Positions 1-64,000 of a stretch of 64,000 nt of DNA are shown here, piece after piece. The position numbers and the translations under genes are program-made. The notes under the pieces are model-generated. The model searched no databases and was not told where the DNA came from. It saw nothing but the letters and a program-made list of their open reading frames with translations. Every line of letters begins with the position of its first letter. Positions within the stretch are counted from its first letter, which is position 1. Source of the DNA: an uncultured cyanobacterium (GTDB lineage: Bacteria > Cyanobacteriota > Cyanobacteriia > Cyanobacteriales > CAWCAG01); assembly GCA_963793425.1 (NCBI GenBank), contig CAWCAG010000009.1, forward strand, positions 352,001 to 416,000, written 5' to 3'.

Positions 1-137
1 TGCTTGCTTTTTTATTCCTTGAGGTGATATTATGTACATGGTAGAAAAGGTGCGCTCTTGAAACCATTTTTTTCAGCAAGTATTTAGTTGATTTCCAAAT
101 AATAGTTATCTCTACATTAATAACTAATAACTGAATA

Positions 138-1334
138 ATGGTGCAGGAAGATAATCAATCGGAGCGAGAATGGGAGATAGAGCAAAGCTATCTTAAAGAT
201 TTAAGTATAGAAATTAATAGCCTCCAGGAACAGTTAATTCAACCTTTACATCAGGAAGTTCAACAACTCGAAGAGAAAAAAGTCCGCTTGTTGCAAGAAA
301 TTGAGCAACTTGAATTACAGAAGGAAGTAATAACTCCTCCACCTAAACCCCAACTTCAGAAATCATCTTTAACTAAACTAAGTTTCTTCCTCGCTTTCGT
401 TTCTACTCTATGCTTAGCTTGCCAAAATATAGTTATTGCTATTATTCTCAATCCCTCCTCTGTTTTCGGTAACTTTGCAACAGGAGGATATCTCACCCCA
501 GGAGTAACCAATTCTCTATTGATTCTCTGGCTAAGAATGTTGGTAGTAGTACCCTTACTGTTTATAGTTTCCCGTTTTATCCATCCTTCAAGCTGGCAAG
601 TAATTAAAAAAGTAATTGACTGTCAAGATTGGGGTTTAACCAGCAAAGTAATTGCTTGTGGTTTCTTGCTTTTCCTTTCTCAACTACTCATTTATTTATC
701 ATTAGGTTTTCTTCCTGTTGGAGTCGCTGTAACTCTCTTCTTCATTTTCCCCCTGGCTACTATTTTATTTACTTGGTTTCTCTTCGGAGAAAGCCCTAAT
801 CTCATTCGCACTATTATTATAGTTATTACGGCGGTAGGACTTTTATTAACTATACTTTTAGGAAAACAAGGAGAAGTTAGTTTTTCTTGGTTAGGTATAA
901 CCACAGCTATTGGTTCAGGTATTACTTTTGCTATTTATCTTCTCATCACTCAACTCTGTGCCAAAAAACTACATCCTGTACCATTTAGTGTACTTAATTT
1001 TCTGAGTATCTTACTTTTCTCCTTTCTCGGTTTACTAATCATTCTGCCTTTTAATAACCAATTTAGTCTTGAACCAGAAATCTGGACAAAACTAATTATT
1101 AGTGGTTTCTTATTAGGAACATTAACCTTACTAAGTTATCTTTCTAGCAATATTAGTATCCGTTTCATCGGGGCAGGTGCTTCCTCAACGATTGGGGCAG
1201 TAAACCCCGGTTTAACTGCTTGTTTAGGATGGTTCATTTTAGGGCAAGGTTTAGGCAAACAATTTTGGGGCATTGGGTTAGTTACTTTTGGTATAATTGC
1301 CCTCAGTTTAGTAAGAATATCGAGCAGGAAGTAG
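138..1334 (+). CDS. EamA/DMT family transporter with N-terminal coiled coil
   Basis: Q/E/L-rich coiled-coil N-terminus followed by about 10 hydrophobic helices in two repeats (GVAVTLFFIFP; IGAGASSTIGAVNP). Confidence 0.8.
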   Translation: MVQEDNQSEREWEIEQSYLKDLSIEINSLQEQLIQPLHQEVQQLEEKKVRLLQEIEQLELQKEVITPPPKPQLQKSSLTKLSFFLAFVSTLCLACQNIVIAIILNPSSVFGNFATGGYLTPGVTNSLLILWLRMLVVVPLLFIVSRFIHPSSWQVIKKVIDCQDWGLTSKVIACGFLLFLSQLLIYLSLGFLPVGVAVTLFFIFPLATILFTWFLFGESPNLIRTIIIVITAVGLLLTILLGKQGEVSFSWLGITTAIGSGITFAIYLLITQLCAKKLHPVPFSVLNFLSILLFSFLGLLIILPFNNQFSLEPEIWTKLIISGFLLGTLTLLSYLSSNISIRFIGAGASSTIGAVNPGLTACLGWFILGQGLGKQFWGIGLVTFGIIALSLVRISSRK

Positions 1335-1447
1335 GGAAAACACTAACCTACTTATTGAGGGAGACAAAGAGACACGGCAGATAAATGTTTAATGTAGCCT
1401 ACGGCAAGGCTTACGCCAACAATGTTCAATGTTTAATGTTTAATGTG

Positions 1448-2923
1448 TTATCCTACCTGAATATCCTTAACCCTTACGGGTACACAAGCATGAGTCATTT
1501 GGGCTAATTGCATGGGTTCCCCTTTACCACAAAAGGAAGTGCCGCACTGCCTCATTTGAGAAGCAGATCCAATTCCATCTACCTGATGCCAAAAATCTGT
1601 AGTCATGCTGTGATAGGTAACATTTTTCAACATACCCACAACTTTCCCGCCCTCAACTTTCCAGAAAGCATCACCACCAAACTGGAAATTACGACGCTGT
1701 TGATCAATAGAAAAGCTACCAATACCATCAATAAGAATACCATCTTCAGTATCAGCAATCATCTCTTCTAAAGTGGCTGTATGGCTGCCTCCTTCTACTC
1801 CTGGTTCTAAACCAAGATTGGGAATCCGTACCATCGGGACACTCGCCCAACTATCAGCATAGGAACTACCATTGCTGCTATCTCTACCCAAGCGGTAAGC
1901 GGTTTCCCGATCAGTGAGATAGTCTACCAAAATGCCATCCTTAACCACATACCATTCTTGGGACTTAACACCCTCGTCATCGTAACCCATAGTTCCCCTA
2001 CCGCCCGGTTGGGTACGATCTGCCTTAAAATTAATCCAAGGGGCCGCGTAGGCTAATTTTCCTAACTTATCAGTGGTGGCAAAGCTAGTGCCAGCAAAGT
2101 TAGCTTCGTAACCATAAACTCTATCTAACTCTGTAGGATGCCCCACAGATTCGTGTATGGTTAGGTAAAGGTTACTAGGTTTGAGAATTAAAGTTGTCGC
2201 CCCAGGAAGGGTTTCTGGTGCGCTAACCTTCTCAATTGCCTCTTGAGCAACTCGTTCAATATTACCCAGCAAATCAAGTTTATCAATATGTTCGTAACCT
2301 AAATTGAGGGGAGGGCGTTCATAACTACGACTTTGGGCATCTCCATCTGCGATCGCAGTGCAACCAAAGCCAGGATGACTACGGTAAATAGTTTGTTGAA
2401 TTAAAGATCCTTCCGTGGAAGCAAAGGTTTTCTCCTCTTTAGTAAAACTCAGGAAAGAATAGGCTTTTTTAATCCCTTCATTTTCGTAACCAAGTAACTG
2501 TTCATTAATCTCCAACAACAACCGGGCTTTCTCCCCAATAGAGACAGTAAAAGGGTCTATTTTAATAGGAGTAGTATAACTATCTTCATAAGACTGAACT
2601 GGTACTAACTTAACAGGTTGCTGTTGCGAAAGACGACTACCTTTAGCAGTTTCCACCGCTAAATTAACCACCCTCATTACTTCTTCTGGACTTTTCCGAT
2701 GGCTAGCCGCAAACCCCCAAGCCCCCTGGAGAAGGACTCGAACCCCAAAACCAGAACTAAGATTATCTGCTAAGTTTTTCAAGGAGCGATCACGGGCCAT
2801 TAAATTCTGTTGGCGATAGGTGCAAAGGCGTATATCTCCGTACTCGCAACCTGCCTGACGAATTAAATCTATAGCTAAGGAAGCGAGTTCTTTTGTTGTA
2901 GTTCGTAGAGGAGTTTGTACCAT
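1448..2923 (-). CDS. tldD: TldD/PmbA family metalloprotease (TldD-type)
   Basis: GFGVRVL, HESVGHPTELDR zinc motif, YDDEG, C-terminal CGKGEP. Confidence 0.88.
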   Translation of the reverse strand: MVQTPLRTTTKELASLAIDLIRQAGCEYGDIRLCTYRQQNLMARDRSLKNLADNLSSGFGVRVLLQGAWGFAASHRKSPEEVMRVVNLAVETAKGSRLSQQQPVKLVPVQSYEDSYTTPIKIDPFTVSIGEKARLLLEINEQLLGYENEGIKKAYSFLSFTKEEKTFASTEGSLIQQTIYRSHPGFGCTAIADGDAQSRSYERPPLNLGYEHIDKLDLLGNIERVAQEAIEKVSAPETLPGATTLILKPSNLYLTIHESVGHPTELDRVYGYEANFAGTSFATTDKLGKLAYAAPWINFKADRTQPGGRGTMGYDDEGVKSQEWYVVKDGILVDYLTDRETAYRLGRDSSNGSSYADSWASVPMVRIPNLGLEPGVEGGSHTATLEEMIADTEDGILIDGIGSFSIDQQRRNFQFGGDAFWKVEGGKVVGMLKNVTYHSMTTDFWHQVDGIGSASQMRQCGTSFCGKGEPMQLAQMTHACVPVRVKDIQVG

Positions 2924-3160
2924 AATTTAAGCAATTTTCTTGGGTTGAAGATGCCTTCGTTCGGGATAAATAATCAAGGGTAGTTCCTTGACTATTTAAC
3001 TTTCACCTATTTTAGTAACACAGTTTAAATATGAAAAGTGTATGAATACTAGCTTCTAAAGCAAGATCGTGAAGACAATAGTCATTTCTACTAGCTATTA
3101 GCCACTAGCCGTTAGCAAACACCAGAATCTAGGCTGTACCTCACGCTTACTCTTGTTTTG

Positions 3161-4099
3161 CTATAGCACAGCAAAAGTACTTTGGGCAAAAGAGACTTTT
3201 TCAGAAATGGTTGTTAGTTTGCCTCGAACCTCATCTATTGCCTCTAGCCGGGGAATCAACCCTGCTTGGTTAGCAATTTGAATCGACAAGCCCGGACGAG
3301 CATTAATTTCTAAAAGCAAAGCCCCTTTTTCCTCATCAAGAACAAAATCCACCCCTAAATAACCAAACTCAGTTTTGTCACCCAAAGTTGCAGACATTTC
3401 TAAAATCTTTTCCCAACCAGGAATAGATAACCCAGCTAAAGGACTGCCAGTTTCAGGATGTTCTTTAAGATAACGATTATGCTGAATCGCAGCTAGGGTT
3501 TTACCCGTAGCTAAATCTATCCCAACCCCAACCCCACCTCGATGAAGATTTGCCTTACCATCAGAAGCACGAGTGGGCAAACGCAACATCGCCATCACCG
3601 GAACTCCATGATAAATAATTAGGCGCAGATCCGGAACTCCTTGATAAGCGACATCTGCAAACACAGGGTCAAACTGTACCGCATATTCAATGATAGCAAC
3701 ATCCTTATGACCAGAAAGAGAAAACATCCCACTCAAAATGTTATGAATGTGGTAGTGCAAATCCTCTGGCTTAAGCACAGAATCATTACTTTGACGATAT
3801 CCTGCCTCTACAGCATCTTTAATCACAACAATGCCGTCCCCTCCACTACCCCGTGATGGTTTAATCACAAAAGTATTGTGTTCTTCAACTAAATCTCTCA
3901 AACCTTTAACTTCGTTTTGAAACTGTATCACACCATAGGTTTCAGGGATGCTAACACCAATATTTTCGGCAATCTTTTTGGTTTCTAGCTTGCTGTCTGC
4001 ATATTGATAAAGTCGTCGGGGGTTGCAAGGAAATAAATAATCTAAATTACGGCTATTGACACCAAGGATGCCATGGTTTTGAAACAAAAATGACTGCAT
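3161..4099 (-). CDS. Alpha-L-glutamate ligase-like ATP-grasp protein (RimK-related)
   Basis: LGVNSRN N-terminus, FVIKPSRGSGGDG, GVPDLR, ANLHRGG, LEINARPGL. Confidence 0.85.
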   Translation of the reverse strand: MQSFLFQNHGILGVNSRNLDYLFPCNPRRLYQYADSKLETKKIAENIGVSIPETYGVIQFQNEVKGLRDLVEEHNTFVIKPSRGSGGDGIVVIKDAVEAGYRQSNDSVLKPEDLHYHIHNILSGMFSLSGHKDVAIIEYAVQFDPVFADVAYQGVPDLRLIIYHGVPVMAMLRLPTRASDGKANLHRGGVGVGIDLATGKTLAAIQHNRYLKEHPETGSPLAGLSIPGWEKILEMSATLGDKTEFGYLGVDFVLDEEKGALLLEINARPGLSIQIANQAGLIPRLEAIDEVRGKLTTISEKVSFAQSTFAVL

Positions 4100-4106
4100 T
4101 AATTCC

Positions 4107-5747
4107 TTATCCCTTTGATTGATTTAACTGACGTTGTAGAGACAAAAAGCGAAAATACTCCGTCAGCTTGTAGCCGTTGTAGCGCCCTAAGAGAATGTTG
4201 AGGGACAAAACCACCAATAGTAACTCTGGAAAGGCAAAAGCTAAATGCTGAATATAGGGGTTTATGGTACATAAGTAGCCCAAGATCGCCACAGCTAAAC
4301 TGCCTAAACTAGCTATGATCACTTCCTTTCCCCCTTCTTCTTCCCACATCATCGCTGCCCGTTCAATAGTCATAGCTAAAATGACAATGGGAAACAGAGA
4401 AATAGATAAACCGAGACTGAGATTAAAGCTTTTCATTACTATTGCTAACCCCCCCATGATTAACACTGTTGTAGTTAGTATTGCTCCTAAGCGAGGTACA
4501 ACTAAAAGCTGCAAGCGATTGAGACAAGCACGTATTAAAAGTCCAATGCTAACCACCAGTATAAATAAAGAAATGCCCCTAATTAAACCTGTTTCCCGAA
4601 AAGAAAGAGCAATTAAAATAGGTGTAAATGTACCGAAGGTTGGCAAACCAATAACTTGGTGGAGAAAAGCCACAATCAACGCACCTATGGGTACTAGTAC
4701 TAGCACCTGAAAAACTCGTTGAGTTGCTAGGGGCAATTTGAGGAGAGAGTATTCTAAAAAGGGATTAGTGGCAGCTTGTTCTTGCCAAATGGCTTTGGTT
4801 AAGCCGTTGTCGATGTTAGGACGCACCAAAACTTCTAGGGTGATATCCCCTGAACCTTTGGCTGCAAGGGGCTTACTAGAGCCATACCACCAAGTCAGGT
4901 AGCGATCTTGTTCCCCAAAACTGCGATTAACAGGGTCATAAGCTAACCACCCATCCTTATCTTCACTTTGAATTTCTAACCACCTGACAAAATCGGTAGC
5001 GTAAACTTCTTCACTAGTAAGTAAAATACCATTACCAATACGGGTTGGTATTTGTGCTTTTTGTAATAAAAAGGCAGCGATTTCTGCGGTAGATTTTTCC
5101 ACTCCTATGGTGTTACGAATCGTTTGGACACGAATATCTTCTGAGTTTAGGGCTAAATCGTAGATATTTTGGGCTAAGGAAAAAGAATCACTTGATTTTT
5201 CCTCAGCTATTTTAAGCAGGGATTTAATGGCTGCATCGGGGGGATTTTCTTGCAATTTCTCTTCAACCGCAGCCCTTTCATCTCTATCAAATTCAGCAAA
5301 CTCTTGCTTAACTAAGCGGCGGCCAGCTAGAGAAACTTCATTGGAGTCTGAGTCAGTAAAGTTTTCTTGCTCGTCTACAATGACCCGATAAAAAAGAGTT
5401 GTACTATTTTTCGCTTGCTCATTAGTGAAGGTAGCCACTCGGTTGGTAGGATTTTTTTGAGTTTTGATTTGACGCTCAAATCCTGGATTAACAAAGTCTT
5501 CGTCAACTAAGCGATAACGTTGAGAATTTTGGGGCAGTTGCAGTTGAATTGTGGTGGGCAACGCTTCTTCGGCTTGTAGCAATGACCCCTCTGAGGTAAC
5601 CGCAACTTTAGTTTCTACATACCAACTTTTATAAACTTGATTTGGCAGTAAGGGAATATCCGAAGATAGGGCTTTGTGGAGGAAAATGGTAATGCCCACT
5701 GCACTTAAAAAAAGAGCCAAAAGGAGAGCTTGAAAAGTTCGATTCAT
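4107..5747 (-). CDS. Inactive transglutaminase-like domain fused to 7-TM domain
   Basis: N-terminal TM, transglutaminase-like core (WLAYDP), C-terminal TM block with TFGTFTPILIALSF and GRYNGYKLTEYFRF; likely start ATG 5747 (MNRTFQ). Confidence 0.8.
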   Translation of the reverse strand: MNRTFQALLLALFLSAVGITIFLHKALSSDIPLLPNQVYKSWYVETKVAVTSEGSLLQAEEALPTTIQLQLPQNSQRYRLVDEDFVNPGFERQIKTQKNPTNRVATFTNEQAKNSTTLFYRVIVDEQENFTDSDSNEVSLAGRRLVKQEFAEFDRDERAAVEEKLQENPPDAAIKSLLKIAEEKSSDSFSLAQNIYDLALNSEDIRVQTIRNTIGVEKSTAEIAAFLLQKAQIPTRIGNGILLTSEEVYATDFVRWLEIQSEDKDGWLAYDPVNRSFGEQDRYLTWWYGSSKPLAAKGSGDITLEVLVRPNIDNGLTKAIWQEQAATNPFLEYSLLKLPLATQRVFQVLVLVPIGALIVAFLHQVIGLPTFGTFTPILIALSFRETGLIRGISLFILVVSIGLLIRACLNRLQLLVVPRLGAILTTTVLIMGGLAIVMKSFNLSLGLSISLFPIVILAMTIERAAMMWEEEGGKEVIIASLGSLAVAILGYLCTINPYIQHLAFAFPELLLVVLSLNILLGRYNGYKLTEYFRFLSLQRQLNQSKG

Positions 5748-5749
5748 GC

Positions 5750-6313
5750 CTATCCCTCCCCTTGAGAACATTCTGGTTTTGCAGTGAAGGTTTCCGCCGA
5801 ATCGATTACCAGTGCGCCTTTTTCTAGCATATTACGACCAATTAGTACTGGGTAAGTAAATTGGTCACGTTCGGCCAAGTTTACTTCTTCTTCTACCCAA
5901 CGACCAGCAATACAAAGTTTCATACTCACCACTGGACGGCGGAAAAAGCCCCCTTCTCCATCCTTAATTTTTACCCACCTGATTACAGGACGCTCAAAAA
6001 TAGCACTAGTTTCACCATCAACAAAGCGGAATTTAATCATACCCCCTGATTCCGATTCGTTTTCTGGCTTTTCTAAAATTTCGGCATTAATAGAAGTAGT
6101 TTTGGCTCCTGTATCAAGTTTTACTTTGGTTTGACCTTCAACACCTAAAATTTGAGCATTTTCTATCCAACCTACTCTTTTAGCTTCTTGAAAGGATTCG
6201 TTACTAGCTTTGGTTTCCTGGGAGCTACATCCACTGGTAAATAATAAACTGACTGCAATTGCGCTTACTTTTGCTATGACAAAAACAGTCTTTTTCTTAT
6301 GCAAATTTCTCAT
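5750..6313 (-). CDS. Retropepsin-like protease (RimK-associated 'ATP-dependent zinc protease' family), lipoprotein
   Basis: VGWIE, KLDTGAKTTSI, LIGRN motifs; lipobox FTSGC. Confidence 0.82.
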   Translation of the reverse strand: MRNLHKKKTVFVIAKVSAIAVSLLFTSGCSSQETKASNESFQEAKRVGWIENAQILGVEGQTKVKLDTGAKTTSINAEILEKPENESESGGMIKFRFVDGETSAIFERPVIRWVKIKDGEGGFFRRPVVSMKLCIAGRWVEEEVNLAERDQFTYPVLIGRNMLEKGALVIDSAETFTAKPECSQGEG

Positions 6314-6442
6314 TACTCTAGATTAAATACATAAAACCAGAGTAACTTTTTCATAGTGAGTTGCCAAATATACTGAAGAGGTTACAGTCAAAATATTGAT
6401 ATTCTTAAAAATGAAGAAACTAAACTAATTAATGTGTAGCTT

Positions 6443-7969
6443 ATGCTAGCTAGGGTTTGGAGTGCATCTATTGTTGGTATTGACGCTGTTAAAGTTGGTG
6501 TGGAAGTTGATGTCTCAGGAGGGCTGCCGAAAACCGTAGTAGTAGGTTTACCGGATGCAGCAGTTCAGGAATCGCGGGAAAGGGTAAAAGCAGCCTTAAA
6601 AAATACAGGTTTCGCCTTTCCGGGGGGAAACATCGTCATCAATCTTACCCCAGCAGATTTGCGTAAAGAAGGCCCTAGCTTTGACTTACCCATTAGTGTA
6701 GGAATTTTAGCTGCTTCAGGACAAGTAAACGCCCAATTATTGGGGGACTATTTATTTTTAGGAGAAGTTTCTTTAGATGGCAGTCTTCGTGCCATTGCTG
6801 GGGTTTTACCCATTGCTGCCAATGCCTCTAAGTCTGGTATTGCCGGTTTAGTTGTTCCGGCCAACAATGCCCAAGAAGCAGCGGTGGTAAATGAGATTTC
6901 TGTCTATGGATTTGAACATATCTCAGAAGTTGCCGACTTTCTTAACCAACCGACTAAACATAAACCCATAGCCTCAAACCCCCAAGAAAAATTAGGGCGA
7001 TCCCAGGCTTATGAACCAGATTTAAAAGATGTTAAAGGACAAAACCATGGCCGTCGTGCCTTAGAAATTGCGGCTGCGGGGGGACATAACCTCATTTTAG
7101 TGGGGCCGCCCGGTAGTGGAAAAACCATGTTAGCCAGACGCTTACCAGGAATCCTGCCGCCATTAAGTTTTCAAGAAGCCTTAGATGTCTCCCAAATCCA
7201 TTCCGTAGCTGGTTTTCTCAAAGATAAGGGTTCTTTAGTAACTGAGCGTCCTTTTCGTAGTCCTCACCACTCTGCTTCTGGCCCTTCTTTAGTAGGCGGG
7301 GGAAGCTTTCCCCGTCCCGGAGAAATATCCTTTGCCCATCGGGGAGTACTATTTCTCGATGAGTTAACAGAATTTAAACGCAATGTTTTAGAATTCTTGC
7401 GCCAACCCTTAGAAGATGGCTTCGTCGCCATTTCTCGCACTCGCCAATCTGTCATCTTCCCTTGTCAATTCACCCTCGTCGCCAGCACTAATCCCTGTCC
7501 TTGCGGCTACTACGGCGACCCAATTCAACAGTGTACCTGTTCTCCTCGCCAAAGGGAACAGTATTGGGCCAAACTTTCTGGCCCTTTAATGGATCGCATC
7601 GATTTACAAGTATCTGTCAATCGCCTCAAACCAGAAGAAATGACTCGTCAAACCACAGGAGAAGAATCTGAACCAATCAAAATCCGAGTGCAAAAAGCCC
7701 GCGATCGCGCCTCTCAACGTTTCCAAGCAGAAAAAATTCAGTGCAATGCAGAAATGAAAAGCCATCACCTACGTAAGTTTTGTCAACTTGATGATGCCAG
7801 TCGTAACATCTTGGAAGGGGCGATTCGTAAATTAGGTCTTTCCGCTAGGGCGATGGATCGGGTTTTGAAAGTAGGACGAACTATTGCTGATTTAGCAGGG
7901 GAGGAAAATATGCAAACTTCTCACCTTGCTGAGGCAATTCAATATCGTACCTTAGATCGGGTTCAGTAA
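6443..7969 (+). CDS. comM: YifB/ComM Mg-chelatase-like AAA+ ATPase
   Basis: GLPDAAVQESRERV, GPPGSGKT Walker A, PFRSPHH, LFLDE, NPCPCG. Confidence 0.92.
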   Translation: MLARVWSASIVGIDAVKVGVEVDVSGGLPKTVVVGLPDAAVQESRERVKAALKNTGFAFPGGNIVINLTPADLRKEGPSFDLPISVGILAASGQVNAQLLGDYLFLGEVSLDGSLRAIAGVLPIAANASKSGIAGLVVPANNAQEAAVVNEISVYGFEHISEVADFLNQPTKHKPIASNPQEKLGRSQAYEPDLKDVKGQNHGRRALEIAAAGGHNLILVGPPGSGKTMLARRLPGILPPLSFQEALDVSQIHSVAGFLKDKGSLVTERPFRSPHHSASGPSLVGGGSFPRPGEISFAHRGVLFLDELTEFKRNVLEFLRQPLEDGFVAISRTRQSVIFPCQFTLVASTNPCPCGYYGDPIQQCTCSPRQREQYWAKLSGPLMDRIDLQVSVNRLKPEEMTRQTTGEESEPIKIRVQKARDRASQRFQAEKIQCNAEMKSHHLRKFCQLDDASRNILEGAIRKLGLSARAMDRVLKVGRTIADLAGEENMQTSHLAEAIQYRTLDRVQ

Positions 7970-7982
7970 AAATAATTATCTC

Positions 7983-8019
7983 AGGGGAAAAAATTCATCA
8001 AAACTTTATCATTTCCCCT
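7983..8019 (+). terminator. Possible terminator hairpin after comM
   Basis: AGGGGAAA (7983-7990) / TTTCCCCT (8012-8019) inverted repeat just after the stop; the loop is long. Confidence 0.35.
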
Positions 8020-8107
8020 TGATTATTTACTGAATCTTGACTAAAAGCTGCGTAGAGAAAGCTTATACTTAACCTCATCATCGAAGAAGTCAGGGTCACT
8101 ACAAATT

Positions 8108-8767
8108 ATGATAGCTACTAGTTTTTTCGCCGATAAGTTGATCAGTAATTCTCCTATCCTAGCTCACCCAGATTGTTATCAAGGTGCTAAAATGGTAGCC
8201 AGTTGGCAAGTCACGACAGTCAATTGTGAGCTATTGCTTAGTAACTCCAAGGGAAAAGAAGAAAAATATATTTTTGTTCAACCTAGTATTTTTAAACAGT
8301 ATGCAGATGGGACAGCGAATTTATTAGGTTTAGTTGTTAATATAGATAACCCCAACAAGACCTGGAATCTTAATATTTGGTTCCAAACTAATGAACAAGA
8401 ATCTAGCTATTACTTGCCAGAAAAAGAGCAAAGTTACTCTTACCAAATTAATGAAAAACACCCAGTAATTTTCATTGGGGGAGGAGATTATTTAGGAGAA
8501 ATATTACATCTTTATGAAAATGGTTCTGGTTTAGAGCTTAGTTTAAGCCAGCAGAAAAACAGCTCAGAAATATCAATAGCAGGAAGTTTTGGTTGTATTG
8601 GTGTTGGGGACAATTGTAGCGTTGAAATTAAAGCTAACTTAGAAAAAGTTACTCATACTGCCAATAAAAATCATCCTCAAAAAAATTTACAAATTGCCCT
8701 TCCTAGGGTGAATAATACTAATTTGTTGAATTTCGATTCTTCTACTTGTCCGCTTATGAGTGCTTAG
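8108..8767 (+). CDS. Hypothetical protein
   Basis: 219-aa ORF filling the gap; no motif recognised. Confidence 0.6.
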   Translation: MIATSFFADKLISNSPILAHPDCYQGAKMVASWQVTTVNCELLLSNSKGKEEKYIFVQPSIFKQYADGTANLLGLVVNIDNPNKTWNLNIWFQTNEQESSYYLPEKEQSYSYQINEKHPVIFIGGGDYLGEILHLYENGSGLELSLSQQKNSSEISIAGSFGCIGVGDNCSVEIKANLEKVTHTANKNHPQKNLQIALPRVNNTNLLNFDSSTCPLMSA

Positions 8768-8845
8768 GGAGATGGGGAGCTGGGGAGTTAGGGAGCTAGG
8801 GTTCGCGTAAGCGTTGTCGTTAGACTACTAGGGAGCTAGGGAGTG
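8765..8845. repeat. Short tandem heptamer repeats (GGGAGCT-type, STRR-like)
   Basis: Degenerate GGGAGCT/GGGAGTT runs; a complementary run occurs at about 39445-39490. Confidence 0.7.
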
Positions 8846-8948
8846 ATAAATGTTTAATGATCAATGTTTTGCAACTTCTGCCTTGATTATCTCGTCAAAG
8901 TGATTAAATTGAACAGTTCTTAAACTCTATTTGGGGACTTATAGCTTA

Positions 8949-10361
8949 ATGTTCTATCTTAAACAAAAAACCTGCGGACTTTTCTTCTTCCTTTTCTTGG
9001 CACTTACTTTAATACCTACTAAACCAGCCAATGCCTGCTCTCCAGCCCCGGATAGCCGCCCTTCTAGCTTACTGGAAAAAGGGCAAAGAAGCCAGTATGT
9101 TTTTGCAGGAATTGTCACTGAAGTAGAGGGGAATTCCGTTGTTGTTCAAGTTAACGAATATTTTAAAGGTCAAGGCCCAAAAACTGTTACCTTAACCGGA
9201 TTTAATCAAACTTCCTGTGATGACTTCCTCTCAACAGGAGAACGCCGCCTCTTTTTTGGTGAAGATAGTGGTCGAGAAAGTTGGCAGGCAGTGTATGATG
9301 GTGCTTTCGGTTCTACAGAAACTTGGTCAGAACAAGTTGAATTTCAAGTAGAGGAGATAGACTGGCAAGCCGTATCTTCCCCCAACAATTTACCTTTGTC
9401 AGTGGCTGAAGCAGTTAAGAATCAAGCTAATCAAGATTTTGGCTTTGGTAATAGTAAGATAGAAATAACCTCAGCTCAAAAGCGTACTTGGTCTAACGGT
9501 TGCTTAGGTATTGCTTTCCCGGATCTCGGTTGTACAGAAGCTTTAGTAGAAGGGTGGTTAGTTGAAGCAACTAGAGGCGATCGCAATTTAAGATATCGTA
9601 CTGACAATATAGGTAAGACAGTTTATTTAGAAAATGGCAGACAAATTCTCCCAAATTCTGTGCAAGAAGCTATTTTAAATCAAGCTTTACCCCTGTTACC
9701 AGTTAACCCTAATAAGATGAAGCTAACTCAAGCCTTCCCTCGTATCTGGGATGGTTGCTTAGGTATTTATCCAGAAAAAAATACCCCTTGTACCAAAATT
9801 GCTATTGCTGGTTGGCAGGTTATTTTTGAAGAAGAAGGAGGAGAAGGAGAAAAGCGTTGGGTTTTCCATAGCAATCAAGATGGTTCCCAACTTAAAATCA
9901 ACCTAGCTGCTAGCTATCTTGGCAACTTAATTTTAACTCAACCTGTACCTCAACCTCAACCTGTACCCATCTCCTCAAACAACTTACCCCAAGGTGCAAT
10001 CTTCCGTGCCATCTCCTCTGGGGGGTTTGCTGGTACAACCACAGAAGTTACTTTATGGAGAAATGGTCGTGTTGTCACCAAAAACCTTACTCCTAATAAT
10101 AGAGCTTTGCTGCCTAAAGTTAGTCGAGTAAAAAGGAAACAAGTTCAAGAATTTCAACAACTACTCACACAGCAAGAATTCTCTAGCTACAACGATCGCA
10201 ACTTCCCTCCACCAGAAGGGGCTGCGGACTTTTTTGGTATTACTCTTATTAGCCAAGATAGCTCTCTGACTTACACCGATATCAATACCAATGAGTTACC
10301 TGAACCTTTACAAACGGCGATCGCAGCTTGGCAAGATTTATTAGCTACGGCGAAGGAATAA
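8949..10361 (+). CDS. Secreted multidomain protein (TIMP/NTR-like N-terminus, two WxxGCLG repeats, emfourin-like C-terminus)
   Basis: Signal peptide ending ANA|CSP; repeats TWSNGCLG..CTEALVEGW and IWDGCLG..CTKIAIAGW; C-terminal SSGGFAG...ADFF. Confidence 0.6.
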   Translation: MFYLKQKTCGLFFFLFLALTLIPTKPANACSPAPDSRPSSLLEKGQRSQYVFAGIVTEVEGNSVVVQVNEYFKGQGPKTVTLTGFNQTSCDDFLSTGERRLFFGEDSGRESWQAVYDGAFGSTETWSEQVEFQVEEIDWQAVSSPNNLPLSVAEAVKNQANQDFGFGNSKIEITSAQKRTWSNGCLGIAFPDLGCTEALVEGWLVEATRGDRNLRYRTDNIGKTVYLENGRQILPNSVQEAILNQALPLLPVNPNKMKLTQAFPRIWDGCLGIYPEKNTPCTKIAIAGWQVIFEEEGGEGEKRWVFHSNQDGSQLKINLAASYLGNLILTQPVPQPQPVPISSNNLPQGAIFRAISSGGFAGTTTEVTLWRNGRVVTKNLTPNNRALLPKVSRVKRKQVQEFQQLLTQQEFSSYNDRNFPPPEGAADFFGITLISQDSSLTYTDINTNELPEPLQTAIAAWQDLLATAKE

Positions 10362-12141
10362 CTAACTTAAGATAACAATCGTAATCTTGTTGTTCGTAAC
10401 AAACAAAAGTTACTTGAGTAAGAGTAGGATTAAGAGAAGAGTTTCTTGCTAAAAAGTTCACCACCGCATCTACAGCAATTTTGGCAGCTTTAGCTTTCGG
10501 AAAACCTCCACCTCCTGTCCCTAGGCAAGGAAAAGCGATAGTTGCTATGTTGTGTTGCTCTGCCAACTTTAAGCAACTCTCATAACACTTGGCTAAATTC
10601 ATTTCTTCATCTTGCCCTCCTCCTTGCCAAATAGGGGCAACAACATGGATAATCCACTGGGCAGGTAAATTATAACCGGGAGTGATTTTTGCTTCCCCAA
10701 CTTTACCCTCACCCAACTTCTTCATCTCCACCTGCAAAGCTTTTCCCCCAGATTGTTTAATCACAGCATCAACAGCACCGCCACAAAAATAACGATCAGT
10801 AGGATTAACCACCGCATCTACCTTTTGCTTAGTAATATCTCCTTTAATCACTCTCCAGCGATCGCTCTTTGTTTGAGCATTGCGGCGAGTATAATAATCT
10901 CCGTGGGCAAATTGAGCGCTACTGGCCCTAACTTGATGGGATTCATAACTAGCTCGTTTGCGATATTTTTTGAGTTGACGGTTTTGCAAATTCTGCTCTA
11001 AATCAGCGCAGGATTGGGCTTCTTGAGCTAAAAGAGGGGATGCCGGAGCTTTTAGTAATTCCCCTCGACTCTTTTGCAGGAGTTGGCTTGCCCCTTCATA
11101 GTCCCCTTGATCTACTTTCTGAACCGCCTCTTCTTTGGCCCTTGCAGACATCATCATGGCCACCTGTTGCTGCACTTCAGTGTTGAAGGGATATTCTTTT
11201 AATTGAGCAGAATTAACCACAGAAAGCTGCAAAGCCACTTTCAGTTTTTGTCTTTGTTCTTCTAAGTCATCCCAACCAAGGCGGAAACTGCAAAGGGTTT
11301 GTGCTTCTGTTTGAGGAGGTATTGTTAAGCGTACTACTGTGATAAAAGGATTGCCTTTAATGAGGTTAGGCAACTTATACTTACCTTTACGAGTTACCGC
11401 AAAATCATTCAAAACATCAGCCACCTGTACCCCTGCTTGGGGTTCAATAGCTAAACGTACTCGACGACCAAATGTTCCTACTAAACCTTGCATTTCCATC
11501 TCAAATATGGCTGGCAGTTGCTCAGGAGATTCGATGTAATGATAGTTCCCATCCCCACTCTGGGCCATGGTTTGCAGCAAGTCTTCGTTATAACTCAGAC
11601 CCACTCCCATTGTAGAAGTGCTAATACCCCGCTTAGCTAAACCCTCAACGTCACTAGCAATAACATCTGGGTTGGTTTCCCCCCGATTTGCTAGTCCGTC
11701 AGAAAGGAGAATAACCCGATTTAACTGTTCTTGTTGCTGGAGATGTTGACCAACTTGCATTCCTCCCTCTACCCAACCAGCATGAAGGGCTGTGGCACTG
11801 CGGGGTTGAATTTTTTGAATTTGAGCCAGTAAATAAGCTTTATCTGCTGCGAGGGTACTGGCTACTAAGGTTTCCACCCTGTCATCATAAATAGTGATAC
11901 TAACCCGATCGGTAGCTAAAAGCTGCTCTACAGCATAGCAAGCAGCTTGACGAGCATAGGTAATCTTTTCTCCTTCCATAGAACCAGAACGGTCTATAAC
12001 CAAGCCTAGGTTTAAGTTTGGTCGTTGCAAGTGTAGATCCGGTTCAGGAGGCATGATTTTCACCACTAAATCTAGAGTGGTGGTAGTTTCGCTACTAACG
12101 GCATTACGTAGGGGAATTAATTCTATTTTAGGTCTGTTCAT
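10345..12141 (-). CDS. vWA domain protein fused to C-terminal Macro domain
   Basis: MIDAS DRSGSM, LLSDG; C-terminus GDITKQKVDAVVNP, GEAKITPGYNLPAQWIIHVVAP, IAFPCLGTG. Confidence 0.88.
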   Translation of the reverse strand: MNRPKIELIPLRNAVSSETTTTLDLVVKIMPPEPDLHLQRPNLNLGLVIDRSGSMEGEKITYARQAACYAVEQLLATDRVSITIYDDRVETLVASTLAADKAYLLAQIQKIQPRSATALHAGWVEGGMQVGQHLQQQEQLNRVILLSDGLANRGETNPDVIASDVEGLAKRGISTSTMGVGLSYNEDLLQTMAQSGDGNYHYIESPEQLPAIFEMEMQGLVGTFGRRVRLAIEPQAGVQVADVLNDFAVTRKGKYKLPNLIKGNPFITVVRLTIPPQTEAQTLCSFRLGWDDLEEQRQKLKVALQLSVVNSAQLKEYPFNTEVQQQVAMMMSARAKEEAVQKVDQGDYEGASQLLQKSRGELLKAPASPLLAQEAQSCADLEQNLQNRQLKKYRKRASYESHQVRASSAQFAHGDYYTRRNAQTKSDRWRVIKGDITKQKVDAVVNPTDRYFCGGAVDAVIKQSGGKALQVEMKKLGEGKVGEAKITPGYNLPAQWIIHVVAPIWQGGGQDEEMNLAKCYESCLKLAEQHNIATIAFPCLGTGGGGFPKAKAAKIAVDAVVNFLARNSSLNPTLTQVTFVCYEQQDYDCYLKLVIPSP

Positions 12142-12144
12142 GGC

Positions 12145-12744
12145 TTATAAGGTCTTTAATTTTTGGGCTATATACTGCAAAAGGTTTTCTTGTTCTTGGA
12201 GGCTATGGGGATAGGCAAAGTCTTCCCGCAAATGGATTTCCAAACCAGGTACGATTTCTAAACGAGTCCATTTGAGATCAGTAGTCCCGAAACCTGAAGG
12301 AGACTTTTTGGTGGCTACTTTCGGTGTCTTACTAAGAGGTTGGCGTTGTTTGATTTCTTGGAGAAAGCCCAAGGCTGGGTTAGCTGCGGTAACGGTAAGT
12401 TGTATGCCTCCTTGAAGTAGTGCTTCTAAGTCTGAGTTATCCTTGGTCTTGGGCAGGTTTTGAATGGCACTAGCCCCATATCCTTCTGCTAAAAGCCTCC
12501 GTACCACTAACATTTGTAAAAGATGGCGGTAGGTATAAATGGCATAGCGGCCCTCTTTTTGAGGATCATCAACCATTCCTTGGCTAGTGTAATGACGCAC
12601 TAAGCGGGGAGTGATTGTCTCTCGCACTTTGGTATGGGATCTTTGTACAGGCAAGAATTGGGGTAGTAGGTTGTTGAGAACCTCGACAAATTCTGATAAT
12701 GACCAATGAGGTTTACTTTGAGCTAATTTATTTAGTGATTCCAT
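12145..12744 (-). CDS. MerR-like HTH transcriptional regulator
   Basis: ITPRLVRHYTSQGMVDDP..YTYRHLLQ; C-terminal WTRLEIVPGLEIHL; likely start MESLNK. Confidence 0.8.
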   Translation of the reverse strand: MESLNKLAQSKPHWSLSEFVEVLNNLLPQFLPVQRSHTKVRETITPRLVRHYTSQGMVDDPQKEGRYAIYTYRHLLQMLVVRRLLAEGYGASAIQNLPKTKDNSDLEALLQGGIQLTVTAANPALGFLQEIKQRQPLSKTPKVATKKSPSGFGTTDLKWTRLEIVPGLEIHLREDFAYPHSLQEQENLLQYIAQKLKTL

Positions 12745-12967
12745 AATAACAAGTATATAAGACAATGACAACTGCAACTGTTATTGATTTTTGTATTGGG
12801 ATCTCTATTTATCCATAAGCTCAAATCTTTCCGAGAAAGCCCTGTTCCTTAATAAACAATTCATTCTTGAGACAGAATTATAAGTTCTCTACTTTGACCC
12901 CTCAGCCAGAAGAGAAAACCCCTTAAGCCTCTTAGGATTAAAGAAGCTAATATCAGGAGATTAAAAC

Positions 12968-13513
12968 ATGGCTCAAGCGTTGCAAGGTAAAAAAATTGCC
13001 ATCTTAGTAGAAAGTGGTTTTGAACAGGTAGAAATGACCAAACCTCGGCAGGCCCTTGATGAAGCTGGCGCTCAAACTGAATTAATTTCCCCTCAAAACG
13101 AGAAAGTACAAGGGTGGAATCATTTTGACAAAGGTGATACATTTCCTGTTGATGTGCAGCTAGATAGTGCTAACCCCACCAGCTATGACGGACTCTTACT
13201 GCCTGGAGGTGTTGCTAACCCCGATCAACTACGTACTAATGACAAAGCTATACAGTTTATTGCTGCTTTTTTTGCTGCCAATAAACCCGTGGCAGCTATT
13301 TGCCATGGCCCTTGGACTCTCATTGAAGCAGGGGTAGTTAAAGGGCGTACAGTGACTTCCTGGCCATCCCTGAAAACAGACCTGAAAAATGCCGGGGCTA
13401 TTTGGGCTGATAGAGAAGTTGTGGTAGATAGAGGTTTAATTACTAGCCGCAACCCTGATGATATTCCTGCTTTTACGGAAAAGATGATTGAGATGTTATC
13501 AACGGAGCAGTAA
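12968..13513 (+). CDS. PfpI/DJ-1 family protein (type 1 glutamine amidotransferase-like)
   Basis: GFEQVEM, LLPGGVANPD, AICHGPW nucleophile elbow. Confidence 0.92.
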   Translation: MAQALQGKKIAILVESGFEQVEMTKPRQALDEAGAQTELISPQNEKVQGWNHFDKGDTFPVDVQLDSANPTSYDGLLLPGGVANPDQLRTNDKAIQFIAAFFAANKPVAAICHGPWTLIEAGVVKGRTVTSWPSLKTDLKNAGAIWADREVVVDRGLITSRNPDDIPAFTEKMIEMLSTEQ

Positions 13514-13515
13514 CT

Positions 13516-14496
13516 TTAGCTTAAACCGCAAGGTACTTTTGCCAATGCTTCTTCAATCACCAAAGAATCTGCATCAGGTAAATATACATTTTCGCTAATG
13601 TGACGTTTCCAAGCTTTAGAGCCGGGTTGTCCAGAAAATAGTTGTAGTATGTGGCGGCTAATGGAATTTAACCTTAGACCTTTCCCCAACCAATAATCAA
13701 TATAAGGAAGCATTTTCGCAACAACTTCATGGCGAGTTAAAGTTGCTGTGGCATCGCCATAAATTTCTTGATCTACAGTAGCAAAAAGATAAGGATGATC
13801 ATAAGCTGCCCTGCCCACCATGACCCCATCAACATATTGATACTGTTGCTTAATTTGTTCTAAGCTAGTTATGCCGCCATTTATTTCAATGCAAAGTTGC
13901 GAAAAGTCTTCCTTGAGGCGATAAACATCTTCATATCGCAAAGGGGGAATGTGGCGATTTTCTTTCGGACTCAAGCCCTTTAACCAAGCTTTCCTCGCAT
14001 GGACGGTGAAGCGTTGACAACCCGCTGCTGCAACAATTTTAACAAAGTCGGCCATGTCTTCATACCTATCTTGGTCATCAATACCAATGCGATGTTTAAC
14101 AGTAACAGGTAAAGATGTTGCCTGTTGCATTGCGGCTACTGCACGGGCAACTTTTTCTGGTTGTGCCATCAAACAAGCCCCAAAGTTGCCATTTTGCACA
14201 CGACTACTTGGACAACCCACATTAAGATTAATTTCATCATAACCCCAATCTTCAGCAATGCGAGTACATTCTGCTAACTCCTGGGGATTGTCACCACCAA
14301 TTTGCAAAGATAGCGGTTTTTCTTCTAAGGAAAAATCCAATAATTTATGGCGATCGCCCCGTAAGATAGCGGGGGAGGTGATCATTTCTGTATAAAGTAA
14401 GCTATGCCTTGTAATGGTACGCATAAAGTAGCGAAAATGCCGATCTGTGCGATCCATCATTGGTGCAATACTAAGAGGATTAAAAAGCATTTTCAA
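13516..14496 (-). CDS. dusA: tRNA dihydrouridine synthase DusA
   Basis: APMMDRTDRH, NLNVGCPS, HARKAWLKGLSPKENR, INGGI. Confidence 0.93.
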   Translation of the reverse strand: MKMLFNPLSIAPMMDRTDRHFRYFMRTITRHSLLYTEMITSPAILRGDRHKLLDFSLEEKPLSLQIGGDNPQELAECTRIAEDWGYDEINLNVGCPSSRVQNGNFGACLMAQPEKVARAVAAMQQATSLPVTVKHRIGIDDQDRYEDMADFVKIVAAAGCQRFTVHARKAWLKGLSPKENRHIPPLRYEDVYRLKEDFSQLCIEINGGITSLEQIKQQYQYVDGVMVGRAAYDHPYLFATVDQEIYGDATATLTRHEVVAKMLPYIDYWLGKGLRLNSISRHILQLFSGQPGSKAWKRHISENVYLPDADSLVIEEALAKVPCGLS

Positions 14497-14499
14497 TGA

Positions 14500-17400
14500 T
14501 CAATTAGCCTCCTTGAGCTTAACTAAAACATCCTGCAAAGCTAATTTTACCTCTTTATACTCTTGCTGTAGTTGAGAATTAACTTCTTGAGAATGAGAAA
14601 GAGAATTTTTACGTCCCATCATTTCTAAATCTTGACATAATTGAGAAAGCTTCAGCGCTCCTAATGTAGCACTGCTAGACTTTAGTAAGTGAGCAGCATT
14701 TTCTAAGGCAGTTGCTTCTTGTTGCTTAACAGCTTGTTCAATATATTCTACTTGTTCGGTCGCTTCTTCGAGATAGGTTTCCACTAATTCTAAGCATTCT
14801 TGAGTATCACAATCAAGAGCTTCAAAAGTATCTTGAAGTTGTTTAAGATTAATAGCACATGACAACTTCTGTGCTGATACTTTACTATCGCTATTTTTTG
14901 GTTGAACTTCTAAAGGTGGGCATTCTTGAATAACCTTAACCAAGTCTTCTAACCTAATCGGTTTGCTGAGATAATTATCCATCCCCGCCGCTAAACATCT
15001 TTCTCTATCTCCTTGCATGGCATTAGCTGTCATAGCTACAATGTAAGGACGACAATTAGATTCTATTTCTTGACAAATAATTTGCGTTGCCCTTAAGCCA
15101 TCCATTTCTGGCATATGAACATCCATGAAAATTAGATCATAACTTTGCTTTTTCAACGCTGCTATTACTTCGATACCATTAACAACTACATCCGCTTGAT
15201 AGCCCATCTTTTCTAAAATAGTTAGAGCCAGCTTTTGATTAACTAAATTGTCTTCTGCTAGGAGAATATTAAGAGGATGTTGACTAGCTAATTCGCTGTC
15301 GATGGTAATTGTTTCAGGGCGAGGTTGGCTTATCTTCGTTACCTGCCCCCCCAGAATTTTTGCTAAAATATTATACAATTGAGATTGCTTAATAGGCTTA
15401 TTTAAACAGGCAGCAAAATTGGCTTTTTGAGATTCAGCAACTATTTCTGGCTTGCCGATGGAGGTTAACATTACCAAAGGTAAATGGTAATTGAGGGGGA
15501 GGTTGTGGATTTTTCTACCTAGAGTTAAACCATCCATAGCTGGCATTTGCATATCTAAAATAGCCAGATTGAAAGTTTCTCCTTTTTGCAATAATTCTAA
15601 GGCTTTTTGCCCTGATGATGCAGCACGAGAACTCATGCCCCAAGATTGAGCTTGCATAGTCAGGATTTTACGGTTAGTGGCATTGTCATCCACAATTAAG
15701 AGGTGCTTGCCTGCCATTTGGGAACGATCCGCAACTAAGTCAGGGGAATTATAATTAATAACTTCCCTTGTCATCATGGTAAAGAAGAAAGTGGAACCTT
15801 TACCCGCTTCGCTTTCTAGCCACATTTTACCCCCCATCATTTCACAAAGCTGGCGGCAGATAGCTAAACCTAATCCTGTACCACCATATTCGCGGGTGGT
15901 GGAAGAGTCTACCTGACTGAAAGGTTCAAAAAGACAGTTTTTACGCTCTTGGGGAATGCCAATACCTGTATCCTTAACGGCAAAACGGATCTCTGTGGCT
16001 TGGCTATCTGATTTGTAAGCCTCTACAAAAACAATCACTTCTCCTGTAGAAGTGAATTTAATAGCATTGCTGAGTAAGTTGACTAAGATCTGCCGCAACC
16101 GAGTAGTGTCTCCCAGAATAGTTTGGGGGGTATGGGGAGCAATTTGATAAGCTAATTCCAATTGCTTCTGGGCAGCTTTGGCAGCTAGTAAGTCAAGGGA
16201 TTCTTCAATGCAAGTCCTTAATTCAAAAGGATGCTGTTCTAATTCTAGCTTGCCAGATTCAATTTTGGAAAAGTCGAGGATGTCATTAATAATGGTGAGG
16301 AGGGTATTGCCACTATTGCAGATTGTTTCTACAAAGTCTCTTTGTTGCCAAGAAAGTTCTGTATCTGCTAGCAAATCTGTCATGCCAATCACGGCATTCA
16401 TGGGGGTACGTATTTCATGACTCATGGTGGCTAGAAATTCACCTTTAGCTATGGTTCCTGCTAAAGCTTCATCCCTTGCTTGTGCTAACTCTGCGGCTGC
16501 TTGTAAACGCTCAATTTCTCCCCCAATCCACTGAGCCATTAGCCTTAATAGTTCTCTATCTAAGGCTTTGAAAGGTTTAATGTGGGGGTTGACACTACTA
16601 AAACTGAGAGTACCGTAGATTTGCTCTCCTACAAACACAGGCACTCCCATATAAGCTTCTAGCTTAAAAGCTTGATAACAGGAGTGTTCTCTCCAAGCAG
16701 AGTTACTAGCACAATTAAATGAGATGGGTTTTGCGGCTGCAATAGTTTCTTGGCAATAGGTTTGCTTTAAGTTGAGAACAGTTCCTTGAATATTAACTTG
16801 GTTAGGTAATTGGGCTGCAACTATCTCATAACACTCTCCTTGAACATGAGACAAAATCCCTAAACCCAAGCCAAATTCTCGGCAACCAAAAGCCAAGAGT
16901 TTGCAGAGAGTTTGCCCAAAGTCAGCTTGCCGACAGGCGGTAATGTCGTATAAGGTACGGATAGCAGCTTCGCTAGCTCTTAACTCCTGCTCTACCTGCT
17001 TTTGCCCGGTAATATCAAAAATAACTCCATCCAAGTAAACTTTCTGGGTATTTTCTTCCCGATTTGCTTGCCCTTTCTCATAAACCCAACAAATACTACC
17101 ATCTGCCCTAACTAAGCGATATTCTAAGATAAAAGGCTTTTTCGCCTCAATGCTACTCTCGATTTTTCTTTTAACTTGAGCAATGTCTTCAGGATGGATA
17201 ATACTATCAAAGCTACGTATGTGGTTATTAATAAAATCAGAGCTAGGATAACCAGAAAGAGAAGCAATTTCCTGGCTAATATAAACCATTGTCCAATCTT
17301 GATCCCAAAAACAACGATAAATAGCTCCAGGAAGATTGTCTACTAAGGAATGAAATCTAGCATCCCTATTTTTTAAAGAAACTAAAGCCTGCTTTCTGGT

Positions 17401-17868
17401 GGTAATATCTTCGACAAACCCTTCATAGTAAATGATGTTTCCTGTTTCATTTTTGATCGCGCGGGTATGTTCACAAATCCAAATAATGCTACCATCTCGG
17501 CGATAAACTTGAGATTCAAACTGAGAAACCATCCCCTCTTTAGCCATAATCTGGAGAAATTCTTCCCGTCGCTGAGGAGAAACATAAAGACATTTGGCAA
17601 TATCTGTAAGCTGAGCAATTAATTCTTCTGGAGAATCGTAACCATAAATGTTAGCCAAAGTTTGATTAACTTTCAGGTATTTTCCTGATCTGGTAGTTTG
17701 GAAAATACCAACGACAGTATTGTTGAAAATGCTACTATACTTTCTCTCTTTGTCTTGGAGGGCGGCTTCTGCTTGTTCGCATCTTGCTGTCAACTCCGCT
17801 AATTTTTCGTTAGCTGAGGTGAGTTGGAGTTTTTGCTGGGCGACTAACTTTTGTAGTTTGTTACTCAT
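14500..17868 (-). CDS. Hybrid sensor histidine kinase (PAS-PAS-GAF-HisKA-HATPase-REC-REC-Hpt)
   Basis: [11 protein letters not shown]-box, [17 protein letters not shown], two receivers (LDMQMP, MDVHMP), AHLLKSSSA Hpt. Confidence 0.93.
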
Positions 17869-17942
17869 TATCTAGAACAGAAGAGCCTTGCTTGAGGAGT
17901 CATCTTTTGTTGGTTATAACTTAGATTACTATAAATTAACCA

Positions 17943-18800
17943 CTAAACTGAGCCATTCTGATGATCAGCTTTTTTGAGGTTTTTTCCTTCTAATAAATCT
18001 ACCAATAATAAACTTCTTCTCTCTTTCTTACGTTCTTCTATACGTTGACGCAAAGAATTTTCTTGCTTTTGTTTTTCGTGAGAAGCCACCCAAGATAAAG
18101 TGATAGAAAGGGCAACTAAACTAAAAAACATAGCGATAAACACTTCTGCCATAACTACAGTTTTGGCTAATAAAGAAACAGGGTGAATATCTCCGTAACC
18201 GACGGTAGAAAAAGTAATTACCGAAAAATAAATTGAGAGCAAACCATCTTTTAATCCCCAAAAATGTTCTGGGTTAGAACGAAACATTTCTGCATAGAGA
18301 CTAGAGAAACCAACAATAACAGTTAAAAAGCCGAGGAATAAAAACAGCAGCAAGAAATGTAATTGGTTGATGGAAGGAATAAATTGATATTCAAAAAGCT
18401 TTTTACCATCTTGTTGTAATTCGCATTCCAATTCTGAACCTGCACCAACAATAAGTTCAGTGACAATTAAAATCACTAAAGTTAAGCCGCAAATAATGCT
18501 GAGACTTGAGGTGATTAAATCAGGCCAAGAAAAGCTATTTTGCGAGAAAACAGGTACAAAAGTGATGCGGAGACAACAGAGTAAAATAATACCGGCCACA
18601 ATTGTTAAAGACTTGCGGGATAAAATTAGTTTGCTATAGCGGCTACTCTGTTGACAAGCAATTAATTGTGGTTCTTGCTTATCTGTTAAAGAAGAATTTT
18701 CTAACCTTTCTAAAAGCAAATATTCAAGTATCTGACTTAATTGATCTTCATCTATTAAATCTTGAAGCTTCTTTTTGGCAGCTTGGTCTTGGTTATTCAT
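17943..18800 (-). CDS. Potassium channel domain protein
   Basis: YFSVITFSTVGYGDI selectivity filter flanked by TM helices. Confidence 0.85.
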   Translation of the reverse strand: MNNQDQAAKKKLQDLIDEDQLSQILEYLLLERLENSSLTDKQEPQLIACQQSSRYSKLILSRKSLTIVAGIILLCCLRITFVPVFSQNSFSWPDLITSSLSIICGLTLVILIVTELIVGAGSELECELQQDGKKLFEYQFIPSINQLHFLLLFLFLGFLTVIVGFSSLYAEMFRSNPEHFWGLKDGLLSIYFSVITFSTVGYGDIHPVSLLAKTVVMAEVFIAMFFSLVALSITLSWVASHEKQKQENSLRQRIEERKKERRSLLLVDLLEGKNLKKADHQNGSV

Positions 18801-18892
18801 GTCTATAAAATGAAATATAAAAATTGTTTAAATTGTATTAATTTAATGATAAAATAAAACAAACTATTAATAGTAATATAGACTACCGTAAA

Positions 18893-19342
18893 GTGGTGAC
18901 CAATCAAACAAACTCCTTGCCCCAAGGCCCTGGGATTGCTCTTTCCTTCCTTTATTATTTTTCTACCAGCACAATGATTGTGGCCTTTTTTTGCTCCCAA
19001 AGTCTTGGTACAGGTATGTTTTCTCCCCTTCCTTATCGCTACGGCATGATTGTTGGTGTTTTAACAGGAACTATAGGGGCTTATTTAAACCGTAGCAAAA
19101 CCATTTCTACCTCATTTAAAAAGAGCCGCGCCAAGCAAGAATTCAGTGAAAAGCTGCAACGAGCTTTGGTAGAAATGGGATTTGAAGTCAAGTCTCAAGA
19201 AGAAGACTATGCCATTTATGGTAAATCTTCTTTGGCATCACTCTTTGCCGGAAAAATATTCATCCAAATCGATAAAAAAGAAGCTACAATCCTCGGTAGA
19301 GCTACAGACTTAAAGAAATTGAGTAAAAAGTTAGATGTTTAA
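18893..19342 (+). CDS. Hypothetical membrane protein
   Basis: Two N-terminal hydrophobic helices, 149 aa. Confidence 0.65.
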   Translation: MVTNQTNSLPQGPGIALSFLYYFSTSTMIVAFFCSQSLGTGMFSPLPYRYGMIVGVLTGTIGAYLNRSKTISTSFKKSRAKQEFSEKLQRALVEMGFEVKSQEEDYAIYGKSSLASLFAGKIFIQIDKKEATILGRATDLKKLSKKLDV

Positions 19343-19386
19343 AGTTGATAGTCAATAGGGAACAGCTAATAGAAGATATCACAAAA

Positions 19387-19412
19387 CAATTAGCAATTAG
19401 CAATTAGCAATT
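19387..19412. repeat. Heptamer tandem repeat (CAATTAG)n
   Basis: CAATTAG x3.5 over the mtnA stop; related runs at about 39399-39429, 50540-50570, 56172-56215 and 60655-60690. Confidence 0.8.
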
Positions 19413-20454
19413 CTCCCGGTTTAAACGCACCTTTTTCGGTAATTATCCTTGTAATTAAATTAGCTGGAGTAACATCAAACGCGGGATTATAATAATCAAC
19501 CCCTTCAGGACATATTGTCGTAGTGCCAATTTGATAAATTTCTCGCTCATCTCTTTCTTCAATAGGAATTTCTTCCCCCCCAGCTAGCTTAAAATCAACG
19601 GTAGACAGAGGTGCAGCCACAAAAAAGGGAACATCATGGGCTTTCGCTAATACCGCCAAACCATAAGTACCAATTTTATTAGCTGCATCACCATTAGCAG
19701 CAATGCGATCTGCCCCAACAACCACCGCATTAATTAACCCTTGCTTCAAACAATGGGCAGCCATATTATCAGTAATAACTGTCACCGGAATACCTTCTTG
19801 CACACATTCCCAAGCCGTTAATTTCGCCCCCTGAAGACGAGGGCGAGTTTCATCAGCATAAACCCTAGCTAGCCTGTTTTCCCGCCAAGCAGAGCGAATT
19901 ACCCCTAATGCTGTACCATAACCAGCAGTAGCTAAAGCCCCGGCATTGCAATGGGTAAGTATAGTTAACTGTGAAGGAGTAGGAGGTAAAATTTCTAAGG
20001 CGCGATCGCCGATTTGTTGGCAAGTAGATAAATCTTCTGTTTGAATAGCTTGGGCTGTTTTTAATAATACTTCTTTAATCTCTTCAACAGAACCTGAAGT
20101 TCCTTGGGCTTGTTGCAACATCCGTTCAATAGCCCAAAACAAATTAACTGCGGTGGGGCGAGTCTGGCGTAACTTTTGAGCAACTTCTTCTAATTGAACT
20201 AAAAATAAATCTCGCTTTTCGGTAGCAATTTCTGTTGCCCCCAAATACATCCCATAAGCCGCCGCAACACCAATAGCAGGCGCACCACGGACAATCATCG
20301 TCTTAATCGCCTTAGCCATTTCTAAGCTACTTTTGATAGCAATGGTTTGATATTCTTGGGGCAACTTGGTTTGATCTATCAATACAACATAATCTTCTTG
20401 CCAAATCACCGGAAAAATTGTTTGGGTTGTGTGATTCATTGTGATATTCTCCAT
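19390..20454 (-). CDS. mtnA: S-methyl-5-thioribose-1-phosphate isomerase
   Basis: [48 protein letters not shown]. Confidence 0.95.
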
Positions 20455-20490
20455 TCACCAGAGTTACAAATAGTTTGATTATTTTTTAGT

Positions 20491-22077
20491 TTATATTTTC
20501 TTTTCTAAGATTCCTAAAAATGAAGATGAATATTCGCGTTTCCAGTGTTTTCTTTCATCTTTTCCAAGTTTCTTAGTAGCTTCTAGAATTGCTAACTTTC
20601 GTAGTGGAGAAGCTGCACTTATATTATCCTTAATTATAAGTGCTTCGTTTCTTGAGCCTCCTTTCGCTATAGCTAAAGCTGCATATCGTTTAGTGATTTC
20701 TGAATTAGAGTTTTGGTAGATGTTTGTAATCTCTTTTATGTAATTCCAGTCTTCTGAAGTACTAAATATGTATAGTATCCACATAAGGTAGTAATCAGGT
20801 GGGGGATTGTGCTTGTTAGTAAGTGGTTTTAATAACTTGTTCCCTATTTGTTTTTTTTCCGATTTAGTTATCTCTTTAAAAGACAATATGTATTTAGCAA
20901 TTTCTTCTGAAACTGGATAGAGTAGCCCAGCGTTATCAATAATGACATCTAGTATTTCGTGCTTTAGTTCATCTAACGAACCTGAAATACGAGGCAGCTT
21001 AGTAAGGACATACTTAACAATTTTGTAATCAACTAAAGATTTATCTGAAATAGATTTCTTAAGCATACTAAGAAGGTCAATAGCCTGGAACTCTTCTTCG
21101 ATAGCAGAAACTTCATCTTCATCAAGCTCTTCTTTTTCGTTGTCTCCATCTTTGTAACCCGTATCAAATTTTTGCAGTAGGGCAACAGCAGTATCTCTTT
21201 CCGACAAGTTTTTTCCAGGTGTTGCTGCAATCATCTTTTTGTATCTGGAGATTGTATATATTTTAGTTTTAGACGATTGCAATGTAAGTCCATGATTAGA
21301 ATAAAGCCACTCTCCTAAGCGAAAAAGACTTGCTTGTGCTTCATATTCCGATTTACAAAATACATGAAAGTCGTCTACCCAACGAACAAAATCAATCTTA
21401 TTGAAGGTTAAAAACGAATCTACATCAATTAATACTGCCTCTGCCAAAATTCTTGATGCGTAAGGACCGACAGGAATACCGTAGCTGTTAAGTTCCATTA
21501 GCTTAGAAATAAATTTCTTGACAAGAACACGAGCGACATCACTACTACGTGGATTGCAATCAAGAGTCTGAATCACGTTTTCAAGTCTATGCTGATATAT
21601 TCTAGGATAAAAATCTGCAATATCAGTGACTCCAACATACTTAACGTTTGCTTTTTTTGCTTTCTTGTTTAGTTGCTCTGTAAATAGACTATATCCTCCT
21701 CTGGAATCATATAGTCTATCTACCTTTTTGGTGTTTACCCGAAAAGAAAAAACTCGTTGAGTTCGTTTTGATAGCCGTTTTTTTTCTATATCATCCTTAA
21801 CTATTAGTGTCAGAGCTGTATAAATAATTAAGTCTTGAGGGTGTAAAAGATGAACTACTCTTATGTTTGCTCGGTTTTTGGGAGCAAATATCTTCATTGG
21901 CTTATATGGTTCGTATGTATCTAAATCTATCTTTTTTAGATCATCTTTTATATCTTGCCAATTGTTTTGCACCTCAGCCCACTCAACTGGCTCTGGAAGC
22001 ATTGCGCTATAGCCATGATGATTTATTGCAGACAAAGCATTATCTAATTCTTGTTCGCTAAGCTTAAACCCTGACAC
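20491..22077 (-). CDS. Reverse transcriptase, UG/Abi (defence-associated) type, with C-terminal alpha-helical repeat region
   Basis: RT motifs APKN..IR, HPQDLIIY, TDIADFYPRIYQHRLEN, GIPVGPYASRILAE, FVRWVDDF (WVDD at 21370-21381), GLTLQSSKT; GTG start. Confidence 0.88.
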   Translation of the reverse strand: MSGFKLSEQELDNALSAINHHGYSAMLPEPVEWAEVQNNWQDIKDDLKKIDLDTYEPYKPMKIFAPKNRANIRVVHLLHPQDLIIYTALTLIVKDDIEKKRLSKRTQRVFSFRVNTKKVDRLYDSRGGYSLFTEQLNKKAKKANVKYVGVTDIADFYPRIYQHRLENVIQTLDCNPRSSDVARVLVKKFISKLMELNSYGIPVGPYASRILAEAVLIDVDSFLTFNKIDFVRWVDDFHVFCKSEYEAQASLFRLGEWLYSNHGLTLQSSKTKIYTISRYKKMIAATPGKNLSERDTAVALLQKFDTGYKDGDNEKEELDEDEVSAIEEEFQAIDLLSMLKKSISDKSLVDYKIVKYVLTKLPRISGSLDELKHEILDVIIDNAGLLYPVSEEIAKYILSFKEITKSEKKQIGNKLLKPLTNKHNPPPDYYLMWILYIFSTSEDWNYIKEITNIYQNSNSEITKRYAALAIAKGGSRNEALIIKDNISAASPLRKLAILEATKKLGKDERKHWKREYSSSFLGILEKKI

Positions 22078-22116
22078 TGATAGTTAACTATAACTTTGAG
22101 TACCTGAAACATCGCT

Positions 22117-22144
22117 AGTATAACGTGATAAACAATCTGTGTAA
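22117..22144 (-). promoter_or_regulatory. Putative sigma70-type promoter for the RT gene
   Basis: Minus-strand TATACT (-10; 22117-22122) with TTACAC (22139-22144) 16 bp upstream, about 40 bp before the GTG. Confidence 0.35.
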
Positions 22145-22272
22145 CTAAACCTGGTTTGTCACTAAACCAATTATTTCCATAACGAAATATCCTTCGGACT
22201 CAAAAAGATTCTTAAAGATACTTTTTTATTGCCCCTGAAGCCTTATCCTAAATCCGGAAGCTGAATCTTTGA

Positions 22273-23571
<1,299 letters not shown>

Positions 23572-23590
23572 AATACTACAACTTTAATGA

Positions 23591-23636
23591 TTGTGCTGGG
23601 TTAAATACAACTGTTTGTGCTACCAACCCAGCACAA
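23591..23636. terminator. Hairpin between convergent eno and mlaE genes
   Basis: Perfect 12-bp inverted repeat TTGTGCTGGGTT (23591-23602) / AACCCAGCACAA (23625-23636). Confidence 0.65.
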
Positions 23637-23656
23637 CAAAAAGGCAAGAGACTTTC

Positions 23657-23746
23657 ATACCAAATCCGGTCCATAAAGTTCTCAAACTCTTCTCCCTACT
23701 CCCTACCCCAACAGATAAGTCATGCAACAAAGGCAGGATTTTGTCT
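23657..23746 (-). mobile_element. MITE-like dispersed repeat, family A, copy 1
   Basis: ATACCAAATCCGG...CCCTACTCCCTACCCCAACAGATAAGT; reverse complement aligns with 26582-26672. Confidence 0.6.
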
Positions 23747-24507
23747 CACACAACTGGTTCGCCAAATAATATTAAGGATAAGAAAAAATCCACCAGAAAA
23801 ATACAGATCCAAGTATTAACCACAGCTGCTGTTGCCGCTTGCCCTACTTCTTTGACCCCACCAAAAGTCGTCAACCCCCAACTACAGCCAATAATCCCGA
23901 TCAGAATACCGAAAATTGCCCCCTTAAGCAAAATACTGACTAAATCAGTAGGAGTCAAAAACTCCTGAACAGAATTCAAAAACACACGAGGGGCAAGGTG
24001 ATAAAAATGTGTTGCGGCGAAAATTCCCCCGGCAATACCTGTTACCAAGGCAATAATGGTAAGAATTGGTAACATGAGGCAACAAGCAACCACCCTAGGT
24101 AACACCAGGTAGTTAATTGGATCTGTTCTTAGCATATAAAGGGCTTCAATTTGTGCTGTCACCTGCATCGCCCCAATCTCCGCTGCCATTGCTGAACCCA
24201 CTTGCCCAGCCACAATACTAGCGGTTAAAATAGGTGCTAATTCTCGGCAAAAAGCTAAAGCAAAAGCCCCTCCCACCGCATTCACCGCCCCGAATTTTGC
24301 CAACTCCCGTGCCGTTTGGATTGTAAAAATCATCCCCGCAAAACCGGTTACCAACAAAACAGGAATCAGGGAACCGGGGCCAGAAATAGTCATTTGTTCC
24401 AGGGTTAAGCGATAATTAAATTTTCCTTGTAATAAACGTAGCAAAACCTGCCCCATCAAAAGCACAGCCGCAAAACATCGTCCGAAATTTGGTTGAGATG
24501 GGGGCAT
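23746..24507 (-). CDS. mlaE: MlaE/TGD1 family lipid ABC transporter permease
   Basis: RELAPILTA, GQVGSAMAAEIGAM, DPINYLVLPR, VGQAATAAVV. Confidence 0.9.
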   Translation of the reverse strand: MPPSQPNFGRCFAAVLLMGQVLLRLLQGKFNYRLTLEQMTISGPGSLIPVLLVTGFAGMIFTIQTARELAKFGAVNAVGGAFALAFCRELAPILTASIVAGQVGSAMAAEIGAMQVTAQIEALYMLRTDPINYLVLPRVVACCLMLPILTIIALVTGIAGGIFAATHFYHLAPRVFLNSVQEFLTPTDLVSILLKGAIFGILIGIIGCSWGLTTFGGVKEVGQAATAAVVNTWICIFLVDFFLSLILFGEPVV

Positions 24508-24530
24508 ATTTTTTAAGTAATAAGTAACAA

Positions 24531-26414
24531 GTGATGGCCAAAAACTCTCAAATACCTGCTGACTCTTTACCCCCCCATAATATCGAAGCGGAGGAGTCTA
24601 TTCTTGGTGGTATTTTGCTTGATCCCCAAGCTATGGGGCGAGTAGTAGATTTATTAACTATCGAAGCCTTTTATATCAAAGCACACCAATATATTTATCA
24701 AGCAGCCCTTAGTCTCCACGGGCAAGGAAAACCTGTGGATTTAATGACCCTGACAAGTTGGTTGGAAGACCATGATTTTTTAGAGAAAGTGGGAGGGACA
24801 GGCAAATTAGTTCAACTGTTAAACCGTACTATCTCTGCCATTAATATCGATCTCTACAGCAACTTGGTGATGGATAAATATGTGCGTCGCCAGTTAATTA
24901 CCGCTGGTCATGAGGTGGTGGATCTTGGTTATGATACAACCCTCGAATTAGACGTTACTTTAGATAAGGCAGAACAAAAGATATTTGGTCTAAGTCAAAA
25001 ACGGCCGCAACAAGGGCTAGTACCAATTTCCGCCACTTTAGTTGAAGCTTTTAATAACATTGAGAGTTTGCAACAAGAAGGTGGTTTACCAGGGCTAGAT
25101 TGTGACTTTTATGATCTAGATGCCATGACTAGCGGTTTCCAGCGTTCTGATCTCGTTATTCTTGCTGGTAGACCTAGTATGGGCAAAACAGCTTTAGGCT
25201 TAAATATAGCTGCTAATATTGCGAAAAAACATCGCTTACCTGTGGCTATTTTCAGTTTAGAAATGTCTAAAGAACAACTTTCTCAGCGACTTTTATCTAG
25301 TGAAGCAGAAGTTGCTAGTAATCGCTTGCGTTCTGGTAAAATTACTCAAAACGAATACGAACCGATTAGTTTAGCCATTGCCTCTCTTTCTGAGTTACCA
25401 ATCTTTATCGACGACACCCCTAACATGACAGTGATGCAAATGCGCTCCCAGTCTCGCCGTCTTCAAGCAGAACAGGGTAACAAGTTAGGTTTAGTATTGT
25501 TGGATTACCTACAATTAATGGAGGGTAGTGGCAGTGACAATCGTGTTCAAGAATTATCTCGCATTACTCGCGCCCTAAAAACTTTAGCTAGGGAAGTTAA
25601 TGCCCCAGTTATTGCCCTTTCTCAACTTAGTCGGGGGGTAGAGTCTCGTAACAACAAGCGTCCGATGATGTCTGATTTAAGGGAAAGTGGTTGCTTAACT
25701 GGGGATACTTTAATTGCTTTAGCTGATAGTCCCAAATCTATTCCCCTTCAGGATTTAATCGGCAAAGCAGGCTTTCGAGTCTGGGCTTTAAACCCCATGA
25801 CCATGAAGTTAGAAAAAGCCGTGGTTAGCCATGGTTTTTCTACTGGTATTAAGACTGTTTTTCGGCTGAAAACTAGCTTAGGAAGAACTATCAGGGCTAC
25901 AGGCAATCACAAGTTTTTAACTACAAATGGTTGGCAAAGGTTAGATAAAATACAGCAGGGAGATAAATTAGCCCTACCTTTTCTAATTCCTGATTACTCG
26001 ACAACAGCTTGCCAAAAAGGTGATCAATTAACTCAAGAAATCAACAATAACTTCCCTGCTTATTCTTGCCTCTTACCTTTCGCTTCTAATCTCCCTCAAC
26101 AAAGTGATGTGTATTGGGATGAAATTACTACTATTAAACTAGATAAAAAAGAAGAAGTTTTCGATTTAACTGTGCCGCAACACCATAACTTTGTTGCTAA
26201 CAATATCATTGTCCATAATTCCATTGAGCAAGATGCCGATTTAGTAATTATGCTCTACCGCGACTCTTATTATAACCCTGACTCTCCTGACCGAGACTTA
26301 GCTGAAGTTATTATCGCCAAACACCGCAACGGTCCCACAGGAACAGTAAAACTGCTTTTTCAACCAGAGTTAACCAAATTTCTCAATGTAGCCAATAAAC
26401 CAAACTCCTATTAA
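24531..26414 (+). CDS. dnaB: Replicative DNA helicase DnaB, intein-containing
   Basis: PPHNIEAEESILG, AGRPSMGKT, DYLQLM, LSQLSR, LRESG|intein|SIEQDAD, KHRNGPTG. Confidence 0.96.
   Translation: MMAKNSQIPADSLPPHNIEAEESILGGILLDPQAMGRVVDLLTIEAFYIKAHQYIYQAALSLHGQGKPVDLMTLTSWLEDHDFLEKVGGTGKLVQLLNRTISAINIDLYSNLVMDKYVRRQLITAGHEVVDLGYDTTLELDVTLDKAEQKIFGLSQKRPQQGLVPISATLVEAFNNIESLQQEGGLPGLDCDFYDLDAMTSGFQRSDLVILAGRPSMGKTALGLNIAANIAKKHRLPVAIFSLEMSKEQLSQRLLSSEAEVASNRLRSGKITQNEYEPISLAIASLSELPIFIDDTPNMTVMQMRSQSRRLQAEQGNKLGLVLLDYLQLMEGSGSDNRVQELSRITRALKTLAREVNAPVIALSQLSRGVESRNNKRPMMSDLRESGCLTGDTLIALADSPKSIPLQDLIGKAGFRVWALNPMTMKLEKAVVSHGFSTGIKTVFRLKTSLGRTIRATGNHKFLTTNGWQRLDKIQQGDKLALPFLIPDYSTTACQKGDQLTQEINNNFPAYSCLLPFASNLPQQSDVYWDEITTIKLDKKEEVFDLTVPQHHNFVANNIIVHNSIEQDADLVIMLYRDSYYNPDSPDRDLAEVIIAKHRNGPTGTVKLLFQPELTKFLNVANKPNSY
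25692..26219 (+). mobile_element. Mini-intein (176 aa) in DnaB, no homing endonuclease
   Basis: Starts CLTGDT after RESG; block B ATGNHKF; ends HNFVANNIIVHN followed by Ser +1. Confidence 0.93.
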
Positions 26415-26444
26415 ACTTTTAAGCCATTAACCATTAGCAAAATA

Positions 26445-26582
26445 ATGAAATCTGTTCCTTTCTTAAAAATAGACAATCAAACTTTAACCTTAAAACAAGT
26501 TGTCAGATTATCTCAATCTTCGGGGGGATGGCAAAGTTGGCCCTGTCAGGATAAGTCAGTTACCAGAAAGCTTGAAAGGTGA
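26445..26582 (+). pseudogene. 5' remnant resembling a cyanobacterial PpiC-type peptidyl-prolyl isomerase N-terminus
   Basis: MKSVPFLKIDNQTLTLKQVVRLSQSSG then loses similarity and stops at the MITE-like repeat. Confidence 0.4.
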
Positions 26583-26672
26583 TACCAAACTGGTGCTTAC
26601 TAGCACAGGTTATTTGTGAGGGTAGGGAGTAGAGAGCAAGGGTTGGAGAACTTTAGTAACCGGATTTGATAT
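26582..26672 (+). mobile_element. MITE-like dispersed repeat, family A, copy 2
   Basis: Ends ATACCAAA.../...TTTGATAT form imperfect terminal inverted repeats; internal TTATTTGTGAGGGTAGGGAGTAG. Confidence 0.6.
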
Positions 26673-26681
26673 GTAATAAAA

Positions 26682-27725
26682 TTACTCGCCATCAGCAATA
26701 GCGCGATCGCGACCTTGAGCCTTAGCTTTGTAAAGGGCCTGATCTGCTGCTTGAATCAAGGTTTCGGGGGAAGTTTGGGCTGTAGGAGTAAAAGCAGCTA
26801 CTCCTAAACTTAAGGAAACATATTTAAAAGGAGAAGCTTCATGAATAACACCCAAGGCTTTAACCTTATCACGAATTTCCTTAGCCACTTTCAAAGCGCC
26901 GTTAATATCAGTATTGGGCAAAATCACAGCTAACTCTTCTCCACCATAACGGGCTGCCAAATCCGTAGCTCGCTTAGCTTCATTGGCAATCAGGGCAGCA
27001 ACTTTTTGTAAACAATCATCCCCAGCTTGATGTCCATAGGTATCGTTATAGAGTTTAAAAAAGTCAATATCCCCTAAAACTAAAGCTAGTGGTAATTTTT
27101 CCCTAGCCATGCGCCGCCACTCTTGGTTGAGGTATTCGTCAAAACAACGGCGGTTAGCTACTTGAGTTAATCCGTCTAGGGTAGCTAGGCGTTGTAGTTC
27201 TTGGTTGGCAACTTCTAGTTGTCTATAAAGACGAGATTGTTGAATCAATCGCCTTACCCTCTGGCGCAAAACTGGCCAGTGAATCGGTTTAGTGACAAAA
27301 TCCGTTGCCCCCGCTTCAAAAGCCCTATCTACAGATTCTTCGTCCTCTAAACCTGTAATCATGAGTACCGGAGTTCGTTCGATGGAAGTAAGTAAGCTAT
27401 CTGCTTGGTTCCAGAGAATATGTTCTTCTTGACGAGCAAAAATTTCTTCAATTCGTTCTTTAGGAAGAGCAGAAAAACGCTTTTTAGATAAACTTAATAA
27501 ATGACCGCAACAAGTAAAGCCATCCATGACAGGCATCATGGCATCGAGTAGTACAATATCTGGGGTAAATTTTTTGTAAACAGCTAAACACTCTTCGCCA
27601 TTAGCTGCTTCCACAACTTTATATCCTTCCTTCTCCATCACATGGCTGATGATCTGTCGCATAATTTTATCATCATCTGCCACAAGAATAAGGGGTTGCA
27701 CCGAATCAAGAGAAGAGGAGTTCAT
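26682..27725 (-). CDS. Response regulator diguanylate cyclase (REC-GGDEF)
   Basis: LVADDD, LLDAMMP, DGLTQVANRR, DIDFFKLYNDTYGH, ARYGGEEL; likely start ATG 27725 overlapping the upstream stop (ATGA). Confidence 0.92.
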   Translation of the reverse strand: MNSSSLDSVQPLILVADDDKIMRQIISHVMEKEGYKVVEAANGEECLAVYKKFTPDIVLLDAMMPVMDGFTCCGHLLSLSKKRFSALPKERIEEIFARQEEHILWNQADSLLTSIERTPVLMITGLEDEESVDRAFEAGATDFVTKPIHWPVLRQRVRRLIQQSRLYRQLEVANQELQRLATLDGLTQVANRRCFDEYLNQEWRRMAREKLPLALVLGDIDFFKLYNDTYGHQAGDDCLQKVAALIANEAKRATDLAARYGGEELAVILPNTDINGALKVAKEIRDKVKALGVIHEASPFKYVSLSLGVAAFTPTAQTSPETLIQAADQALYKAKAQGRDRAIADGE

Positions 27726-28477
27726 TGTAGATATTGACTTTTTTTCTGACTTAATGCTTTGTGAACTCGTTTGTACTCTGCTTCTAGTTTGCATACTAAG
27801 GCTGTTTCCATTACAGTGCCATGGTTAGCTACTTCTTCTACCTCAAGACATAGCTCGTTTATTTTCAAAGCTCCCAAGATCGCACTGCTAGATTTTAAAG
27901 TATGGGCAGCATTTTCTAATTGAATTAAGTCACCTTCGGTAGCAGCTTTTTTAATATTGTTAATCAGTGAAGGTGCATCTGTCAGGTAGCTATCAATTAC
28001 TTCTATAATGCCCTCAAAGGTATCATCTCCCACCATTTCCATGAGATTTTCCCAAGCTTGAGCGTCAATTACCTCTAGATTATTCTCCTCAGCTTCAGGT
28101 TCCGAGGTTTCTTGAGCCAACTGATAGGTTTTTAGCACCTCAGCTAAAATTTCCATTTTCACTGGCTTGCAGATATAATCGTCCATCCCTGCTTCTAAAC
28201 ACTCGTCTTTGTCGGCAACAGCAGAATTAGCTGTAACAGCAATAATGCGAGGGCGAGTTTCAGCAGACCATTCTTGACAAATATGACGAGTTGCAGATAT
28301 CCCATCCATTTGAGGCATTTGAATATCCATGAGTACTAGATCATAATGCCGAGTGCGTAAAGCCGCTAATACCTCTAACCCATTTACAGCTAAGTCAGCT
28401 TCATAGCCTAGGCGTTTGAGCATTTTTAAGGCAACCTTTTGGTTAACGATGTTGTCTTCTGCTAAGAGAATTTTCAA
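27722..28477 (-). CDS. REC-Hpt phosphorelay protein
   Basis: ILLAEDN, MDIQMP, CKP, AHTLKSSSA; TTG start uncertain. Confidence 0.85.
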   Translation of the reverse strand: MKILLAEDNIVNQKVALKMLKRLGYEADLAVNGLEVLAALRTRHYDLVLMDIQMPQMDGISATRHICQEWSAETRPRIIAVTANSAVADKDECLEAGMDDYICKPVKMEILAEVLKTYQLAQETSEPEAEENNLEVIDAQAWENLMEMVGDDTFEGIIEVIDSYLTDAPSLINNIKKAATEGDLIQLENAAHTLKSSSAILGALKINELCLEVEEVANHGTVMETALVCKLEAEYKRVHKALSQKKSQYLQ

Positions 28478-28557
28478 GGGACTTTTCTTCCTAGATTTGC
28501 GTCACTCTACATAAACTAAAAAGTAAGCAAAAACATTTACATCAAAGGGAAATTCTT

Positions 28558-30816
28558 TCACTCAATTTCGCTAACACGATAAAGATTTAGAATATCACCC
28601 ATTTGGCGAATTTTCTGGCAGCAATTTTCTAATTGTTGGCGATCGCGGACATCAACCCCCAGGTAAATTAAAGCTGGTTTACCATAACTAGTTTTCACCT
28701 CAGCTTTGCGGACATTGACGTTTTGGTCGCTTAAACGAGCTAAAATATCCTTTAATACTCCCACGCGGTCGATAACTTCAATTTGAATGTTGACAGGATA
28801 AGTTTGAGGGCGTTCATTACCATGACTAGGATTCCAATTAACTGGAACTAGACGTTCTCCAGGGACATTTTCCACATTTTGGCAACCTTGGCGGTGAATG
28901 GCAATCCCCTTAGAACCGCGAGTTACTACACCAATAATTGATTCCCCTGGTAAAGGGTTGCAACAGCCAGCAATATAATAAACCAACCCCTCAACCCCAG
29001 CAATGGGAGATTTAGATTTGGTTTTAGCTTTGCTATTGGCTAAACTGCGTATTTTGTATTCATTATTAATTTCTGCTTCAGGGGAAACTTGTTCAATTGC
29101 TTGTTGGGCTTTAACCTCCTCCCGTAGCTTATTAACTGCCGAATTTAAGGTAATTTCTCCATAACCAAGGGCCGCCAACAAATCTTCTACCCCTTGATAG
29201 TTACAGCGTTCGGCGACAATTTGCATCGGTTCGGATTTCAAAGCAGCAGTTGAACCGTTTTTACCTAATTCTTTTTCTAATAATTCCCGACCACGAGCAA
29301 CATTTTCCTCTCGGTTAGAGCGCTTGTACCATTGGCGGATGCGGTTACGGGCGCTGGGAGTGACCACGAAATTTAACCAATCTAGGCTGGGGTGACAGTT
29401 TTTCTGGGTGATGATTTCGACAATATCTCCATTTTGCAAGGCTGTATCTAAAACACTCCAACGGCCATTAACCCTGGCCCCCTTCATGTGATTTCCCACT
29501 TCAGTATGAATGCGATAGGCAAAATCTATCGGAGTTGCTCCCCTAGCCAAAGGAATTACATCTCCTTGGGGAGTAAAAGCATAAACATCGTCGTCAAATA
29601 AATTGTCCTTAAGGCTCTCTACATATTCTTGATCGTCTTTGAATTCTTTTTGCCACTCTAATAATTGCCGCAACCAAGTAAATTTTTCTTCCTCGGTTTC
29701 CATTTTGATATTATTAGAACCACCGCTCTCTTTATATTTCCAGTGGGCGGCAATACCATACTCAGCAATATGGTGCATTTCTAGGGTACGGATCTGTACT
29801 TCCAAAGGACGACCGCTTGAGCCAACGACAGAAGTGTGGAGAGATTGGTAGCGATTAGGTTTCGGTAAACCAATATAATCTTTAAATCGGCCTGGAATTG
29901 GTTTAAAAGAGTCGTGAACTATAGCCAGGGAACGATAACAACTTTCTTTACTCTCAACAATAATTCTCAGGGCGGAAATATCATAAATTTCGTTAAATTC
30001 TTTTTGCTGCCCTTCCATTTTTTGGTAAATACTATATAAATGTTTGGGGCGACCCTTAATTTCCCAAACATTAATGCCGATTTCCCGCAAACGTTGGCGC
30101 AATTGTTCTATGGCTTGTTCAATCCTAACTTCGCGATCAACCCTTCTTTCACAAATTAAGTCTTGAATTTCTTGGTAGGCTTCCGGTTCTAAATATTTAA
30201 AACATAAATCTTCTAATTCCCATTTAAAACGCCCAATACCTAAGCGATTAGCTAAAGGAGCAAAAATTTCTCTGGTTTCTGTGGCGATGCGCTTTTGCTT
30301 TTCGGGGTTTAGATGTTCCAGGGTTCGCATATTATGGAGGCGGTCGGCTAATTTAACCACGATGACCCGAATATCTTTGGTCATAGCCATAAACATACGA
30401 CGGAAGTTTTCGGCCTGACGCTCAGTTTTGCTAGAAAACTGGAACTTAGATAATTTAGTAACTCCTTCTACTAAGTTCCTGACTTGAACCCCAAAACGCT
30501 CTTCTATTTCTGCTAAGGTAATTTCTGTATCTTCAACCACATCGTGAAGAAAACCCGCTGCGATCATTTCGCTATCTCCTCCCAAATCTCGCAGCAAACC
30601 TGCTACAGCTACTGGATGAGCAATATAAGCTTCTCCTGATTTGCGATACTGCCCTTTGTGGAGTTGATAGGCAAATTCAAAAGCACGACAAATCAGGCTG
30701 GTATCTTCGCGCTCTGATTCTGAAGAATGATAGCTTAGTAAACATTGATTGAGCCACTCAGGAAGTTCAAGATCAAGAGCAACAGGAGTGGTAGTAGTTA
30801 GGGTAGTTGCATTCAT
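28558..30816 (-). CDS. relA: Bifunctional (p)ppGpp synthetase/hydrolase (long RSH)
   Basis: HDVVED hydrolase, ADRLHNMRTL, RFKDYI..YQSLHT, TGS (DFAYRIHT), C-terminal ACT. Confidence 0.96.
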   Translation of the reverse strand: MNATTLTTTTPVALDLELPEWLNQCLLSYHSSESEREDTSLICRAFEFAYQLHKGQYRKSGEAYIAHPVAVAGLLRDLGGDSEMIAAGFLHDVVEDTEITLAEIEERFGVQVRNLVEGVTKLSKFQFSSKTERQAENFRRMFMAMTKDIRVIVVKLADRLHNMRTLEHLNPEKQKRIATETREIFAPLANRLGIGRFKWELEDLCFKYLEPEAYQEIQDLICERRVDREVRIEQAIEQLRQRLREIGINVWEIKGRPKHLYSIYQKMEGQQKEFNEIYDISALRIIVESKESCYRSLAIVHDSFKPIPGRFKDYIGLPKPNRYQSLHTSVVGSSGRPLEVQIRTLEMHHIAEYGIAAHWKYKESGGSNNIKMETEEEKFTWLRQLLEWQKEFKDDQEYVESLKDNLFDDDVYAFTPQGDVIPLARGATPIDFAYRIHTEVGNHMKGARVNGRWSVLDTALQNGDIVEIITQKNCHPSLDWLNFVVTPSARNRIRQWYKRSNREENVARGRELLEKELGKNGSTAALKSEPMQIVAERCNYQGVEDLLAALGYGEITLNSAVNKLREEVKAQQAIEQVSPEAEINNEYKIRSLANSKAKTKSKSPIAGVEGLVYYIAGCCNPLPGESIIGVVTRGSKGIAIHRQGCQNVENVPGERLVPVNWNPSHGNERPQTYPVNIQIEVIDRVGVLKDILARLSDQNVNVRKAEVKTSYGKPALIYLGVDVRDRQQLENCCQKIRQMGDILNLYRVSEIE

Positions 30817-31055
30817 AGGGTTGGTGAATTTTTGAGAGTAAGAAGTAAGAATTATCTTAGGTAGGGAGAAAGCTTATAGATTTAGAGTAATCTTTTATTT
30901 TTGATAAGAGAATTTTTTTGCTGATTTGCTTAGGCTTTTAATCTAGGTAAGATCAAGAATCTCTCTAGGAATGAGTTGCTTGGTTGCCAACAGCAATTTG
31001 CAAACCCACCAGAGTAGTAAAAAGACAATATTATAGATATAAAGTTTAACTCAAA

Positions 31056-31436
31056 ATGCTATTAATGTTGCCTCAAGCTTATAGTCAAGCCTATCAGAAC
31101 TTATTGACAGCCTTAGAAGACCTTAAGCATATTACTGCTCCTGCTAACTTTGAATCTACCTCTGTGAAGAAAAGCTTTCAGAAGTTACAGAGGATTTATG
31201 AAACGGAAATTCTGATTTTAAACAAAGAAGCATTGGTAGGAGCGATTCCACCTCGTTGGCAAGCCATACAAACAGAAATCCATCGAGCCTTTAAGCTCAT
31301 GTCCATGGATATGATGTTTCTCGCCTCTGCCAAAAAAGCAACAACTTCCCAATCAAGATTAACGAACCTAAGCGATCGCCTCTCTCAACTTATTGGTTAT
31401 TGTCAAATTTTGCTTGGCGACGAAGAGCAAGTTTAA
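31056..31436 (+). CDS. patD: Heterocyst frequency control protein PatD-like
   Basis: WQAIQTEIHR..L..DMMFL..AK...RL..L..YC pattern; divergent from the RSH gene. Confidence 0.7.
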   Translation: MLLMLPQAYSQAYQNLLTALEDLKHITAPANFESTSVKKSFQKLQRIYETEILILNKEALVGAIPPRWQAIQTEIHRAFKLMSMDMMFLASAKKATTSQSRLTNLSDRLSQLIGYCQILLGDEEQV

Positions 31437-31499
31437 TCTTTTTGGAATCGCATTCTTTAAAGCATGGCGATCGCAAAGTATGGAAACGGCAAGGCGATC

Positions 31500-31581
31500 G
31501 CATATTCTTGGGTTGATATTTTAATACAGCAGCTTTGAGACGAGGCGATAGATTCTCATCAATTAGGAAACGGACTTTCAT
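31500..31581 (-). pseudogene. DUF5615 PIN-like toxin, 5' fragment
   Basis: MKVRFLIDENLSPRL N-terminal PIN motif; similarity lost at the HIP1 site 31494-31501. Confidence 0.65.
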
Positions 31582-31671
31582 TAAGAGTTTAGACTTTCCT
31601 TTGCTCTTTTTTCTTTTATTGATACTGCGTACATAACTTAAGCTAGCGGAGAAAGATATACAGGTACAATT

Positions 31672-32115
31672 TTGCTAGGTACTACCCTTAACACTTTGGG
31701 GGTAGTTTGCCAAAGGTTAGGCAAATATGAAAATGCGCTCACCTACTATCAACAAGCCTTAGCTATCAGTAAGGAACTAGGTAATCGTTCTGGTGAAGGT
31801 ACTACTCTTAGTAATTTGGGGCTAGTTTACCAAAGCACAGGAAAATATGAGGAGGCGCTCACCTACTATCAACATACCGATAAGTTAGTGGATGAGGCAT
31901 TTAACAAAGACACCTTTGAAGACAATATGGATACCTACACCGTGGTTCACTTCGCCACCCATGCGGCACTAGTTCCCGGTAAACCAGAAGAATCCTTTAT
32001 CCTCTTTGGTAGTGGGGAAACTGTCTCCCTTAAAGAAGTGGATGAAAAATGGAGTATTAATAATGTTGATTTAGTCGTCCTCAGTGCCTACCAAACTGGT
32101 TTAGATGGTTTGTAG
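31672..32115 (+). pseudogene. TPR-CHAT protein remnant with internal deletion
   Basis: Two TPRs (ALTYYQQALAISKELGNRSGEG) joined near 31875 directly to CHAT core VVHFATHA...LVVLSAYQTG (catalytic Cys appears as Tyr), then an early stop. Confidence 0.75.
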
Positions 32116-32228
32116 AGTTATTCCTAAACAACCTAAATACTATAGTTCTCGAGGTGCGATCGCACCTCAAAACAAATATCCTAAACTAGCATTAAATTAA
32201 CTGCCGCATCCTCACGAAAAGAATACTC

Positions 32229-32270
32229 ATACCAGATTTTGGTGAGTGGCATAACTTATCTGTTAGGGTA
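32229..32270 (+). repeat. MITE-like family A partial copy 3
   Basis: ATACCAGATTTTGGTGAGTGGCATAACTTATCTGTTAGGGTA. Confidence 0.6.
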
Positions 32271-32410
32271 GGCAAAAGGCAAAATTAGGGAAGTAGGGAG
32301 ATGGGGAGACTGGGGAAACAGGGAGATAAATCAACTTATTACTTAAAAACCCATAAGCTATAATCAAAAGCTATAAGCTGGCTTTGATTCTGCAACGGAA
32401 AAGTAGTCCT

Positions 32411-32971
32411 ATGGTACAGACACCCACAAAACCCCTAACCTTAGAGGAATTCCTGGAGTTACCAGAGACAAAACCTGCTAGTGAATACATTAAGGGAAAA
32501 GTTATTCAGAAAGTCATGCCCCAGGGAAAGCATAGTATCTTACAAAGAGAGTTAACTTTTGCTCTCACGGTTCAGTTTAGAATAGAGCGAAAGGCACAGG
32601 CTTTCCCTGAATTGCGCTGTACTTTCGGAGGAAAATCTATCATTCCTGATATAGCAGTCTTTCGTGCAGAGCGTATTCCCAGAGAAAGCAGTGGGGATGT
32701 AGCCAATGCGTTTAATTTACATCCAGATTGGACAATAGAAATCCTCTCTCCTAATCAAAGGCAAAGCAAAGTAATTCGTAATCTTCTTCATTGCCTCGAT
32801 TATGGTGCAGAAATGGGTTGGTTAGTAGATCCGGAGGAATTCTGCATCTTTGTTTATAGTGCTGATAAGTCAGTGCAGGTGTTTGAGGGAGAAATGGTGT
32901 TGCCAGTGCCAGAGTTTGCCCAAGGTTTGCAACTTAAGGTAAGTGAAATATTTGCTTGGTTGAAAGAGTAG
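32411..32971 (+). CDS. Uma2 family (DUF820) PD-(D/E)xK endonuclease-like protein
   Basis: LTLEEFLELPETKPASEYI, PDIAV, PDWTIEILSP, GWLVDP. Confidence 0.92.
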   Translation: MVQTPTKPLTLEEFLELPETKPASEYIKGKVIQKVMPQGKHSILQRELTFALTVQFRIERKAQAFPELRCTFGGKSIIPDIAVFRAERIPRESSGDVANAFNLHPDWTIEILSPNQRQSKVIRNLLHCLDYGAEMGWLVDPEEFCIFVYSADKSVQVFEGEMVLPVPEFAQGLQLKVSEIFAWLKE

Positions 32972-32987
32972 TAGTGTTAGGTACAAT

Positions 32988-33028
32988 CCCCTCACAGATA
33001 AGTTATGAAACTTACCAGAATCTGGTAT
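32988..33028 (-). repeat. MITE-like family A partial copy 4 (inverted relative to copy 3)
   Basis: Reverse complement ATACCAGATTCTGGTAAGTTTCATAACTTATCTGTGAGGGG matches 32229-32270. Confidence 0.6.
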
Positions 33029-33235
33029 TAGATTATATTTTGGTAATCGGTTGAAGAGAATTCTTGAATTTTGCATAAAATTGCGCTGCTTCATGAGAAA
33101 TACAAATAGATACTGGTGAAATTCTCAGATGCTCAGATGGGCTTGCGTAAACTTTTGCCACTTATGGCGTTCAGTAAGGACATTTTGTAGTAGTTGAGAT
33201 AATAATTGAGTAAATCCAGATGAGTACCATGAAAT

Positions 33236-34204
33236 ATGAGGGAACCAATACAGATAAGTGATTTACTCAAAAAGTATCAAGAATCTAGACCTGAGAGTGA
33301 GGAGGCTATAGCAATTAAAACAAACATTATCGAAAAGTTATCTACATATTGTTGGTGGAGAAACCAGGAGCTTAAAGAATTATTTACCGCCGAAATTCAA
33401 GCCATCAAATCAGAATTGAAGCAAAAGATTCAAGATTTGTGGGAATTTCAAATCAATCAAACCACCAATTGTTTAGAAATAGCTAAATCTTTAATAGAAG
33501 AAGCCGTTATTTTGAAACAACAATACGAGCAAAAGTTAATTACAGATAACTTTATCAATACTCTAGCCGCCAAAGTTAAACATAGTCCGGAAAATAGTTC
33601 TCAAAGAAGAGTTTATACCCAATGGCTTCTTAAAGCTATGGATACAAAGAATGTTTATAAAAGAGTAGGACTAGGAGCAAATTTTAATTTATCAAGGCGG
33701 GATTACGAAGAGGCGTTTTATGAAGCCAAAAAAGAGTCAATTATTTATACTCTGAAAAGGATTAGTGAATATGATGAAAGCAAAAATTTCATGGCTCTGA
33801 TCAATTACTGGATTGCCATAAAATTCTCTGATGCGGCTGGCCAGATTATCGGGCTTAAAAAGAGTCAATCTCGTAAAGCCCCAGAAGATAAAGTTTTAAT
33901 TAATATTGAAGATCCTACCTCGCGAACCTTTTCTAATCAATCAGGAGACTACGAAGAGAAATTTGCTTGCAACCAAAGGTCAGAAGAACTAAAAACCCTT
34001 GTTAAAGAACACCCGAAGTTGAATAAAAAGATTAGAAAAACTGCGAAGGAAACTTTTGCTGATATTCTAATTGGTCTTTATTGGGAAGGAGAGACTTTTG
34101 AAAATCTTTCCCAAAAATGGAATATTCCTCAAAGCACCATCAGCACTTTCTATTATCGAGAGCGAAGCAAAGTTAAACCCTATTTAAGAGAAATTTTGCA
34201 ATAA
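33236..34204 (+). CDS. Divergent sigma-70/ECF-like protein with C-terminal HTH
   Basis: Region-2-like YEEAF..YTLKRISEYD..FMALINY; C-terminal HTH TFENLSQKWNIPQSTISTFYYR; upstream of DUF1822. Confidence 0.6.
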   Translation: MREPIQISDLLKKYQESRPESEEAIAIKTNIIEKLSTYCWWRNQELKELFTAEIQAIKSELKQKIQDLWEFQINQTTNCLEIAKSLIEEAVILKQQYEQKLITDNFINTLAAKVKHSPENSSQRRVYTQWLLKAMDTKNVYKRVGLGANFNLSRRDYEEAFYEAKKESIIYTLKRISEYDESKNFMALINYWIAIKFSDAAGQIIGLKKSQSRKAPEDKVLINIEDPTSRTFSNQSGDYEEKFACNQRSEELKTLVKEHPKLNKKIRKTAKETFADILIGLYWEGETFENLSQKWNIPQSTISTFYYRERSKVKPYLREILQ

Positions 34205-34224
34205 TTAACTAGGAGCAAAAAGTA

Positions 34225-35202
34225 ATGAATGTCCAGGCAATAACTGATAATTTGACATTTCCTATTGACTTAACAGCTTCTCATCAAGAAGTAGCGAGAA
34301 AGTTGAGTCAAAATAAATTAAGTTCAGCTCTGGCTAAGGAGTTTTACTATAACATTTTGGCAGTATGTCTTGTTAAAGATTATTTAGAACTATTAGGTTA
34401 TGAAACAGATTGGGACAGTAGCGATTTTCATAATCCAGTAATGTCTAGCTTTGCTGATGTAGCAGATTTAGAAGTTAAAAACCACGGTAAGTTAGAATGT
34501 CGCGCCGTTTTTTCAGATGAGGATATTTATGTTCGTCCTGATGCTTGGAAAGACCGTATTGGTTATGTTTTTGTTTGTTTAGATGAATCTCAAAGACAAC
34601 AACATATTATCGGTTTTGTACCTTCAGTGGAAGAGACAGAAGGAGTTATTTCTTTTGATCAATTACGTTCTTTAGAAGATTTTCCGGAATATCTTAGCCA
34701 ACAGGAACAGTACGAAGTTACAACTCAAAGCATTGGTGAAACAATTGAAGAAAAAGTAGTGGTACTAGGACAGTGGTTTAAGGATGCTAAAGCAAGTTTG
34801 CAACAGGGCTGGCAAGATGCGGAAGAGTTGTTGCTGAGACAAACCCAAAGCCTCAGTTATATGACGAGAAATGCTACTGGCACTATTGATAAAGCCAAGT
34901 TGATTGACTTAAAAATCAACTTGGCTAATCGAGGGGTAATGTTAATGATCACGATTACACCACAATCAGAAGAAAGACTAAAAATTCGCGCTCGTTTATA
35001 TCCAGCTTCTGGGCAGAAACACTTGCCATTAAGTTTGAAGTTAGAAATACTTTCTGAAGCAGAAAAATCTCTTAAAGAAGTTACATCTCAATGGAGAGAT
35101 TATTTCATTCAATTACCAGAATTTACTTGCTCACCAGGAGACAAGTTTAAACTTAGGGTTAGCTTAGGGATGGCTAGCTTGACTGAAGAATTTATAGTTT
35201 AA
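34225..35202 (+). CDS. DUF1822 family protein
   Basis: YYNILAV..V..YL, VADLEV...GKLECR, DRIGYVFV, LGQWF, C-terminal LYP..LP..LKL..EEFIV. Confidence 0.82.
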   Translation: MNVQAITDNLTFPIDLTASHQEVARKLSQNKLSSALAKEFYYNILAVCLVKDYLELLGYETDWDSSDFHNPVMSSFADVADLEVKNHGKLECRAVFSDEDIYVRPDAWKDRIGYVFVCLDESQRQQHIIGFVPSVEETEGVISFDQLRSLEDFPEYLSQQEQYEVTTQSIGETIEEKVVVLGQWFKDAKASLQQGWQDAEELLLRQTQSLSYMTRNATGTIDKAKLIDLKINLANRGVMLMITITPQSEERLKIRARLYPASGQKHLPLSLKLEILSEAEKSLKEVTSQWRDYFIQLPEFTCSPGDKFKLRVSLGMASLTEEFIV

Positions 35203-35225
35203 GTTGGTGCAGAGGTATAAATGTC

Positions 35226-37607
35226 ATGAGAAAGATTATTTCTTTGCGCTTAGGAAATGGCAGTTTAGAAGCAGGTTTTTCTAATCTTGTTGTCACTGTT
35301 TATAAAGGTGCTGAATTATTAGAAGAAATAGATATTGGTGGTCTGCCTCCTAACCAGGAAATTCAAACAACTTATCAGAGATGGCAATGGCTCTATCAAG
35401 ATTTTATTGGTCACAGCAGTAGTTTTCTTGGTGGTGATATTGATGAGGGAGGACTTGATTTTAGACCCAGAGTATTAGAATTTTCTAATGATGGTATTGA
35501 AAGAGGCAATCAAGAAAACGCCACAGAATTACCTACTTATTTATTAGAATCACTTAATCAGTGGCTCAATTCTTCAGAATTTAGACCAATTGATCAAGCT
35601 TTACGTACTAATATTAATGTCGAAGATGAAGTTGTTTTAGTAATTCAAACTGATAATGAGATATTAAGAAAATTACCTTGGCAGGAATGGGACTTTTTCA
35701 AGAAGTATCCTCAAGCAGAAGTTGCTTTGAGTGCGCCTCGGTTTTCTTCCAAGCAAAAATCTGCAACTACGGCCGGACAAGTAAGAATTTTAGCAATTAT
35801 TGGAGATTGCCAAAATATAAACCCAGAAGCAGATTTACATACCCTCAGAAATAATCGGCAGGTAGAGTTAGAAATTGTTACTCAACCTTCTCGTCAACAA
35901 ATTTGCGATCGCCTCAGAGATCAACAAGGCTGGGACATTTTATTTTACGCTGGCCATAGTAAGTCTAATGCAGAGAAAGGTTGGATTAGTATTAATGAAA
36001 ATACTAAGCTAGAAATATCTGAGTTAAATGCTGCTTTGCAAGTAGCAATTGAAAATGGTTTACAGTTAGCTATCTTTAATTCTTGTCAAGGATTAGGTTT
36101 AGTTCCGCAATTAGAACTATTAGGAATGCCTCAAGTTATTGTTATGCGCGAACAAGTACAAAATCGCGTTGCTCAAGAATTTCTAGGGGAGTTTATCACT
36201 AACTTTTCTAAGGGGAAATCTTTTTATATTGCGATTAGAAAAGCCAGAGAAAGACTTAAAGATATAGAAGACCAATATTACTGCGCTAGTTGGCTGCCTG
36301 TAGTGTGTCAACATTGGTCTGTTCAACCCCCAACTTGGGAACAATTATGTAATCCTCCTGTGCTATCTCCCCGTGATTTATTACTTCGTAGAGGAGGAGT
36401 AATTACCTTCGGGTTGTTGATAGGAATGTTGGTAGTTGTATTGCGTTTTTTTGGTTTATTCCAAGCTTGGGAATTTAAAGCTTTTGATTGGTTAATGAGG
36501 ATGCGTCCTGATGAAGGAGTAGATTCTCGTTTGTTAGTAGTTGAAGCAACAGAAGAAGATATTAATCGTTTTGGTTATCCTCTTTCTGATGGCATACTTG
36601 CTGAAACTATCGAAGTGATCAAAGAACATCAACCTAATAATATAGGTTTATTTATTCTTCGCGATCGTCCTATCAAATCAGGTCATCAAAAACTACTTGA
36701 TCTTTTACAAAATGATGATAATTTAATTGCTTTGTGTAGTGTCGGCTCAAACAAAGATGACCCAAATAAACCAGGTATTGCTTCACCCTCTGGATTAACT
36801 GAAGAAAGTTTAGGATTTAGTAATATAGTATTAGATAAATTTGATGGAGTTCAACGTCGTAATCTTTTGTTTATGAGTCCTGGTTTGAACAATTCTTGTA
36901 GTACTCGCTTTTCTTTTAGCTTTCAACTTGCTTCAAAATACTTAAGTTCAGTAGGAATAGAACCAGAAACAATCGATAGAAATCGCGTTAAAATTGGTAA
37001 TGCAATATTTGAACGTTTACAGCCCAATAGTGGTGTATATCAAAATTTAGATGATCGTGGTTTTCAAATTTTACTTAATTATCGTAGTTCTGAAAATGCG
37101 GCTCCAACAATTTCTCTTAGTGAGGTATTGGAAAATAAGTTCAATCCTGAATTAATAAAAGGACGTACTGTTATTATTGGTGTAGTTGCCCCAGTATCTA
37201 ATCCTACAGCTTTCTCTTCTACTCCTTATAGTAACGGCGTATTAAACCAAATGCCTGGGGTTTATGTCCAAGCCCAAATGACTAGCCAAATCCTCAGTAC
37301 AGTTTTAGATAAACGCACTTTGTTATGGAATTTACCGTTAACAGGAGAAATACTTTGGGTACTTATTTGGTCTTTAGTAGGGAGTGGAATTACTATTATT
37401 TGTTTAAGGGAATGTAACTCATTTTTACTCTTTATCTACACAGGATTTGGTATTTTAGTTTTATATTTAGTTTGTTTTGGTTTTTTACTGCAAGGAGGAT
37501 GGCTGCCATTAGTACCAGCAGCAATTTCTTTATCAATTAGTAGTGTGGGAGGATGGCTTTTGATGAAAGATTGGCGAGAATTTGGGGAAGTAATAGGTAA
37601 TAGGTAA
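35226..37607 (+). CDS. CHAT (caspase-like) domain + TM + CHASE2 domain protein
   Basis: LPWQEW, LFYAGHS (His), IFNSCQG (Cys), VMRE; CHASE2 DGVQRR, MPGVYVQAQMTSQI; three C-terminal TMs. Confidence 0.87.
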   Translation: MRKIISLRLGNGSLEAGFSNLVVTVYKGAELLEEIDIGGLPPNQEIQTTYQRWQWLYQDFIGHSSSFLGGDIDEGGLDFRPRVLEFSNDGIERGNQENATELPTYLLESLNQWLNSSEFRPIDQALRTNINVEDEVVLVIQTDNEILRKLPWQEWDFFKKYPQAEVALSAPRFSSKQKSATTAGQVRILAIIGDCQNINPEADLHTLRNNRQVELEIVTQPSRQQICDRLRDQQGWDILFYAGHSKSNAEKGWISINENTKLEISELNAALQVAIENGLQLAIFNSCQGLGLVPQLELLGMPQVIVMREQVQNRVAQEFLGEFITNFSKGKSFYIAIRKARERLKDIEDQYYCASWLPVVCQHWSVQPPTWEQLCNPPVLSPRDLLLRRGGVITFGLLIGMLVVVLRFFGLFQAWEFKAFDWLMRMRPDEGVDSRLLVVEATEEDINRFGYPLSDGILAETIEVIKEHQPNNIGLFILRDRPIKSGHQKLLDLLQNDDNLIALCSVGSNKDDPNKPGIASPSGLTEESLGFSNIVLDKFDGVQRRNLLFMSPGLNNSCSTRFSFSFQLASKYLSSVGIEPETIDRNRVKIGNAIFERLQPNSGVYQNLDDRGFQILLNYRSSENAAPTISLSEVLENKFNPELIKGRTVIIGVVAPVSNPTAFSSTPYSNGVLNQMPGVYVQAQMTSQILSTVLDKRTLLWNLPLTGEILWVLIWSLVGSGITIICLRECNSFLLFIYTGFGILVLYLVCFGFLLQGGWLPLVPAAISLSISSVGGWLLMKDWREFGEVIGNR

Positions 37608-38318
37608 ATGGAAAAGATAATAACTTATTTAGCAATTTTGAGCTTGATATTTATTGTAGTGGAAGACTATATAATCAGTCCGGCTGCAAGTCAAAATATT
37701 CCTGGTTATGAACCTCTTGAATATGACCCACCTATTAATGGTCAACCAGAAACTGAGCCTGGTAACACTAGTCGCGGTGATTGTCCTCGTACAGATAAAC
37801 CTTTTACTCCCTTAATACCTCAAAATAATGGGATAAATACTTTAGCAGAATATCCTACTCTTTGGTTTTATTCCCCTTATAAACAGTTTACTTTAAATTT
37901 AGTAATTGAAGACAAAGATAGCAATAATACTGTAGTAAACGAGATTTATGAAATCAAGCAAGGTGAAAGTATTGTCGGTGTTACTTTACCTAAAAATATG
38001 CTAGGTTTAGAAGTAAATCGTACTTATAATTGGCGAGTTAAATTTACTTGTGATCCTTTAGTTGAAGCTTCTGCTGCTGCTGCCAGTGGAGTGATTCAAC
38101 GAGTAACCACAGATGAATATTTAATCACTCATAGTAGTATTAAAGAACGGATTCGTTTGTATGCGAAACAAGGGTTATGGGCTGAAGCAATTACTACGTT
38201 AATAGAAGCCCGTAAGTTCAATCCAGCAGATGAAGAATTACAACAAAACTGGTCAGATTTATTATCAGATTCTGATGTGTTATTAGAAGATTTTGTTTCT
38301 GAACCTTTAGTTGAATAA
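37608..38318 (+). CDS. DUF928 domain secreted protein
   Basis: Signal peptide, SRGDC, PTLWFYSPY, YAKQGLWAEAI, WSDLL; starts immediately after the CHASE2 stop (TAAATG). Confidence 0.85.
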   Translation: MEKIITYLAILSLIFIVVEDYIISPAASQNIPGYEPLEYDPPINGQPETEPGNTSRGDCPRTDKPFTPLIPQNNGINTLAEYPTLWFYSPYKQFTLNLVIEDKDSNNTVVNEIYEIKQGESIVGVTLPKNMLGLEVNRTYNWRVKFTCDPLVEASAAAASGVIQRVTTDEYLITHSSIKERIRLYAKQGLWAEAITTLIEARKFNPADEELQQNWSDLLSDSDVLLEDFVSEPLVE

Positions 38319-38377
38319 AATAAAGTAAAACAAGAGTAACCCTGGGGTACAGCCTGGATTCTGGTTTTTGCTAGTGG

Positions 38378-39391
38378 CTAATAGCTAGTGGCTAGTGGCA
38401 TTACTGCATTTCTTAACAACGCTTTTAACTTCTGCCGCATTAAAATTCCTGGCTTATCACTCATCATATGTTGTTCTAGTTTGAGATCCAAAGGAACGTT
38501 ATAATCAGTGGTTTCTAATATAGCTTTGTCTTCTAGAGTTACTGCACGATCAAAAGCAATTATATCTTCAGCTTTGGTTTCGGTTTCGGTGTCGTTTCGC
38601 AGACAAAATTGAACAATCTGGGAAGTAGAATCATTAATGGGAGTAGCGGTATTGACAATAATATGAACTAAACCGTTAGGATAATTAATTCGTATTTTAG
38701 CAGTAAAAGGTAAATACCAATTCATATCTAAAGTTCGGGTAATTACTTCCTCACTCATTTTTAGGTTTTGCTGCTGCTGTTTAGGGTTAACTACATTCAA
38801 AGTTGCTGTACTATGAATGCCGTATTCTGTTTCTTCAACTTCTATGTCATCGGGGATAGGATGAGCTTCGCTACCAAAAGTAGTAGTATGAACAAAGGTA
38901 GGATGGGCGAGATCAAACTCGTTTTCCATTACCCGCAACCCTGCACAATTCCAAGTTTCATAAAATTCAGGAATGAGACGAAAGTTAGGCTCTTTGGCTT
39001 CAGCTATTTCGGGAATCTTATTAAGAGGTTCTCCTAAACAGACCCAAATATAACTATAATGTTCTTGACAATTATAGGTTTTGATTTGATAGGTTTTAGG
39101 TATCTGGTCACTGTCTTCTAATTGTGGTACTTTTACACAATCCCCCTCACTATTAAACCTCCAACCGTGGTAAGGGCAAACAATATTACCATCTATTACT
39201 TTACCTTGAGAGAGTTGCGCTGAACGATGACAACAGCGATCCTTTGCTGCTATTACTTTGCCTGAATTATTTAACCATAAAACAATTTTTTGCCCCAATA
39301 ATTCAAACTTCTGGGGCTGTTTTAATAAATGCGATCGCGGCATTACAGGATACCAAAATCTTTGAAAAACTGGCTGCTGAGTAACTAACAT
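38378..39391 (-). CDS. Rieske non-heme iron oxygenase alpha subunit (VanA-like)
   Basis: CCHRSAQL..CPYHGW Rieske motif; ENEFDLAHPTFVH; EDKAILE. Confidence 0.9.
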   Translation of the reverse strand: MLVTQQPVFQRFWYPVMPRSHLLKQPQKFELLGQKIVLWLNNSGKVIAAKDRCCHRSAQLSQGKVIDGNIVCPYHGWRFNSEGDCVKVPQLEDSDQIPKTYQIKTYNCQEHYSYIWVCLGEPLNKIPEIAEAKEPNFRLIPEFYETWNCAGLRVMENEFDLAHPTFVHTTTFGSEAHPIPDDIEVEETEYGIHSTATLNVVNPKQQQQNLKMSEEVITRTLDMNWYLPFTAKIRINYPNGLVHIIVNTATPINDSTSQIVQFCLRNDTETETKAEDIIAFDRAVTLEDKAILETTDYNVPLDLKLEQHMMSDKPGILMRQKLKALLRNAVMPLATSY

Positions 39392-39489
39392 CTGTAAATA
39401 ATTGCTAATTGCTAATTGCTAATTGCTAATAGTTAAAGCTTTCACCCCATCTCCCTATCTCCCTAGCTCCCCAGCTCCCCAACTCCCCA

Positions 39490-40242
39490 TCACACTCCAA
39501 TCATACTCAAAACCCTCAAAGCCATTGCCCTCATTTTTTGAGTCTTTGAGAAAATACCAAACAACATTTGTCGTATAAACCAACGTCCTAAACGAGGTAC
39601 AATTAACCGCAGTAACCTTTGGAAACCTTGTTTAAATAACCAAGACATAATAATTGGTACAAAATAGGTAATGGGATCTAAGGTTTGAATTTGTTCTAGA
39701 TTAACTGCACCAAATCCTCCTACGGTTAATAAAGATAGTAACCAAGAAACTCCATTTAATTTATTAGTTATATCTAAGCGTAATTCAGCAATTAAACAGT
39801 TAATCAACCAACAATGAGTGCGAATAATATCTAAGTTAAATCGTGGCGATGCTAAACAATCATTACTGACTTGTTGAATAATATCTCCATCAAGGGAAAT
39901 AAAGCTTCTGATTACTGGCTGAGAAAACTGTTCCTGTTGATAATAAGAAGAAAAAGTCATGCCTGTATTAAAGCTATTTCCTTGCCCAAAAAGAGCATAG
40001 TAACGAAAATTGTTGAGTAATTCTTTGCTAACTTTGATTGTAATAGTACTTGGTGGTACTTCCTTGAATATAGAAATGATTTCTGGATTTAAGTTAAGGT
40101 TAAGACCATAAATAACTTCTTGCTTATTCTCATCTTTCTCTTTAACTACTTGAATATAATCATCCAAAATTAAAGTTGTTAATAGATGGCGATGCTGGAG
40201 TTTGGCTTTGCCTGGGCGCTTTTGAAGAGGATTATTTTTCAC
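39490..40242 (-). CDS. Hypothetical membrane-anchored protein (LDGDI family member 4)
   Basis: RSFISLDGDIIQQV..H motif; two C-terminal hydrophobic segments. Confidence 0.7.
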   Translation of the reverse strand: MKNNPLQKRPGKAKLQHRHLLTTLILDDYIQVVKEKDENKQEVIYGLNLNLNPEIISIFKEVPPSTITIKVSKELLNNFRYYALFGQGNSFNTGMTFSSYYQQEQFSQPVIRSFISLDGDIIQQVSNDCLASPRFNLDIIRTHCWLINCLIAELRLDITNKLNGVSWLLSLLTVGGFGAVNLEQIQTLDPITYFVPIIMSWLFKQGFQRLLRLIVPRLGRWFIRQMLFGIFSKTQKMRAMALRVLSMIGV

Positions 40243-40264
40243 ATCTCAACGCAGAGTCACTACT

Positions 40265-41125
40265 TCAATTTTGATCAGAATTATTGCTACGTCCTAAAAA
40301 ATTTAACCCAGTACCAATACCTTTTTCTAAACCTGTTTGTACTATATCAATCACAAATCCTAATAAACCTCGCCATTCTTTTTCACCATTTTCAACACTA
40401 ATTTTGTGAATTTGCAGAATCAAATCTCGATGGGGATGGTCAAATATTTTATCGGAAAAACGGTTAATAATATCTCCATCAAGCTGAATTACTGTTTGAG
40501 CATAGATAATATCAGTTTTAACAGTATTTTCAATAACTTCCGAAGTTACATAACTTTCATGTTCTGCTGTTTCTTCAATCAAAGAACGGTTACGATTATC
40601 TAAGGCTGTTTTCAGTTCTCCCATTTTACGCAAACAACGCAAGAAACGACTGTCAGCAAACAAACTACGAATATCTGCTTGTGCTTGGATAGTTTCTTGA
40701 TCAAAAGGATTTGGTAATCCTGTAACCATCTCTTCCATTGTTCCATTAGGATCGCTAATCGCCTCAGATTCTCCCTTCATAGAAGCTACTTTTTGAGGAC
40801 TATATAAGCTAGAATCAGGATCACCCAAAAGAGAAATATAGTTAAGTTCGAGTTCTTTTCGTAATTCCATATAAGGTTCCCACAAAGATTGATGAACCTC
40901 ATGTTGTTTTAAGTAGCTACGATCAATGGCGTAAATATCTTGGTAAGTTTTCCAAGGCATAAACTTGTCACCACTGATGTGGTCAACTACCATAGTATTA
41001 ACTTCTAATGCCGTAATATCTGTAAGGACATTACCCATGGAGGCAACAAAATCATTGAGACTTTTTTGTAGACTAAAACGGTAAGTCTCGTCCTCATTAA
41101 TAGTTCCCTTAATTTCATTTGTCAT
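40265..41125 (-). CDS. Hypothetical protein (LDGDI family member 3)
   Basis: LEVNTMV...AQTVIQLDGDIINRF..H..SVENG. Confidence 0.75.
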   Translation of the reverse strand: MTNEIKGTINEDETYRFSLQKSLNDFVASMGNVLTDITALEVNTMVVDHISGDKFMPWKTYQDIYAIDRSYLKQHEVHQSLWEPYMELRKELELNYISLLGDPDSSLYSPQKVASMKGESEAISDPNGTMEEMVTGLPNPFDQETIQAQADIRSLFADSRFLRCLRKMGELKTALDNRNRSLIEETAEHESYVTSEVIENTVKTDIIYAQTVIQLDGDIINRFSDKIFDHPHRDLILQIHKISVENGEKEWRGLLGFVIDIVQTGLEKGIGTGLNFLGRSNNSDQN

Positions 41126-41134
41126 TTGTGCTTT

Positions 41135-42589
41135 TTAACCTCTTTTATCTTGGTTTAAGTCGTCATTAACTGTTTCTGAAGGCATTTGTTGCTCCTTTGA
41201 CTCTTCAACATTAAGGTTAGAGTAAGGCTCTAGTTCTTCAATAGAAAACTCATCCCAATCTTCCTCAAATTCTGAATCTAATACAGAAGCCTCATCGTAA
41301 GAAACAGCAAAGGTATTAATGGTTTGTTCTTCTTCTTCCCAATCATCATTATCTTCTAAATCTAGGGAGTCAAGGTTAGGAATAATTGGTGTTTGGTAAC
41401 TTGTTTCAGTCGAAGATGTTGAAGAGTTTGTTGTAACTAATTCTTCAGGTATTGAGCTTGGTTCTTCTTCTAACCAATCTCCCCAATCTTCATCATTATC
41501 TTCTGTTAAAGACTCAGATTCAAAAACATTTGCTTTTGCTTCTGTGGCAAAAGAATCTTCCTCTTCTTCATTTTCTACTACTTGTTGGATCACCCTAGTA
41601 GATTCTGCTTCAACGTTTTCTGTTCCGGTAGCAAAAAAAACTTCCTCTTCTTCATTCTCTACAACCTGTTGAATTTCTGTAGTAGCTTCTGCCTCTAATT
41701 CAATTTCTACTTCTTCTTCTAAACCAACCAACGTTTGTGGCAACGTTGTTTCTTCTTCTGCTAAATAATCTCCCCAATCTTCTTCCTCTTCTGGATCAAT
41801 ATCTAAATCATCTAAACTCAAAATACTCTGTTCTGTATCTTCATCTTCCCAAGTTTCATCTTCCCATTCCGAATCAATAGCAGCAGGAAATTCCGCCTTT
41901 GCTTCTTCCCAGTCTTCTATCTCTAAATCAGTAGCTGGCATTTCTGGAGTCGGTGTCAATAAATCGCTTCCCGAAGCTTCTATGACTAACTCCGTTTCTG
42001 AATTAGGTTTAAAGGAAATGCCCTCTGAAGTTTCTTGATTAGGGACAGATGTAAAAATATCTAAAACAGAATCATCCCAGTCATCATCTACTTCTGGCTC
42101 TTCTGATTCTACCTCTAAGATGGTAGCAGGAGGAGAAACTACTTTTATTTCCGGTTTACGAGAAACTGTAGAACTAAATAAATCTAGTAAAGCTTCTTGA
42201 GAAAGTGCTTGATCCCCTTGATGTTTTTGGATTGCCTGTAATAGCTGAAATAGTTTTTGTAAGCTTTTAATATTATCTCTAATAGTTTTATGGCCTTGCA
42301 GTACCTGTTCGAGATGAAACCGTTTCAAGGCTTTATGGGTGGAATCACCAACGAATTGTTCCCCCACTTCATTTTTGATTTTGCCCTCAACCAAATTAAT
42401 TTGACTACGCAGACTTTCTCCTGGCTTCTCTTGGTTAGCTAACTCCGAGGTTTTAGCTTCTGAGGTTACCCAAGTGGTGATGTTCAATTCTACAGCATTG
42501 CTCATTGCCATCACGAGGGCATCACCTAGGTTGCCCGCCTTAATCGCCTCTCTTAAATTATCCCTTGAGGTCATATCATCATCTTCCAA
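41135..42589 (-). CDS. Hypothetical protein with conserved N-terminal domain and long acidic tail (family member 2)
   Basis: ELNITTWV...RSQINLVEGKIKNEVG..FHLEQV; D/E-rich tail with repeated DW motifs. Confidence 0.75.
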   Translation of the reverse strand: MEDDDMTSRDNLREAIKAGNLGDALVMAMSNAVELNITTWVTSEAKTSELANQEKPGESLRSQINLVEGKIKNEVGEQFVGDSTHKALKRFHLEQVLQGHKTIRDNIKSLQKLFQLLQAIQKHQGDQALSQEALLDLFSSTVSRKPEIKVVSPPATILEVESEEPEVDDDWDDSVLDIFTSVPNQETSEGISFKPNSETELVIEASGSDLLTPTPEMPATDLEIEDWEEAKAEFPAAIDSEWEDETWEDEDTEQSILSLDDLDIDPEEEEDWGDYLAEEETTLPQTLVGLEEEVEIELEAEATTEIQQVVENEEEEVFFATGTENVEAESTRVIQQVVENEEEEDSFATEAKANVFESESLTEDNDEDWGDWLEEEPSSIPEELVTTNSSTSSTETSYQTPIIPNLDSLDLEDNDDWEEEEQTINTFAVSYDEASVLDSEFEEDWDEFSIEELEPYSNLNVEESKEQQMPSETVNDDLNQDKRG

Positions 42590-42616
42590 CCATAGGAAAC
42601 TTTATACTATCTTCCC

Positions 42617-43033
42617 TTAAGGTAGCTTATCAGAATGCTCTCCTGAATTCAGAAGAGCTAAACTTTCTGAATCGGAAGTTTCAGAAGTTGCGATCGCCAG
42701 GGCAAGATAAATTTCCTGTAAGCTTTCTAAGTTTTGTTGCATAATCTGCCTTCCTTCTTTAACCTGCTGGAGATGAAATTCTTCTAATTCCTGGTAATGC
42801 CCCTTTGCTAAAAATTGTTTACCTATTTCATTTTCAATAGCAGCATCAAGAAGATTGATGCGAGTATGGAGACAGTTTTCTGGTGGAGGAGAAGTTAGAG
42901 AAGTTTGATGATTTTGTTGAGAAGATACCCAAGTAATAATTTCTAACTCAGTGGCTTCATTAGCGGCAATGGCTAATGCTTCAGCAAAATTTCCCCCTTG
43001 AAGTTGTTTCTGAAATTCCTCACTCGCCCCCAT
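42617..43033 (-). CDS. Hypothetical protein (family member 1)
   Basis: ELEIITWV...HTRINLLDAAIENEIG..FHLQQV; paralogous to the N-terminus of 41135-42589; GGAGG RBS. Confidence 0.75.
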   Translation of the reverse strand: MGASEEFQKQLQGGNFAEALAIAANEATELEIITWVSSQQNHQTSLTSPPPENCLHTRINLLDAAIENEIGKQFLAKGHYQELEEFHLQQVKEGRQIMQQNLESLQEIYLALAIATSETSDSESLALLNSGEHSDKLP

Positions 43034-43125
43034 TTAAGAACCTCCCCAAACTAAGTATGGCAATATGGGTTAAATTCTAACTCTTAACCGTAGGGCTTGC
43101 CGTTACCCCAGGCTTAACTAAACAA

Positions 43126-43644
43126 ATGACAAATTGGTATAGAGACTGTACTCCAGAGCAGAAGAGGGCATGGTATGGCGGAGTAGCCGAAGCCTACGAC
43201 AAAACTAGACCTGCCTATCCTCCTCAACTAATTAATCGTGCGATAGAATTAACTTTACTTCCTGATGATGCCAAAATACTAGAAATAGGTTGTGGTCCGG
43301 GAACGGCAACAAAAGATTTTGCTAAACGAGGTTACTCTTTGGTTGCTGTGGAACCGAGTCCGAAAGCTTGTCAGCTAGCGAGACAAAACTGCCTGAACTA
43401 TCCCCAAGTAGAGATTATTAATACTACTTTTGAAGAATACCCCCTACAACCTCAAACATTTGCTGCTGTTCTTGCCGCAACTTCTTTCCATTGGGTTTCG
43501 CCAGAAATAGTCTATCAAAAAGCGGCTACGGCATTAAAAGCAGGTGGGTTTTTGATTTTACTTTGGAATACACCACCACAACCAAGTCAGGAAATATATC
43601 AACAATTTCTCCAGAGCATTTATCAAGATATCACTAACCATTAA
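43126..43644 (+). CDS. Class I SAM-dependent methyltransferase, probably 3'-truncated
   Basis: YDKTRPAYP, LEIGCGPG, ATSFHWV, LKAGG; ends shortly after the core. Confidence 0.75.
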   Translation: MTNWYRDCTPEQKRAWYGGVAEAYDKTRPAYPPQLINRAIELTLLPDDAKILEIGCGPGTATKDFAKRGYSLVAVEPSPKACQLARQNCLNYPQVEIINTTFEEYPLQPQTFAAVLAATSFHWVSPEIVYQKAATALKAGGFLILLWNTPPQPSQEIYQQFLQSIYQDITNH

Positions 43645-43652
43645 CAAATACA

Positions 43653-44948
43653 ATGTCAATATTTACTTCAATTCTAGAGTGGCTGCTCTGGATTATTTTA
43701 GCATTAGCCGTAATTATTATAGTAAGTCTTTATATCAGAGGAGCTTTCCGTGATCCGGTAAAATATACAGTTAAAAATGCTCCTCATCCAGGAGAACCTC
43801 GCTTTACTCTTACCTTAGCAAGCATCTCCAACTCCTTAACTAGTTCTGGTATCACCACAGACTTCTGGGCTGAACCGGATCAGATTCAAAATGCCCGCTT
43901 AGAAGCTATTAAAAGCGCCCAACATAGCATCCATTTTGAAACATTTTTCATGACTCCGGGGCGACGTGCTAATGATTTTGCTGCGGCGATCGCCGAACGT
44001 GCAGCAGCCGGAGTTGAGGTACAGTTAGTTGTTGATAGTCATGGAACCCACACCCTACCCAAGCGTTATTGGCAGCGTTTGCGTAAAGCAGGAGTGCAAG
44101 TTGTCTTTTTCAATAAATTTGATCCCAAAGCCCCTGCTAACTACGCAGGAAGAACTCACCGCAAACTATTACTTATTGATGGTGAATATGCCTTGATTGG
44201 CGGGGCTGGAATTTCTGACTATTGGGATGGTATGGAGAAATTTGGTGATACTGAACCTTGGTTAGATGTAGAGATGCGTTTGCGAGGGGAAATAGTTGCC
44301 GTATTAGAAGGAATATTTATGAGTCACTGGACTTATAGTGGTGGTACGGCGGATCTTGATGCTAAAGTGCTTAAGCCTTATCCGGCTGATAACCTAACCA
44401 TCTTAATAACCTTGGGAGACAATCCCACCTATCGTTCTTCCCCCATCAAAGCCCTCAAACAAAATAGTATCATCTGCGCCCGCCAAAGGATTTGGTTAGC
44501 TAGTCCTTATTTTCTACCTGACACTAATTCCATTGAACTCCTCAAAGCAGCTAAAAAATTAGGTTTAGATGTACGCATACTAACTACCAGTTCCCGTTGC
44601 GACAAAAAGTATGTCTACTACGCTTCCTACGAACTATTCGGCAAACTCCTCAAAGCTGGTATAGAGGTTTACGAATACCAACCAAGTATGATTCATGCCA
44701 AAATGATGCTTATAGATGACTATTGGGTGAATACAGGCAGTGCTAATTTCGATCCTCGCAGTTTCTATCACAATGAAGAACTTGATATTTCTACTAGTGA
44801 CCCAAAATTGGTTGAAAATGTTGAGCAAGTTTTTGAGAAAGCTTTCACAAAAAGCAGGCGTGTAACCTTAGAAGAATGGCGCAAGCGTTCTTTTATCAGA
44901 AACCGTATCATTGGTAATTTAGTGGGTTTCTTTCAATGGCAATTATGA
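43653..44948 (+). CDS. Cardiolipin synthase-like phospholipase D
   Basis: Two HKD motifs (HRKLLLID, HAKMMLID), SPYFLP, GSANFDPRS; N-terminal TM. Confidence 0.9.
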   Translation: MSIFTSILEWLLWIILALAVIIIVSLYIRGAFRDPVKYTVKNAPHPGEPRFTLTLASISNSLTSSGITTDFWAEPDQIQNARLEAIKSAQHSIHFETFFMTPGRRANDFAAAIAERAAAGVEVQLVVDSHGTHTLPKRYWQRLRKAGVQVVFFNKFDPKAPANYAGRTHRKLLLIDGEYALIGGAGISDYWDGMEKFGDTEPWLDVEMRLRGEIVAVLEGIFMSHWTYSGGTADLDAKVLKPYPADNLTILITLGDNPTYRSSPIKALKQNSIICARQRIWLASPYFLPDTNSIELLKAAKKLGLDVRILTTSSRCDKKYVYYASYELFGKLLKAGIEVYEYQPSMIHAKMMLIDDYWVNTGSANFDPRSFYHNEELDISTSDPKLVENVEQVFEKAFTKSRRVTLEEWRKRSFIRNRIIGNLVGFFQWQL

Positions 44949-45060
44949 TTATTTCTCATCAACAAACTTTAGATTTAACAATGCCGGAAAGTAGATAAAA
45001 AAACAGGTAGTCAAAAATTAACCCATTCTCTTAATAGCTAAATATTTAGATTCAGAACTT

Positions 45061-46077
45061 ATGTCCCAAAATCATCGACATTTTTCTTTTCTGACTGCAA
45101 TTACTATTAGTCTTAGCTTGACTTCTTTAACAGCAAGCTGCACTTTAACTGAATTTCCTGAATTTCCTGAAGTACCAATCACTAACCCTGCCTCAACCGG
45201 GGTGTTAAGTAGTGACTACTCCCCCATGGACCAAAATTGGTCTGCCGCAGAACAAGCTATCTTAGCAGAACATAATCAAGTCAGGCAAAATCCTCAAAGC
45301 TACATCCCTTTAATGGAAGCTTGGTTAGATAGTTTTACTAACGAAAGCATTGTCAAAAATGGTGTTAGTCCTGGGGTAGACTTAATTACCAAAGAAGGTA
45401 AAGCTGCTGTACTAGAAGCCATTGAATACCTACGCCAGCAACCTCCTGTGGGGCCACTACAACCTTCTATCGGTTTAGCCAATTCAGCAGCAGATCATCT
45501 TGAAGACCAAAGTCAGACAGGAAAAACTGGTCATGATGGGTCAGACGGTAGTGATCCTGCAACGAGAATGAAGCGTTACGGCTTACCTTTCTTTAGTGGT
45601 GAGAATATCGCCTATGGTCCCACAACGGCCCAGCAGGTAGTTATGCAACTGATTATCGACGACGATGTTCCTGATCGTGGCCACAGAACTAATATTTTTA
45701 CACCTGAATTTAAGGTTGCTGGAGTAGCCTGCGGCTCTCACTTGACTTTTCGGACTATGTGTGTAATCAATTATGCTCAGGGATATTTAGAAGACCCTAA
45801 CACTCAAGTATCGGATCTAGTTTTCAAAGTTAGTAATCAAAGTGATTTTGATATTACTGAGATTTATCTTACTTCTGTTAGTGAAAGCGATTGGGAAAAC
45901 AGGTGGTCACAACCTCTAGGAAACAACTATACCGGTACTTATAGCCATTCTGCTTTAATTAGAGGAAACTCTCAAGTTTGTGAATTCAATATTCGTGCTG
46001 TCATGGCTACAGGGGAAGAAAAGGTAGCTAACAACATTAATCTTTGTGAGGAAGTTTATACCTTATCTGTACCTTAA
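45061..46077 (+). CDS. CAP (SCP) domain lipoprotein
   Basis: Lipobox [41 protein letters not shown]. Confidence 0.85.
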
Positions 46078-46083
46078 AACTTG

Positions 46084-46140
46084 AGACTCACCAGAAAGCA
46101 TCACGGCATCGGTTCCATCGATAATAGCATTAGCAACATC
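46084..46140 (-). pseudogene. Orphan 19-codon pyruvate kinase fragment
   Basis: Minus strand translates [19 protein letters not shown], the conserved pyruvate kinase motif; the flanks do not continue pyk. Confidence 0.8.
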
Positions 46141-46373
46141 AAAGGTTTCATGGTTACTCTAAGTTCAATTTGCGATCACTAATCCCCTAATTAGTTAAGC
46201 ATTTAATCAAAATCAAGATTGTATTGAGAAAAACCTTCCCTCAAGATAATAACCTGCTGGTATTGGGAAAGTTAAGCAAATCAGTAAAAACCCCCTTTTC
46301 TATAGTGACAAATAATTGCTATAAAAGTCTTATATTTTATTCGTATAAAAAACTTTTTCTTAACAAAACTTCC

Positions 46374-47150
46374 ATGAAGATTATTAAACAAACTACTCAG
46401 CAATTAAAGATAAGTGATTCGATTTCCTCTCTATTATTCGACTTATTGTGGGGGGTAACATTCAGCAGCTTACCCCTGGTAATAGGGTGGCTGGCAATGA
46501 ACAACTCTGGAGTAACTAACCTCAATTGTCAACGTGTCCAGTCAGCCCAAGTAAACTGCCACCTAACAAGTTCAAAGTTGATGGGCTTAACCACCGCAGA
46601 AAATCGCGTTTTAAGCGGGGTGAAAGGGACAGTCCTCGAAGCAAAAAGTCGTGAAAACAAGCAAAAAGAAGGTAAGTTTTTTTTAGTCGCAGACCAAGGT
46701 AAAGTTCCTGTAAAGATTGAGCAGATTGATGCACGCAAAGTTAATAGTTTAATCGCTAGTCATCAAAAAGGTCTTTTGAAAATAAAACATGACGATCGCC
46801 TCTTCTTGGTAGCTTTTATTCCCTTAGCGGCAATTTTTGTGGCTATTAATTTACAGCATCTTCTGACTCTAAAAATTTATTCTTGTAATTTTGATCTTAC
46901 TTCAAGAAAATTAGTATTTCACGATCGAAACATAATTAGTAAAGACTATCAAGAATATGCTCTAGAAGATATACTCAACATCACATTAACAAGAGAGATA
47001 GATTCTAGAGGGGATAACTTATATCAAGCAAAATTAATTTTAGCAACAGGGGATAGCTTACCTTTATCTTCTCCAAGTATTGACCCTATTAATGCTCAAA
47101 AAATTGTCGATAAAGTGAGCAGTTTTCTCAAACCCTTAAGGGATATTTAA
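46374..47150 (+). CDS. Hypothetical membrane protein
   Basis: Likely start MKIIKQ; TM helix, LNCQR..VNC motif, second TM. Confidence 0.7.
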   Translation: MKIIKQTTQQLKISDSISSLLFDLLWGVTFSSLPLVIGWLAMNNSGVTNLNCQRVQSAQVNCHLTSSKLMGLTTAENRVLSGVKGTVLEAKSRENKQKEGKFFLVADQGKVPVKIEQIDARKVNSLIASHQKGLLKIKHDDRLFLVAFIPLAAIFVAINLQHLLTLKIYSCNFDLTSRKLVFHDRNIISKDYQEYALEDILNITLTREIDSRGDNLYQAKLILATGDSLPLSSPSIDPINAQKIVDKVSSFLKPLRDI

Positions 47151-47194
47151 TAAATTCATCCGAGTATTAGTAGCTTGTAAAAAATCTGTTCAGA

Positions 47195-48364
47195 ATGAAA
47201 ACAAAAGTAATCGGCTTAATAAGTGGTACTTCCGTAGATGGAATTGATGCTGCTTTGGTAGAAATTTCTGGCTTAGATTTAGACCTTGAAGTTAACTTAT
47301 TAGCTGGAGAAACTTACCCCTATCCAGCTAGTTTAAGAGAACAGATTCTCGCCGTTTGTGCTGGAGAAAAGCTATCTGTAGAAGAGTTAGCGAAATTAGA
47401 TGACGAAATTGCCACTCAATTTGCCCAAGCAGCCCAAAAGATTCAAGGTAAAAGCAAAACTGCTGATTTAATTGGTTCCCACGGGCAAACTATCTTCCAT
47501 CGCCCCCCCAACAGAGAACAAGCTACCCTTGGTTACAGCTTACAAATTGGTAGGGGAAGTGTAATTGCCAATTTTACAGGCATCCCCACCGTTAGCAACT
47601 TCCGGGTAGCAGACATCGCTGCGGGAGGAGAAGGTGCGCCCCTTGTTTCTAAGGTAGATGCCTGTTTGCTAAGTCATCAAGCCCAGTATAGATGCGTTCA
47701 GAACTTAGGAGGCATTGGTAACGTAACTTACCTGCCAGCCCGCCAGGAAGCCAACTGGCTGGAGCAAGTTTGTGGTTGGGATACAGGACCAGGAAATGCT
47801 TTACTAGATTTAGCTGTACAAAGGTTAACCAAAGGCGCTCAAAGTTACGATGATAATGGTAACTGGGCTGCAAAGGGGCAACCTTGTCAAGAGTTAGTTA
47901 ATGATTGGTTACAAGAAGAGTTCTTTTGGCAACCTCCTCCTAAATCTACAGGGAGAGAACTGTTTAGCCCCTCTTACCTGGAAAAATGTTGGCAAGATGC
48001 CCAAGCTAAACAGTTACCAGATGAAGACTGGTTAGCCACCTTGACGGAATTAACCGTAGCTTCGGTAGTTCATAGTTACCAGAACTTTCTCCCCAGAATG
48101 CCAGACGAAATATTACTTTGCGGAGGAGGTTCTCGCAACAGCTATCTCAAGAATCGCCTAGCCCATAAGCTAAAACCGATCACCGTCACCACAACCGAAG
48201 AAGCAGGAATCAGCACAGATTTCAAAGAAGCGATCGCCTTCGCTGTCCTGGCTTACTGGCGCTCTCAAAACTCCTTTCCAGGTAATTTACCCCAAGTTAC
48301 AGGGGCTAATCAACCGATGTTATTGGGGGAAATCAACCTTCCTCTCTATTCCCAAATGTTATAA
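47195..48364 (+). CDS. anmK: Anhydro-N-acetylmuramic acid kinase
   Basis: [53 protein letters not shown]. Confidence 0.95.
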
Positions 48365-48512
48365 GCTCACAAAGAGTAATCTGTCCTCTAATTCAAGTGT
48401 AGTTATACTTGAACATACTGAAACTTTTTTTTCTCTCCCTCATTAATCGAAGGATAGTTAAACTTGTTTTCAGGAACGGTGGCACAAAGATCGTCAATAA
48501 TGGATACAAGCT

Positions 48513-48956
48513 GTGGGTCACACCTTTTTAATGGAGCCAGGACGGTGGACACTCCAGGGAAATTGGCTGGAGACTGAGGGAATGCCGATTGCGGTCAAAG
48601 GTAGAACAATAGTTGCTTGGGGTCAGGATAACTGGTTCACCATGGTAACAAAATTAGTTTTTCCTGATAGCGATCGCGAGGGCATCTCTTTCCAATATCG
48701 AGGACGTTTGGATGGAGGATCAAGACAATATACCTATGTACTACAGCAAAGTCTTTTGGGTCGTATTGAAGGGGAAGGCTGGATTTGCCCTGAATCTGTA
48801 GTACAGCGTTACTGGGTATTAAACGACAACAAGCGGCGTAGCGGCTTTGAAACTTTTTACCGACTTAACAACAATACTTATCATCTCACCAGTAGTATTT
48901 TAGTAGGTCACAGTCTAAGTAGCACGATGGAAGCTACCCTAGAAAGACAGACTTGA
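48513..48956 (+). CDS. Conserved hypothetical protein (beta-rich)
   Basis: HTFLMEPGRW, LGRIEGEGW, RRSGFE; upstream of the Ser/Thr kinase. Confidence 0.7.
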   Translation: MGHTFLMEPGRWTLQGNWLETEGMPIAVKGRTIVAWGQDNWFTMVTKLVFPDSDREGISFQYRGRLDGGSRQYTYVLQQSLLGRIEGEGWICPESVVQRYWVLNDNKRRSGFETFYRLNNNTYHLTSSILVGHSLSSTMEATLERQT

Positions 48957-49035
48957 AAAGTTCCAAGGTTTACTCGCAACTTCATTATCACCCCTTACCC
49001 CTTGCCCTTGTGACATTGCGATCGGAGTTTAATTT

Positions 49036-50532
49036 ATGACGAAAGACACCAATCAAGGTCGCCGACTCTCTAACCGCTATCAACTTGTCGAGATGGTAGG
49101 TAAAGGGGCGATGGGTCGAGTTTATCTAGCAGAAGACAATTTGCTTGGTGGTGTGGCTGTTGCGGTTAAATTTCTCTCCCAAGCTTTGCTGAACAAAAAA
49201 ATGAAGGAACGCTTCTTAAGGGAAGCAAAAATCTCTGCTTTGCTAGCAGAAAAAACTATTCATATTGTTCGTGTTCGAGATTATGGGGTTGATGAAGACG
49301 AAATTCCTTTCTATGTTATGGAATTTCTCCAAGGAGACAGCATAAGTGAACTAATTAAGGTTCAGCCTTTTACTCTACCAAGATTCTTAAAATTAGCACG
49401 ACAAATTTGTTTGGGTTTGCAGCCTGCTCATCAAGGGATTATTTTTGATAAAGAGCAGGTACAAATTATTCATCGAGATATTAAACCTAGCAATGTTTTA
49501 GTGGTTCAAGATAGTACTTTAGGAGAGTTAGTTAAGATTCTCGATTTTGGCATCGCGAAGCTGATCCAATCTGGTGGGGCCCAAACCCAATCTTTTATGG
49601 GTACTCTAGCTTATTGTTCCCCCGAACAAATGGAAGGTAAAGAACTAGATAATCGTTCCGATATTTATAGTTTGGGGATAATGATGTACGAAATGCTAAC
49701 GGGGGATATGCCCATCACCCCAGAAACCCATAGTTTCGGCGGTTGGTACAAAGCCCATCATCACAATACCCCAAAACCCTTTAAGACCAATGTAAAAATT
49801 CCTTCAGCCCTAGGAGAATTAATTCTTAGTTGTTTAGCTAAAGACCCCAGAAAGCGTCCTCAAACCGTAGGAGATATTTTACAGTCCCTAGAACCTTTAG
49901 AAAAACGCTTCAGTAATAATCTTAAACTTGGTCAGCGCATTGATGCGACCTTATCTGGGGTCAAAATTGAGACTCCCCTCTCACCAGAAGATATCTGTTT
50001 GCGTACAAATTGGCCAGAAGACAAACCTAATAAAAAAATAGTTTTCCCCCGTCTTATTCGCACAGAGTCTGAAGTCTTGGTTACTCTTTGGGTAATGTTA
50101 GAGCAGCAGGATATTAATAATCGCCTCTTTAGTACTCGCTACAATCAATTTCTCTGTTTAATGGCTCCTCATCCCATGTTGCTATGGATTAGCGTCCTTT
50201 ACAACCATAACTATGGTCCCCGTTGGTTGCGCTGCTATCTTGATCTTAAAACAGCTAATGGTCAGAAAATAGCTCGTTTGTTGGGTAAAGCAGGTCACTA
50301 TCGCATTCTCTTTTTCGCCTTAGAAGACTATCAACATTGTAAGAGGGTGATGAAATTCACCATTGACCCCAACCAATGCCAAAGGTTAATTGATTGGGCT
50401 AATGCCAGTCATACCGTAAGATCCGCAGCACAACCTAATATTAGTAGACAGGCTTTGCAAAAAGAGTTTGAGAGATTTAAACCAAAGATACAGCTTAAGC
50501 TAGAATCTATTCAAACTAATCCTAATCTTTGA
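49036..50532 (+). CDS. Serine/threonine protein kinase (SpkA-like)
   Basis: GKGAMGRVY, VAVK, HRDIKPSN, DFG, GTLAYCSPEQ, SDIYSLG. Confidence 0.92.
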   Translation: MTKDTNQGRRLSNRYQLVEMVGKGAMGRVYLAEDNLLGGVAVAVKFLSQALLNKKMKERFLREAKISALLAEKTIHIVRVRDYGVDEDEIPFYVMEFLQGDSISELIKVQPFTLPRFLKLARQICLGLQPAHQGIIFDKEQVQIIHRDIKPSNVLVVQDSTLGELVKILDFGIAKLIQSGGAQTQSFMGTLAYCSPEQMEGKELDNRSDIYSLGIMMYEMLTGDMPITPETHSFGGWYKAHHHNTPKPFKTNVKIPSALGELILSCLAKDPRKRPQTVGDILQSLEPLEKRFSNNLKLGQRIDATLSGVKIETPLSPEDICLRTNWPEDKPNKKIVFPRLIRTESEVLVTLWVMLEQQDINNRLFSTRYNQFLCLMAPHPMLLWISVLYNHNYGPRWLRCYLDLKTANGQKIARLLGKAGHYRILFFALEDYQHCKRVMKFTIDPNQCQRLIDWANASHTVRSAAQPNISRQALQKEFERFKPKIQLKLESIQTNPNL

Positions 50533-50610
50533 GGTAATGGCTAATTGCTAGTTGCTAGTTGCTAGTTGCTCAGTGATAAATGTTTAATAATAAATGATAA
50601 ATGAAATGGT

Positions 50611-52944
50611 ATGACTGTTGATAAAGTACGCAAAGTTCGTAAATATCGTACCAAAAGACTTGTTGGCGCTAAACGGCGTAGAGTACCAGCTTGGGCAGTA
50701 AAGTGGGGAGTTGCTATGACCCTATTAACAACCGTAGGTATTATGGTTGGGGGGGCTTGGTTAAGTTTGATGCTGATTATTAATCCTGATTCTGTAGTTT
50801 GGCTAAATCGCTACTTACCAGAATGGACACGCATTCCCCTTGACGTTTCTAACCCTCCCCAAACCCTAGCAGAAATTAGGCTAGAAGCTAGGGAAGCAGA
50901 ATTACGCTTAGGAGAGGCTTTTAAGTTAGATTCAGAAGTACTTTTTCCTTTATGGCGTAAGCAAATTAATTGCCAGACTAATTGTGAGAAAATTGTTGAA
51001 TTGAGGGTTTATCAACCTATACAAGGAACGAAGCAAGAAGAACAACAATATCGCTTAGTTAGGGCATTAGATGTACCGAAAGTAGAAGAAATTGTGGCGA
51101 TCGCACCTTTGAGGGAACTAGAAAAAGAAGGTTTTGCCACAACTCGTTCCTTGCCTTTCCACAAGCTTAGTGAGTTACCGGATTCTCCTCCTTCAGGGGT
51201 TTGGCTTAACCTGAGTGGAGAATTTGTCAGGACTGATACGAAGCTCCTTTATGGTTATATTTTTCACTATAACCCCAACTCCATGCACCTTAGCCCCCTG
51301 ATGGAGTGGTCAACTACTACGGGCAAAATTCCCCAATGGCAAGAAGTGACAGGGGGAAGGGAAAGTACCCAGGAATTGCTAATTGATCAAAGCGTTGGTT
51401 TAGAACCAAAGTTTAAAGTCTTTCACCTTAAACCCCGAAACTTTGCCCCCGATCCCATCAGTTTAGAAGAAATTTCTTTGCGGGAACCAGCTATTGATCA
51501 ACCAGCATTGAAAAAAGAATATCAGCAGGTTTTTGCCTTAAGTAGCGATGGTTTATGGTCACCTGCTTTAAAAAGGTTCCAAACTTTAAAAGATAAAGCC
51601 ACCCCAGAAGAATGGAATCCCCAAGCCCAAGAACAATTGGATGTGATTGCTTTACACGCCAAAATCACTAAAGAACAGTGCGAAAAACCTTGGGCTAGTC
51701 CTAGCCAACAAATTTTAGCTTGCTTAATTGATGGCCGTTTAAAAGATTCTTTGGATTTGTTTCAAGTTTCCCTGAATGAAACCACTGCCCCAGAAATTAC
51801 TACTCTCCTCAAAACTGATTCAGGAAGACTCTGGAAGCGGGTACAAGCAGCCTTAGAGGTCAATCCTCAAGATTTTGAAGCGAAGGCTTGGGGGGCGCTA
51901 ATTTTGGCTAGTCAACAGGATAGAAAAAGGGCAATTTCTTGGCTAGAAGAGTTACCCCAAAATCAGCCAGAAACCTTAGCAAAAATTAAAATTATCCTTG
52001 ACCAATTAGATAATGTTGCTATCACTGTTGAGAATACCCCTATGGTTAGCTTAACAGCTAGCAGAATTATTGGTTTGGCTCAAAGGTTAGAAAGTATTAA
52101 CTCCCAAGCATGGCTGCCCTACCCTGATCCAGTACTTCTGCCTTTAGAAGGACAACAAACTTGGTATCAAATTCAAGTTTCTACCTTTAACAATGGTAGC
52201 GGTTGGCAAAAACCACCTTTCCCCAATCTGCAACCACCCCAAGGCAACTCAGGAAAGGAGTTGGCCAAGCAATTGGGTTTGGAGATAGATTCTCGTATTG
52301 AGATTGCTGCTTGGACTCAAGGAGGTCAAAGACAGTCTATCTTAGGAGCAATTAAAGCAGTGCAGTTTCAAGGAGGAGTGCTTAAATTGCTGGCGGTGGG
52401 AGACAATCTTGCTAACCTCAACCCAGGAACCATCAGTCCTAACCGTCGTCCCTTTGCCCATAGCGTCTCTGCTTTAAACTGGTTAGAACCTGGTTCTGTT
52501 AGTCTAGCGGATCTTAATCAAATGCAACCAGATTGGGTCGCTAAGCTGCTCCCTGCTATTTGGCGAGATTTGCAAGCTGGTGGTAAAGTTGCCTCTGGAG
52601 AAGTCCCCAAGGTGGCAGAGTTGCTATCCCAAATTGGTCATTGGTCTATTCGCCCCGTAGATTTGACCGGAAACGACCAACCAGAAGCCATTTTAACCTT
52701 ATACGAAGAAACTTCAGGAAATCTCGATAACTTACCAGGTTCAGGAGACACAGCTAAAAAGCCCCGTACCATGATTGTTTCAGACGCAGGGACGGTTATT
52801 TATAGCGAGTTTACTAAAAATCAAGGTAATTCTTGGCAGGCGATCGCTGATTTAGGAGAAAAAGGAAGTTCAGGGTTACTCGTTGATAGTGGTAAGGATT
52901 ATTTACTCAAACGTTGGTCTGCAAAAACTCAAGGGTTTGAGTAG
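50611..52944 (+). CDS. Hypothetical membrane-anchored protein
   Basis: Basic N-terminus, one TM, large soluble domain with DLTGNDQPE motif. Confidence 0.75.
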   Translation: MTVDKVRKVRKYRTKRLVGAKRRRVPAWAVKWGVAMTLLTTVGIMVGGAWLSLMLIINPDSVVWLNRYLPEWTRIPLDVSNPPQTLAEIRLEAREAELRLGEAFKLDSEVLFPLWRKQINCQTNCEKIVELRVYQPIQGTKQEEQQYRLVRALDVPKVEEIVAIAPLRELEKEGFATTRSLPFHKLSELPDSPPSGVWLNLSGEFVRTDTKLLYGYIFHYNPNSMHLSPLMEWSTTTGKIPQWQEVTGGRESTQELLIDQSVGLEPKFKVFHLKPRNFAPDPISLEEISLREPAIDQPALKKEYQQVFALSSDGLWSPALKRFQTLKDKATPEEWNPQAQEQLDVIALHAKITKEQCEKPWASPSQQILACLIDGRLKDSLDLFQVSLNETTAPEITTLLKTDSGRLWKRVQAALEVNPQDFEAKAWGALILASQQDRKRAISWLEELPQNQPETLAKIKIILDQLDNVAITVENTPMVSLTASRIIGLAQRLESINSQAWLPYPDPVLLPLEGQQTWYQIQVSTFNNGSGWQKPPFPNLQPPQGNSGKELAKQLGLEIDSRIEIAAWTQGGQRQSILGAIKAVQFQGGVLKLLAVGDNLANLNPGTISPNRRPFAHSVSALNWLEPGSVSLADLNQMQPDWVAKLLPAIWRDLQAGGKVASGEVPKVAELLSQIGHWSIRPVDLTGNDQPEAILTLYEETSGNLDNLPGSGDTAKKPRTMIVSDAGTVIYSEFTKNQGNSWQAIADLGEKGSSGLLVDSGKDYLLKRWSAKTQGFE

Positions 52945-52982
52945 AATTGAGACCCCGGAAAATATAATTAAGGAAAATAAGA

Positions 52983-53225
52983 TTGGCAACTAAACCACAA
53001 AATAAAAAAGTTATTGATTCTGATACAAAGTTCGCTTTATTAGTTTTTGGTATTCCCATTGCTGGTCTGATTTACTGTGGCTTAGGTATCACAGCGATGG
53101 TTTCTTTTCCTTTCCTGAGACAACACGCTCTAATTTCCGGCGGATTCTTTCTTTTTACTCCCTTTAGTATTGCTGCTTCAATTTGGATTAGGGCTTCGGC
53201 GAAAGCTTATAGAAAGACGGGGTGA
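52983..53225 (+). CDS. Small membrane protein
   Basis: 80 aa, two TM helices; start codon uncertain. Confidence 0.55.
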   Translation: MATKPQNKKVIDSDTKFALLVFGIPIAGLIYCGLGITAMVSFPFLRQHALISGGFFLFTPFSIAASIWIRASAKAYRKTG

Positions 53226-53245
53226 CATCTAAAGATATTAATGTC

Positions 53246-53355
53246 CTAGTAGTCTGTCAATTGCCAATTGACGGGTAAGGGGGAAGGGGGAAAGGGTAAG
53301 GGTAGTACACTTGATAGTTCGGCTATACCCAAATTCAATCTGGACAAACCACTAG
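53246..53355. mobile_element. MITE-like element, family B
   Basis: Imperfect 15-bp terminal inverted repeats CTAGTAGTCTGTCAA / TGGACAAACCACTAG, CTAG at both ends, G-rich heptamer interior. Confidence 0.6.
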
Positions 53356-53438
53356 TCGTTAGGATTGAAACTCTGGAAAATGGGGAAATCATTTAAAATG
53401 ATGGCATTTCCACAGTTAGTAAAAAGTTGAGGCTCAAT

Positions 53439-53827
53439 ATGGACCCTATCACTACAGCAATTGTCGCTGCCCTAGCTGCTTTGAGTAAAGATGCGATTAA
53501 AGACGGTTACAATGCTCTTAAATCTACTTTGAAGAAAAAGTTTGGCTCAGAAAGTGATCTAGTTGATGCTGTTGAAAAATGGAAAAGAAGCCGGATTCCG
53601 AGGGTCGTAAGGCGATGGTACAGGAAGAAGTTGAAACAGCTAAGGCTAATGATGATACTGAAATTGTACGATTAGCTCAGGAATTGCTAGAGCAAATTAA
53701 AGAACAACCAGGCGGGCAACAAATCATCACCCAAAATATCAGTAACGTTAAATATGCTGCTACCTCTGGTTCCGGTAGTGCTAACATTAGCAACATTACT
53801 GAGCAGAGTAAATCTGAGGACGACTGA
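53439..53827 (+). pseudogene. Bell-like helical domain protein with C-terminal amyloid-like motif, frameshifted
   Basis: MDPITTAIVAALA..KDGYNALK..LKKKF; 1-nt loss near 53580 (AAA T GG AAA AG; restoring gives EKLEKKPDS); tail ITQNISNVKYAATSGSGSANISNITE. Confidence 0.7.
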
Positions 53828-53855
53828 GATTAGTTTAATTGCCAAAGTAGCTGAT

Positions 53856-54860
53856 ATGTCTGAGCAAGAGGAGATTAAGCAAAGGGTCACAGAGGCTGAG
53901 TATGCTGCCACCTCAGCTACTGGTGATGCCAATATCACCATTACTAATCGGTGGTAATTATCAGTAGATTATTTTTGACGGCTAAGGAACGACAGAAACA
54001 AGCTGAGCTGAGTGAAGCTGACTCTCTGGCTCGCTATTCACTGTCTTTGCTGAATGAAGAGAAGAATTTGGATACTTTCGTTGAAGTAATCAGGGCAGGA
54101 AAAATCCTGCAAAAATAGAAGAAGCAAGATCCGGAGGTGGTGAGCGCTCTAGCAGCACATATCTACCAACTTAGGGAACTCAACCGTTTAGAAGGACATA
54201 ATGACTTAGTTTAGTCTTGATAGCAAGCTACTCGTTTTCGGAAGTGGTGAAACCAAACGACTATGGATATAGGCCAGCGTAAGTTTCAGCCCAGATGGTG
54301 AAACCTTGGACACGCTACTGGTAGTGTGAGATGATACTATCAAACTCTGGAATGTCGAGACAGGAGAAGAAATTCGCACTCTCAAAGGACATACTAGCTG
54401 GGTCTGGAGCATAAGTTTCAGTCCAGATGGTCAGATATTGGCTACTGGTAGTCATGACAAGACTATCAAACTCTGGAATGTTGAGACGGGAGAGGAAATT
54501 CGCACTCTTGAAGGACATGATGCTTGGGTTTACAGTGTAAGTTTTAGTCCAGAGAGTGAAGCCTTGGCTACGGGTAGTAAAGACAATACCATCAAACTCT
54601 GGAATGTTGAGACGGGGGAAGAAATTCGTACTCTTAAAGGCCATGATGACTCAGTCTGGAGCATAAGTTTCAGCCAAGATGGTCAGACTTTGGCTACAGG
54701 AAGTCTTGACAATACCATCAAACTATGGGGAGGGAAAATAGGCTGGAGCTTGGATGAGATAATGGAGCGAAGTTGTGATCGCATCCGCAATTACTTAAAG
54801 TACAATCCCAACGTCAAAGAAGAAGATAAACGCTTGTGTGATGGTATTGGTAAAATTTGA
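53856..54860 (+). pseudogene. NLR/STAND-like WD40 protein remnant (N-terminal motif retained, NTPase absent)
   Basis: MSEQEEIKQRVTEAEYAATSATGDANITITN; then linker ...IRAGKILQK*(54116-54118)...RELNRLEGH; WD40 repeats; C-terminal CDRIRNYLKYNP...LC. Confidence 0.75.
54330..54730 (+). repeat. 126-bp WD40-encoding tandem repeats
   Basis: CAAACT(C/A)TGG anchor recurs at 54341, 54467, 54593, 54719. Confidence 0.9.
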
Positions 54861-54895
54861 AAAAATACCTTAACTCTCGATTAACGAAGAGGTAA

Positions 54896-55315
54896 ATGAT
54901 GAATGCAAAACTTATGGTTCAGCCGTCATTTTTTATTAATGCTGGCATTCAAATGAAATTAGTCAGAGGGCTTTATCTTTTTAAGTTCAGTGATGGCTTA
55001 CAAGAGCGATTGGAAACTCTCAACGAGAAGAAAAGAGAACTAAGTTTGATACCCAGTGAAGAAGTAGAACTTACTGGAATTCTTGAGTTTAGATCGAATT
55101 TGCAGCCTTGTCAAGCCAAAATGTATTTATGAGTAGAGATAAGAATGACTACTGGGGCAAAGATTCAGTGGAGGTGGAGAATGACAAATATCGCTTGAGT
55201 AATTCACTAATAGAAGACAGGCACAGAAGTTTATACCCAGTGAAAAAGTAGAAGCTGCTGGATCAGATTGAATTTTCACCTTACTCAATGCCAAAATTAT
55301 TGCTGAGTCAAGATA
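54896..55315 (+). pseudogene. Small antitoxin-like gene upstream of HNH, frameshifted with partial tandem duplication
   Basis: LFKFSDGLQERLETLNEKK..EEVELTGILE; ATACCCAGTGAA...GATAAGAATG segment occurs twice (about 55040-55150 and 55225-55325). Confidence 0.5.
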
Positions 55316-55318
55316 AGA

Positions 55319-55448
55319 ATGGCTATTGGGAGAAAGATTCGACAGCAGGTTCGAGAAAGGGCTGAATATCTCTGTGAGTATTGTCACTCATCAGAAGAGG
55401 CCAGTGCTGCAAAATTTGAGATTGATCATATTCAACCACGTTCTAAAG
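55319..55448 (+). pseudogene. HNH endonuclease 5' fragment
   Basis: MAIGRKIRQQVRERAEYLCEYCHS...FEIDHIQPRSK; cut off where the PPTase gene 3' end begins. Confidence 0.75.
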
Positions 55449-56150
55449 CTCCACTGCTTGCCAATAACTTACCCTCATAACTTCTCCTCCGGCAGCCACT
55501 GCACCAAAATAATTTTCTCCCAACTGAATATCTTCTAGAAACCAACCAGGAATATTAATTAAGTTTGCTGGCTCTTCTGGTAGCAAAGAAACTTCTACTC
55601 GTTCTAAGCCTCCTCCTAAGCCTTCTCCTGTAGCTTTTAAATAAGCTTCTTTGCGAGTCCAAGCGCGAAAAAAAGCTTGTTTTTTTTCTCTGGGCGGTAA
55701 GCGATTTATAACATCCTGTTCCCTTGGGGAAAAGAAGCGTTGGGCAATTTGCTCTACAGGTTTAGTTTGATTAAATCCTTCTACATCAACTCCTACTGGA
55801 AAGTTCTTGGTTACCGCATAAAGAGCTAAATTTTGAGAATGAGAGAGATTAAAATGTATTTGCTCTCCTTTTAAATAAGGCTTACCACGCTTTCGATAGC
55901 TAAACTGTAACTGGCTAGGTTCAACTTCTAAATAAGCACCAAGGATTTTTCTTAACATTCCTCGACAAGCAATGAAGCAAAGACGATCTTTTTGAAAATA
56001 GAAACGTTCTGCCCGATGTTGTTCTTCTGGGCAAAGCAATTGAGCTAGTTCTTGTATTTTAAACGAAGGCTGAGTTAATGAGAAGCGCCAAATATCAAGA
56101 GTGCCGTCAGATAAGACTAGTTTCTCAGGAACAGGTTGCCAGTCAAGCAT
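55443..56150 (-). CDS. Sfp/HetI-type 4'-phosphopantetheinyl transferase
   Basis: GKPYL, FNLSHS, VGVDVE, WTRKEAYLKATGEG. Confidence 0.93.
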   Translation of the reverse strand: MLDWQPVPEKLVLSDGTLDIWRFSLTQPSFKIQELAQLLCPEEQHRAERFYFQKDRLCFIACRGMLRKILGAYLEVEPSQLQFSYRKRGKPYLKGEQIHFNLSHSQNLALYAVTKNFPVGVDVEGFNQTKPVEQIAQRFFSPREQDVINRLPPREKKQAFFRAWTRKEAYLKATGEGLGGGLERVEVSLLPEEPANLINIPGWFLEDIQLGENYFGAVAAGGEVMRVSYWQAVEL

Positions 56151-56509
56151 TTCGTCTCACTACAATTGGTAGTTAGCTATTAGCCACTAGCAACTAGCCA
56201 CTAGCCATTAGCCCACTAAATCAAAAAATATCTTGTCTCTACGGTTCTACATTAGTTAACTTAGGGGAGATTAGGGAAAAATAAATTAGAACTTGTTAAA
56301 AGTTAAGGGAGTTTGTTTTTTTGATGAAGATTAAATAAAGTGCAGCCAAGCAACAAAAGCCTGTGACACAATTATGGAGGAATATGTAGAGGTAGGTTCT
56401 AGTAAATCTATATTGTTATCTAAAATAATATAAATCACCCCTCCCCTACTTAAGGATACGAAGCCTCCTATAGCCAATCCACCGAAATTGACCTTTAATT
56501 CTTGGAGTC

Positions 56510-58354
56510 ATGAAGATGACGCAAAGCCCTACAAATTCAACAGTTAGGGAAGACCAACCGGCTACACTAGTAGAATTGTTACGTACTAGAGCAGCTCAAC
56601 AAAGCGACCAGCTTGCTTATACATTTTTGATAGATGGTAAAAGAGAGGGGGCTTGCGTAACCTATTCCCAACTCGATGCCCAAGCTAGGGCGATCGCCGC
56701 TTATTTGCAAAAGAATCAAGTTAAAGGAGAACGGGCCCTTCTTCTTTATCCCCAAGGTGTTGAGGTGATAGCAGCCTTCTGCGCCTGTCTCTATGCTGGG
56801 GTGATTGCTATCCCTGTCCCTCCCCCAGAATCTGGGCGGATGAAGCGGACTTTACCGAGATTGAGGTCAATTGTCAAAGATGCCCGCGCTTCTCTTGTTT
56901 TGACTACGGGCAGAATTTTGGAAACCATTGTTGATGTCCAGGAGGAGTTTCCTGAATTTGAGACAATGGAATGGATCGATACAGAAAAAATTGATCACCA
57001 ACTAGGGGAAAAATGGCAAGATCCTCAAATAGATCAAGAGGCGATCGCCTATCTTCAATATACTTCCGGTTCTACTTCCACTCCTAAAGGGGTAATGCTC
57101 ACCCACGGTAATTTGGTATTCCACTGCGGCAACCTACAAAAAGCCTGCGGTTATAACGATAGTAGCGTTACTGTGACTTGGATGCCCTATTTCCATGATT
57201 ATGGTTTAGTTGAAGGGTTGATGGTTCCTTTATTTAATGGAACTCCTTGTTACATCATGTCCCCCTTCGCCTTTGTTAAGCGTCCTTTACGGTGGTTACA
57301 AAGTATTAGTAAGTATCAAGCTACCCATAGCCAAGCCCCTAACTTCGCCTATGACCTTTCGGTACGCAAAATCAAACCCAAGCAATTAGAAACTTTGGAT
57401 TTGAGTTGTTGGGAAGCGGCTGGAAATGCGGCGGAACCCATTAACCCCAAGGTGATGGAGAAGTTTTATGAAACCTTCGCCTCAACTGGTTTTCGTTGGA
57501 ATGCCTTTGCCCCAGCCTATGGTTTAGCTGAAGCAACTTTGTTAGTTTCTACTAAGCCCAAATTAACTGAACCAGTAATTGGTTACTTTGATTCTCAAGC
57601 TTTGGAACGGGATAAAATTGTGACCGTTAGTCAGGATGGAGAAGGGGTAAGAACTATTGCTAGTTGTGGCCAGTTAGTGTGCGAAACTCAAGTAGCTATT
57701 GTTAATCCTGATAGCAAAAAGCGTTGCGACCCTGATGAGGTGGGAGAAATATGGGTTTCTGACAAGAGTGTTACCCAAGGTTATTGGGAACGCCCTGAAG
57801 CCACAGCAGAGAATTTTAATGCCTACATTGCTGATAGCCAAGAAGGGCCGTTTTTGAGGACGGGGGATTTAGGTTTTTTGCAAGAAGGGGAACTTTATAT
57901 TAACGGTCGGATTAAAGATTTGATTATTATCCACGGCACAAATCATTATCCCCAGGATATTGAGTGGACGGTACAACAACTACATCCCGAACTTCGCCCT
58001 GATTATGGTGTAGCTTTTTCCATTTTAGTGAGGGGAGAAGAAAAGTTAGTGGTTGTTCAAGAAATAGAACGTCGTGCCAAGGATATCGACCCTGAAGCCA
58101 TGTTACCGGAAATTAAGCAAGCGATCGCCGAGGAACATGAATTGCAAGTTCATGCTTTGGTGTTAGCAAAACCAGGCAACATTCTTAAAACCTCTAGCGG
58201 CAAGATTCAACGCCGCGCCTGCAAAGCGAGTTTCTTAGCCGGGGAACTGGGGGTGGTTGCTGATTGGAGTGAAAATCCGCAAATTACCGCAAAATTTCGT
58301 GACTTGGAAGGAGAAGTAGAATCTTTAGCAGCTAGTATAAAAACCAACAAATAA
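56510..58354 (+). CDS. Fatty acyl-AMP ligase (FAAL)
   Basis: YLQYTSGST, HDYGLV, PNFAY, AEPI, YGLAEATL, LRTGDLG, KTSSGKIQRRAC. Confidence 0.92.
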   Translation: MKMTQSPTNSTVREDQPATLVELLRTRAAQQSDQLAYTFLIDGKREGACVTYSQLDAQARAIAAYLQKNQVKGERALLLYPQGVEVIAAFCACLYAGVIAIPVPPPESGRMKRTLPRLRSIVKDARASLVLTTGRILETIVDVQEEFPEFETMEWIDTEKIDHQLGEKWQDPQIDQEAIAYLQYTSGSTSTPKGVMLTHGNLVFHCGNLQKACGYNDSSVTVTWMPYFHDYGLVEGLMVPLFNGTPCYIMSPFAFVKRPLRWLQSISKYQATHSQAPNFAYDLSVRKIKPKQLETLDLSCWEAAGNAAEPINPKVMEKFYETFASTGFRWNAFAPAYGLAEATLLVSTKPKLTEPVIGYFDSQALERDKIVTVSQDGEGVRTIASCGQLVCETQVAIVNPDSKKRCDPDEVGEIWVSDKSVTQGYWERPEATAENFNAYIADSQEGPFLRTGDLGFLQEGELYINGRIKDLIIIHGTNHYPQDIEWTVQQLHPELRPDYGVAFSILVRGEEKLVVVQEIERRAKDIDPEAMLPEIKQAIAEEHELQVHALVLAKPGNILKTSSGKIQRRACKASFLAGELGVVADWSENPQITAKFRDLEGEVESLAASIKTNK

Positions 58355-58390
58355 TACCAAGACAAAATTAACAAAAAAATGTCTCAAACC

Positions 58391-58420
58391 CTACTCCCTA
58401 CTCCCTACTCCCTACTCCCT
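58391..58420. repeat. Heptamer tandem repeat (CTCCCTA)n
   Basis: CTACTCCCTACTCCCTACTCCCTACTCCCT. Confidence 0.85.
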
Positions 58421-58462
58421 GCCCTAACCAATCAACTCTGCAAACAAACACAAACTTAAAAT

Positions 58463-60271
58463 ATGCATCCCTTAAAACGATATTGGGTCGCAGAAACCTT
58501 AGAAAAAGACTTAGGCGCACCCACAAACCCCAACAGTAAAGTCTCTTGGCAACGTACCGCCGAGTTAGATGAAAAAGAAGAGTTCCCCCAGGCAGAAGTT
58601 GACTGGCTTTACAACTGGAAACTGCAACATTACTACATTCCCAGTGAATACGGTGGCGAATTTACTAACTTTGAAGAATTTGTTGCTTTTGTGAGAGTGC
58701 TTTCTCGCCGGGATCAAAATGTAGCGATCGCCTTTACTACTATGTTTTGGTCTTATTTATGTTGGATGGCAGGAACCCCAGAACAGAAAAAGAAATTGGC
58801 TAGTCTCATGAAAGATGAGAACGAAACCATGTGTCTGGCTTATTCGGAAAAAGAACATGGTAGCGACTTGGTAGGGGGAGAAACCACAGCCACAAAAGTT
58901 CCTGGAGGTTACTTACTTAACGGGGAAAAATGGCCTATTAACCGCGCCACCCGTTCCGGTACAACTTTTGTGATTGCCCAAACCGACCCAGAAGGGGGAA
59001 GCAGAAGCCTTTCTTTATTTATGGTGGATAAGCGGGAATTAGACAAGTCTCAATATTACAACCTGCCCAAAATCCCTTGTCATGGCATCAAGGCTGCGGA
59101 TATGAGTGGTATTGGTTTCACAGATTGTTTTATCCCGGAAAGTACCCTGTTAGGGGAAGAAGGGCAGGGTTTAGAATTGGGGCTGAAAGGTTTCCAAATT
59201 ACTCGTACCCTCTGTGCTGCTTTTTCTCAAGGGGCGGCTGATACCACAGTTCGTACTACCTTGAAACTTGCTTTAAATAGAATTGTTTACGGCAAAACGG
59301 TTTTTGACTTACCTTTGCCTCGCCGCATTTTAGTAAACGCTTTCTTAGATATATTAATCTGCGATTGCGAAGTAATTGCCTCAGCTAGGGGATTTAGCGT
59401 CGTCCCTCAACAATTTAGTGTTTGGGCTTCGGTGGTTAAATATTTCGTTCCCATCACCTTGGAAAATATGATCAACGGCCTCTCTTCGGTATTAGGGGCG
59501 CGTTTCTATTTCCGGGATGAACATGACTCTGGGGTTTTCCAAAAAATGCTCCGGGATAACTCTATTATTAGCATCTTTGATGGTAGTGGACTGGTTAACC
59601 TCCACGCCTTGATTTTGCAATTCCGTCAAGTTGCGAAACAGCGCAGTCGGCTTAATGAGAAGAAGAAAAAGGCCTTAGCATCCCGTCTGGAAACAATCTT
59701 TACCCTCAACCAAGAAGTTCCCCCCTTTGACGGTAGCAAGCTAGAAATTTTTGGCCGTGGTGCAGATGACCCCATGCAAGGTTTAGAATTATCCCTGGCT
59801 AAGTTAGAGAAGTGGCAAAATAATCCTGATGTTGACCAACAGGTACTTAAATATCTTTTGCAATTAACTAGCAAAGTAGGAGCAGAAGTTAATGATATGC
59901 ACGAAACTTTTGCTAACTCAAGCTTTGAGTTTGGTCATGACCAAACTCCAGAGTCTTTTGAATTAGCGAAAAAGTACTGTGCTTTGCACGCTGCTAGTTG
60001 CTGCATCCATATGTGGGTTTATAACCGCACCAACTTAGAAGTATTCTTTGCCCAAGGAGAATGGTTGGTTTTGGCTTTAAATAAGCTACTCAAGCCCTAT
60101 CATCCTAACGAAGAGTTGATTTTACCAGATTATGCGGAAAACCTTGCCCAAGAACTGGTTAAGCTTTATAACCAAGACAAGCTCTTTTCCATTGTTCCTT
60201 TCCAATTAGCACAAACCCAATCCCAGGAGAATAAAAAAGATGCAAGTTCAGAATTACAACTCCAAGCCTAG
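58463..60271 (+). CDS. Acyl-CoA/acyl-ACP dehydrogenase
   Basis: YSEKEHGSDL, LNGEKWPIN, SIFDGS near the catalytic position. Confidence 0.88.
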   Translation: MHPLKRYWVAETLEKDLGAPTNPNSKVSWQRTAELDEKEEFPQAEVDWLYNWKLQHYYIPSEYGGEFTNFEEFVAFVRVLSRRDQNVAIAFTTMFWSYLCWMAGTPEQKKKLASLMKDENETMCLAYSEKEHGSDLVGGETTATKVPGGYLLNGEKWPINRATRSGTTFVIAQTDPEGGSRSLSLFMVDKRELDKSQYYNLPKIPCHGIKAADMSGIGFTDCFIPESTLLGEEGQGLELGLKGFQITRTLCAAFSQGAADTTVRTTLKLALNRIVYGKTVFDLPLPRRILVNAFLDILICDCEVIASARGFSVVPQQFSVWASVVKYFVPITLENMINGLSSVLGARFYFRDEHDSGVFQKMLRDNSIISIFDGSGLVNLHALILQFRQVAKQRSRLNEKKKKALASRLETIFTLNQEVPPFDGSKLEIFGRGADDPMQGLELSLAKLEKWQNNPDVDQQVLKYLLQLTSKVGAEVNDMHETFANSSFEFGHDQTPESFELAKKYCALHAASCCIHMWVYNRTNLEVFFAQGEWLVLALNKLLKPYHPNEELILPDYAENLAQELVKLYNQDKLFSIVPFQLAQTQSQENKKDASSELQLQA

Positions 60272-60551
60272 CGAACAAGCTACTGAGGAAAATTCCCCTA
60301 CCCAGGCTATTCAAAGCTGGTTAGTGGCGCAATTAGCTGAGGAATTATCCTTAGATCCCAAATCGATTGAAGTTAGCGAACCTTTAACCCGTTATGGCTT
60401 AGATTCTATTGATGCTGTAACTTTGGTGGGTGATTTAGAAGATTGGTTAGATTTAGAGTTACCCTCAACCCTATTTTGGGATCACCCTACCATTGAAAAA
60501 TCTGCCCAATTTCTCGTTTCTGAGTTTGATGTGGCAGAAGCGTTGGAATAG
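60240..60551 (+). CDS. Acyl carrier protein
   Basis: YGLDSIDAV phosphopantetheine site, LEDWL, WDHPTI. Confidence 0.92.
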   Translation: MQVQNYNSKPSEQATEENSPTQAIQSWLVAQLAEELSLDPKSIEVSEPLTRYGLDSIDAVTLVGDLEDWLDLELPSTLFWDHPTIEKSAQFLVSEFDVAEALE

Positions 60552-60569
60552 GTAATGGGTAATGGGGAA

Positions 60570-60645
60570 TTAAGTAATAAGTAATAAGTAATAAGTAATA
60601 AGTTTAAGAAGTTACTGTTCCCTGTTCCCTGTTCCCTGTTCCCTG
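60570..60645. repeat. Heptamer tandem repeats (TAATAAG)n and (CTGTTCC)n
   Basis: Visible directly; complementary (TTATTAC)n at about 62845-62873. Confidence 0.85.
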
Positions 60646-60702
60646 TAGCCTCTAACCACTAGCAATTAGCAACTAGCCATTAGCAATTAGCATCAAAATA
60701 AA

Positions 60703-62181
60703 TTGAACTTTTCAGACTTTTCATTTTGGTGGGTGCTGCTACTCTACAGCATTCCGTTTTTAATCATTCGCACCCTTTGCAAGTCCATTAACCGTTGGTC
60801 ACCAGAATTTGACCGTATTGGTTTGATGGTCTTGTCTTTGACGTTGTTTTTAAATGCTTCTTTTAAAAGCTTTATCGTCTTCCTGTTTGAGATTATTTTT
60901 AATTACTTAATGGTGCGGTTAATGCTGCGCCAAAAAGGAAATTCAGCTAAAATATTTGCCACTTTGGTGATTGTTTTTGATATTGCTATTTTGGCTTATT
61001 TTAAATATCTAACTTTTTTTGTTGAGGATGTTGTTGGTTTAGCTATACCTGGGGGCCTCTCAGAGAATTGGCAAGCAGGCTTTCCTTTACCGGTATTTGA
61101 CCAAATTCCCCCCGGAGTTTCTTTCTACACCTTCCAAATGGTGTCTTTTGTGGTGGAATCCCTGAAGCAAACGAAAAGGAAACGTAAGCCCAAACCGATT
61201 GCTTTTATTGATTACGTTAACTTTGTGGCTTTCTTCCCGCAAATTGTGGCAGGGCCTATTGAACGGCGTTCGGATTTATTTCCTCAGCTACAAAAGTTTG
61301 AGTTTCAATTTAATGCAGATAATATTGAAGCGGGGCTGCGTTGGTTTTCTTTAGGGCTATTTATGAAAATGGTTCTAGCAGATAATCTTTTCCCTTTTAT
61401 TGATGTCGAACAAGCAACTAATCCTTGGTTAGTTTGGTTATATGCTTTCTTATTTACCCTAAGAATTTACTTTGATTTCGCTGGTTATAGTTTCATGGCT
61501 TTGGGTATTGCTAGGACTATGGGGGTGAAACTAACTATTAACTTTCTTTCTCCCTATACTTCTACCAGTATTCAAGAATTTTGGCGAAGGTGGCATATAA
61601 CCTTAAGTACTTGGTTTCGGGATTATGTTTTTATTCCTTTGATGGGAACGAATAAAAAGTGGGCGACATCTTATCTTTTTATCACCTTCACCCTATCGGG
61701 TTTTTGGCACGGGGCAGCTTGGAACTTTATTATTTGGGGCGCTTATCATGGGGCTTTGTTGCTTTTATTACGCTATGCTGGGCGACCTTTCCAACGCATG
61801 ATGGGAAACAAATCTGGTGGGGGTTCCCGCTTTTTCTCTTGGGCTTTAACTTTTGGGTCGATAATTTTGGGTTGTTTATTCTTTATGGACACGAATATCA
61901 GCCGCTTAGTTACCAAGTTACAAACTATCATTAACCCCACAGCTTATTCCTTGGGTAACTTAACTGGGGCTTTTAGTGACTTTACCGTCAATGAAATAGC
62001 AGCCTTGACTTTAACCTTGGGGTTAAGTTTAGGTTGGCTACTAATTGAACATATTGAAGTGTGGCAAAAACGCCCCGAATATGAATTATTACGAAATCCT
62101 TGGGTATCCCCTTTGCTGTTAGGTTTAACTTTATTGTTAGCAGCTAATCAACCTTCTGAATTTATTTACTTTGAGTTCTAA
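60703..62181 (+). CDS. MBOAT family O-acyltransferase (AlgI/DltB-like)
   Basis: GVSFYTFQ, FFPQIVAGPI, YFDFAGYS, FWRRWHITLSTWFRDY, SGFWHGA. Confidence 0.92.
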   Translation: MNFSDFSFWWVLLLYSIPFLIIRTLCKSINRWSPEFDRIGLMVLSLTLFLNASFKSFIVFLFEIIFNYLMVRLMLRQKGNSAKIFATLVIVFDIAILAYFKYLTFFVEDVVGLAIPGGLSENWQAGFPLPVFDQIPPGVSFYTFQMVSFVVESLKQTKRKRKPKPIAFIDYVNFVAFFPQIVAGPIERRSDLFPQLQKFEFQFNADNIEAGLRWFSLGLFMKMVLADNLFPFIDVEQATNPWLVWLYAFLFTLRIYFDFAGYSFMALGIARTMGVKLTINFLSPYTSTSIQEFWRRWHITLSTWFRDYVFIPLMGTNKKWATSYLFITFTLSGFWHGAAWNFIIWGAYHGALLLLLRYAGRPFQRMMGNKSGGGSRFFSWALTFGSIILGCLFFMDTNISRLVTKLQTIINPTAYSLGNLTGAFSDFTVNEIAALTLTLGLSLGWLLIEHIEVWQKRPEYELLRNPWVSPLLLGLTLLLAANQPSEFIYFEF

Positions 62182-62817
62182 TGTCGAAACCTTTAAACCT
62201 ACTTAAATGGGTTACTGCGGCTGGTTTAGCTTGGGGTCTTGGTTGCGTTTACAACGTTTACTACGGCGGTGAGTTGAGTTGGTTACGGATTATGTATCAA
62301 GAGAAAGTTGCCCTAGCCGAAAAGGTAGAAGCCCCACGCAGATTAATTATTACTGGGGGTTCAGGGGCGCATTATACCATTAATTCTGAGTTGTTAGAAA
62401 AAGAGTTAGGTATACCTGTAATCAACCTGGGTATAGATGGGCCGGTAGGGTTAGATGTGATTCTACCCAGTGTTCTTAAGCAAGTGCAACCAGGAGATAT
62501 TGTCCTGTTAATTCCAGAATATTTAGTTCTTCTGGATGAAGACGGTTTGGCTGAACGTTCCGGGCCTTTTGTTTTAGCTACAGGGCAAGTGGGTTTGGGA
62601 GATATTCCCCCGAAACAATTAGTCCAAGATGTTTGGATGCTAGGGATTCCTAGCTTAAGAGCCTTGACAAAATCCACAAAATTACAATATCCAAAGCGAT
62701 TCGGATCTCTTTGCTGATACCCATTACCATCTCAAACTAAATTCTATGAAAATACGATCGCGCCAAATTGCTGAAGAGATTGAACCAATTTTGGAAGAAT
62801 TAGGGAACAGGGAATAG
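62181..62817 (+). pseudogene. SGNH-like (DltD/AlgJ-type) partner, internally deleted and frameshifted
   Basis: N-terminal anchor, IITGGSG, INLGIDG; after about 62680 another frame reads YNIQSDSDLFADTHYHLK...LGNRE* (stop 62815-62817). Confidence 0.65.
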
Positions 62818-62888
62818 TCAACAGTCAATAGTAAGTTCTTAAACTTATTACTTATTACTTATTACTTATTACTTCTTCCCTAAACCAG

Positions 62889-64000
62889 ATGTTAGATACT
62901 AACAGAATTACAAACTCAACAAGTCCTACTAAAATCTGCATCCTGGGGGGTGGTTTTGGTGGTCTTTATACGGCTTTATATTTACAGTCTTTTAAAGGGA
63001 TTAATTCTTCTCAATATCAAGTTACATTAGTTGATCAAAATGATCATCTCCTCTTTACTCCCCTACTTTATGAAGTGATTACTGATGAGTTACAAACTTG
63101 GGAAATTGCCCCTGCTTATAAAAAGCTGTTGAGTCATACCAAGGTAAGAATTATTCAGGATCGGGTTGTTGATTTAGATTTAAAAACCCATTTAGTAAAA
63201 TTGTTGCAAGGACAACTTACCTATGATTATTTAGTCCTGGCTTTAGGGAATAAGAATCGTTTTGCAGGAGTTGTGGGGGCGAAAGAACATAGTTTAACTT
63301 TCCGTAGTTTAAAAGATACTTTACTGCTGAAAGAAAAGCTTGTGGAGTTATCAAAATCAGCACAAGAAACTATTCGAGTTGCGATTATTGGTGGTGGACC
63401 CAGTGGAGTGGAATTAGGGACAAAAATTGCTGACTTTTTGGGTAGAAGGGCGGATATACGCTTAATAGAAAGGGGAACTCAAATTCTTAAAGCTTATACT
63501 CCAGCGACGCAACGTAGTGGTAAGGAAGCTTTGGAGAAACGGGGAGTAAGAATTAGTTTTGAAACTAGTGTTGAGAAGGTTGAACCGAATCAAGTTACTT
63601 TGATTCAGAAGGAAGAAACTTTTACGATTCCGGTAGATTTGGTGTTATGGAGTACTGGTACAAAAACTCAGGAATTGATTGCTAATTTAAGTTGTCAACA
63701 TAACGAAAGAGGACAAGTTATTACTTTACCAACCCTACAAATTCCTGAATATCCAGAAGTTCTTGCTTTAGGGGACTTAGCAGAAGTTAAAAACCCTAAT
63801 GGTAAATTAGTGCCAGCAACGGCACAAGCCGCCTATCAACAAGCAAGTCAAGCAGCGAAAAATTTGAAGGCTAGCTTTAAAAATAAACCTTTAAAACGCT
63901 TCCGTTATTTGCATTTAGGAGAAATGATTACTTTAGGAATTAATGATGCTGCCGTATCAAGTTTTGGTATTAATTTAAAAGGTTCTCTTGCTGCTTTGGT
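62889..64000 (+). CDS. Type II NADH dehydrogenase-like FAD-dependent oxidoreductase (partial, runs off the window)
   Basis: ILGGGFGGLYTA, FTPLLYE, IIGGGPSGVELG, ALGD, PATAQAAYQQ; absent from the ORF track because there is no stop in the window. Confidence 0.9.
   Translation, partial: MLDTNRITNSTSPTKICILGGGFGGLYTALYLQSFKGINSSQYQVTLVDQNDHLLFTPLLYEVITDELQTWEIAPAYKKLLSHTKVRIIQDRVVDLDLKTHLVKLLQGQLTYDYLVLALGNKNRFAGVVGAKEHSLTFRSLKDTLLLKEKLVELSKSAQETIRVAIIGGGPSGVELGTKIADFLGRRADIRLIERGTQILKAYTPATQRSGKEALEKRGVRISFETSVEKVEPNQVTLIQKEETFTIPVDLVLWSTGTKTQELIANLSCQHNERGQVITLPTLQIPEYPEVLALGDLAEVKNPNGKLVPATAQAAYQQASQAAKNLKASFKNKPLKRFRYLHLGEMITLGINDAAVSSFGINLKGSLAAL

Follow-up and report, generated by a model that had tools for sequence, protein, structure and literature searches.

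A Decayed Effector-Receptor Gene Pair in a Cyanobacterium, Probably the Remnant of a Bacterial Amyloid Signalling Module

The effector remnant

The window, a 64,000-nucleotide stretch of an uncultured cyanobacterial genome, contains two broken genes on its plus strand. Gene 1 (53439-53827) starts with an ATG at 53439, ends with a stop codon at 53825-53827 and is read in two frames. Its 5' part (53439..53579, plus strand) encodes the first 47 residues of a helical effector of the HetE-N (Bell-like) kind, up to the frame break. On its own this part matches Pfam PF20701 (HetE-N) at 28.2 bits (E 2.3e-6), above the gathering cut-off of 25, with gene 1 residues 1-51 covering profile positions 1-52 of 102. 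Reading from the ATG gives MDPITTAIVAALA...KKKF and reaches K47 (53577-53579), after which the frame switches and EKKPDSEGRK... is read from 53582 onward to the stop. Intact homologues pass this site in an uninterrupted frame, reading ...VEKLEKKPDSEGRK (...EKLEKK... in the alignment to 21 of them), and a genome of the same genus is likewise unbroken, with DKLEKKPDSEGRK. It therefore appears that a Leu codon has lost its first T after 53579 (53580..53581, plus strand), a loss of a single base.

The 3' part (53582..53827, plus strand), identified by homologue search, holds the remaining helical domain, a QPGGQQ linker, a C-terminal tag and the stop codon. The corresponding ORF (53579-53824, used as an 82-residue query) is 87% identical to the intact 129-residue proteins P0001 and P0002 and finds 174 homologues at E<=0.01, with PF20701 present in all 120 of those listed. 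Gene 1 thus belongs to the helical proteins of Pfam HetE-N, a kind that the literature calls "Bell".

This assignment to Bell, which the original prediction had made from the sequence of gene 1, is based on features of the intact homologues and on the listing of a sister protein in a published data set. The homologues are 129-134 residues long and start M-D/E-P-I-T/S, with D or E at position 2 followed by a hydrophobic helix. An AF2 model of one that is 87% identical to the query has helices at residues 3-13, 18-35, 40-50, 55-68 and 74-89, with block-mean pLDDT of 80-90 across residues 1-90 and a disordered tag (residues 103-129, pLDDT<50). The published Bell features (about 120-140 residues, acidic at position 2-3, with a hydrophobic helix at the N-terminus and five helices predicted to form a bundle) are all found in the intact homologues, and a sister effector of the same family, carrying a different tag (type B, below), is entry C02_s182 of the BASS training set in supplement 1 of PMC8086366. 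Fold comparisons with the effector model recovered generic helical bundles alone, with no match to HeLo, MLKL or Bab: Foldseek gave no PDB match at E<=0.001, and the best VIA-align wide matches (Z 5.8) were designed helical minibinders, nothing specific. Searching the ESM Atlas with the effector homologue P0104 returned HetE-N clusters only, and no NCBIfam family, including any EAD, scored above cut-off in the six pieces of the locus scanned.

The receptor remnant and its deletion

Gene 2 follows after a 28-nt intergenic spacer (53828..53855, plus strand). It starts at 53856 with MSEQEEIKQRVTEAEYAATSATGDANITITNRW and survives at its N-terminal end as a 33-codon ORF (53856..53957, plus strand) that contains only the receptor-side tag (53865-53948). 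A tblastn comparison places residues 1-31 from each of five intact receptors at 53856-53948, with 81-88% identity. The TAA that closes the stub (53955-53957) is a product of a deletion whose junction lies at 53947..53949 (plus strand), as placed by comparison with the intact relative L062 and by receptor alignment. Window positions 53672-53947 correspond to L062 positions 1501-1782 and positions 53949-53983 to L062 3225-3259, so that about 1442 nt are missing, out of frame. Lost with them are the linker and the entire nSTAND1 NTPase, some 490 codons: nothing in the window corresponds to residues ~32-521 of the intact receptors, and residues ~522-606 resume directly at 53948-54205 in a different frame.

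The middle remnant, between the NTPase and the repeats (53949..54214, plus strand), is 59% identical to residues 522-606 of the receptor at L004 and contains stops at 54116-54118 and 54212-54214. It is followed by a WD40 part (54276..54860, plus strand) of about four repeats and a conserved C-terminal tail, which matches Pfam WD40 in three stretches (E 4.9e-34) and aligns to the last ~190 residues of intact receptors. Its frame is interrupted upstream, leaving an intact ORF at 54438-54860. A Pfam scan of the stub and middle pieces gave no family match, and nSTAND1 (PF20703) is absent from the window. To judge from these alignments, gene 2 is what remains of an nSTAND1-WD40 receptor after the loss of its whole NTPase.

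The original prediction had read gene 2 as a gene ending in WD40 repeats, lacking its NTPase and interrupted by nonsense codons. The repeats run to 54860 as predicted, and the missing NTPase is borne out by the ~1442 nt lost relative to L062, across a junction spanned by metagenome contigs from four of four runs. The nonsense codons are present in the window, but the stop at 54116-54118 is not found in those contigs.

A tag shared by the two genes

The effector-side tag, QQIITQNISNVKYAATSGSGSANISNITEQSK, occupies 53717..53812 (plus strand), and its core (53717-53791) aligns without gaps over 25 residues to 53865-53939 at the start of gene 2. The two are identical at 12 and similar at 18 of the 25 positions (BLASTP E 6e-7), sharing the pattern Q-x2-I-x-Q-x-[IV]-[ST]-x3-Y-A-A-T-S-[GA]-[ST]-G-x-A-x-I. 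Matched motifs at the C-terminus of gene 1 and the N-terminus of gene 2 were the central claim of the original prediction, and every element of it lies where it had been placed. The motif is longer than had been proposed, about 23-26 residues rather than about 12.

The resemblance might be put down to chance, or to a recent local duplication or gene conversion without function, given that the match is short and its residues are of low complexity (S/T/G/A/N). Several observations argue against this reading, which is extremely improbable and already refuted by the sequence comparisons, among them the agreement of tag types at 46 of 46 related loci (below). None of 5000 shuffles of the gene 2 peptide reached the observed score of 63 (mean 22.9, maximum 45). 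The codons of the two tags agree at 46 of 75 nucleotides and differ at six of the 12 identical residues, which places tag conservation at the protein level. A tag profile run against 1.84 billion representative sequences matched only 45 proteins at E<=0.001, at two fixed positions: residues ~4-35 in long proteins or ~95-130 in 130-residue proteins. Both tags are conserved across many cyanobacterial families, and the tag is the most conserved part of the effector family, S55-S63 of the 82-residue query being invariant in 22 of 22 sequences.

The tag has 23-26 conserved columns, with I4, Q6, A14, S17 and A22 of the alignment invariant, and a biased composition (Q/N/S/T/G/A 66.8%, I/V 19.3%, K 3.0%, P 0.2% and L 0% in alignment columns 4-26). 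A relaxed pattern matched the six frames of the 5.28-Mb genome four times, the two window tags being the only matches in open frames. Complex prediction with two copies each of receptor residues 1-45 and effector residues 88-129 gave no answer (score 0.05, mark 0.32), which speaks neither for nor against tag pairing.

Of the profile matches, 20 of the 31 scanned are nSTAND1 proteins. The tag is a cassette that moves between proteins: a CHAT-protease protein (P0169) ends in the YAATS tag, and one effector (P0137) carries tags of types A and B (below) in tandem.

Decay of the module and strain variation

The receptor lacks its NTPase and is out of frame, the effector reads as frameshifted and the tag occurs nowhere else in the genome, so the module as it stands cannot work. 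Metagenome contigs give a view of the same locus in close relatives; they are assemblies from one study rather than raw reads of the window's source, and share only 0.47-0.60 of its words, so they may come from other strains. In run X4, one contig (depth 4.58 of 21.7) contains an additional T after 53579, which restores the gene 1 frame. A second allele, with a 264-nt deletion joining 53579 to 53844, is the major form in runs X1 (depth 20.8) and X2 (8.95), and its left end coincides with the frameshift site. The window and the contigs also disagree on several lesions of the repeat region: in all four runs position 54118 is C rather than G, which removes the stop at 54116-54118, positions 54213-54273 are absent, and 5 nt and 1 nt are left out at 54309 and 54329, respectively. 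In the sister species an IS element is inserted at the module. Together with the effector lesions (the frameshift or the 264-nt deletion) and the missing receptor NTPase, this insertion documents that the module has been lost repeatedly among close relatives.

Part of this decay could be non-biological. The 1-nt frameshift of gene 1 and some of the stops and indels of the repeat region might be assembly or polishing errors where strains differ, in which case the effector gene would be intact but orphaned. The frame-restoring T, the coincidence of the frameshift with the left end of the deletion allele and the repeat-region differences seen in four of four runs all point this way; the possible origin of the contigs in other strains points the other, and we regard such errors as a real possibility, though not the favoured account. 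The frameshift, which the original prediction had counted among the lesions, is accordingly present in the window sequence but uncertain as a firm lesion, because one contig has the missing T, and either strain variation or faulty assembly may account for it. The NTPase deletion would kill the module by itself, and it is both present in the window and spanned in four of four runs. A further suggestion, that the 33-codon tag-only stub acted as a constitutive seed and forced inactivation of the effector, is weakened by a Microcystis locus (L014), in which the receptor frame ends soon after the tag (a stub of ~40 codons) and yet the effector gene beside it is intact.

Intact pairs with matched tag types

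Counterparts of the module were collected from species-representative cyanobacterial genomes, giving 46 loci that are related to one another and so not independent. All 46 are collinear effector-receptor pairs, with Nostoc or Anabaena strains among the hosts of loci L015-L029. In the 44 intact pairs the two genes lie a median of 31 nt apart (range -8 to 301), compared with 28 nt in the window. No third gene is conserved around the pairs: no flanking family occurs at more than 12 of 44 loci, the most frequent being pentapeptide-repeat proteins.

The effectors carry either of two tags, type A (..SNVKYAATS..) at 30 of the 46 loci and type B (..QTQTNT..F.F.PVQ) at 16, and at 46 of 46 the receptor tag agrees in type with that of the adjoining effector. 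Tag type changes nine times on the effector-domain tree (45 rows), at least four of these on well-supported branches, and five times (at least four) on the NTPase tree (41 rows). At L041, L042, L044 and L045, a receptor body of the type A lineage bears a type B tag, and the effectors beside it carry type B. The partner goes the same way in four of four independent contrasts (sign test p 0.125), a number with which the test is unable to reach significance. Taken across genomes, the tags of effector and receptor are held to the same type, even after a type swap. The loci thus provide a natural specificity experiment, in which near-identical effectors or receptors occur with either of two tags, always matched.

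Intact receptors combine nSTAND1 with WD40 repeats in six of six scanned, with 8-14 WD40 stretches; the repeats are WD40 and sometimes pentapeptide. The Pfam scan of three NTPase regions gave NACHT scores of 18.5-20.1 bits, below the cut-off of 26.7 in each, and listed no NB-ARC at E<=10. The original prediction had proposed a search for intact pairs with nSTAND, NACHT or NB-ARC domains; the search yielded nSTAND1, with NACHT below threshold and NB-ARC absent from the scan. Its broader view of the locus as a BASS-type pair is supported, at the level of sequence, by the existence of these intact homologous pairs and the agreement of their tag types.

Interpretation and proposed mechanism

Amyloid templating from an immune receptor to a cell-death effector is established in fungi and mammals, and also in a single antiphage system, that of E. 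coli. To our knowledge, templating of this kind between receptor and effector has only been predicted in cyanobacteria. The window locus is itself a wreck without activity; it is probably what is left of a cell-death or immune module of two genes, now dead, that was a signalling pair of the BASS type, and it points to a well-populated pair family.

On this reading, gene 1 of intact relatives encodes a helical executioner of ~130 residues (HetE-N/Bell) that ends in a disordered tag of ~26 residues. Gene 2, about 30 nt downstream, encodes the receptor, in which the same tag is followed by the nSTAND1 STAND NTPase and then by WD40 (sometimes pentapeptide) repeats. In the proposed mechanism, a signal would be sensed by the repeats and the NTPase would oligomerise, clustering the N-terminal tags of the receptor into a cross-beta nucleus. 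This nucleus would template the matching tag of the effector, and the N-terminal hydrophobic helix of the effector, once set free, would damage the membrane. A mechanism of this kind has been demonstrated in HET-S/NWD2 and in Bab/Agp (BASS11; bioRxiv 10.1101/2024.11.07.622273).

We infer that the tag forms amyloid. Matched tag types at 46 of 46 loci and the cassette swaps need nothing more than mutual recognition of the tags, and the tag could instead be a homotypic docking peptide, acting for example by beta-strand addition, that recruits the effector without prion-like templating. Precedent for such recruitment comes from the "effector-associated domains" (EADs) of conflict systems, in which, according to PMC7159879, one small module is found both on the core NTPase and on an effector whose gene lies beside it. 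EADs are small folded domains, however, whereas the tag is a peptide of ~26 residues that is predicted to be disordered; its composition is that of BASS motifs, its position is exactly theirs, and the listed BASS motifs include a sister tag from the same effector family. Docking of this kind is therefore rather unlikely, and amyloid templating is the preferred reading.

The YAATS tag itself looks, from its sequence, like an apparently undescribed motif family, a relative of known bacterial amyloid signalling tags. A wider proposal, on which our confidence is evenly balanced, is that it represents an undescribed family of bacterial amyloid signalling sequences serving nSTAND1 receptors, and acts as an exchangeable address label that was swapped at least four times with the partner always together, that is used also by a CHAT protease and that stands in tandem with a second tag in one effector. 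If this is true, cyanobacteria would rewire their receptor-executioner connections by cassette exchange.

Comparison with known systems

The closest relatives of the window pair are the BASS1-10 Bell/NLR pairs, and the likenesses that follow are to those pairs as described in the preprint text of Dyrka et al. 2020 (10.1101/2020.01.06.895854) and represented in the searchable BASS training data. They include a small helical effector (120-140 residues) that is acidic at position 2-3 and begins with a hydrophobic helix, a tag of ~25 residues that ends the effector and opens the receptor, collinear adjoining genes with a tiny spacer, a receptor made of a STAND NTPase and WD repeats, cyanobacterial hosts, and the occurrence of the tag on a CHAT effector as well. 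The type B sister tag of the same effector family is present in the BASS training set of PMC8086366. In that preprint text, BASS motifs are ~25 residues long, rich in Q/N/G/V/I, poor in K/P/L and inclined to adopt beta structure; the composition of the tag matches this bias, with more A, T and S than that description gives. Unlike the BASS1-10 pairs, the window copy is a pseudogene pair.

The receptor NTPase also differs from those of the 2020 screen, by the preprint's account of it. The receptors of the pair family belong to the nSTAND1 clade and fall below the thresholds of NACHT and NB-ARC, the two families by which that screen collected. With NACHT below threshold and NB-ARC unmatched, the pair lies outside the operational definition of the screen, which would miss the YAATS tag if receptors were collected by Pfam NACHT and NB-ARC at thresholds. 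This is a search criterion and not a mechanistic requirement, since Agp, the BASS11 partner, is not an NLR.

In keeping with the original prediction, which did not recognise the motif among described families, the strings YAATS, KYAAT, NVKYA, SNVKY and AATSA have no match in the searchable part of the PMC8086366 supplements (the BASS training and validation sets), a search that leaves Table S2, the pHMMs and the 117 MEME motifs of the 2020 paper outside its scope. YAATS tag strings are likewise absent from the preprint text of Dyrka et al. 2020, and a full-text literature search returned no relevant paper. Relative to the searchable published lists the YAATS tag is apparently new; the BASS-type pair organisation was already known. 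By eye alone, the tag resembles cluster C09 of the BASS training set (..ASGERAVAIGGNASGNTISTGD..), as printed in the searchable supplements.

Two kinds of conflict system, as described in the available text of their reports, share parts of this design. The nSTAND1 conflict systems (Kaur et al. 2021, PMC8195603) have the same NTPase clade, multicellular bacterial hosts and variable effectors, but their effector or adaptor domains are fused, rather than connected through a short tag common to a separate Bell-like protein. EADs (Kaur et al. 2020) follow the same distribution logic, and differ from the tag in that the latter is short and predicted to be disordered.

By the available accounts of HET-S/NWD2 in Podospora anserina, a WD-repeat NLR and a helical pore-forming effector are encoded side by side, and the N-terminal motif of the NLR corresponds to the prion-forming region at the C-terminus of the effector, the same logic as in the pairs described here. 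There is no sequence relation between the two systems, the fungal effector has two pseudo-repeats and the fungal NTPase is a NACHT; a fold relation between the HET-S HeLo domain and HetE-N was not detected with the effector AF2 model (Foldseek against the PDB; VIA-align).

According to the accessible preprint text (10.1101/2024.11.07.622273), Bab/Agp (BASS11) is the one BASS pair whose function has been demonstrated, as a defence of E. coli against phage. It differs from the window pair in its motif, in its enterobacterial host and in its sensor, Agp, which is not an NLR and has PIN and GreA/B-C domains. In both, a tag on the receptor is paired with the tag of a Bell-like effector; in Bab/Agp the one templates the other and abortive infection follows, which makes that system a mechanistic model for the window pair.

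The effector gene, its receptor remnant and their common tag

Gene 1 is read on the forward strand from 53439 (start MDPITTAIVAALA...) as a single open frame to K47 (53577-53579), and resumes at 53582 in a different frame (EKKPDSEGRK...), which a stop closes at 53825-53827. The 5' part matches the Pfam family HetE-N (PF20701) at 28.2 bits against a threshold of 25, over profile positions 1-52 of 102. A homologue search with the 3' part returned 174 proteins at E≤0.01; PF20701 is present in 120/120 homologues among the matches listed, which are mostly 124-139 aa long. Because intact homologues read ...VEKLEKKPDSEGRK at the frame break, one base appears to be missing after 53579. When the 3' part is aligned with 21 homologues, the helical part is variable and the tail (...QPGGQQII.Q.ISNVKYAATSG.G.A.IS.I.E) is best kept, with SNVKYAATS identical in all 22 sequences. 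An AF2 model of P0001, an 87% identical homologue (46-row alignment, mean pLDDT 74.7, pTM 0.63), places five helices between residues 3 and 89 (pLDDT block means of 80-90 across residues 1-90) and predicts disorder for tag residues 103-129. Effector fold searches yielded nothing usable.

Gene 2 follows on the same strand after a 28-nt spacer, beginning at 53856 with an ORF of 33 codons (MSEQEEIKQRVTEAEYAATSATGDANITITNRW) that broken pieces separate from the WD40 repeats. Its 5' stub (53856-53948) matches residues 1-31 of five intact receptors, and a middle piece (53948-54205) corresponds, in another frame, to residues ~522-606 of intact receptors (59% identity to that of locus L004). The repeats and C-terminal tail align to intact receptors over 54276-54851, the repeats ending at 54860; the WD40 assignment made in the original prediction is confirmed (Pfam E 4.9e-34). 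Relative to L062, an intact relative belonging to the same taxonomic order, 1442 nt are absent between 53947 and 53949. This loss, not a multiple of three, removed the linker and the entire NTPase, as had been proposed for the latter.

The motif predicted to link the two genes is borne out by alignment. The C-terminal region of gene 1 pairs with the N-terminus of gene 2 without gaps over 25 residues (12/25 identical, 18/25 similar, BLASTP E 6e-7), and the score of 63 was reached by 0 of 5000 shuffles, the best of which scored 45. As DNA the copies agree at 46/75 bases, with different codons behind 6 of the 12 identical residues, which argues that their likeness is maintained at the protein level. 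A relaxed tag pattern has four matches in six frames of the 5.28-Mb genome, and only the two window copies lie in open frames.

State of the locus in its genome and relatives

No HetE-N gene occurs elsewhere in the genome (one match in total), and of its 12 nSTAND1 matches at E≤0.001, among which 7 exceed the cut-off, none is tagged. At L048, in the same genome (C5:2133550-2137743; ORFs 388-2124 and 2131-4044), a CHAT-like protease region, nSTAND1 (370 bits) and WD40 form one "all-in-one" reading frame broken by a single TGA, the sign of a pseudogene or else of an error in sequencing. In the same-genus genome G001, the gene 1 orthologue (L060, C11:566368-569587) keeps only its first ~65 codons, with no frameshift; from there on the sequence is divergent, with an oppositely oriented transposase-like ORF (417 aa) alongside, and the remaining module is absent.

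Assembled contigs from four metagenome runs of one sediment study represent close relatives (word share 0.47-0.60), possibly other strains. The NTPase deletion junction is spanned by contigs from all four runs, in all of which C at 54118 abolishes the stop, segment 54213-54273 is missing, and 5+1 nt are deleted at 54309 and 54329. The major contig of runs X1 and X2 (depth 20.8 and 8.95; also found in X4) joins 53579 to 53844, with the rest of gene 1 and its tag gone. One minor contig of 1876 nt (depth 6.75) differs at 8 positions and has 2 gaps across 53748-53948; past 53948 it encodes YYYREEAKVS, the usual continuation of an intact receptor. Segments 53580-53843 and 54213-54273 are missing from major contigs and present in minor ones. 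Several deletions are polymorphic at this locus in a single habitat. By these contigs the NTPase deletion is secure; the proposed 1-nt frameshift in gene 1 holds against homologues but is insecure, as in X4 a contig at depth 4.58 out of 21.7 carries an extra T behind 53579 that restores the frame. The window locus is non-functional.

More debris lies downstream at 54896-55480. A 78-aa ORF there has no family assignment, two short fragments resemble each other (..SRDKNDYWGKDS.. and ..SQDKNGYWEKDS..), and an HNH endonuclease is represented by a fragment of 53 aa (PF01844, E 3.8e-5). The region 55443-60271 encodes a 4'-phosphopantetheinyl transferase on the minus strand, an AMP-binding enzyme similar to fatty-acyl-AMP ligases and a protein similar to acyl-CoA dehydrogenases. 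It resembles the border of a biosynthetic cluster of the lipid or polyketide type and has no connection with the gene pair.

Intact pairs and the matching of tag types

With each species represented by one genome, a scan found 46 loci, all cyanobacterial wherever the phylum is given. At every one a large same-strand ORF follows the effector gene (median spacer 31 nt, range -8 to 301, n=44). All six full-length partners scanned consist of a tag, nSTAND1 (PF20703, E 1e-108 to 1e-125, residues ~56-460) and WD40, with 8-14 WD40 stretches each except in L041, where the WD40-like repeats are weaker. The expectation of intact pairs with an nSTAND, NACHT or NB-ARC domain is thus realized, the domain being nSTAND1: partner NTPases miss the NACHT threshold in 3/3 cases tested (18.5-20.1 bits versus 26.7), and NB-ARC is absent from Pfam matches at E≤10 for three such regions. 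No third conserved gene surrounds the pairs, the top flanking family (pentapeptide-repeat proteins) occurring in 12/44 loci.

Effectors carry the YAATS tag of the window (type A) at 30 loci and an alternative, type B (..QTQTNT.SG..VGG.F.F.PVQ), at 16. The receptor has the type of its neighboring effector at 46/46 loci, a count that takes in L014 (receptor frame ending soon after the tag), L036 (degenerate tag) and L040 (divergent tag). The L036 partner (7108-8145) is a 346-aa N-rich protein with no NTPase that begins with the degenerate copy. Tag type changes nine times on the effector helical-domain tree (45 rows; L039 omitted as too short), at least four times on well-supported branches, and five times on the NTPase tree, at least four on supported branches (41 rows, excluding L032 and L038 for short length, L036 for want of an NTPase, and L014 and L039, which the file did not contain). 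L005 and L031, both from Microcoleus, have nearly identical helical domains and different tags, and in L041, L042, L044 and L045 a type-B tag precedes a type-A receptor body (..NYYYREEARLV..). The partner switches the same way in 4/4 independent contrasts, too few for significance (sign test p 0.125). Taken together, matched types and type switches mark the tag as an exchangeable cassette whose two copies are held alike by selection.

In L014 (Microcystis aeruginosa W13-11, ~7000-7760) an intact effector gene adjoins a tag-only receptor stub of ~40 codons, with a transposase-like ORF ~80 nt downstream of it. L014 and the window display the same outcome by different lesions.

Other carriers of the tag

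A 32-column tag profile, drawn from 20 segments on the effector side and 22 on the receptor side, is invariant at I4, Q6, A14, S17 and A22 and at least 90% conserved at Y13, A15, T16, G20 and I24. Among 1,835,955,588 representatives it matches 45 proteins at E≤0.001 (13 at E≤1e-10), at residues ~4-35 in long proteins and ~95-130 in 130-aa proteins. A Pfam scan of 31 matches found nSTAND1 in 20 (13 with WD40, 3 with pentapeptide repeats) and HetE-N in 3; 4 are short proteins without a family at E≤1e-5. P0169 (348 aa) is a CHAT protease ending in tag A, and P0156 (292 aa) has an internal tag behind a COR-B domain. P0137, a 158-aa metagenome protein, is a HetE-N effector in which tag A is directly followed by tag B (QTNT..F.PVQ), and may be open to receptors of both types. 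P0163 is apparently a fusion created by gene calling, and P0143 and P0160 are unrelated repeat proteins and probably false matches. In P0167 (330 aa) a HetE-N start is fused directly to an nSTAND1 NTPase with no tag between, and in P0164 (479 aa) a HetE-N domain precedes a DUF900 hydrolase.

Mechanism and relation to published motifs

Bell domains, in the available part of their description (10.1101/2020.01.06.895854), are characterized by their size, D/E at position 2, a hydrophobic first helix and a five-helix bundle. Gene 1 homologues share all these traits, in agreement with the Bell-like nature originally assigned to gene 1. Moreover, entry C02_s182 in the accessible part of the PMC8086366 archive is a tail of type B that has the QPGGQQIINQT linker as well, which places the effector family within the authors' Bell set and makes type B a listed motif of the bacterial amyloid signalling sequences (BASS). 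Archive cluster labels such as C02 do not map plainly to BASS numbers.

The comparative data establish the anatomy, conservation, obligatory tag matching and modular tag use of these pairs. By analogy with HET-S/NWD2 and with Bab/Agp, the BASS11 antiphage pair of E. coli (10.1101/2024.11.07.622273, seen in part), receptor oligomerization would nucleate a cross-beta fold in the N-terminal tags, which would template the effector's tag and thereby release the first helix for membrane attack. The comparative data would fit a docking peptide that forms no amyloid just as well; amyloid is favored only by the size, disorder and composition of the tag and by its kinship with a listed BASS motif. No usable result came from complex prediction.

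The type-A tag seems to lie outside described families, as originally suggested. YAATS, KYAAT, NVKYA, SNVKY and AATSA have no occurrence in the searchable part of the PMC8086366 supplement (BASS training and validation sets), nor do AATS, NVKY and ITITN in the accessible preprint text (10.1101/2020.01.06.895854); a full-text literature search on three tag words returned unrelated papers only. According to the preprint text, BASS1-10 were derived from Bell C-termini and the N-termini of adjacent NACHT/NB-ARC proteins, and type A was likely omitted because its receptors fall below the Pfam NACHT/NB-ARC thresholds. The tag core (66.8% Q/N/S/T/G/A, 19.3% I/V, 0.2% P, no L) resembles the composition reported there for BASS motifs, and the window locus draws attention to what is probably an undescribed family of BASS-like motifs on nSTAND1 receptors.
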